Positions 1-40,597 of a stretch of DNA of 40,597 bases are shown in pieces. How positions within the stretch are numbered: the first letter of the stretch is position 1; the number at the start of each line of letters is the position of its first letter. The translations under genes were made by a program, and so were the position numbers. The stretch is from Klebsormidium nitens. Its lineage: Eukaryota > Plantae > Klebsormidiophyceae. Location: assembly GCA_000708835.1 (NCBI GenBank), contig DF237670.1, positions 1 to 40,597 on the forward strand, written 5' to 3'. The notes beneath the pieces were generated by a model. It saw nothing but the letters and a program-made list of their open reading frames with translations, was not told where the DNA came from and searched no databases.

Positions 1-213
1 ACATGGCACAAGTATATGCAATACGACAAGACAAGTTTGATGCAAGCTCATCCGTCAGATCAATCAGATAAGTGCGCGACTCAGTATACGATATTGAGCA
101 AAGCAGATAGCAGGTACGCCATACGCGCGCGGACAATATACTGGGACGAGTTCGATATGAAGATTCATAGACTCGAATCGTCACATGCATATCCAACGCA
201 AAGAATGCACGAA

Positions 214-771
214 TCTCAGCAACGTGAAGCGGCTGGCCTCATCTAAGTTCGTTTGTTGCAGCAACGTCTCTAGGTAAAGGCACAGTTTAGCAAGCTTGTC
301 CTCGAAAAGGGGAACTGCCTGCCGAGGTTGCACTCGGGATTGAGCTTGCTCTTGCTTGACGTCTCTAAGGTGGAGTTTGACCCGACGGTCCATGCACGGA
401 TTAGACCGATGCGGAGCCCACTGATGGAAGTCCGCTTGCAAACGACCCACTAACGAATCAAGTAAACCCCAGGCTGCACGACGCGGGCACGCGCAGGTGT
501 CCACTCGAGATCCAAAGAACTGGCAGCCAAAAACGTGGACAACTGTTTTCCCGGTAACGTGTTGATGCACTAAATATGCGACCACATGATCAGCGTGGCA
601 GCTGTCAAGTGTCTCAGGAGGCTCGTAGTGCTGAAGGAACGCCAAAAACGTGCGCCAGTCACGCCACTTATGGCCCTCATAACGGCGCGATTGGCGGAGA
701 CATCGAAGATCTTCAAGGCGAGCTTGAATTGCGGCGAAATCAGGGACAGGGACCCGGGGGGGAAGGCTCAC
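214..771 (-). pseudogene. DIRS tyrosine recombinase, N-terminal part only (catalytic domain missing)
   Basis: HVVAYLV...GKTVVH...CACPRR...LDSLVGRL...NPC...VKLHLRDVKQEQ...QAVPLF.DKL resembles the N-terminal region of DIRS-type YRs. The sequence breaks off before the catalytic residues. Confidence 0.75.
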
Positions 772-1720
772 CTATAAAAAGCGAAAGTCCAGAAGAACCG
801 CCCAGTGAGCAACAGGTGACGGCGGCAAGGCAGCAAAGGAACCGCCGCTCCTCCCGCGGCGCTCAAAAGGGCTGGGTGCGAACGGCGCAGACAGCAGCGT
901 CCATGAGAGCGCGGCCTCCAATATGAGGGGCCACCAATACTGCCCCACGCGGCCCTGGTCGTATTGGGGAACAACCGTGACGGTCAACGAACGCTGGGAG
1001 CGAAGATATCCGAGTAGAGGGCCGATCAGGATGAAAGGCGGGTTTGCAAACGTGACCCCGGTAGTCGGAATAGGTTGGGCGAAAACATTTACGCCCGTGG
1101 ACCCAGGACACGCATAGCGTGAAAAGAAAGGGATATCACGTCCATCAAAGCCCTGTTGCCGGTTGGCCCCCGAGGAAAGGAGGTCAATGAGGAAACCCCC
1201 ATGCGCGCGATCAAGTTGCTGGAATAAAGCAGGCCGGAGGCGAAGAGGCGATTCCTCCCGGGAGATAGCATCAGCCACCGTGTTGAATTCGGATGCAATC
1301 CAGTGATATACAATATCGACATTGTCCGCGCGCTGTAAAAGGAAAATCAACTTGGCCACGTCCGTCATCTCCAAGCTTCGCCCTCCACCATTGATCAGGT
1401 TGTACATCGCTGACCGATTGTCAATATAACAATCAACCTGAGCACCAGCCAAGTGTTGCCGAAAGCTGAGGAGAACGTTGTAGAAAGCCATAATCTCGAG
1501 CAGGTTAATGTGAAGGCGCTGATCTGAAGCGGACCAGTCGTTCCATGCCCGGTACTCCAATGAACCGACGATGATCCGGCCCCCCCAACGACGCCCCGAA
1601 GAATCGGTCTCAATAGCAATGGTCACGTGTCGCTCAGAGCGCCACGTCTGAGTACCATGCCAGCAGCCGAGCCCCAACCACTCGGTGAGCTCCGACCTTA
1701 GGGGGCCAGCAAGCGGGATG
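772..1720 (-). pseudogene. DIRS RNase H plus N6-adenine DNA methyltransferase-like domain
   Basis: RNase H motifs TDSS-x-x-x-WG, HINLLE, YIDN, GGGRS and N-x-x-ADAISR, followed by IDLLSS-x-x-N and an NPPF motif (1033-1044), as in the MT domain of DIRS elements. The frame continues upstream of the supplied ORF start as RYIPLAGPLRSELTEW. Confidence 0.85.
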
Positions 1721-2304
1721 TACCGTCTTCACGCCGGTTGCCAAAACGGCGGATGGAGCTGTAGATCACCCGAGTAAAGAGCATAGCGCCAGGAACCGCA
1801 ATCCGAAGGGAAACGCACTTGCCAACAAATCGCTCAAGCGACTTGTACCCAACTGAGGTTGAGTCCAAGATGCTCCGTAAGAGTGCCAGAAATTTTTCCA
1901 ACTTGGCCGGGGAAATTGAAAATGTGCGGCGGGAAGTATCAACTAAGAATCCGAGCCACTGGAGGATGGGGCTAGGGAGGAGGTGCGACTTCTTGAGGTT
2001 GACATAGTACCCCAGCCAAACGAGGAAGCTACAGACAATATAACAGGTAGAACCTGCCCGCTGATCCAAGGTCTGACCTTGTCGAGTCAGTAACGGCAAG
2101 TAGATCGAGTCGTCCAGATAGAACAAGTTCCGGATCCCCAACCGACGGAAAAACTGAGCCACCGCTCCCGATAACGTGTTGTAGATGAAGGGGCTCGCCT
2201 TCCAACCAAAACTGAGCGTCGAGTAAACATAGTAATATCCCTCATACTCGAAACCGAAGTATTCCTCAGATGCATCCGTCAAGCAGACGTGAACGTACCT
2301 GGCC
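1698..2304 (-). pseudogene. DIRS reverse transcriptase, N-terminally truncated
   Basis: Translation has YVHV-x-LTDASEEYFGF, LSFGWKASPFIY, YLDD (2109-2120), VNLKKS and WLGFLVDT. The N-terminal '[16 protein letters not shown]' of the supplied ORF comes from the GCS1 intron copy. A frameshift near 1720-1730 separates RT from the RNase H frame. Confidence 0.88.
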
Positions 2305-3837
2305 TCGAATTTTTCAGTCCGTGTGTCACCATTGACACGTGGGGTGCTCGCCCGATATTGCCAGGTCAAAACGAGAGCGAATCGCTGTGGGCAACGCCAT
2401 AAGCATTTCTGATTTGGTCGAACTGGTTCTGTTCATCGGTCTTGGTAAGCGGTCTCGCGAGCTGAACTGACCACTGTAAGCGTGCGGCAATTGTTTCGAC
2501 CGCGCCAAAATGTGGAACAGTTGCGACCAAGCTTGTTCATCACGATGTCCGGATGAATGTGGCAAACGCGGGGACCTACCTCGAGTCTGTATTGTACTTC
2601 ATAGATTTGAAGCAACTGCTGTTCTCTGGACGAGCTTTGCTTATCTTAGATTGAATCCCTTTCTTCTTGCCCAATGGTTTCGGAGGAATGTCGAACCGGA
2701 ATGCCAACCAACCGTCTAGCGAAACCGTCTAGCAAAAACTGACGCAAATGCATCTTCTGCCTTGTCTACACAGACAAATACCAGAAAATCAATCTGAGCA
2801 GACACTCGAGGGAAAGACGGGCGAACAGCAGGGATTGTAAGTCTGTCGGCTCATACCTTCTGTTTCGTCCATTATGTAGAATAAGAACAACCCTTGATTG
2901 AAATGCGACTGTTCTCCCCGCCGATGTCAATGTAGTCCTTGTTCCGATCATAAGTCACTCGAACGGCCCACTCGCGAAAGGCGTCGCGGTCTTCTGGATC
3001 CTTCATGAATGACGTCGTGATGAGGTAGCCCTCGTCTAGCAGCTCCTGTCAGAAAAAAAAGGGCATGTCTAATGGTCATTCTGGTTTCCAATTACCGTTT
3101 TTCTGTATTCTCGTTTCCGCTCTCCCTCTGACTACTCTCCTTACAGCCTGTCCCGTTCTCCTAGTTGCCACGTTCAAATCACCAACCCCATTTTCTCTTT
3201 GCTTATGGAAATTCGTTATATTGGTTTGCAGGTCACGTTCAAACCGCATTCTTTGCTCCGCTTCTTGTCTCTCTTCATGGACTTTGTTGAGAATCTACTT
3301 TTCAGTGTAGCCTGATCAGGGTGCCAAAACAACTTCGCATCAATCTTGCTCTCACAAGCTACCTTGACACCAAGAACCACGATTAGATTTTCCACCAAAC
3401 TCCAACAAGTTTATTCCAGTCATTGACTCCAAAGCCTACTCAAAGAGCCCTCGATTTCGTTTTCAGATTATTCTTCTGAGATCTTGGGGATGGGCAGACC
3501 AGGACACCATCAAATAAAGTGTCAAAGCTCAAGAAGGGGGCAGACCAGAGCGCACAGCATACCTGGCGACCAAACCTGACACCGTCATGGCGGAGCCAGC
3601 CGTAACCCGACATCTCGTCAGAGTCTTCGCATTCGTGCCGGGTCCGGTACATCTGTTTCGAGAGGGCCCAACCACATCAAGCCCGCGATGATAGACTTGG
3701 GAACCCTGCAGAATTGGGATTGAAATTCCTTTGCGCCACTTCTTTTATCTGACTTACATGTCATTGGCGCCACAGCCTTGAACCTGTGCGCCATAAGCTT
3801 CAATCCAACTTAAGGACCTGGTGAAAATCTGGTGCAT
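2305..3837 (-). pseudogene. GCS1: Partial duplicate of GCS1 (end of intron 1, exon 2, intron 2, exon 3, most of intron 3)
   Basis: Co-linear and roughly 90% identical by eye to 24650-26183, in the same orientation. Pseudo-exon 3705-3563 is 143 nt versus 142 (+1 frameshift giving [18 protein letters not shown]-stop). Pseudo-exon 3045-2857 is 189 nt versus 187. Splice sites are retained, so this is a DNA-level copy, not a retrocopy. Confidence 0.93.
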
Positions 3838-4030
3838 CTCCCTTCTCTCTGTGGGGAAAAGCGCCTAGCCATGTCGATTTCAAGACACTGTCCTCTGAAA
3901 GCGAACCTCGAACCAGATGCCAAAACATTCACACGGCGCTTCTGCGTAGCTCAGGCTTCCCATCCGCCGTCGATTCAACTATTGCAACTTTCTAGCAGAA
4001 TGACTGACCCACTCGTTTCCTCGTTTTCAG

Positions 4031-4337
4031 GGTCGCCCTGAGCCAACAGGAGATCAATTACAACAGCGCCAAGCGAAGGATCGCTGACCTGGAGGATCGA
4101 ATCATCGCGCTCGGATCCATTCCGCCCGCGACCGCGTACGAGGAGCTATTGAACCCCAAACCCAGGCTCGGACACATTCCTCCATTCCGCACGGGTCCAA
4201 CTGACTCGGGACTGCGCTTCTCGTCGGAGGTACTACAGCGCCTTCAAATCCGGCCTTTCGGGGGGAAACTCAAGTTGGGCCTCGCCCCCCGGGAACCGCC
4301 GTTCCCAAAGTCCTTCTCCGATGGCGCCAGGCATTGA
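4031..4337 (+). pseudogene. Orphan exon-like fragment of an unknown gene
   Basis: Preceded by a branch-like TGACTGAC and polypyrimidine tract ending TCGTTTTCAG. Open frame VALSQQEINYNSAKRRIADLEDRIIALGSIPPATAYEELLNPKP... to a stop at 4337. No upstream exon of this gene is recognisable. Confidence 0.35.
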
Positions 4338-5133
4338 GTCGTCCAGCTTCAACTTCCAGTTCGCGCTGGCTAGCCTAGACAGCCAGACAGCTCGATTGGG
4401 AAGCTCTTCCAGCAACCGGTCACTCCAGCGACCGCCACGTGGCATGACGCCACGCCGCCCGGGAAACACGGTTCGTCCCCTGACCATATAACCGCCCGGC
4501 CAGAGCTTTTACGGCCCCCGACCGGAGTGCCACGTCATCCCAAACCGCACGGACGTATTTCTCGCCCCCAAAGTATACCCCCGGTGGTGGCAACCGGTTA
4601 CCGCGAGCAGATTGCCCTAGCTGGCTTTCGATGTCTCGAAGAGCACCGAGGTCACGGCCTGCAAACTGATCCGCGTTCGACATGAGCCGTGTGAAATAGG
4701 TACGTAGGTACAACCATGCAGGCAGAGTTGGCCTGGCAGATTTGGCCACCGGCAGGACTCAACCGAGGGGCGTCGGCCGAATACCTAACTGACGTTCGTG
4801 CAGAATTGAGCGGCGAGCCCAAGTTCTGACACAAGCCGACCGGTTCACGATCAGACTGGGGTTTGAAAGCGACGGATCGAAAAAACACGGAAGTGTAGAT
4901 ATCTTTCGGAGCTGACTCTGGATGACGAGCGCAGAATATCGACTAAGCGTACCGAACCGCGTCGAACGTTGAAACTGCTCTCATGCTGTTGCGCCAGGGC
5001 AAGAACATAGGAATCTGCCACGTGTAAAACATCTTAAGGAATGACGGTCGTCGATATCGGTTCCAGGAGTCACGGCCGTACACTGCCGAAGACTTTTATT
5101 ATATAGATTTGGAAGGTTCCGCGTTGTGTACGC

Positions 5134-5221
5134 GCTCTTTTTAGCCCAGTGGGCAAAGAGTTTGGTCGGGGCTCGGACGGCTCGAGCCTCGAGGTCCAGG
5201 GTTCGAGTCCTGGCAGGAACG
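5134..5221 (+). tRNA. tRNA-like element (tRNA pseudogene or SINE head); isotype not assignable
   Basis: A-box TAGCCCAGTGG (5142-5152), B-box GGTTCGAGTCC (5200-5210), T-arm CCAGG/CCTGG, imperfect D and acceptor stems. AT-rich TTATTATATAG lies about 30 nt upstream. The anticodon region is non-canonical and no T-run terminator follows immediately. Confidence 0.5.
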
Positions 5222-5689
5222 TCAGTATTCCGGGAGTCAACTTCTAAAAGGGATGTCGTGGACACGTGTCGATTTCCTATGTTCTTGCCTGTCGTGAACC
5301 ATCGCAAGACAGCTTTGATGCAATTTGTCGAAAGCGTTACATGCGTTACATATATACATGTCAGTCTATATGATTATTCGATTTCGATTTCGATACACCA
5401 TGTTTGACATATATAAGACAACTCTAGACTCGCCAGCTCGAGCCTGGCCGACTATTTCACACTCCGTGACACGTGTCGAGGCCTTAGCCCTCAGCCAAAG
5501 TGGTGTCAACGTAGCATGCGTACGGTAATGGAGTCTGGACCTGCGTGTTGTCATCGTTGAGCATTTTCGGTTTATGTTGTCATTAGTGGATTCGCCCCAT
5601 GCCTTTGATACGCACGGGCTTTAAGAGAAGTATCCATTCTGCATCCGTGTTGACTAGTAGGGGGCCGGGGCCATGTTGACAAATGAAAG

Positions 5690-5782
5690 TGCTGTTGTGT
5701 TGGTGTAGAGGTTAGGGGTGGGTGCGGGTGTGCGACCCGTGATAGTTGACGGTTATGATTGCTGGTTGGGTTGCCCGGGGCT
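5690..5782. mobile_element. Degenerate copy of the G-rich MITE-like core
   Basis: GGTTAGGGGTGGGTGCGGGTG (5710-5730) and a downstream GTTGCCCGGGG match the element at 28345-28512. Terminal inverted repeats are not clearly preserved. Confidence 0.35.
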
Positions 5783-6398
5783 TCTGAATCTTAGGAGACA
5801 AGCCCCTTCGGGGACTGCTTCTGGAGGGCTGGAGCCTGGTACGTAAGAACTTGCGGCAACGACGGAGTGCATGCCACTTGGCAGCTCCTCATTCAAGACA
5901 TGAACTTTCTCTTCGGTACTAGGAGTTCGGACTCCGGGAGACGACTGCACTCCGACCTCTTCTCTGAGCACTGTTTGAATTCTGCTCTTGGATACCGTAT
6001 GCTCTTGATTAGTCAACAAACAAGAAGTACGTACGGTATATTTCGAAGTGAAGTATGAACCCTTCAGCGACATTTCGGTTGTGAACCTCGAGACCCCAGA
6101 ATCTCTTCTGCAGGCTTCAGCCTTCAGTACTGTAGCTCTTTTCAAAGTAGTCAGCAAGCCAGCAAGCTTGCTTCTGTAAGGGCGTTCTCGTTGTGACTTG
6201 TAGGTAGTACCTAGACAGATTTTGGGTTCACTCTGTTGCCATCGCCATTGCCACCTGCAGAACCTCAATTGGACCTTTGGACAGGCTTCCTGCGCTTGTC
6301 CGTCTTTGTCAAACAAGTTTTGTCATGTACGACGCTGGAAGGCAGTAGAAGTTCTTGCTCTTGTGCCATTGCATCTTACATACAGCACAGCAAAAGAT

Positions 6399-9300
6399 AT
6401 GGCACGTATAGTGCCTGTCGCCGCCGCCCTGTGCGCTTTGATGGTCTTTCTGCGGGCCTGCCAGACAGAAGGTAAGCTCATCTAGCTCAATGCTCAATTT
6501 CTTGAGCCTGACTGCGCCTTTTGGCCTCCAATTGCCTGGTTGCTTTCCTGCCTTCATTGTTAGGAATGGGCTTCCATGCTTCTACAGCTATGAAAGTGTC
6601 AATAAATTATGCTTGTTGATTCGTGTAAACCTCTTATTGTCCGGTTGAATGCCAAAGAGGCTCTCAACCAGGGCAGCAGCTAATCATGGGCTACATCTTG
6701 AGACTACTCAGTTTGGGTCGCTGTTCAAGACTTTTTGCTTCCAGCGTTGAATTGCAAGCTTGTAGAGAGCTGTAACTAGCCAAAAACTTCAAGCTAGGAG
6801 AAAAGAGCTCTTGCTTTCCTGGTTCATGGAGCTCCAGGCCCTGCCCTGGTTTTCTTCACCTAGCCCCGTCCTGGTCTGCACATGTGGGGTGAATGTGCAA
6901 AAGCAGGAACTTTGTGATGCTTCTTCTGACATTGTAGATTGATGGAGATTCTCTTTGAGTACTGCATAATTGTAGACGGGCCTCCTCAGGTTGCAGCCTC
7001 TCGTGCTGTCTGGAACTCCCTAACCTGTGCAGCACACTGTTATCTGTGATTCCTCTTGCGGGCCAAAGCATTGACTGCCAAGGCAGGGAGCTTTTGCTGC
7101 AGGTTCAAGTGAAAAGGTGGTGTCAAAGCAATTAAAGTGTGACCATTCCGTCCTTTCTTTGCAGCGCAACCTTTCAATGTCACACTTGTAGCGCAACTTT
7201 TGAATGCCACATTTCCGAGTCCAGCAAATGCGACTTTGGCAAAGCCCAATACGACCTGCGTGGGATACACAGACCGTGCAAGCCTGCTGGCAAAACTCGA
7301 CTCTGCGAGATCGGGGGAGGTTATTGTCATCTGCAGGTGAGACTGCGCAGCGCGGGAAGTGGCCATAGACAAGATGAAAGAACTTGTGAATGTTGTGACC
7401 TTTGGGGTGGGAAACAGCGCCTACAATCAGCTGAAGAAGCTAGTCAACGAAGTTCACACGGTCTGGTTGCAACGGCTAACTTAAGTGCTGGTAGCTGGAA
7501 TGTTTTTTGTAAGATTGCCTCACTTTCGAATTCTTTGACTCCTGAGTCCCATCTTTAATCTTAGGAGCTGAGGAATCCGTTCACTCTGGAATCTTTGCTC
7601 TTTCTCAACTCTTTCTCAAGTGCCAACATTACATTGGCAATAATCGTTTCGAAACAAGTTGAAGCTTTAAACTCCAATCTGAGCCTTGGACGCAATGCTG
7701 TTTCATCACCTACTCCTGACACATGACAGCATTTGTGATAGTTTTGCTCCCCAGGATCTGAGTTTGGCTTGATGCCGCTGCCGCTTTCCACGCATGCTTC
7801 ACAGGTGTCTTCCAAATGTTTAGTGCACTACTGCGGGGCACTGCCCGGCCGGGCTGAGATGCTGCAGAGGAGCAAGAAGTTCTACTGTCTTCAGGACGAA
7901 CAGGACGAACTTGTTTGACAATGGCACGTTTATATTTATTATACCCAAGTCCAGCACACAATAACCTCGCTTCATCTGAGCCTCTGAACCTCTGTGCCCT
8001 TCTTTGCAGCGACATCATGATCGACTTAGATTACGATGACTATCTACTGTACGTCAACAGTTCGGTTACAATCATTGGAGGCAACACCACCACCGGCCGT
8101 CCATACGTGATCCACGGGAGCTACACTGTGAGCAGATTTCTCCCTCAACTTCCCACTAGACTATGTCAAAGGCTAGAGTCCTTAGCTTGTGCGGTACACT
8201 TTAGTATTTTGACGAAATCCTAAAGCTGGAGATGAGTAACAGGAACCGTCTGGGCTTGCCTGAGAGTCCCGTCACAAATACGGGACTCCGGATGTCAAAA
8301 GAAACTTGTTGTCCAAGTTACACCGACTGGTCACTTCTTGTAGTTTTCGCAGTTTGTTTTGCAATCCTTGACGTGGGGACTTGGGACGTGGATGCTTGAA
8401 AAGTGTTGTGTATCAAGGACAGACTTGCGTGCTGCACTAAGCGAGTCTATGCAACCAGACCCACAACCAGACCCCGCGCCCCTGAAGCACCCTCAAATCT
8501 GTCGACTCATCCTGAAGCGGTCCGCTAAGATTACGTTGAAACCGTGTTCTGACTAACACCTACTTTCTGTGCAGTCTCCACTTTTCAGAGTTGCAGGATC
8601 GGTGGGCCCTGTTGTCTTCCAGAACTTAGAGCTCTCATCTGCCTATGTGAGTAGCCTGATTTCTTTGTGCCCCCAACTGTACAAATTCTACATAGCTGCG
8701 TGTAGTAGTTTTCTATCTTAGACAGTGATGGGTTTTGCACTTCATGATATTATGCGACCCCTCGAAAGGAATCTCAAGAATAGCATCTTTATAGAGCAAA
8801 CGTAAGAGTCACTTCGAAGCTGGAGCCTGATCTCATCTCCGCATGCTGACAATCCACCAAATTTTCAGTCACCAAAGATCATGGAACCTGCAAGCCGCCA
8901 GACATTGTCGCACTTACACAAGCTGCTTCTCTCTTCTGATGACATTCTTGCTCAGCTTGACAATCCGAACAACTTAGGAGTTTGCCAGTATGTTTAGCGT
9001 GATTCCTCAGGCCCGAAAATTGAATACCCTCTTCACTAAAAGTAGTGCAAAGAATAATGACGGATCATACCCTTCTGCAGGGACCCTATTTTGGAGGCGC
9101 GGTCGATGTCGGAAAGAACGCGGTGGTCAGCTTTATCAACGTCGCTTTCACCAACAATTACGCTGAGGTGAGTCAGCCCTCTCGCATCTCAATCAAGAGA
9201 TCTGAGAGTCGGTTGAGAAACCAGTGGGGAGATTTAATGGATGGCTGACATCCAGTCCACTGAGGGAGTCCCTTTCAACCGAAAGTGGATTGAAAGACTG

Positions 9301-12300
9301 ACAAGAGCTATAACGTGGATGCATGACCAGGACCATTCGAGTCACAACTTCTAGTGGGAAGGGTTTCCGAATTGCTAGGAAAACTACTTTTAAACTTAGC
9401 TGTGCTTGACGATGCTAGCACCGTGGTTCTTTTTGCGTATCCACTCTCATCACCTGCTGTTAACGTTTAATTCTGTGCCTATTCCCACCGCCTCTTCTTT
9501 GGTGTCATGACCTGGTGTAAATCTGTCTTCCCTTGTCCAGTACGGAGGCGCCGTGTACACCGAAGGAAACACGACCTTCCTCGGATGTGTTTTCGTCAAT
9601 AACACTGCCAAAGAATGGGGAGGTAACAGCCTCCCCCCTCACAGCCTGAGATGTTACAATCCATCAGAGAGCGTGCTATTAGGCTCTATATTCCATACTT
9701 GTTACGGCTGCTGTCTTCGTGGCTCGGAACTTATCTCACTTGAGAGCCGAGATTCCTACGCAATTTCAAACCATGCGTCCGCTTCCGACAGGCATCAACA
9801 CACAGTTTGCTTCGGTACGATTGTGGTGACCTCTGATGACCGACCGCTTCTTGTGGACACTGCACACTTGCTGTTGCCTTGCGTAAATGACTGCCCGCAC
9901 ACTCGTCATGAATTGATTGTTCGCTTGAGTGCTCGATGATATACAAAGCTCACCGATCCCAGATCACGTTCAACAAGACACGTGGAAATAATGTAACCCC
10001 GAACATCCCCGAGGGAAATGTACCTATAAGACGGTTTCTTAGTCCCCAGCCTTCTAAGCACCCCGCTATTTTCCGCAGGCGCTGTCCACCTCGAAAACTA
10101 CGTTGGAGGGATAGCTTTGAGCGTCAAGGACAGCATCTTCTATGCCTCCGTTTCCGGCAAGGTCGGGGGCGCACTTTCCATCTTGAGTGGCACTTACGAT
10201 CCGAACTACGCCACTATCACAGACAGCGTGTTCGTTGAAAGCAAAGCTACTGAGGTGGGTTACCTCTGACAATGGCGGATTAAGGGTCTGTGACTTTGTG
10301 GATAACGATATTTGTTTAGGTGTTGAAGCTTCTCGGATCGGATAGTCTCGGAGTTATCAGACTGCTTGGCAAAGTTTTGACAATCTGGAAAGTACGTTCC
10401 TTGTAGTAGCAAATGTCAAAAAACGAAACCTTTCAACGTCGAGGGCTCAACATATTGTGGATCTCAGAAAGGACATCGATTGAGTCGTGCTGTTTCGGTA
10501 CCTCGAGGGATCCAAAAATGCTATCAGGGAATTCAGGCTCCAGACGAATGTCCCGAGAACGGGCCACCTGCGAACCTTGGTAGCACCAACTTGATGAAAA
10601 GCTCCATGTAAGGCAAACGAGACAGCCAAAAAGATCGCAACCTGACTTTTTTGAAAAGATTGTAGTTTCGTGATCTTCCTGAAGCTAGACTGAGAAGCGA
10701 GGAGCGAGGTGTGGCAGCAGGTATGAAACACGTGCGCAACTATCTGGCGGCCCGGAACCACAAGGATGGTTGCCGAGATCTCGCACTCACGTGAGGATTT
10801 GGACCTTTGCAGAAGGGAGGCGCTATCTACGCGTACGCAGGACAGAACGGGACCCCAGGAATCAACGCGACCATTACGTACAACGACTTTATCAACGGAA
10901 CTACTACCAACGGGACGTTACCGGCGGTTAGTCCAACCAGCTTCGTAACCTGCCTGCGCTTAGCATGGTCCTGAAATGCGCCCTCAAAACCAGCGGCTTT
11001 CTATTGAGGAGAAAAAGTCGGTTGAAATCTGAATGGTATCGCCAGTACCAGCTCCGAATTACCAGCTACTTTCGAGGAAACAGGGGTCATGATTCTGGGG
11101 CCATAATCTGCGGCAAGTGTCACGATTCGGATTGTTGTAGTGTATGGATTCGGTTACACAACGTTGCAAACTTTCTCCTTGATGGTGCTCGAGTTGCTCC
11201 TCACTTAGCAAGGGAAACTGTCTCTCTGCAACGCCCAGCTTAAGCGCGTTTCGCGAATTGGCTGAAAAGTGACCGAGTGCGGTCATCTTCCGCCAAGGTT
11301 AGCGTCTTTGTGTTTCCAGACAGGTTTCGTCGTCTGTGTTCCAATCTTCCAAAAAACGCATGGCCATCAACTCCGGATCTCGTGATTGTTTGAAGGGCCG
11401 ATGATTTGAAGGTGCGCACCAGAGGGATGGGTGGTAGTTTGAGGGTGCGCGCGAGAGGGGGCAGGTGCGGTGCACGTAACAATGTGTGTAAGGGGTTTTG
11501 GTTGATGTGCCCGGAGCTTAGGTTACTTAAACCAATCATTTGTTAAGGGTACCGTCATTCTGTGGTGGCAACCGGTTAGGTATTTTAGAGGCACTTTTGC
11601 CTGAGGGTCCCAAGCCCCTGCTTGATTAACTCCTAACCGGACAACGAATTCGCCCGTTTACCAGCAGGTTTAACTATTGTTAGCAAGTGGCAGATTCTGG
11701 TAGGCCTCAAGCCCCCCCCCCCAGCAATATACCGAAGGGGGTGCTACTTCGAAGTGACGGTACCCTTATACAAGCTAGACCTACCAGTATCGGTGCGTTG
11801 TGCAGCTCGGAGGCGGTGCCGTCTACATGGGCGGCGACGGTACGACCGGTTTCTTCGCCGGTAACTCCTTCAAAAACAATAAAGCGCCACGTGGCGGCGC
11901 AATCTACGTGTACGGCTCGCTCAACACGTCTTTCTGCGGCGGGGACAGTTTCACAGCGAACGTGGCGCAAACGGTGGGGAGTTAGCGAAACCTGGTCCAG
12001 TAACGCGTGACTAGTCTAGATGAGTTCGTCGGGCCGGTTAGATTAACCTTATTCGGGAACGCAGGGCTGCAGAAGGCCAGACCCTGATCGAAAGGGCCAA
12101 CCAGATTCAAACGGTTGACGAGTAACTTGACAAATCTAGTAATGTTTCCCCCTTTGACACCTGGCTTTTTGAAATGTAGGTTAGTCCAGGCCATCTTGAA
12201 AGGATGAGCTTTGGATGAGCAAGCTGTCGTCCGACGGGTCCAATCAAACATCGCCGATATTGCAGGAAACAAAACTTCAATCTGAAGCGGAACCGACACA

Positions 12301-13820
12301 GTTCGAGAAGCTAGGCGTAATCTGGCCTTCCTCGGAATAATGAAGGAAGCGCTTGCGGAGCTGCTCTCGGTGACCTTCTGTCGCCAAAGTCTGACGTCAT
12401 CATCTTCGTTTCGAACAATTCTCGAACATCGTACGTGTTCATTGCTTTGCTTTCGAAGGATCTCCGTTTTGACGTATCCCGGTGTTGCCACGTGGCAGGG
12501 CCTGGGCGACAACGTCTATATGTACGGCACATACGGTTTAAGCGCCACGTCATTCTGCCCCGCGATCCCCTTGGGAGTGGTCAACGCGCCGAATCAGCAG
12601 ACGCCTTACGTGTACAACGGCTACTCTAACGCAAGTGAGGGACTCTGTTCTGCTCCTTTCTTACTCCTGTAGGTTTTACCCCGCTTTCTCTCCTTCGTTC
12701 TCAACTTTTTTCGTTCTTTGTCAGCGCTTTTTCTCCCTCTCCTTCGTGTATGATTTTCGGTTTTTGCTTGATCCTCGTCCTACCTAAAAGGGACGCTGTC
12801 TTTCGAAGTACAAAATGTACCTCAGAAAACAGTGCCTTTTACGCGGTTTTCGTGAACGCCCTATACGTTTTCGTTTCCGCGCCCGCTAGCTGAAGTGACA
12901 AACTTTGACCGATGCACCGTCTACTACAGATCAGGGACTTAACCGGACTCTAACCAGGAGTGGGCGAGAAATCTTATGCCTATAATCATACTGAGTTCTC
13001 TTTTCTCAGGCTGCGTCGATTGCGACCCTAAAATGATCTGCGACAAGAACGCGACGGGGATCCTCACGCCCGTCGGCGTCGATTGCACGTGCAACGGGGG
13101 CTTCTACGGCAGCGGCTACGCGTGCTATCCGCTCGGCTATAACAAGACCTCCTCCTGTGAGCGCGCGCGTCCACATTTGTGACCTTCTGCCGATGCTACT
13201 TTCCAACACTTGTCTGACGAATGGCGTTTGCGAGAGGGTTCGTGACAAAGTGCGCGGCAATGGTTGAGCGAGATACAGTGGCAACCGGCGGATCAAGTTG
13301 TTGCTTTCTGAGCACGTGGATGTACGCTCCTGTTTCTCCTGGTCCCTATTTCGTACTTTTGTTCTGAGGCGCATCAGGAGACGGGAGCCGCTGTCGTTGA
13401 TGAGCTGCTCCTTAGAAGGCGGGTACCGCGATCCAAGGTTCTTCCAGGCCTTAATTTCTATGCAAGAGGAGCATTCTCGAGTTGCCTCTTGCAAACTGAG
13501 CTCGTTTTGGAGCGTCGGAAGTAAGTGTGCCCTTGTCTGCCGTTGTTTTAAGGGGCCTTTGACACGGACCTTGAAGTACAGAAAACTACGACGTACGCTC
13601 ATCGTCAACGCGTTTTCCTCCGGCTGTTAATTCCTGATCCCAAAAACCAATTTCGAGGTTTTGAGATTAGTGTGCTGAGCCGATGTGCGGTGCTGTCTCT
13701 GCAGTTAGTCTGGCGACCACGCTTATTGCAAAGGCGACCAACACAACCGCCAACCTCACCAGGCTTGCCAACTTTACGACGGTGTCGAATCCGACCTCGG
13801 TCAACGCCACTGCTCGGTAG
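6399..13820 (+). CDS. Secreted right-handed beta-helix (Pmp/pectin-lyase-like repeat) glycoprotein with a C-terminal EGF-like domain, ~486 aa
   Basis: Exons 6399-6471, 7165-7336, 8010-8127, 8575-8646, 9081-9167, 9541-9622, 10079-10254, 10813-10926, 11806-11973, 12499-12634, 13010-13156, 13705-13820; all GT-AG and phase-consistent (1461 nt). Signal peptide MARIVPVAAALCALMVFLRACQTE. Seven GGA(V/I/L) motifs with FxxN motifs. Cys pattern CVDC...C...CTCNGGFYGSGYAC. About 20 N-x-S/T sequons. The last exon is the least certain. Confidence 0.85.
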
Positions 13821-15205
13821 TGAATTGCGCTTTTGAGGAACACTTGGGCTAGGTCGACAGAATGAGAAATGACGCATCCTGCAAGCATTTTTTTCATTGG
13901 CCCCCTCAGGGGCACATATCATCGCGCACTGCGCTCTATGCGAGGACGCACTTGTCCAGATCTGTACAATGTAAGGAACGATCGATACAGGCGGAGAATA
14001 CAGTTGCTGACACATGTGAGGGCGCCGGCCCGCCGCGGAGGCGGCACGTACACGTGGGCGCATGCCATGTGCATGCATTACATTGATTGCACGAGACTGC
14101 GCGGCTTAACATTATTGCCCATACGTGCGGCAAGCTACATACTGTAGCGCTCAGGCGCCGTCTCAACTCAATCTACTTCTGCAAAACCAAATTCTGAAAA
14201 CAAGGATGGCGTACGTTACATTCAATGAGCGCGCTCCTGAATCACGATCCCAGCGTGAGTTCAGTCAAAAAGACAGACGGGAGTCATTTCGTACTCATGC
14301 ACGTGGCCCCATGATTCTTTGATCGTCCTGTACACCGAGGTCACTAGCACCTCACCGGGTAGCAGTGAGTTTAACTTCAACCCGCTCTGAGGCAGCGGCC
14401 GCCGCCTATCCTGGTGAGCGCTGCCGCGCGGCCATGCATGCAGGCACCATTGCTTGGCGGCCGCGCTAGCTGAGGCTTCCGTGATCACTTGCTGAATCAG
14501 GGAGGCCTGGTCATTCAATTGGCGCAGCCATGGCCGGGCCGGACCGAGCGATTCCCCTTCCGCGTTCAGATTATAGTTAGTAGGTTAATTAAGTTTCAGG
14601 AATTGCCAGTTGGTTTTCTCTTCGCTTTCGGCTTTAGTATGGCCAGCGTCTCCCAATAGTGACATTTATTGATATCATTCTGCCTTATCCGCGTAAGTCG
14701 AACCTTTGCCCAGCCGGCGGCCCCTGCTCCGAGGCTCGCCCCGTTCCAATCTCGAGGTTCCAGGCAATTCCGGGCTTGTCCACGGCAGCATGACCGTCCG
14801 CAAGCCCTCGAATCACCTCTCTAATCGACGTAAGCAACGCAGTCCCTCATCCAATTTTGCAGCTGCACACGTGTCTGCGCGCGAGCACCGCATGCAGGGG
14901 CCGGAGCTAAAGGATCTCGCAATCCGAATACATCTTCGTGTGTAGAGGAGCGTGCCTTAAACAAGATGCCAGTGATGACAGCGATTGGACTCGACTCACT
15001 TCAATGCGCAACCCAGGCTTGCGGTCTTCGGATTGTTATGTCGGCCTGAGTTCACATCAATCGCCTTATAGGTGAATCTGCTGTTTGCGACCAACACACG
15101 TTTATTGTTCTCATCAGCGAAGGAATCAAACAATGAACCCACAGATTTGCTCTCCGCTGCTCCTTGGTGTGCACGAAACGTCTAGTGTGCTCATACAAAC
15201 GCACG

Positions 15206-18200
15206 CTATGCTTGGTCCGCCATCATAAGAACAACTAGAGCGGACCACCCGGTGAAAGGATGTGAGCCTGTGCCGTCCCCTTCGTCGCTGTCCTTATACT
15301 GCTCCCAAATGTACCCGCTCTTGTAGTACTGGTCCACGATGTTGCTGCAGGTCGAAGGAAAGGCTTAGAGCGCTAACCTAAAGAATGTACTCATGGATTT
15401 AGAGACAGCTCTACCTTTAAACCCTATCCACACGGGCACCAAACATGCTGACCAAAAATATAGACGCTTACCCACAAGGCTGTACACACGCTTGATTTCC
15501 TGATACAAGAGTGTGCCGAGGAGAAGGAACGAGATGCGGATCAGGAGAAGCGACGAAATGGAGGTTAACTACTGACCCGATAGAAGAAAGACCTTGCGTT
15601 TGCAATCAACGACTCCGCTCTAGCACAGAACTATCTACTTCCCGCGGACCTTACCCGACCAGATTTCGGCGCAGCTCAGCGTGGACTTCGCGGGCCCTCT
15701 CTCGATAGGGCCCCGGGGCTGCAGACCGGGAGAAGCAATGAGCAAGCATCGTTGTCGAAATTTGCCACTGTTTGTAAAGTGCGTTTGTGTTCGACGATGC
15801 TCTGGTGAGAGGCTCCCCATCCGGCGGCAGAATCTTATGACCATTTGGGATGCGCTCAACGCTAGGAGGATACCCTGAGCTTTTGCGCTGCTTGTCAATC
15901 AATCAGATGGAGGAGCTGTCAGAGTTCGAAGTTGGTCCAGCACAAAGTCCATGCTTAAAGATACAGTTGAGGGACATGCCCCTCTGTCTACGGCTCTCCG
16001 CTCGGGAAACCAGAACGACTTTAGGGTCACAACATCAGAGCGACTTGCAAACGAAGTCGTTGTGGTCGCAAAGCGCGTAAGGGCAGACGCCACAAACTTC
16101 AAAATCCTGAGACCCCATATCCTGATCTTAACCCTATTTTCCCTCCAGAGCGCCAGAGGCTTATCATCTTGGAACTCAAGAAAGATAATAAGAAGCCAGA
16201 ATGATAATAAGCTCAACACTAAAACAATTACCCAAAAGCTGAGGTGCTCCAAAGACCCACCCACCCTAAACACCAAACAAACCCTTCCCGTCCAGTGCGG
16301 TTATTTCACTGATATCCCAGCTTTGCGATATTCTTCTCGAGTTCGATCTCACCATCGCCGTAGTGTCGTAGCGCCGCAAGGGCCAGGTAGTTGAGATTGA
16401 TCCAGACGGGGCCACGCCAGTAGGGCGCATCGTGCTCCGTGTTGTGCTTCATGTACATAGAACTGCAAACCGAACGATGGGTTACAGGCACGAGACAGGA
16501 GCAAAAAGTTGATTTTATTGTTTCCTTTGCATGAAAGCGTCACACCAGAGATTAGTAGACAGATCCACAAACGGAGAACCGCTTGCCATATGCTAGGTCC
16601 TACAAGACAGCAAATACAACATACGGTCGCGAAATCGATCCACCCAGAGCTGCACAAGTGGTGAGGAACGCAATTTTGCGGGGCAGAAATGGGACGTTTC
16701 CCTTTTCGTCGTAATTGCAATGAGGTTTTTGTTGAAGCTGAAAAGCTCGCTCGAGCATATCCAGCTCCGTATAGGCGCCGATTGTCAGAAGAGTAGCAAA
16801 AGCTGGCGCTGAAATAGTGAAAACAGTTCTGGTGAGATCATGGCTCGATGCAAGTAAAGAGCGAGCAGCTCCGGAAACAAACCCTGAGCCACCCTTTGGT
16901 CTACGACGGCAAGCTCGTTTCCACGGGCGGAGGGATTGCAACCACAGCTACTGCCAAACTCCAAGGCAACGCTACAATCAAGGCCCGGATGGAGAACCGG
17001 TCCCGTCTCTGGCGACCAGAATCTGCCCTGGGACGCAGCTTTGGGCTGTGGAGACAAGTTTCCAGATGGGATGACGGCCGTCGGATGGCTTTACCTCTCC
17101 GGACTCAGATGCACTACTTTACCTGAAATCTGACGCCCTCTATAAAAGCAGATTACTCTGGCCAAGCCGGCCTGTTTGGTTTGATGATAGGTATAGATGA
17201 TAGTTGTGCGGCTGACCTGCTTCTTGCGAGCGAGCGCAGTCCAAAGGGCGTCCAAAGAAAGTGCTGGTCCGTCAGCTTGTCAATCTGCGTCTCCAGAATG
17301 GGCGAATCCTGCACAGCGACAGGGCAGAGAATCACTACCAAGTTTTTGTCAATTTCGATGCAGACTGAATAAGGATGAGCAGACATGCTTTGCAGCGAAG
17401 CCGTTCCGTTCATCGTGACTGCTCTTCATTTGGTTTCTCTTCCCTTCTACTTCGTGGCTGCTGATTATGTTAGAAAAACGTGTTCCTGACCTCCCGTGCT
17501 TCAAAAAGTCGTCGCATGAAATCTGCAAAACGAATAGCAGGCACCGCACGCCGAGCACGGAGCCGAGCATGGACTCAAGACAAGGGGGTCTGATGGTCCG
17601 ACGATTGAAGATGACGTCAGGAGTTACCTCGCCAGCAGAATCAGCCGCATCAGCAGGCTCAGAAGGTTGCTGACTCTACTTTCATTACAATGGCAAGTCA
17701 AAGGTCTTACCATTCGTTTGAGGAAATCACAATTCCTTTTGCCCGAGCTTTCGACGCTCCAAAAATCATGTGAAAATGACGTCAGCGGTGACCTCACCGG
17801 CGGGGTCAGCCGCATGAGCAGCGGGAAGAGGCTGTCGTAGCCGTAGTGCGGAGCGGATCGCCGCTGGGGCCTTTCGAAAGTTATCCCAATTATCGGACAG
17901 CTGTCCCCAGTATCGGACCTGAAGATTCAAGCCTTCAGAGGTCTGACTTTACAAAGAAAAGCATGACGTCAGCAGTCATCTCACCTGGCGGAAACAGCCG
18001 CATCAGCAGCGGGAAGAGGCTGTTGTAGCCGTCGTGCGGGACGAAGTGTGACCTGGGCTTCCGGTAAACCTTAAATCACCTGACGAGTGTTACTCTCAAG
18101 CTTCAGGAGGCCGAATAATAAAAGAACGTGACGTCAGCGGTGACCTCACCGGCGGGATCAGCCGCATGAGCAGCGGGAAGAGGCTGTTGTAGCCGTAGTG

Positions 18201-21200
18201 CGGCACGAAGCGCGGCCGGGGCTTCCCGTGCGTCACTCTTACGAACTGGCGCCCGTACATGTGGCCGGTGGAGGGGTCGGTGACTGGGCTCGGGACGAGT
18301 TCGACTTTCTCGGTGTGATTGCCGAAGTCGTAGTAGTTGCCAGACTTTTCGTCCAGATGCAACTGAGAAAAGTTGGAGATTTCGTTAGGATCTGCATAAA
18401 AATCTTCGAATTAGCCTCGGAACGAGTTCGACTTTCTCAGTGTGGTTACCGAAGTCGTAATACTTGCCCGACTTTTCGTCCAAGTGCAACTGAGAAAGCT
18501 TTGGAAATTACGTCAGGAATCTGCGCTCTAGTGGGTTTCAGGTTCGAGCAAAGGAATCTTCAAATTGGCCTCGGGGCGAGTTCGACCTTCTCGGTGTGAT
18601 TGCCGAGTCGTAGTAGTTGCCCGATTTTACATCCAAGTGCAACTGAGAAAGGATGAGGTATCAAGTTTCTGCGGCTCAAGGGGGTTTCAGATTGGAGCAT
18701 AGGAGAATTCGAAATGTTAGGATTACAAGCATTGATTGAGCCTGGGGACGAGTTCGACTTTCTCGGTGTGGTTGCAAAGTCGTAGTACTTGCCCGACTTT
18801 TCGTCCAAGTGCAGCTGAAAAAGGTCAAGGATTTAAATCAGGTTTATGGCGATTTGGTGCACGTTGGATTTTTGATTAAAAGGATCCAAACCGTTGAGAA
18901 AGCAAGCGTTGTTTTCAGATATACTCAACGGGTTTTCAAAATCTTGCCGGGCCGGAAAAGATCCAAACCGGAATGCTCGTTCAGTGCTGGCGAATGCCGC
19001 ATGCACCCGATGCTCTTGTAGGGGCCTGGACGGGTCAGCGAACGCAAGTGACTGGAACGAGAAACCTGAAAACCGTCAAAAGCCTCCACTTGATTTTGCT
19101 TGGAGCCCAGATGTTCTAGTTTCAGCACCTCTAGCTCTCGGGTTTCTCGAAAATAGCGAGAATAGGGCAGAGGAAGTTCCACACTGCCCACCTGGTTCAA
19201 CAAGCTGAAGTCGGAGAGGTGCTCGGCCGTCTCCTCGTACACCTGCCACATAAGAAACAATAAAGAGAAGTTTTAGGAATGCTGTCTGGCCGATGAGAAA
19301 CAAACGTGAGAGGGGCAGAGGCACTATATAGACGGTGATTGATTGGTCAGGGCCAAACCAAAACGCAGTCAGGAAACGCCTTCATACTTTCGTAGAGGCG
19401 AGCGAATCGTTAAGGGCATCGTTGTCAGGCTTGTCAGACTAATTATTGGACGGACCCAAAAGACGAACGAATCTTACGTCAGCAGGCTCCCCTAGGATCC
19501 GGCCGATCAGGGCCATGGATTCCGCGGCGAGGGCCATCCAGCACCGGAGATCCACGTGGCGCTCGTCATCGGACGGGTGCGACGCCCGGGGGTAGTCGTC
19601 CAACCCTGACGTCAACGTCTGCGTTCCAGAACATCACTCGGTAAGTAACGAGCGAGAGCCTGTTTTCTTCGGCGTCAGGGATGAAGAGTCTAAGAGTCGC
19701 ACAAGCTTTGAGATTGACAAAGACCTGCTCTCTGACGGGGATTGAGATGGCTCCGCGCTCTACTTCCCCACTGGCACTCTCGGCAGGAAGTAGGTGCCTT
19801 GGGTAACATGGCGGCCGCAAGAGACCAGATCCGTCTCGACGAGAAAAGGGCCGACTTGCACGAAACAACCACAACCTCGCTGCACGTGGCGAGGGTTTCC
19901 TTCCAAAGCGCATCATTGCCACACGCCTCGAAACGTCGCGTGATTGCGAAGACCCTCAGTGCTCGTCAGAATGACGTCAGCGATGGCATCAACGATAAAG
20001 TAGAAGCCCAGTCCCACCTTTGGGTTCAGCTCCCGATCGGTGGTTGCGTCCCGCCCGTGCCAGTAGTAGCTCCCGGGCAGCTTACCTGCAAACGTTTACA
20101 AACATTTCTATTCCTGAGCATTCGTCACAAAGCGCCTACCAAAGCTTACGGAACGTGCTAGACCATTCAGAGTTGAGCGACTTTTGCACGAAGATGAGTT
20201 GAAACTTGGCTACCGGACTGATGAATGATTGCAAGGGGGTCACGCGAGTCACAGCCTCTACTTGGTTTCTCCCTCCTAAGAATCAAACGGATTGATCGCT
20301 TGTGTGCACCATGCGGAAATCAGATGATATCGACTCTATTTCGTTCCCGATGCTTCAGAAGGCGCACACGTCAGTACCTTCGGAAAGCGTGCCGGCTTAC
20401 CGACTTGCGTGGTGTTGAACCAGTTGAACCAGACCTTGAGCCGGGGGTAGCTCCGGACCAGGAACGCCTTCTCCGCAGCCAGGAGCGCGCGTTCGTCATC
20501 GCTGACGTCAGCGGCTGCGTCCGAAGACGCCGCAGCAATGCGCATGGCGATCTCTGTACGATGAAAACAGCGGCTTATCCAAGAGACATGCGAATAGGAT
20601 GGGGCACGCTATACTGGCATTCGTGAAAAAGAAGAGCGTTGAGTGGTTGGAAGGCGACCCTGTTTAAAAACCACTCAGAATCCGAAGACCACCAATGCAA
20701 AATTCATCAGCTCGTTGTTGCGCATAAGGGAACAACTTCAAGCATTTCGAAAAATTCTGCGAGTCGGTCGGGAGGTAGTAAGTATTCAATAAAAAAAGTA
20801 ACAACCGCTTGATGTCAGTAAGACAAAAAGCACAGGGGTGAGTCGGCATGTAACCCTGACCATGCCAAGTATCACAACTCGGTGCATAAGAGTTGGTTGA
20901 CCAATCTGGTGATCGTTACCATCATTCTGACGGTCCAAAACTGCATACCGTTCTGAGAACCGACGACACAATCGACAGAGCGCCAAAGCCCACTCACCTC
21001 GAAGCGGCATGAACAACGTCGGTGGGTTTGCGTTCGTCGTGTGCTGCAAAACGAACTGGTCTGGAACACGCCTGCAAACAAGATACCGAGCGGTCAGCGT
21101 ATAGCAACATGAAGGAAACGCAAAGGCTGTGAGACTTTCAGCATATGAGTGAACCAAGATGAGGTCAGACGAAAGAAGGCGCATAAGGCAGAGAACCATT

Positions 21201-24200
21201 TGATTGAGCATATAACACGGCATTTTAAGGCAGTTTTTCCATGTCACCAAGCGACCGCCTACTCATGGAACAAAAGAGGACCCCTGTGCATCACTGTATG
21301 TTGCAAGACATCGTCGTCTGCATTGCGAAGTGCTTGATCACAGAAACAAACGACAGGCAGCAAAAGTCACTGCGAGCCTGCTAATACAATCTCAGACTAT
21401 CAAGGTTGGACAATTTTAAAAGCCCGTGAAATCGACTCAAAGGTCCTCGCCTCCTGAGGTCGCCGCCACAGCCGAGCACAGCTAAGCCAGCGTTCTTGAC
21501 TCCTTATTCGCAAGCTCTGCTCTGGAAGAATCCAACAGTGTCGCAATTGACGAGGGACGCATTCGCTTACGGAGAACCGCATACAAGAAACGCACACTCT
21601 CCAGCAAATGTATGAAATGATATGATCTTGTAGGCCTACCTGCGTGCCTCAGAGCCCAGAATCTGTTCCCGAGGGATCCACCCATCCTTATTCATGAGGT
21701 CTAGCCAGTGTGCCATCACGTCCAATGTCAAGCGGCGGTCCCATCGGCTGCAAAAGACAGAGTTTAAGCGGTCTCAGAAGTGAGATTGTACGCCTTCTGA
21801 TGTGTTCTTCAATCGGCGCTTCATGAGGCGGGCCGCGGCCACGAAAAGAAGAGTGGTGTTGTTGCGTGAAAAGGTCATTGAGAGTGAAGTATATTGGGCG
21901 CCATCTGAAGCTCTTACTTCGGACACGCTGCAGATCTTGATAACAAGCCGACTAGAGAGACTTCTACGCTTCAACTACGTTCTAAACAACAAAGCAGACG
22001 ACCTTCTACGAGTGGGAGGTCTCAAAACGTCGCGTCTCCGTGTGGACTCTGATACCGGCCTGCCGTATCGGAAACTTTGAACGATCCTGTGCTTGTTTTG
22101 CCCAAGCAAAAGCACAGTTGTCATGACCCCAGAGCACTCTCGAAACATGCAACCATAAAAACTGCTTCCAGAACCGAAGGATGTACGTAACGCCTGAGTC
22201 CTCGAGGCGCCCACCCGATGAGCAGCTGGTGGAAGCCTTCGTCCCAAAGGAAGCCCCGGGGAAAGAAGGAGCGGCTCGGGGTGGCCGTGAAGAGCGCCGC
22301 CGGCCAGTACTTGTAGTACGGCACTTTTAGACGTTCCTGCAAAAGTCAGAAGTGGATATTTGAAAATCTTTTACCTTACTTGTGATTGGGTGAAAAAGCC
22401 GGCCACATCGGCAAGCGGGCTTGGCGTCAAGCCTTTTCTTCTTGTTTGTGGCGCCCGCATCTGAAAACTGGGGTAGTGCTTGAGCTTGACGATGAGCCCT
22501 GATCATCAACCTTAGCAAAGCCACTTAGCAATCGTCTGCCTTCCATTTGATGAGCAAAACAACAGCCAATCATGAAATCTAGTGCACTCCACTGCAGTGG
22601 TTCGTTCCGAACAAAGAAAGAGCCGTACGCTCACTTTTAGGGCGTCCGAAATTGCGATCCTGGACCGCCCGTAGAAGTAGCCCATGCCCCCAAGCATGTT
22701 GCTCAACGCGTGCTTGGCGACCTCGATGTCGCCTTCTGAGGCGCCCTGCAAGAAGGTGGTCGCCATACTGTGAACAGTGTACACAATTGCCTCCCAAAGT
22801 GTGGGCGTGAGGGTGGGCCCCCAACGATTATTGCTTTGCTGACGTACCGGCAAGTACAGTCCACTTGATCGGTCGCCGAGAATCTGGCACCATGGAGTTG
22901 TGTAGGGCATCTGTTAAGGTCGGGCCCGAGTCAGTAAGTCGCCGGCTGGGCTGAGGGAACTTGGTAATGAGAGAGAGGGGATTGGCCCACGTACGATTGA
23001 GGTAACAACAGCTTCCGAGAAAAGCCCGTGGCGCGAAAGATCGGCACAGGAGAGGACAAATCCGAACGTGTTTTGCAAAGTGAATGGAGGACGAGAGAAA
23101 GCCCAAGCTAGAGAGGGCTTCCGGGAATGTGCATCCAAAGTGCCCACTTTCACGTAACCTTTATCAAGTGGTCTTGGATCTCGGATCGAATTGCTGACAT
23201 CAATAAAAGACAGGGAGCGACAAGAGAGAACCTGCAGAAAAACCCAGCAGAAAGAATAAGACCGACACCAAGCGCTGCCAAGCTCGGCATAAGACAGTCG
23301 ACACGTGGAGAAGAGGCAGACAGCAAAGATCAGGAATAAACTCACGTTCTCTCGCAAACGGAACGTTTCTTCGAACCGCTCGTCGAACGCCGCTTCCGCT
23401 TTCTGCAGCCGCTTCGTCAGCCGTTTCTTCCCCGGGATGGATGCGGCTTCCGTTTCCGTTCCGCCGCCTCCGGGAGACGTGAAGAAGAAGTCGACCTCCA
23501 GCGGAACAGTACCCGTGACTTGGAACACCGCCATGTTGGAGCCCGGCTCGATGACGTCATCTAGGATCATCTTGTTCTGGCTGATCACCTGGCCCGAAAA
23601 CAGACAAAGCTGAGGGATATACTGTAGGGATCTGACGTGCAGCATCTTTGACCAAGCCTTTCATTTTAAGGACCCCAGTACCGAGGGGTCACGTAACCTG
23701 CCAGGACTTTCGCAATTTCACCTCTGGCTCTGCATGACTTTGCCAATGATGCGATCTCAAGGTCCGTTTGTTTCTCAATGGGTCCACGTGACGTCCTTAG
23801 CATCGTTGTTTGGTCATTCCCGTGCCATAGGGAAAAATCATACGTTTTCGAAGAAGGAATCAGTCAATTGCAGTGCACGCAAACAACACCTCAATAAATT
23901 CAAGGACTCTGGTAAGTGAGTACAAGACAACAATTCAAGCATATTAATCCACCCATGTCAAAGAACCTACCAAGCGTCTGAGGAAAAAACAGCCTGCCAA
24001 TGGCTGTTCGACAGCCTCCATTAAGAGTCGACGCACGTCACTAAGGTCGCTACTCAAAAAAGCGGATTAAGTCTCCCAGTTCTTGCCACAATAGTCGGTC
24101 AAGGATTCTGTTAAAGCCTATTTCGCAGAAGCTAGGTAAAGAAAGATTGTCAGAATGACCCTGCAAGCCAAGGTCACTTTATCATCCGCAGTCGTTCAAT

Positions 24201-27017
24201 GACGCAAAAAAGAAAGAGCATGAGGGAAAAGCTGGGCGATACAACAGGGAGCCACCCCCGTTTCGGACACAAAACCAGGGCGGTGACTTGTGATTGGCCG
24301 GCTGGAAAACCGCAGACCTCGAGCTCACCTGTTTTCCCACGTTGTCTCTTACGATCTTCGTCAGATCGTCTTCCGGTTTCGCCCTCGCCCCGTGAAAATG
24401 CACTTCCCCATTCGTGTTTTGCCGCGTCCGAAACTCCCAGCGCCCCAGCTGCGCGTGCTTTCCGCTCGCGAAAGGTCGGTCGTGCGATGAAAAGTCGGGG
24501 GAAATTTCGAGGGGAGCTGGCAGCAAGATGCAACGGGGTTCAAGAGCAGTCATCGTGAAAACATTTCAGCGGACGCCCGAGTTCTCCAAAGTCTAGCTTT
24601 GTTGTCGCCGCAAAACTTTAACGTGCTTGATCGACGCAGCAACAGGAGTTCGAAACTTTCAATCCGTGTGTCACCATTGACACGTGGGGTGCTCGCCCAA
24701 GATTGCCAGGTCAAAACGAAAGCGAATCGCTGTGGGCAACGCCATAAGAATGTCTGATTTGGTCGAAGCGGTTCTGTACATCGGTCATGATAAGCGGTCT
24801 CGCGAGCTGAATTGACCATAAGCATGCGGCAGTTGATTCGACCGCGCCAAAATGTGAAAAAGTTGCGACCAAGCTTGTTTATCACGATGGCCGAATGTAT
24901 GTGGCAAACGCGGGGACCTACCTCTAGTCTGTATTGTACTTCATAGATTTGAAGCAACTGCTCTTTTCTGGACGAGCTTTGCTTACCTTAATTTGAACCC
25001 CTTTCTTCTTGCCCAATGGTTTCGTTTGCCCGGAGGAGTGTCGGACCGGGACGCCAACCAACCGTCTAGCGAAACTGTCTAGCAAAAACTGACGCAAATG
25101 CATCTTTTGGCTTGTCTACACAGACGAATACCAGGAAATCGATCTGAGCAGACACTGGGGGAAAGACGGGCGAACAGCTGGGATAGCAAGTTTGTCGGCT
25201 CATACCTTCTGTTTCGTCCATTATGTAGAATAAGAACGACCCTTGATTGAAATGCGACTGCTCTCCCCGGATGTCAATGTAGTCCTTGTTCCGATCATAA
25301 GTCACTCGGACGGCCCACTCGCCAAAGGCACCGCGGTCTTCTGGATCCTTCATGAATGACGTCGTGATGAGGTAGCCCTCGTCTAGCAGCTCCTGTCAGA
25401 AGAAAAAGGGCATGTCTGATGGTCATTTTGGTTTTTCAATAACCGTTTTTCTGTAATTTCGTTTGCGCCCTCCCTCTGACTACTCTCCTTACAGCCTGTC
25501 CCGTTTTCCAAGTAGCCACGGTCAAATCACCAACCCCATTTTCTCTTTGCTTATGGAGATTCGTTATATTGGTTTGCAGGTCACGTCCAAGCCGCATTCT
25601 TTGCTCCTCTTCTTGTCTCTCTTTATGGACTTTGTTGAGAATCTACTTTCCAGTGTAGCCTGATCAGGATGCCAAAACAACTTCGCATCAATCTTGCTCT
25701 CACAAGCTACCTTGACACCAAGAACCACCGATTGAATTTTTGACCAGACTCCCACAAGTCTATTCCAGTCATTGACTCCAAAGCCTACTCAAAGAGCCCT
25801 CGACTTCGTTTTCAGATTATTCTTTTGAGATCTTGGGGATGGGCAGACCAGGACAACATCAAATAATGTGTCAAAGCTCAAGAAGGGGGCAGACCAGAGC
25901 GCAGGGCATACCTGGCGACCAAATCTCACACCGTCATGGCGGAGCCAGCCGTAACCTGACATCTCGTCAGAGTCTTCGCATTCGTGCCGGGTCCGGTACA
26001 TCTGTTTCGAGATCCCCAACCACATCAAGCCCGCGATGATAGACTTGGGAACCCTGCAGAATTGGGACTGAAATTCCTTTGCGCCACTTCTGTTATCTGA
26101 CTTATGTCATTGGCGCCACAGCCTTGAACCTGTGCGCCAGAAGCTTCAATCCAGCTTAAGGACCTGGTGAAGATCTGGTGCATGACTGAGAAAAGGAGTA
26201 AGCAAGTACTTGTACTTGAAGTGGTTTGCTTTTTGAGTCAATGCTGAGGTGCTTTCAAGGATTCGCCTTACTGGATGTAGAGAACTTTTTGTAAGACAGA
26301 TTGGTATACCAGGCGTACAGCGTCGTGATTTGACATTCCTCTGGAGACCTCAAGATTGAGACCTGTTTGGGGAAGAAAGTGAGGCAGCATGAATGCCAAG
26401 GGTGGTTACTCTGACAATCCCGCTGGTATGCATACCTATGCTTTGGCTATGACATATCATGAGGTTTCAATGACCGCCTTGCAGGTCGAAAGCTGAGTTT
26501 TGGAACAAATGCTGTCACATGCGCCAGGTGGTGGCAAGATGTCTTGGCAGCTTTGTGTTCAGAACTGATAGTCCTCAAGAAGTCGGCGCCCTTGAACAAT
26601 GAGAAGACCAGTGTCCTCAAAGGAACATACTGAAGGATGACTGTAGAATGATGGGGCCGTGCAGAGTAAGGAATGCATGCCAGATCACACTGCCGCAACT
26701 TTCCCCTTTTCCATGTGTTGAACTAACCTTGCACGAATGCCAAGATACATTCCAGGCCTGTACGTCCCCCACAACATTTCGTCCTTGTACCCCTCCTGGA
26801 AGTAGTCCAGTTCCGTAACCTTGGGAGATTGCAGCGGCGCCACCGATCGCTTCAACGCCCTCACTTCAGCATCTTCAGTAAAGAGCTGAAAACTGAAGGC
26901 TGCCATCACAGCAAGTCCAGCCACCAATGCATACTTGAGAAATCCTGTCATTGCTGAGGCGTCCGCAGTTTGCTTCTTGCGGTCCCTGGGGGGGAGGCGC
27001 TTGCTACTCTTCCCCAT
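15206..27017 (-). CDS. GCS1: Mannosyl-oligosaccharide glucosidase (alpha-glucosidase I, GH63), ~831 aa
   Basis: Exons 27017-26728, 26053-25912, 25392-25206, 24516-24329, 23588-23346, 22745-22635, 22336-22215, 21747-21640, 21071-20998, 20553-20401, 20085-20018, 19618-19478, 19242-19192, 18362-18150, 17308-17217, 16462-16353, 15718-15655, 15344-15206; phase-consistent (2496 nt). N-terminal TM segment and hallmark motifs [67 protein letters not shown] and FTGWSAL. Confidence 0.97.
16172..16344. mobile_element. MITE-like element (~173 bp) in the GCS1 intron between exons 16 and 17
   Basis: Ends GAACTCAAGAAAGA and TTCTTCTCGAGTTC are inverted repeats. The interior is the reverse complement of the 35191-35367 element, including the core (TGCTCC...ACCCACCCACCCTAAACACC). 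No convincing TSD. Confidence 0.65.
17585..18210 (-). repeat. Four tandem copies of the GCS1 exon 14 3' end plus splice donor (~165-187 bp period)
   Basis: True donor GT at 18149-18148; degenerate copies with GT at 17984, 17797 and 17627. Each follows CTG(C/A)T(C/G)ATGCGGCTG-like sequence and precedes a TGACGTCA motif. Confidence 0.9.
18290..18822 (-). repeat. Four tandem copies of the splice acceptor plus GCS1 exon 14 5' end (~127-172 bp period)
   Basis: True acceptor AG at 18364-18363; copies at 18491, 18644 and 18816, each followed by ~75 nt resembling LHLDEKSG(N/K)[15 protein letters not shown]. The two distal copies have 1-nt deletions. Confidence 0.92.
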
Positions 27018-28344
27018 GATCGTTCTGCTCGATTCGTTTTGCCAACTAGCGATGGCACAGAGTGGTGGAGAAAAAGGCTTGCGCCGATTGCAAGGAAAGT
27101 GGATCAGAGAGAGGGCCACATCGAATGCTGGTGAAGCTGATCACAAGCGCTCTGCAAGTGACTAATGGCATCACTCGAAGACCCTAGCAACTCTCAATGT
27201 GGACCTTCCATGGAACCGCTGGCAACGTCAGACTTTACTGAGAAGCGGCCCACTCCACAAACCAACGAACAACTTCCACAATTCAACACCTCGTGGCGAC
27301 CTGCCACTTCAACCATCAAAAGGACCAGAACTCCCTGCCCGCCAAACTCAATACGAATTGCATACCTATATTGAACATCTTCATGCAGTGCGCCATCACC
27401 TCTGGTTTGCCATTCGATAGCGCAGCTCGTTTATAGATTTATCTATAACGAAGCTGTCGGAATGGTCGCCGACCTTGAAATGGGAGAAGGCAAATTTTTA
27501 TCCGTCGAGACAAAATTGCTACGGAGCGGCCGTGCCGAAAATCGACAGCCTGAAGTTCGATGAGGCAAAAAAAAATTGTCGTGTAGTGCCTCCAACTCTT
27601 TATTTATCCAAACGACGACAAAAATCTCAGACGGTTGAAAAACTCATCGTACGCCTTCCATGTGGAGCCTGCCCGAATCAGATACAGCGTATTTTAGTTT
27701 CCCGGCAAAATTGTGACCGGTTGAGCGCGAAGATTGCGGCGGCAGCACGAACGCCGACGAACCTGCTCCCGGTCACGTCCGCAGTTTTCGGTGCCACATT
27801 TTGCCCCAAGAAAATGGATAAGCGGCCGGGGATTTTTGCCCACGCGCGCACAGCGGCACTGCCTCAGGCTGAGTCGACCTACTTCCAATGTGCGATCGGA
27901 CGGTCAGCGGTTGATTGGGAATATTGCAACTGCATCCGTCCGATGAGGTCAGAGAGCACCTAATGCAGTCAGCACCGTCCGATGCACCTGGTCTAAGATT
28001 ATTGTCAAACTGGACTTAGGGGGATAGGGGACAAGCCAATCTTCCACCCCTAATCTGAAAACAATCTATATATCATCTTATAAAAGGTTGTCATAAGGCT
28101 TAGCAATAATACGGTACTGTCACAATGAAGTAAAATATGCCTTGCGTTGGAGCTTGGCCCCATTGTAGACCAGCCGGGGTCAACATATTGCGTTCATATA
28201 ATATTCATATTCGGAGAAGCACATCCTATAAACGAGCTCCTAAACGGCGTCCCGCCGTTTCTCTTTTTTGATGCCAATGATGGACGAAGGAGCTCTGAGT
28301 CTAACCACCACATTGCAAGCGACTCGTATTAAGGATAAAGTTTG

Positions 28345-28512
28345 ATACCTATAAGGATCTAAGAGCTATAAGTCAAGCCCGGCGAACGGGTGGGGTTGGT
28401 ATGGTGGTTAGGGTGGGTTCGGGTGCGGAGCGCGTCACGTTTGTAGGTTAGGGTTTTTAGTTAGGTTGTTGCCCCGGGTACTTCCTTATAGGTATTGGAT
28501 CCTTATAGGTAT
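28345..28512. mobile_element. MITE-like element (168 bp) in the GCS1/NAT9 divergent promoter region
   Basis: Perfect 15-bp terminal inverted repeat ATACCTATAAGGATC / GATCCTTATAGGTAT, extending imperfectly to ~38 bp. G-rich core GGTGGTTAGGGTGGGTTCGGGTGCGGAGC. Flanked by TAAAGTTTG and TAAAGTTG, a possible TSD. Confidence 0.65.
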
Positions 28513-28794
28513 TAAAGTTGACGGTATCAGCCACTCTAATCGTGAAAACAATGCATGAGCGACACGTTATGACACTTCTCAAGAAAACCTGCCGTAACTC
28601 CACCTCCGGAAAAGGTTTGTGTCCGAACTCGGAGGCCCCCGTGTAAGTGGGCATTGCAGCTGATTGTTCAGTGAAACAAATGAAGTGCCCTCGACTCTCG
28701 AGTCTTGAAGTCGGGTCTTGCACACCACCACTTCATCTTTTGTTGCTCTGCAGGACGCATGAGGCGCAGCAACAATGATGGCGCCCAAGTCTGA

Positions 28795-32654
<3,860 letters not shown>

Positions 32655-34949
32655 CCTGAGTCTCGCAACTGCGCGGTATTGCTTAGGGCCATTTTGCGGG
32701 TATGCAATTGGTATTGCAAGGCAGTTGGCTTCCAATTGTTGTAATGTAGGACTACCAAACAGGCAGGCTTCGAGATGTGAAGCACTATGATGCCCCGTGT
32801 GAACCTCGAAAACAATAGATACACTGATAGCTGCTGCTAGTTGATTGGATTATGCGAAATGTTGCCTGCAGAATGAAATTCGAGAGTGCTGTCGTGATTG
32901 AATATTGTATGGAACTTACGCGACTCTACTCATGGTACCGTCGGTGCCTTGTGTAGAGGGTCCGGGTGACTATTGATGGGGTGCCTCATTCCATAGCACA
33001 AGCTGCTGGTACAGTTGAAGCAGCATGTCAAGTACTACCACCCTAAGAGTACGGAATCAGTCGAACTTACATCCATGTCATTGGCTGAGGGCGGCCCTAG
33101 CTAGCATATCGACGGGCTAGCTATGTCATGCCAGTATGGATCGAGTCCTAATGGAGTCGAGGCCGATGCGAAACAAGCCATGCTGTCAAAAAAATGTATT
33201 GCAACAAACAAACAATCAGGGATGTCTGCAACTTATGCACCTTATGATTGCAAGCTCTGTGTTGATGCGTCGCAGCGTATGATTACATGCCCCAGCGTTT
33301 ATGTCGTTGTGCAAATACAAGAGCAGCCGTGTGCTGCTCAGGAACCTTATGCTTCGGCACTGGATGAAGATAGGGCAAACAGGTACTGGCACCGGCGCCA
33401 TAGCGCACCCTCTGAGAGTCCCTATAACCAGCAACTTACAAAAGGTTGCAGTAGCAACCTTGCAGTCCAATTAAGATGAGCCCGCAGGTAACTAGACTGG
33501 GCTCAGAACTGTCCGGTTATATGCCTATATGCTCAACATGCAGACCATACGCTATGGGCTCGACTCAGGACCCGCCTAGAGCTCATCGAGCATGACAGCT
33601 AGCTCACCTGGCTCGCAAGCTAAGTTCTATAAATGGCGCCGCGGGCCGGATGGTCCCGGCGACGGCGGGCCTGGCTGCACGGCCGGCTTTCAGCAATGCA
33701 CTGGGCCGCGCCGCGCCACATGACGCAATCTAGCGCCGAATGTAAGGAGCTTTTTGCACTAACATGCGACCGTCAAAGATATTGCTGCATCAGTCAGTGC
33801 ACCGTCGCGTCTGGCTCGCATTCCCAGAGATGGATTGGGTTTGGCATGGGCTAGCTGCGCAGCAACGTCCGTCTGCCTTGTCATGTTGCCGATTAGATGA
33901 TCTGGGTTCGCCAGGCTGCGTGGCCGCTAACAGAGATAACCAGACTATTGAGCGCGGCGGCGGACATCGGCGTCTTCAAAAGAACAGGCGCGATCAACAT
34001 AGTCCGTCATGCCCCCATCGCCACTGAAGACCAACCGCCTACGGCAATGAAAGTGTGGGCGCGGCAACGTACAAGTGAGCGGCACGCGGCGCAGCGCATG
34101 GCCCGCCCGCCCGCACCCAACCGGGTACATCCTGAGCCTGTTCAGATTTTTCTGCGGAAGCCGACGCCAATCTACTCTTGCCAGTACAGGGAGACGACTT
34201 TGGTCTCAATCGAAGGTACAATTGAAAGATCGCCTCGAGGCAGATGGTCCGGTTCAATATCGACCACCAGTTAACTTCGCCTCTCTTCGATCGCGCACTA
34301 CGTCGTTTCCAGACAGTATCACACTTCTGAAACTGTGCATGGGGTTACGTGATCAACGGCCCGATGCACAACACGCGTCAAATTCATATGGGGCAACATT
34401 ATTGGCCCGTTAATTCCAAGCAAATGCTTCTCACCTACAAACTATACAGTGATATGTCCGCTCATTACTGATGCTGACTCTCGACATCCTATCACCTTTG
34501 ATGGAACAATCGTGTTTGCCGAAACTGAACTCACAGGGGATTTTTACATGAAGATAATCGTCAACTTAAAGGCCCTTTTCACTTGGTACACTGGGCCAGC
34601 TACTACTCAAAAACGTCCTGCTGGACACTTGGAGAAGTAGAGTTTTACCGCGGATTCGCTGGTCTTTCGACCGCTTTGAAGCCGCAATCAGACTCCAACC
34701 GCTGGTCAACTCTGTCGACGACAAAACTTTGCTCTGACATCAATTTAGCGCCCAATCTCACACCATCGGATAGTTACTCTTCCTAGCGCTCAAAGACTCT
34801 CGAGCAACAACCAAGACAGGTAGAAAACATTGTTCAAGATATCAAAGCCACCGCACAAGTTTTTGCGCCGTGAACTCCCCTATCTAAGATTACTGATAGA
34901 GGGACATAAATTACTGCTCCCGGTTCTCAACACAGACCGAGTATAACTC

Positions 34950-37900
34950 CTAATCGGCGAGATACCCAACGAGCACAGAATACTTTTTCCCGGTTGCCAA
35001 GCTCTCGGCGGGCTGGATCCACGTGTACTTCAGGGATCCCCTCAGAGTGTAGCTGATCCACGCGGGAATCCCCGCTTGAATCCCGGCAACTAGAGCGGCG
35101 GCCACGTCCGGAGCCTCCGCTTGCTGCAGACACGAAAGGAACCGGGTACACGCTTCGGACCGATCCGAGCAGCTCTTAGAAAGGCAGATTGAACTCAAGA
35201 AAGATAATAAGCCGAGATGAAAACAAGGTAACCAAATTGAAATGGGGGAGTTAGTCTGGTGGTTAGGGTGGGTGTGGGTGCGGAGCAGGTATCTTTTTGG
35301 GTTGAATTTCCTAGTGTTAGGCGAAGCTTATTATCATCTCTGGCTTATTATCATCTTTCTTGAGAAGTATAAAGAGCAGCGCCCTTTCACGTTGCTCAGA
35401 AAAGAAGATCTGAGTCCGCGAGATTTTGGCAGTGAATGAGTGAAACGACGGGAATGTCACGCTCCGGCCACTGAGCGTTGAATGAGTCAGTGGAGCCTCT
35501 TACGTTTTCGAGTCTGCTTACCTCTGGCAAAACCGGGTCAAGGACACTTTATCAGAAACGGCGAGAAAGGGTGGGGCTTTCTTAGTGCTTACGCGTCTCC
35601 CTTGCGACGAGGAGTCACTCGACCCTCATTTGGAAGCCTCGAATCGGACAAGCACATGTACGGCACCGGAACAGAACTTGGAAATTACCTGGAGCGTCTC
35701 GCCGCTTAAAGCTGGAAGGTCTTTCTTGCAACAAATTTAATGTAGATCGAAATGCGGAGGAGCAGACGAATCGGACGGAAGCAGGACAACGAAGACCGGA
35801 ACTTACCTGGGGCGTCTTGGCGGCCTTGGAGAAGTCCGCTCTGTGCGCCATGGAAAGGCCGGATTGGCTTTTGAACCGAGATTTTGAACCACGGAAGGGG
35901 AAAACAACCGGAACGGATCCAAATGGAACTTTTCTGGCGGAGCCTTGGGAGGTTTTGAGAGAAATTTTGCCATGGGAGCGTGCGTCGTGACCCTGACCAG
36001 AGAGGAGCGAAGACAAACCGGAACGGAACCGGAACGGAACTCACCTCAGGTGTCTTGCCGGCCTTGGAGAAGTCCGCCCCGTGCGCCACGGAAACGTAGC
36101 CCGAGGCCGGATCGGCGTCCCGCACAACGACGTAAAAGCCGCCAGGAATTACGCCCGGAAAGACCTGCTTGTTTGTGGCGTCGAACAAGGGCTGCGCTGA
36201 GCCAGGCGCGAACTTGATCTTCTCCCCGAAGTACGTCGCGAGAGTGTAGGCCGCGATGGGGTTGCACGCCGTGTAAGCCGCATAAGTACACTGGGCGATC
36301 TCCGTATAGCCCTGCAGAAGACGGATATAAATTATGGGTCGTTGGATGGGCACCACGTGGCCTTGCGGGATGGAGAATATGGTGGCACGTTTACAGCAAT
36401 GGGTTTGCACGGGTTTGAGTCGCATAAGTGCACTGAGCGATCTCCGTATAGCCCTGCAGAAAAGGGACATACGCTGCTGACAAGGGGCAAAGGGGAGGCG
36501 CTGAGGAATGAAACGGTCATTGGATGGGCGCCACGTGGCCCTACGGGTGGAGAGCATGGTGCCATACTTATGCAGTTGCGAGTGCCCCCAGATGTGTCTG
36601 TAAGGAAAGAGCGCAATGGAGAGCCTTAAAAAGGCAAAGAAGGAGGCTCTTTGGCGACCAGCGAGCGGAGAGACCACGGATTCGGTCGCTCGCCACGTCC
36701 TGCAAACAGAGGGTACACGCGACGTGGCTGCTCCGCGAGTAATGCTCAGATTATCCCGGAGGAAACACCGCGGATGGGTGCTTGTTACTTTGCTTGGACC
36801 TAACCTGAGCGGAAAAACTTCCATTGGAATCAGAAAGACTTCTCCTGACGTACTCCGAACGGCTTGAAATAGGTGACAAACGAGACCGATCGGGCAAGCT
36901 CGCAAGGAGCACTTTACTCAAGTGGGAGACATTCGCTGCCCAAGCTAAACTTCGCACACCCTCTTTGCTCGTGGATTACGTGTCTTGTCCCAAACGAAAG
37001 CTCAAAACACTTGCCTCCTGCAGAGAGCTTCGGAAAACATGTGCTTTTTCAAAATGAGGGCCTCGATAAACAACGAGAGTCGGAAGAACGAGGACTTACA
37101 GAGGCGACGATGGATCCGTCCGGCAGTAGTGGTCCAACGTAGGCCTTCTTGAGAGAGAGAGGATTGCCGTTCCTGAAGAGATATTGGGTCAGCCCCCCCC
37201 CCGCCGCGGCGATCCCCTGGTACACTTGCAGCCTGTTGGGATACGAAGGGATCCCCACGTCTTCGAAAGCCTCGTCGAAGTACATCCCGAGAGAGGACAG
37301 GTTCGCGTGCGCGACGCGGCGCCAACTGGCGCCATTGACGAACGGGTAGAAGCCGTTGAACTGCCACTTAGGGCTCTTGGAATTGATCTCTGCGTAAACC
37401 TGTGCGGGGAGGGTGCGTCGGGCTGTTAATAGTGAATCGAGACCCGTTTTTAAGACCACTTGTCAAAACATGAAGGAAAGGACCCGCGGGGTTCTTGACC
37501 AGTATCAATCTTCAAATGCGTCGGGGTCAGTTCAAGAGCGCTTTTGGGCTTTGATGAAGGGACTTTTCAGTCAGTCTTTGAATTATTTCAAGATCAGTCT
37601 TCATCCGGGTCCTGAGTAACCGCGCGAGGTCAGGGTGCAACGTCACAGAGGTCTGTGTAGGTTTTGCACATCATTCTGTGAACCTTCTGTGAACATTCTG
37701 TAAACCTCTCAGGAAGTGTTCACGTGTCCCAAGTGTTTCTTTCCGAGGTTCTGAAATTTCTTTATAAAATTTACGTGGATGTGAGCCAAAGAATTGATCA
37801 AAGAACCAACTTACAACAAAGCACGTCCCAAGTTGTGAGAAGAATGTACCTTCTTCCTGTATGTTCATGTTGTGATGAGTTCCAAGTTGTGATACGAGAA

Positions 37901-39039
37901 AAGAGAAGCTGACAAGGGCATATGCATGTAACGATACACGGTCCCACCTTCAAGCAACTTCCAATGGGCGCCAGATCCATGACACCAGACGCACGACATC
38001 CTCACAAATGAGAGCTCACCAGACAAACAATGCTACATTCGAAAGATCAATTTGGCTCAGGAAGGGAGGCTTTTTCTTGTATTGTCCCAGCTAACAGCTC
38101 TGTTCCTTCAGACTGCCCGGAAGATTTCGAGCAGCAGAAGACGAGACTTCAAAAGCAGCAAAGACTGCACAATCCAAGCTCTCAACCTGCTCAGCTTACG
38201 TCCTTAGCGTCGGTGCCTGACTGGATCTCCCGAACGACTGCGAGCACCAGGTTTTGGACGGTCGCATATTCGCAGCCAGTTTCTTTGGGAGGGTCCGCAA
38301 TGCACGTTGACTGGGCTTGGGCGCCAATCTGCATTTGGAAAGGAGTTTCAAAGTGGTCAATAGCGGGTCTGATTGGCTAATGCTGCTTCTCTTGTTCTTG
38401 GCATTGTCTTTGATTTCTCAGTGCTTCTGCAGGAATTCTGCGGGCCGGTCCTAAAAGGTTGATGACAGGTGGGGAACAACATAAGCAGCAGCTGCCGGCA
38501 GTGGCGTATCAGTTTTGGAGTCTTTGGACTTTGAATCGCAAATTCAAGACTCACTCAACATGCTTCAGTCATGCCGTTTACTTTGAAGCCGACAGGGCCA
38601 GAATGTGTGAGGACTGCGCAGAAGAATTGGAAAGAGGATTCACATGCCAAAACCAGCTAGCAGAGATAGTTGCAGAGTGGAAGAATTTTGAGAAGCTTCT
38701 TAGATTGAACACACTGTCAAACTTTTCAGTGGGCCGCCAGAGGAGCTCTGCAAGCTGGAAGAAAATCCCATCGTCAATGCAATGGGGCTAATCGCCCAGC
38801 AAGAAACGGAGTATGTGTTTAAATTCTACGCTTATACACTTTAGCAATGTCAAAGCAGCATTGCACGGGCAAGCAGCATTGAATGAGAGACAGAGAGAAG
38901 CAAAGTCAGCAACCAATTTGCACTGGCACAGGAGACATATTGAAGCAGCAGACCCTATTTTGCCGTAGCTCACCAGCACGCATGCGGCCAGTGCCGCGAC
39001 AAGTAAAAGAGCCCAGGCAGGACGGCAAAGCGGCGCCAT
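34950..39039 (-). CDS. Secreted protein of two tandem Cache-like (sCache_2-type) domains, 311 aa, no output domain
   Basis: Exons 39039-38974, 38328-38200, 37399-37100, 36311-36045, 35123-34950; all phase 0 and GT-AG (936 nt). Signal peptide MAPLCRPAWALLLVAALAACVLIGAQA. Repeat 1: VYAEIN...FYPFV...RVAH...AGGG...YLF...LKKAYV...VASGY. Repeat 2: FYVVVRD...VAHG...GK...W-x-SY...KY-x-W...VLVGY. The gene model is strong; the Cache assignment is by motif recognition only. Confidence 0.75.
35191..35367. mobile_element. MITE-like element (~175 bp) in the last intron of the Cache-like gene
   Basis: Left arm CTCAAGAAAGATAATAAGCCGAGATGA is the inverted repeat of the right arm TCATCTCTGGCTTATTATCATCTTTCTTGAG. 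Core GGTGGTTAGGGTGGGTGTGGGTGCGGAGC. Same family as 16172-16344. Confidence 0.7.
35641..36100 (-). repeat. Four tandem copies of the Cache-gene exon 4 3' end plus donor (~114-124 bp period)
   Basis: True donor at 36044 (CCTGAG|GTGAGTTCC). Copies at ~35930 (donor mutated), 35806 (CCCCAG|GTAAGTTCC, preceded by a near-intact AH(G/R)ADFSKA(G/A)KTP codon string) and 35688 (CTCCAG|GTAATTTCC). Confidence 0.85.
36255..36570 (-). repeat. Tandem duplication of the acceptor plus Cache-gene exon 4 5' end
   Basis: TTCTGCAG|GGCTATACGGAGATCGC occurs at 36311 (true) and 36453 (copy). The intronic block TTGGATGGGC-x-CCACGTGGCC is also duplicated (36341-36388 and 36521-36567). Confidence 0.88.
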
Positions 39040-39122
39040 CGTGAAATCTCAGTACGTTATTAGGAATCAGGGATCCTTCTCTCTCCGGAGAAGCGCAGCC
39101 AGACCGATCGACGCTGAATGGT

Positions 39123-39200
39123 GTACGTACTGGGGGGGTACCGTATGGCAAACTGTACAGTGTACGGTACATACTAAGTACAGTGTACACTGCAGTGTAC
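39123..39200. promoter_or_regulatory. GTAC cluster (putative SBP-domain / copper-response element array) upstream of the Cache-like gene
   Basis: Nine GTAC in 78 bp (39123, 39127, 39138, 39155, 39162, 39167, 39178, 39185, 39197), 84-161 bp upstream of the ATG at 39039, plus a tenth at 39052. Includes two TGTACGG, the reverse complement of the SBP site CCGTACA. Confidence 0.7.
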
Positions 39201-40597
39201 GGGGGGGGCAGCTGGCGGCGATCGGCCCGGCAGCCGCCATGTTGTTCGCCAATCATTGAATTAATTGGGCCCCGGCGGGCGGCGGCCGCCGGCCGCGCCC
39301 TTGGCCGCCCGGCCGCAAGCAGGCCGCGCCCGCTTCAGGCCCGCGGGGGCCGCAGCGCTCCGCTCTGCCGCTCGCAGCCCGTTTGATTCCAGAGGAGTGC
39401 AGGGATACGCTTGAGTCGTGAAGGTTATGATCAGTCAGGTTTAAACACTTCAGAAACGTTAAATACCGGTTTGTATCCGGATTTTATCCTCTGCATGTTG
39501 CAATATGCCGTCGCTTGAGTCTCACTGCACTTTTGATTTCCGGCGGCTCAATCATACTGACAGCTGAAATAAGTCGTTTACCAAACGGGCCCCCGCAAAA
39601 AGGCACCAGGACCTATTGAGCCCGGTATCGCGTTTAGCAGAGCGGGTTGCGCGCGTTGTTGCTTTGCTGTCGGTTGCAGAGTCGATCCTCAGAGCCAAGA
39701 ACGCAAACGTCTGTCTCAAGGAACGGCCAGCCGCGGGACTCTGGATTGAAGATCACATTCATGTTTACAAATGAAGATCGGTGCACTCAGGGGCTGTCCA
39801 AGTATTGACGAGATTGTGCGGGCCGCGGAACCCCGTGTTGAACTGCCGATGAGCCTGACGGTGCGACAGAAACGTGAGATTTTTTGGCAACAACACACGA
39901 GACGAGGCAGCAAAGATACCATGGTGGGTCGACTTTCTAAAACTCAGAGGACACTCTGTAGCGCCCACGTAGCGGCGCTTTCTTGATGTAACGAAGTGAA
40001 ATTCAATATGTCTTGCACGATCAGAATGAGGCTTTGCCTCTCACACGATAAGGGCAGTACAGCAAACCAGTACTGGTCACGTCTACGAAGTATACCAGAA
40101 CGAGTTTCAGGTAACTGGAAAATTGACCCGGCTGTTCCCGTGTTCCGGGGCTGCTTGACGCCCAAATCTGATCATAAGTTGGACATATAACCACTCTCTA
40201 ACCAGCCCATAACCAGCGCATATAACCATCCATTATGACTAAGGGCCAAAAACTCCGGTGTATCTCCATGCGCAAGCTCGTCCCGGGCTTGCGGGATTCG
40301 TGGGGTATCGTACCCTCTCCTCACTTCAGACCGATTCGTGATGTGATTGGGTCATAAAACTGTATACTCGTAGTTCAAGAGGGAGACGGAGATAGAGGGC
40401 AACCTGCAGGTGTAAAGACGTGAAGCGCATACCAGCTCTTTCAGTAAGGCCAAAGGCTAACCGTCCCAGAACGAGACGACCCCGCAAATTATACAGAGGA
40501 ACCTCAAAGGCGATACTATTGACGAGCAACGAGAATGGAGTCGGGGGAGAAGCATTTGCGCGTTCTCATGAACACTTTCGTGAGCCCTCATCAGCCG

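What the first reader, a model, noticed from the sequence alone, without database searches (positions are those of the whole stretch)
34950..39039. Secreted, output-less tandem Cache-like sensor protein encoded by a spliced algal gene
Seen: a clean five-exon gene with a signal peptide, two internal repeats each led by a Cys pair (C-x9-C and C-x7-C), and a stop right after repeat 2, with no transmembrane helix or signalling domain. Known: sCache_2 domains are mainly bacterial periplasmic sensors of short-chain carboxylates and are normally fused to MCP, kinase or GGDEF outputs; the Y/F...H...Y...K pocket pattern appears retained in both repeats. Inference: a bacterial-derived sensor domain turned into a free extracellular ligand-binding or scavenging protein, possibly through horizontal transfer followed by intron gain.
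Basis: partly seen in the sequence, partly recalled or inferred. Interest (0 to 1): 0.82.

Follow-up and report, generated by a model that had tools for sequence, protein, structure and literature searches.

The report
Secreted two-module Cache protein of Klebsormidium
A transcribed, five-exon gene of the streptophyte alga Klebsormidium nitens encodes a secretion-signal-bearing protein made only of two bacterial-style "single Cache" ligand-binding modules, with the carboxylate-binding residues kept and no membrane anchor or signalling part, an arrangement not described for the plant lineage.

Summary
The minus-strand gene 39039..34950 has five exons, all phase 0 with GT-AG introns, and encodes 311 aa. 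This equals the database record KFL_007210060 of Klebsormidium nitens, listed as hypothetical. Transcript contigs from four studies carry all four junctions. They run unspliced about 570 nt past the stop, so no further 3' exon adds a TM or output domain.

Pfam finds no Cache domain in this protein. The fold evidence is nevertheless clear:
- Module A (about residues 34-170) is closest to the solved sCache_2 structures 4K08, TlpB, PscD and 2QHK (VIA Z 12.8).
- Module B (about 176-311) matches Cache/PDC domains (Z 10-12).
- A distant three-module relative reaches Pfam sCache_2 at 51 bits and links to module A at E 4e-12.

The PscD carboxylate tetrad Tyr/His/Tyr/Lys aligns with Y83/H96/Y138/K149. 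Module B has Y225/H242/Y279/K286 at the matching positions.

An orthologue gives dN/dS 0.10. All four intron positions are shared with two four-module paralogues.

No close bacterial relative was found, so recent horizontal transfer is not supported and an ancient bacterial origin stays an inference. Ligand and function are untested. The scan had already reported the four-module paralogues elsewhere in this genome.

The parts
39123..39200 (.). Promoter-proximal cluster of nine GTAC words, 84-161 nt upstream of the ATG
Evidence: one search lists nine GTAC at 39123-39200.
38974..39039 (-). Exon 1: ATG plus 22 codons, the bulk of the signal peptide (Arg6, hydrophobic core 8-24)
   Evidence: The junction 38974|38328 stands in four runs.
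38329..38973 (-). Intron 1 (645 nt, GT..AG, phase 0)
38200..38328 (-). Exon 2: end of the signal peptide (AQA|Q), the Cys31-x9-Cys41 pair and the long N-terminal helix of module A
37400..38199 (-). Intron 2 (800 nt, GT..AG, phase 0)
37100..37399 (-). Exon 3: core of module A (the beta sheet, with Y83, F85, H96, Y138, F140, K149)
36312..37099 (-). Intron 3 (788 nt), placed exactly at the module A | module B boundary. It holds an 86% echo copy of the exon 4 acceptor region at 36413-36471.
36045..36311 (-). Exon 4: Cys173-x7-Cys181, the N-terminal helices and strands 1-2 of module B (Y225, H242)
35124..36044 (-). Intron 4 (921 nt). It holds an 86% echo copy of the exon 4 end plus donor at 35794-35856.
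34950..35123 (-). Exon 5 coding part: strands 3-5 of module B (Y279, K286), then TAG at 34952..34950
34380..34949 (-). Unspliced 3' UTR of about 570 nt. The spliced contigs end at 34380-34394 (34430 for the X1 piece).
   Evidence: table 8

Best explanation
KFL_007210060 is an expressed nuclear gene of Klebsormidium nitens under purifying selection. Its product enters the secretory pathway through a cleavable N-terminal signal peptide. The released protein of about 284 residues consists only of two tandem single-Cache (sCache_2-like) modules, each preceded by a probably disulfide-bonded Cys pair. Each module keeps the Tyr/His/Tyr/Lys tetrad that holds the carboxyl group of acetate, glycolate, propionate or pyruvate in the bacterial chemoreceptor domain PscD. 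The most likely activity is therefore binding of small carboxylates, or similar small polar ligands, in the cell wall or extracellular space. With no transmembrane helix or output domain, it would act as a soluble binding protein. It could hand its ligand state to a membrane partner, as bacterial periplasmic binding proteins do, or it could buffer or capture the ligand. Shown: gene structure, transcription, architecture, fold, residue conservation and selection. Inferred: signal-peptide cleavage, the disulfides, the ligand class and any downstream partner.
For: Gene model and mRNA. Identity with KFL_007210060 of K. nitens. Fold, whole protein: AF2 pLDDT 79, pTM 0.75, with each module built as helix-helix-2 strands-2 helices-3 strands. 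Fold, module A alone: pLDDT 89, pTM 0.85. Structure searches: VIA gives module A vs 4K08 Z 12.8 (127 of 144 residues, 20% identity) and module B vs 3LI8, 4ZR7, 3LIF, 6MNI, WalK, TlpB and CitA Z 10-12.4. Foldseek on module A puts 4K08, TlpB, PscD and 2QHK/4EXO on top at TM 0.5-0.58. Foldseek on the whole model returns Cache ligand-binding domains with E down to 1e-7. Sequence bridge: exon 3 hits P0004 at E 2.6e-8 library-wide. P0004 hits Pfam sCache_2 at 51 bits and dCache_2 at 47.5 bits. hhalign gives A vs P0004 modules 97.6% (E 4e-12) and B vs P0004 modules 76% (E 2e-5). The Atlas language-model search gives 0.94 with 200 shared features to bacterial sCache_2/dCache_2 clusters. Pocket: the profile alignment puts Y83, H96, Y138 and K149 on PscD Tyr90, His103, Tyr143 and Lys156, and F85 and F140 on Trp92 and Trp145 (residues from PMC5062169). 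Y83, Y138 and K149 are invariant in 8 of 8 modules. Y225, Y279 and K286 are invariant in 5 of 5 B modules. Selection: dN/dS 0.10 at dS 0.71 over 225 codons, with introns unalignable and splice sites kept. No TM or output.
Against: No Pfam or NCBIfam Cache model hits this protein. The PDB sequence hits to PscD and 4K08 are the top two but only at E 0.23. The pocket of module B is placed by secondary-structure register, not by a significant alignment, and the hhalign register around K286 differs by three residues. In module B the two ligand-sandwiching aromatic residues are replaced by V227 and L281. His is lost in some paralogue modules. No signal-peptide predictor was available, so an uncleaved signal anchor is not excluded. 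Nothing here shows ligand binding. A shared fold does not give a function.
Confidence: 0.65

Rival explanations
1. The N-terminal hydrophobic segment is an uncleaved signal anchor. The protein would then be a type II membrane protein that displays two Cache modules outside the cell with only about 6 cytosolic residues, and would signal by lateral contact with another membrane protein.
For: The single hydrophobic segment 4-26 scores KD 2.3, as high as a TM helix. No cleavage predictor could be run. The AF2 model draws residues 9-23 as a helix.
Against: The segment has the build of a signal peptide: a short basic n-region (Arg6), a 16-17 residue core, and the small-x-small site A25-Q26-A27 before Q28. 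The paralogues have the same build ending in QAQ or QSQ. The Cys pair starts only 4 residues after the proposed site.
Confidence: 0.15
2. The Cache fold is kept, but the protein no longer senses small molecules. It would be a structural or protein-binding cell-wall component, or a decoy, that uses PAS-like modules as scaffolds.
For: Ligand binding is untested. Some paralogue modules lost the His. Module B lacks the aromatic sandwich. Stand-alone bacterial Cache proteins with non-sensor roles have been described (10.64898/2026.02.01.703092).
Against: Tyr, Tyr and Lys of the carboxylate tetrad are invariant in every module of the family, including the distant P0004. The tetrad residues that the orthologous contig covers (all four of module A; Y225 and H242 of module B) are unchanged at dS 0.71.
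Confidence: 0.2
3. The gene is a recent horizontal acquisition from bacteria, or bacterial contamination of the assembly, that later gained introns.
For: sCache_2 is overwhelmingly bacterial, and published work attributes eukaryotic Cache domains to transfer (PMC4822843). The nearest Atlas clusters are bacterial, and two of them (334 and 282 aa) list no output family.
Against: There is no bacterial hit at E<=0.001 for the module A core among 1.84 billion representatives. None appears in 185,579 species genomes or in JGI metagenomes by pattern plus tblastn. Four spliceosomal introns are confirmed by RNA. All four intron positions are shared with both halves of two paralogues that are only 44-55% identical, and with an orthologue at dS 0.71.
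Confidence: 0.05

Closest known systems
sCache_2 (Pfam PF17200) sensor domains of bacterial chemoreceptors: PscD-SD (5G4Y/5G4Z), Adeh_3718 (4K08), V. parahaemolyticus MCP (2QHK/4EXO), TlpB (3UB6)
   Same: Same fold and topology, with a long N-terminal helix and a five-stranded PAS-like sheet. These are the top structural matches of module A. The carboxylate-binding Tyr/His/Tyr/Lys tetrad is kept at aligned positions.
   Different: Sequence identity is only 14-21%, and the Pfam model does not reach this protein. The bacterial domains sit between two TM helices and are fused to MCP, kinase or GGDEF outputs. This protein has a signal peptide, two modules in tandem, Cys pairs ahead of each module, spliceosomal introns and no output.
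dCache_2 (PF08269) and output-less bacterial 'cache domain-containing proteins' of about 280-335 aa seen as ESM Atlas clusters
   Same: Both have two sCache_2-like modules in one chain. dCache_2 is described as an sCache_2 duplication (PMC4822843). The Atlas structure match has TM 0.52 over 241 residues, and clusters of similar length list no output family.
   Different: No sequence-level hit links P0002 to PF08269. Each algal module has its own N-terminal helix and Cys pair. Those bacterial clusters could not be fetched or aligned here, so homology of the whole two-module unit is untested.
Cache-superfamily sensors known in the plant lineage and in animals: the CHASE domain of cytokinin receptor AHK4 (3T4J), alpha2-delta calcium-channel subunits, CACHD1
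   Same: These are extracellular Cache-type folds in eukaryotes. 3T4J, 8S7C and 8X90 appear among the structural matches at Z 8-10.
   Different: Those are parts of histidine kinases or large membrane-attached proteins. [quoted passage not shown] This one is a free secreted protein of the sCache_2 type.
K. nitens paralogues KFL_000610080 (608 aa) and KFL_000580250 (713 aa), reported earlier by this scan as four-module secreted Cache proteins
   Same: They use the same A-B unit at 44-55% identity, with the same signal peptide, Cys pairs, pocket residues and intron positions.
   Different: They carry the A-B unit twice (A-B-A-B). This gene is the single-unit, minimal form of the family.

Membership tests
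Pfam sCache_2 (PF17200) | Score at or above the family's gathering threshold (25 bits) | tested here: not met
   P0002 has no Cache hit at E<=1, whether full length or exon by exon. Paralogue P0003 scores 16.6 bits. Only the distant relative P0004 passes, at 51.3 bits.
Pfam sCache_2 (PF17200) | Single Cache fold: a long N-terminal helix followed by a PAS-like sheet, closest to 2QHK, 3UB6 and 4K08 | tested here: met
   Module A vs 4K08 gives Z 12.8, rmsd 3.2 and 127 residues aligned; 4EXO gives Z 10.9. Foldseek's top hits are 4K08, 3UB6-9, 5G4Y and 2QHK at TM 0.5-0.58. Module B matches 3UB6 at Z 10.6 and other Cache/PDC domains at Z 10-12.4.
Pfam sCache_2 (PF17200) | Carboxylate-binding residues (PscD Tyr90, His103, Tyr143, Lys156) | tested here: met
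   In module A, Y83, H96, Y138 and K149 align to them (that hit has E 0.23, so the alignment is supported mainly by the structural match). In module B, Y225, H242, Y279 and K286 are placed by strand register only, which is inconclusive on its own.
Pfam sCache_2 (PF17200) | Usual context: an extracytoplasmic loop between two TM helices, fused to an MCP, HK or GGDEF output | tested here: not met
   There is one N-terminal hydrophobic segment only. The mRNA ends about 570 nt after the stop with no further exon.
Cache superfamily (homology, not only fold) | A statistically supported sequence link to a recognised member | tested here: met
   Exon 3 hits P0004 at E 2.6e-8. hhalign gives A vs P0004 modules 97.6% with E 4e-12. 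P0004 hits sCache_2 at E 1.6e-13. Module B is weaker, at 76% and E 2e-5.
Pfam dCache_2 (PF08269) | HMM score above threshold, and a two-module arrangement like bacterial dCache_2 | tested here: inconclusive
   P0002 has no HMM hit. The Atlas structural match to a dCache_2 cluster has TM 0.52 over 241 residues.
Secreted protein (classical signal peptide) | n-h-c build with a small-x-small cleavage site, and no other membrane segment or retention signal | tested here: inconclusive
   By inspection and hydropathy: Arg6, core 8-24, A25-Q26-A27|Q28, no second hydrophobic segment, and a C-terminus ...GYLAD with no KDEL and no GPI-type tail. No trained predictor was available.
Bacterium-to-alga horizontal transfer | A nearest relative in bacteria with the algal sequences nested among them | tested here: not met
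   No bacterial relative is detectable by sequence, so no tree could be built.
Small-carboxylate binding protein | Measured ligand binding | not testable with these tools
   Needs purified protein.

The most novel reading that the evidence does not exclude
Klebsormidium has a family of free extracellular Cache proteins (one A-B unit here, two in the paralogues) that bind photorespiratory or microbial organic acids such as glycolate or acetate outside the cell and report this to membrane receptors. The alga is reported to have 67 histidine kinases. This would be a eukaryotic counterpart of bacterial binding-protein-dependent sensing in the lineage leading to land plants.
Probability: 0.15. Interest if true: 0.8.

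Novelty: new variant of a known kind. Interest (0 to 1): 0.58.

Why it matters
Cache domains are the commonest extracellular sensors of bacteria. The cited preprint puts more than 90% of them in fusions with signalling outputs. In plants and fungi they have been reported only inside histidine kinases.

This gene shows a streptophyte alga keeping, under strong purifying selection, a soluble secreted protein made of nothing but two sCache_2-like modules with an intact carboxylate pocket. It is the minimal member of a small Klebsormidium family.

If it binds organic acids, it would give a simple, expressible handle on how an early-diverging relative of land plants reads or captures small metabolites outside the cell. 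It also shows that standard domain scans miss the family entirely, since databases call it hypothetical.

Tried and rejected
- Pfam and NCBIfam on single exons and on the full database protein gave no Cache hit.
- phmmer or profile searches of exons and modules against PDB sequences gave nothing significant. The best profile put PscD and 4K08 on top, but at E 0.23.
- BLASTP between exons found no internal repeat.
- The word-index protein search found only the protein itself and K. nitens paralogues. Its length window limits it.
- Pattern plus tblastn scans of GTDB species genomes and of JGI metagenomes, using both the Klebsormidium profile and the P0004 profile, gave no confirmed relative. These scans depend on one or two short patterns, so they are weak evidence of absence.
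- Hits P0005, P0006 and P0007 were set aside. P0007 is a beta-propeller repeat protein, P0006 is a repetitive protein with only scattered unrelated Pfam hits, and P0005 is a 2,969-aa protein without Pfam domains.
- The source organism of P0004 could not be named.
- A heme-Cache reading was rejected, because there is no CXXCH motif.
- A GPI anchor, ER retention and a chloroplast transit peptide were rejected by inspection of the termini.
- A homodimer or partner prediction was not attempted, because no binding claim is made.
Exons were searched by reference. The full-length sequence entered tools only as database record P0002, returned. dN/dS was computed exon by exon and only the counts were summed.
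Full report
**1. What is in the sequence**

On the minus strand an ORF opens at ATG 39039, the first start after an in-frame stop. Five exons follow: 39039..38974, 38328..38200, 37399..37100, 36311..36045 and 35123..34950. Every intron is GT..AG and in phase 0.

The exhaustive representative search with exon 3 returned a 311-aa database protein, P0002, in which exon 3 is residues 66-165. The five exon translations tile that record without gap or overlap. The record is KFL_007210060, 'hypothetical protein', of Klebsormidium nitens, and its contig is 40,597 nt long, so the window is the whole scaffold. From then on the full-length protein was used only as that record.

**2. Transcription and the 3' end**

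I laid contigs from four runs of four studies on 33350-39300. Three of the runs (X3, X6, X10) each give a long spliced contig of about 1.4-1.5 kb, identical to the window, and these three contigs join 35123|36045, 36311|37100 and 37399|38200. The fourth junction, 38328|38974, is carried by the long contigs of X3 and X10 and by shorter contigs in X6. In X1 all four junctions stand in shorter contigs. Exon contigs have 10-40 times the depth of intron contigs. Contigs lacking the introns can only come from spliced RNA.

The contigs continue unspliced from exon 5 to about 34380-34394 (34430 for the X1 piece). The TAG at 34952..34950 is therefore the real stop, followed by a 3' UTR of about 570 nt. 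One rare alternative donor, 13 nt into intron 2, appears in one run at about 1% of the depth. It would shift the frame.

**3. Protein features**

The only strongly hydrophobic window is residues 4-26 (KD 2.3). The next best scores 1.45 at 261-279 and is a helix plus strand inside the confidently folded module B. The N-terminus has the build of a signal peptide: Arg6, a hydrophobic core at 8-24, and A25-Q26-A27 before Q28. The paralogues share this build. Cleavage is inferred, because no predictor was available.

The C-terminus (...GYLAD) has no hydrophobic tail and no retention motif. Cysteines outside the signal peptide are C31/C41 (C-x9-C) and C173/C181 (C-x7-C), each just ahead of the first helix of a module.

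**4. Is it Cache?**

By standard domain scans it is not. No Pfam or NCBIfam Cache model hits the exons or the whole protein, even at E<=1. No PDB sequence matches single exons. The two halves are also not detectable as repeats by BLASTP.

Three other lines of evidence agree that both halves are Cache modules.

(a) Sequence bridge.
- Exon 3 hits a 497-aa protein, P0004, from a public run assembly at E 2.6e-8 library-wide.
- P0004 has three modules, each led by a C-x7-C pair.
- P0004 scores 51 bits on sCache_2 and 47.5 bits on dCache_2, both above threshold.
- Profile comparison gives module A vs P0004 modules 97.6% (E 4e-12), module B vs P0004 modules 76% (E 2e-5), and A vs B only 8.5% (E 0.004), though in the equivalent register.

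(b) Structure.
- The AF2 model of the whole protein has pLDDT 79 and pTM 0.75. It shows helix-helix-two strands-two helices-three strands twice.
- An all-against-representatives structural search puts 4K08 (Adeh_3718, sCache_2) first for residues 34-170: Z 12.8, rmsd 3.2, 127 of 144 residues, 20% identity. 4EXO follows at Z 10.9.
- The same search gives a run of Cache/PDC sensor domains for residues 176-311: 3LI8 at 12.4, then 4ZR7, 3LIF, PscC 6MNI, WalK, TlpB and CitA at Z 10-11.4. This is well above the Z 7-8 background that the tool quotes.
- Module A modelled alone has pLDDT 89 and pTM 0.85. Its top Foldseek hits are 4K08, TlpB 3UB6-9, PscD 5G4Y and 2QHK/4EXO.
- 2QHK, 3UB6 and 4K08 are exactly the structures listed for sCache_2 in the paper that defined the family.

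(c) Language-model and Atlas search. This gave 0.94 with 200 shared features to bacterial sCache_2/dCache_2 clusters, and a structural TM of 0.52 over 241 residues to a dCache_2 cluster.

**5. The pocket**

In PscD the ligand's carboxyl group is held by Tyr90, His103, Tyr143 and Lys156 and is sandwiched by Trp92 and Trp145. Three of these residues are conserved across the sCache_2 seed (PMC5062169).

A profile of eight A-type modules finds PscD and 4K08 as the two best of 177,635 PDB sequences, though only at E 0.23. The printed alignment puts Y83, H96, Y138 and K149 on the four hydrogen-bonding residues, and F85 and F140 on the two tryptophans. Y83, Y138 and K149 are invariant in all eight modules, and His is present in six.

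In module B the corresponding residues are Y225 (start of strand 1), H242 (end of strand 2), Y279 (strand 3) and K286 (third residue of strand 4, cross-strand from Y279, as K156 is from Y143). This placement rests on the model's strand register, not on a significant alignment. Y225, Y279 and K286 are invariant in the five B modules. The sandwiching positions are aliphatic here (V227, L281), so the ligand of module B may differ.

**6. Family, age and selection**

Two K. nitens paralogues exist: KFL_000610080 (608 aa) and KFL_000580250 (713 aa). Each carries the A-B unit twice, at 44-55% identity to this protein. This gene is therefore the single-unit form of the family.

All four intron positions of this gene recur at the homologous residues in the paralogue units wherever the tblastn pieces marked an exon boundary: the signal-peptide intron in the first exon of both paralogues, and each of the other three positions in two to four of the four A-B units. 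The introns thus predate the duplications.

A contig from another run (SRR23617307) carries an orthologue. Its exons 2-4 are 83-85% identical in DNA, its introns are unalignable and its splice sites are kept. Summed over 225 codons, dS is 0.71, dN is 0.072 and dN/dS is 0.10. The tetrad residues that the contig covers (all four of module A, and Y225 and H242 of module B) are unchanged; the contig ends before Y279 and K286. The gene is under strong purifying selection.

**7. Origin**

The exhaustive search with the module A core found no bacterial protein at E<=0.001. The only true hits are K. nitens proteins, the orthologous fragment and P0004. Pattern plus tblastn scans of 185,579 prokaryotic species genomes and of JGI metagenomes confirmed nothing, although these scans are weak tests.

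A recent transfer, or contamination, is therefore not supported. An ancient bacterial origin is plausible only because the superfamily is bacterial and published work ascribes eukaryotic Cache domains to transfer.

The Atlas lists bacterial clusters of 282 and 334 aa that carry only sCache_2/dCache_2 families. If those are truly output-less, loss of the output need not have happened in the alga. I could not fetch them to test this.

**8. Mechanism and rivals**

Best reading: a secreted two-pocket binding protein for small carboxylates or similar ligands. It would act either as a soluble partner of a membrane receptor or transporter, or as a capture or buffer protein.
- Architecture and fold: confidence about 0.85.
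- Carboxylate binding: about 0.5.
- Any specific downstream route: low.

Rivals:
- an uncleaved signal anchor (0.15);
- a scaffold role without small-molecule binding (0.2);
- recent horizontal transfer (0.05).

**9. Comparison and novelty**

The protein works like, and is homologous to, sCache_2 domains. It fails the Pfam threshold and lacks the defining receptor context (TM helices plus an output domain). Stand-alone Cache proteins are known in bacteria, for example the heme-binding subfamily, while a recent preprint puts more than 90% of Cache domains in fusions with outputs. In plants and fungi Cache has been reported only in histidine kinases.

I rate it a new variant of a known kind. The scan had already reported the four-module paralogues on other scaffolds of this genome. 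This locus adds:
- the minimal single-unit member;
- RNA proof of the whole gene model;
- the residue-level pocket match;
- the shared intron positions;
- the selection test.

Noticed in passing
window 36413-36471 and 36515-36547 (intron 3); 35794-35856 (intron 4): Both edges of exon 4 have 86-88% 'echo' copies inside the flanking introns. The acceptor plus the first ~45 nt of the exon is repeated 142 nt upstream. The last ~50 nt plus the donor is repeated 238 nt downstream. Use of the upstream echo would run into a stop. The spliced contigs do not use either copy. The echoes are absent from the orthologous contig L004 and from the equivalent exon of paralogue locus L003.
   Followed up: partly
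window 39123-39200: Nine GTAC words lie in 78 nt, 84-161 nt upstream of the ATG. The window as a whole has 139 GTAC against 81 expected. This is already the subject of another finding.
   Followed up: partly
window 38187-38199: One run shows a rare alternative donor 13 nt into intron 2 (depth 3 against 270). It would shift the reading frame.
   Followed up: no
window 37193-37202: A run of ten G (minus strand) lies inside exon 3 and encodes the invariant GGG just before strand 3 of module A. This is a slippage-prone homopolymer in a conserved coding position.
   Followed up: no
window 39226-39370: A very GC-rich tract of GCC/GGC-type repeats lies just upstream of the GTAC cluster.
   Followed up: no
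L001 1613-3106 (run SRR20217180): An intronless 497-aa gene encodes three sCache_2 modules, each led by C-x7-C, with an N-terminal hydrophobic segment and no output domain. It sits next to a WWE-PARP gene, and the organism is unknown. It is the only relative outside Klebsormidium that was found.
   Followed up: partly
L002 (KFL_000610080) and L003 (KFL_000580250): In KFL_000610080 the second A-B unit lacks about 20 residues at the A|B junction, including the first Cys of the pair. KFL_000580250 has an extra last exon encoding a 105-aa low-complexity tail.
   Followed up: no

What the first reader, a model, noticed from the sequence alone, without database searches (positions are those of the whole stretch)
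39052..39202. Dense GTAC array suggests the Cache-like gene is under copper-deficiency (CRR1/SPL7-type) control
Seen: 9 GTAC in 78 bp, against about 0.3 expected at equal base frequencies, with two TGTACGG, overlapping palindromes (CAGTGTACACTG, GTACACTGCAGTGTAC) and flanking G7/G8 runs, immediately upstream of the start codon. Known: GTAC is the core of copper-response elements bound by the SBP-domain factors CRR1 (Chlamydomonas; also hypoxia and Ni response) and SPL7 (land plants). Inference: the secreted Cache-like protein is a previously unrecognised member of a Cu-starvation or hypoxia regulon, a candidate extracellular acquisition or sensing module.
Basis: partly seen in the sequence, partly recalled or inferred. 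Interest (0 to 1): 0.8.

Follow-up and report, generated by a model that had tools for sequence, protein, structure and literature searches.

The report
GTAC-packed promoter of an algal gene
Nine copies of the four-letter word GTAC really do sit in 78 bases just in front of a transcribed Klebsormidium nitens gene for a secreted sensor-like protein; they are probably a docking platform for the alga's SBP-type gene switches, but nothing here ties them to copper.

Summary
There are nine GTAC cores at 39123-39200 and a tenth at 39052. The next-best cluster on this 40.6-kb scaffold has 3 per 100 bp, and 300 shuffles never exceeded 4.

RNA contigs from four studies show a spliced minus-strand gene, KFL_007210060 of Klebsormidium nitens (311 aa, signal peptide, dCache-like). 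Its ATG is at 39039 and the mapped 5' end is near 39049. The array is therefore untranscribed proximal promoter, 84-161 bp upstream of the ATG.

- **For a regulatory role:** the only paralog in the genome carries its own, non-homologous GTAC cluster upstream. K. nitens has two SBP-box factors, one of them of the SPL7 type.
- **Against a copper-specific reading:** the one available ortholog has a single GTAC in the matching interval. There is no match to the SPL7 ChIP motif GTACTRC. The protein has no copper feature. The mRNA is present in cultures from 7 studies, whose copper status is unknown.

This scan had already found at least eight similar GTAC islands on other DNA of this genome, in front of unrelated genes, so this is one member of a recurrent promoter class.

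Best reading: a homotypic SBP-site cluster whose signal is unknown (0.45). Copper control is about 0.2. Interest is modest.

The parts
39123..39200 (.). GTAC array: nine GTAC cores in 78 bp, 84-161 bp upstream of the minus-strand ATG
39052..39055 (.). Isolated tenth GTAC, 13-16 bp upstream of the ATG and at or just upstream of the furthest mapped mRNA 5' end
39122..39128 (-). First of three GTGTACG heptamers (CGTACAC on the gene strand). These are the closest matches to the SBP consensus TNCGTACAA. The other two are at 39160-39166 and 39195-39201.
39181..39200 (.). Nested perfect palindromes: a 12-mer at 39181-39192 and a 16-mer at 39185-39200. A further 10-bp palindrome lies at 39152-39161.
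39132..39138 (+). G7 run inside the array. With the G8 run at 39201-39208 it forms a 12-nt direct repeat (GTAC, one base, then the G run) 70 bp apart.
   Evidence: family D4
39207..39370 (.). Adjacent GC-rich island of GGCC/GCCGCC/CGGC words: 6 GCCGCC in 96 bp and 8 GGCC per 100 bp. Distal promoter; function unknown.
38974..39049 (-). Exon 1: a 5' leader of at least 10 nt, the ATG at 39039 and the 22-aa signal-peptide exon. The donor follows 38974.
38200..38328 (-). Exon 2 (43 codons, phase 0)
37100..37399 (-). Exon 3 (100 codons)
36045..36311 (-). Exon 4 (89 codons)
34950..35123 (-). Exon 5 coding part (57 codons plus the stop at 34950-34952). RNA contigs continue about 470-520 nt further as 3' UTR.

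Best explanation
The array is a homotypic cluster of binding sites for SBP-domain (SPL-type) transcription factors in the proximal promoter of KFL_007210060, a transcribed gene for a secreted, output-less dCache-like protein of Klebsormidium nitens. Many GTAC cores within about 80 bp would give high, possibly cooperative occupancy by one of the alga's two SBP-box proteins, so the gene would be switched by whatever signal controls that factor.

Shown: the density, the position upstream of the mapped transcript, the gene model and its transcription, and a second, non-homologous GTAC cluster upstream of the only paralog.

Inferred: SBP binding, the direction of the effect, and the signal. Copper deficiency through the SPL7-type factor is the leading single candidate. 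I put it at about 0.4 given SBP binding, so about 0.2 overall.
For: - Nine GTAC in 78 bp against a maximum of 4 in 300 shuffles. The next cluster on the scaffold has 3.
- GTAC is otherwise at its expected frequency and gives the most extreme 4-mer cluster for its density.
- RNA contigs of four studies splice the gene with GT..AG introns, reach at most about 39049 and give zero depth over 39080-40597. The array is therefore upstream, untranscribed DNA.
- The paralog KFL_000610080 has 8 GTAC in 163 bp (L001 5152-5314), built from different palindromes. Scan-wide Poisson P is about 0.006. No other cluster of 6 or more per 100 bp exists in the 58 kb read.
- The ortholog's only two upstream GTAC sites share 12-nt and 9-nt runs with the first and last sites of the paralog cluster, in the same order. 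Control GTAC sites reached such runs in 0 of 169 and 3% of cases.
- Three cores read CGTACAC on the gene strand, an 8/9 or 7/9 match to TNCGTACAA (consensus from PMC10796333).
- K. nitens encodes two SPL proteins, one in the single-copy C4 group.
- Functional precedent: a 65-nt stretch with four GTAC boxes is required for copper-deficiency induction of Arabidopsis FSD1 (PMC4682440).
Against: - No binding or expression experiment exists, and no paper mentions the gene.
- The only orthologous genomic contig (L003; exons 83-85% identical in DNA) has 2 GTAC in 719 bp upstream and 1 in the interval that weak collinear matches place opposite the array. The dense array is therefore lineage-specific.
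- A more distant homolog has no proximal cluster.
- Part of the count comes from internal duplication.
- Flanks are not enriched for the SBP consensus beyond chance, and GTACTRC is absent.
- Similar islands precede unrelated genes elsewhere in the genome. That fits a broad SBP regulon but equally a mutational process.
Confidence: 0.45

Rival explanations
1. Copper-specific version. The array is a set of copper-response elements bound by the SPL7/CRR1-type factor only when copper is scarce (or under nickel or hypoxia), which would make the Cache-like protein part of a copper-starvation regulon. This is nested inside the best explanation and is not exclusive of it.
For: - The GTAC core and the promoter position hold.
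- An SPL7-type (C4, single-copy) SBP gene exists in K. nitens.
- Copper-regulated promoters in plants carry clustered GTAC: FSD1 has 4 in 65 nt, and a banana miR397 promoter has 11 (PMC6848093 abstract).
Against: - No GTACTRC match.
- No metal-binding feature in the protein, and the dCache relatives returned bind organic ligands.
- The ortholog lacks the array.
- The mRNA is assembled full length in runs of several studies, although the copper status of those cultures is unknown.
- GTAC is also used by non-copper SBP factors, for example LCRF for low CO2 in Chlamydomonas (bioRxiv 10.1101/2020.07.09.195545).
- The other GTAC islands in this genome precede genes with no evident copper link.
Confidence: 0.2
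2. A neutral, lineage-specific low-complexity palindromic repeat. Local duplication or slippage of a short GTAC-containing unit produced the array in the K. nitens lineage, and it has no regulatory role.
For: - Internal direct repeats are present: a 17-nt unit 23 bp apart at 76% identity, GTGTACG three times and CAGTGTAC three times, plus nested palindromes.
- A second low-complexity island (GGCC/GCCGCC) lies directly beside it.
- The array is absent from the ortholog.
- Clusters of other short palindromic words occur in K. nitens intergenic DNA, for example TGCATG-type words at L001 12078-12330.
Against: - The paralog has an independent GTAC cluster made of different sequence.
- At least eight more GTAC islands were noted in promoter positions in this genome.
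- Slippage alone does not explain why the shared word is always GTAC.
- It is not a simple tandem array: Tandem Repeats Finder reports nothing there.
Confidence: 0.25
3. A platform for a different, dimeric factor that reads the longer palindromes (for example the 12-mer at 39181-39192), or a DNA-structural element (cruciform, or G-run dependent), with GTAC only a by-product.
For: - There are perfect 10-, 12- and 16-bp palindromes.
- 7 of 9 cores have T on the 5' side (TGTAC) on at least one strand, more than the 44% expected.
- G7 and G8 runs are associated with the array.
Against: - The paralog's palindromes are different words sharing only GTAC.
- The single-strand fold is unremarkable (z = -0.7).
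- Two G runs 60 nt apart are a poor quadruplex.
- I know of no plant factor family with such a site (from memory, not tested).
Confidence: 0.08
4. A fragment of a dispersed repeat or transposon that happens to lie upstream of the gene.
For: Transposon-derived elements are common in this genome. A 294-bp MITE-like element sits in the paralog's upstream region, and there is a dispersed repeat in intron 4 (table 7).
Against: - There is no second copy of any part of 39040-40597 in the scaffold or in L001.
- No terminal inverted repeats bound the array.
- RNA contigs with loose ends mark a repeat in intron 4 but none here.
- The rest of the genome could not be searched.
Confidence: 0.02

Closest known systems
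Arabidopsis FSD1 promoter GTAC-box cluster (SPL7-dependent copper-deficiency element)
   Same: Several GTAC cores are packed in a short stretch of proximal promoter. In FSD1, four of the six boxes lie in 65 nt, and deleting them abolishes copper-deficiency induction (PMC4682440).
   Different: Here there are nine cores in 78 bp, largely palindromic and partly duplicated. No expression or binding data exist. The SPL7 ChIP motif GTACTRC is absent.
Chlamydomonas copper-response elements (CuRE) of CYC6/CPX1, bound by CRR1
   Same: GTAC is the essential core. The elements lie in the promoter of a nutrient-regulated gene and are bound through an SBP domain (as summarised in PMC12722077 and PMC8430956).
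   Different: As I recall, though the primary papers were not held, the CuRE promoters work with one or two cores rather than a dense array. The target here is not a known copper-sparing or copper-uptake gene. K. nitens is a streptophyte with two SBP genes, against 28 in Chlamydomonas.
Chlamydomonas NAB1 promoter GTAC pair, bound by LCRF (low-CO2 response)
   Same: GTAC cores lie about 160-170 bp upstream of the start codon and are bound by an algal SBP factor.
   Different: The signal is CO2, not copper, and there are two cores rather than nine. This case shows that GTAC does not by itself imply copper.
Other GTAC islands of K. nitens found earlier by this scan (s1-361053, s1-324354, s1-305566, s1-299593, s1-261864, s1-291034, s1-358442)
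   Same: Same genome, same core word, promoter or divergent-promoter position, often palindromic, and several precede genes for secreted proteins.
   Different: Those islands are longer (380-800 bp, 12-23 cores). This one is the most compact, and it has RNA evidence placing it outside the transcript plus a paralog/ortholog comparison. I could not read the other islands.

Membership tests
Copper-response element (CuRE) / SPL7-CRR1 target promoter | GTAC core(s) present | tested here: met
   Nine cores at 39123-39200 and one at 39052.
Copper-response element (CuRE) / SPL7-CRR1 target promoter | Located in the promoter, upstream of the transcription start | tested here: met
   The spliced RNA contigs end at or before about 39049, with zero depth over 39080-40597 in four runs. 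Contig ends give only an approximate start site.
Copper-response element (CuRE) / SPL7-CRR1 target promoter | A cognate SBP-domain factor of the SPL7/CRR1 type is encoded by the organism | not tested
   From the literature only. PMC10796333 lists two K. nitens SPL genes, in Groups 2 and 4, and Group 4 carries the C4 first zinc finger. That Group 4 equals the SPL7 clade is my inference.
Copper-response element (CuRE) / SPL7-CRR1 target promoter | Extended SPL7 ChIP-seq consensus GTACTRC | tested here: not met
   No match on either strand in this array or in the paralog's (motif from PMC12722077).
Copper-response element (CuRE) / SPL7-CRR1 target promoter | General SBP consensus TNCGTACAA / CCGTAC flanks | tested here: inconclusive
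   There are three CGTACAC sites (two with CCGTACA) on the gene strand. However, 4 of 9 cores with a 5' C is what chance gives once GTAC is fixed.
Copper-response element (CuRE) / SPL7-CRR1 target promoter | Transcript induced by copper deficiency (or nickel or hypoxia) in a GTAC- and factor-dependent way | not testable with these tools
   The runs are contigs only, their conditions are coded, and depth is not comparable. No paper covers this gene.
Copper-response element (CuRE) / SPL7-CRR1 target promoter | Conservation of the element upstream of orthologs | tested here: not met
   The ortholog contig L003 has 2 GTAC in 719 bp (at -309 and -92). The distant homolog L004 has none within about 550 bp. 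The K. nitens paralog does have a cluster.
Cache (dCache) extracellular ligand-binding domain (the downstream gene's product) | Significant match to Pfam Cache models | tested here: inconclusive
   P0001 itself has no hit. The paralog is sub-threshold for sCache_2 (E = 0.0076). Distant HMMER hits P0005 and P0006 (E = 5e-8 and 2e-7 to P0001) pass the sCache_2/dCache_2 cut-offs.
Cache (dCache) extracellular ligand-binding domain (the downstream gene's product) | Tandem PAS-like (PDC) fold | tested here: inconclusive
   The model is weak (mean pLDDT 52.7). The top Foldseek hits are nevertheless almost all dCache chemoreceptor domains (TlpQ, PctD, PacA, Mlp24; probability about 1, TM-score 0.2-0.3).
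Cache (dCache) extracellular ligand-binding domain (the downstream gene's product) | Extracytoplasmic location; usually joined to a membrane anchor and an output domain | tested here: not met
   An N-terminal signal peptide is present, but the 311-aa product ends after the second module with no transmembrane or output part. It works like a free ligand-binding module and is not a canonical receptor.

The most novel reading that the evidence does not exclude
Klebsormidium nitens, with only two SBP-box factors, uses super-dense, palindromic GTAC islands as a dedicated promoter class for a compact SBP regulon rich in secreted proteins. That regulon would include this Klebsormidium-restricted free dCache protein and its paralog. 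It would be the early streptophyte form of the SPL7/CRR1 nutrient switch, and the islands would make the whole regulon readable from sequence alone.
Probability: 0.15. Interest if true: 0.6.

Novelty: new member of a known kind. Interest (0 to 1): 0.3.

Why it matters
If the array is a working SBP platform, it offers a compact, easily mutated test promoter. It would serve to ask what the two SBP-box factors of an early-diverging streptophyte alga do, and whether the copper link of SPL7/CRR1 predates land plants. With the other GTAC islands of this genome, it would define a regulon that can be listed by a simple density scan. If it is a neutral repeat, it is a warning that counting GTAC words is not evidence of copper regulation. 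In either case nothing here yet changes what is known about copper homeostasis.

Tried and rejected
- **Dispersed repeat.** BLAST of 39040-40597 against the scaffold and L001 found only self-palindromes. The rest of the genome was not searchable.
- **Non-coding RNA or structure.** There is no Rfam hit at E <= 0.1 over 38500-40597, and the single-strand fold has z = -0.7.
- **Simple tandem repeat.** Tandem Repeats Finder reports nothing in the array.
- **Genome-wide GTAC excess.** The tool's 139 against 81 expected disappears under a second-order Markov model (1.05).
- **Bidirectional promoter.** No annotated gene and no RNA contig lie to the right of 39080, up to the scaffold end.
- **Promoter homology with the ortholog.** The local alignment score was 22, against 18.7 +/- 2.4 for shuffles. 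Only weak collinear 9-11-mers were found.
- **More orthologous loci.**
  - The metagenome scan with P0001 gave no confirmed relative.
  - The word search with exon 3 returned only the one Logan fragment.
  - The whole-library HMMER search found 7 proteins in all.
- **Literature.** No paper names the gene or its paralog. No paper was found on Klebsormidium copper regulation or GTAC promoters. The primary CRR1 paper (PMC1311908) is not held.
- **Pfam on single exons.** Nothing was found.
- **Not done.**
The full-length protein used (P0001) is the database's own record, returned by a search with an unspliced ORF by reference. It reads the same as the five exon translations in order.
  - Known copper-regulon genes of K. 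nitens (COPT/CTR, cytochrome c6, Fe-SOD) could not be fetched without typing sequences from memory, so their promoters were not examined.
  - No complex prediction was run.

Full report
**1. The observation**

Reading 38700-40597 and an exact search give GTAC at 39123, 39127, 39138, 39155, 39162, 39167, 39178, 39185 and 39197. That is nine cores in 78 bp. One more lies at 39052.

- The two TGTACGG, the 12-bp and 16-bp perfect palindromes, and a further 10-bp palindrome at 39152-39161 are all there.
- The G8 run (39201-39208) flanks the array. The G7 run (39132-39138) lies within it.
- The scaffold has 139 GTAC. The second-densest place has 3 per 100 bp.
- 300 dinucleotide-preserving shuffles gave at most 4 in 78 bp. 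The Poisson expectation of such a window anywhere on the scaffold is about 4e-7.
- Outside the array GTAC is at its expected frequency under a second-order Markov model (1.05).
- For its density, GTAC is the most extreme 4-mer cluster on the scaffold.

The count is inflated by internal duplication. GTGTACG and CAGTGTAC each occur three times, and a 17-nt unit recurs 23 bp away at 76% identity. The array is nevertheless not a simple tandem repeat.

**2. What it sits in front of**

The window is the whole scaffold DF237670.1 of Klebsormidium nitens NIES-2285, assembly GCA_000708835.1.

Twenty public runs from seven studies hold parts of 34900-40597. I laid contigs of four of them, one from each of four studies.

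- They show GT..AG joints on the minus strand.
- The exons are 38974-39049+, 38200-38328, 37100-37399, 36045-36311 and 35123 down to about 34380.
- All coding exons are in phase 0 and translate cleanly: 22 + 43 + 100 + 89 + 57 = 311 codons.
- The ATG is at 39039 and the stop at 34950-34952.

A word search with the unspliced 399-codon ORF around exon 4, given by reference and restricted to the exon-4 residues, returned the database record KFL_007210060 (P0001, 311 aa). It reads the same as the five exon translations in order.

- The longest contig reaches about 39049, 10 nt upstream of the ATG.
- All four runs have zero depth from 39080 to the scaffold end.
- No gene is annotated to the right of the ATG.

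The array is therefore untranscribed proximal promoter, 84-161 bp from the ATG and at least 74 bp from the mapped 5' end. Contig ends are only approximate start sites.

**3. The protein**

- Pfam finds nothing in P0001 or in its single exons.
- A full HMMER pass over 1.84 billion representatives found only seven proteins:
  - P0001 itself;
  - the K. nitens paralog KFL_000610080 (P0002, 608 aa, two tandem copies of the module, 48% identity);
  - three genomic fragments;
  - two distant proteins (E = 5e-8 and 2e-7).
- The two distant proteins pass Pfam's cut-offs for sCache_2 and dCache_2.
- An AlphaFold model from a shallow alignment is weak (pLDDT 52.7).
- Its Foldseek hits are nevertheless almost all dCache ligand-binding domains of bacterial chemoreceptors, such as TlpQ, PctD, PacA and Mlp24.

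'Secreted, output-less Cache-like protein' is therefore a fair description. The family is almost confined to Klebsormidium-like algae. Nothing in the sequence suggests metal binding.

**4. Anatomy of the array**

- On the gene strand, three cores read CGTACAC, two of them CCGTACAC. These match the SBP consensus TNCGTACAA at 7-8 of 9 positions.
- Four of nine cores with a 5' C is what chance gives once GTAC is fixed.
- 7 of 9 cores have a 5' T on at least one strand (TGTAC).
- The SPL7 ChIP consensus GTACTRC has no match (motifs).
- The array has no copy elsewhere on the scaffold or in L001.
- It has no Rfam match and no unusual fold.
- Directly distal lies a second low-complexity island (39207-39370) rich in GGCC/GCCGCC, with 6 GCCGCC in 96 bp.

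**5. Comparative evidence**

*Paralog (L001, ATG at 6001).*
- There are eight GTAC in 163 bp at 5152-5314, which is -849 to -690 from the ATG. Scan-wide Poisson P is about 0.006.
- The cluster is built from different palindromes.
- A 294-bp MITE-like element with perfect 28-bp terminal inverted repeats (5533-5826) lies between the cluster and the gene.
- In the 58 kb of this genome that I could read, the only two clusters of 6 or more GTAC per 100 bp are those upstream of these two paralogs.

*Ortholog (L003).*
- L003 is a 3.8-kb Logan contig of run SRR23617307. Its exons are 83-85% identical in DNA and 87-90% in protein, and its ATG is at 720.
- It has only two GTAC in its 719 upstream bases, at -309 and -92.
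- The promoters are not alignable.
- Weak collinear 9-11-mers place the K. nitens array opposite an L003 interval that holds a single GTAC.
- The contig stops at -719, so a more distal cluster like the paralog's cannot be excluded.

*Distant homolog (L004).* This JGI metagenome contig has no proximal cluster.

*A lead.* The ortholog's two GTAC sites share 12-nt and 9-nt exact runs with the first and last sites of the paralog cluster, in the same order and orientation. An 11-mer further upstream is also collinear. Control GTAC sites reached such runs in 0 of 169 and 3% of cases. This hints at conserved GTAC-containing elements in the family, but it rests on short matches.

No further orthologous DNA was found.

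**6. The same thing elsewhere in the genome**

The scan's own notes list at least eight other GTAC-dense islands on other scaffolds of this genome. They sit in promoter or divergent-promoter positions.

- The genes they precede are varied: small secreted cysteine-rich proteins, a secreted beta-propeller, PrmA/ARM and NADAR/DnaJ.
- One earlier follow-up concluded that its pile-up was real but its link to copper untested.
- I could not read those loci, so this is context and not independent support.

It does show that the present array is one member of a recurrent class and is not a peculiarity of this gene.

**7. What is known**

- GTAC is the essential core of the SBP-domain site (PMC10796333; PMC8430956).
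- CRR1 and SPL7 use it for copper-deficiency responses, and SPL7 ChIP-seq refines it to GTACTRC (PMC12722077).
- In Arabidopsis FSD1, a 65-nt stretch with four GTAC boxes is required for induction (PMC4682440).
- A banana miR397 promoter carries eleven GTAC (PMC6848093 abstract).
- GTAC is also read by non-copper SBP factors, such as LCRF, which drives NAB1 under low CO2 (bioRxiv 10.1101/2020.07.09.195545).
- K. nitens has two SPL genes, one in Group 2 and one in Group 4. Group 4 is single-copy, is not miRNA-regulated and carries the C4 first zinc finger. That this is the SPL7 clade is my inference.
- No paper mentions KFL_007210060 or its paralog, and I found none on copper regulation in Klebsormidium.

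**8. Reading**

The best-supported mechanism is a homotypic cluster of SBP-factor sites that drives or gates the promoter of this gene (0.45).

- *Shown:* the density, the promoter position, transcription of the gene, and the paralog's independent cluster.
- *Inferred:* binding, the sign of the effect, and the signal.

Copper deficiency is the most obvious candidate signal. It has no support here beyond the core word, and several small points count against it:
- there is no GTACTRC;
- the array is not conserved in the ortholog;
- the product has no link to copper;
- islands precede heterogeneous genes;
- the mRNA is present in cultures of several studies, though their copper status is unknown.

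I put copper control at about 0.2 overall. The main rival is a neutral, lineage-specific palindromic low-complexity repeat (0.25). It is favoured by the internal duplications, the neighbouring GC-rich island and the ortholog's lack of the array. It is disfavoured by the paralog's cluster and the recurrence of GTAC in particular. A non-SBP palindrome reader or structural element (0.08) and a transposon fragment (0.02) remain possible.

**9. Verdict**

- It is a new member of a known kind, a clustered GTAC promoter element. The scan had already met it several times in this genome.
- Interest is modest (0.3) until one expression or binding experiment is done.

Noticed in passing
window 39207-39370: A GC-rich low-complexity island lies directly distal to the GTAC array. 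It has 6 GCCGCC in 96 bp, 8 GGCC and 14 CGGC per 100 bp, and several imperfect palindromes. It may be a second homotypic site cluster (GCC-box-like) or a slippage product.
   Followed up: partly
window 35794-35856 / 36032-36094, 36271-36329 / 36413-36471, and 36337-36369 / 36515-36547: Both splice junctions of exon 4 have 86-88% identical 'echo' copies inside the flanking introns.
   Followed up: partly
window 35706-36905 (-): A 399-codon stop-free ORF runs through exon 4 plus 594 nt of intron 3 and 339 nt of intron 4. This is unusually long for intron sequence at 50% GC and is probably linked to the junction echoes.
   Followed up: no
window 35188-35304 (intron 4): Many RNA contigs fit only this short stretch and run on into unrelated sequence (loose ends, table 7). 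This indicates a short dispersed repeat that is transcribed at other loci.
   Followed up: no
L001 5533-5826: A MITE-like 294-bp element with perfect 28-bp terminal inverted repeats lies between the paralog's GTAC cluster and its start codon. Both of its ends abut GTAC.
   Followed up: partly
L001 12078-12330: A cluster of TGCATG/CATGCA-type words (8 TGCA and 9 ATGC per 100 bp) lies in the intergenic DNA between the paralog's 3' end and the Nup160-like gene. It is reminiscent of RY/Sph elements.
   Followed up: no
L003 356-366, 409-420, 628-636 versus L001 5079-5089, 5150-5161, 5311-5319: Three collinear exact matches (11, 12 and 9 nt) link the ortholog's upstream region to the K. nitens paralog's upstream region. 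Two of them are centred on GTAC. They may be conserved family-specific cis-elements.
   Followed up: partly
P0001 / P0002 (KFL_007210060, KFL_000610080): The free secreted dCache-like family is almost orphan. Only 7 proteins among 1.84 billion representatives match at E <= 0.001, and the only full-length relatives are the two K. nitens genes.
   Followed up: partly
window 28820-28908: Three GTAC lie within the 100 bp upstream of position 28918, the annotated low-coordinate end of the plus-strand acetyltransferase gene (28918-32654). This is a small cluster at a second putative gene start on the same scaffold.
   Followed up: no
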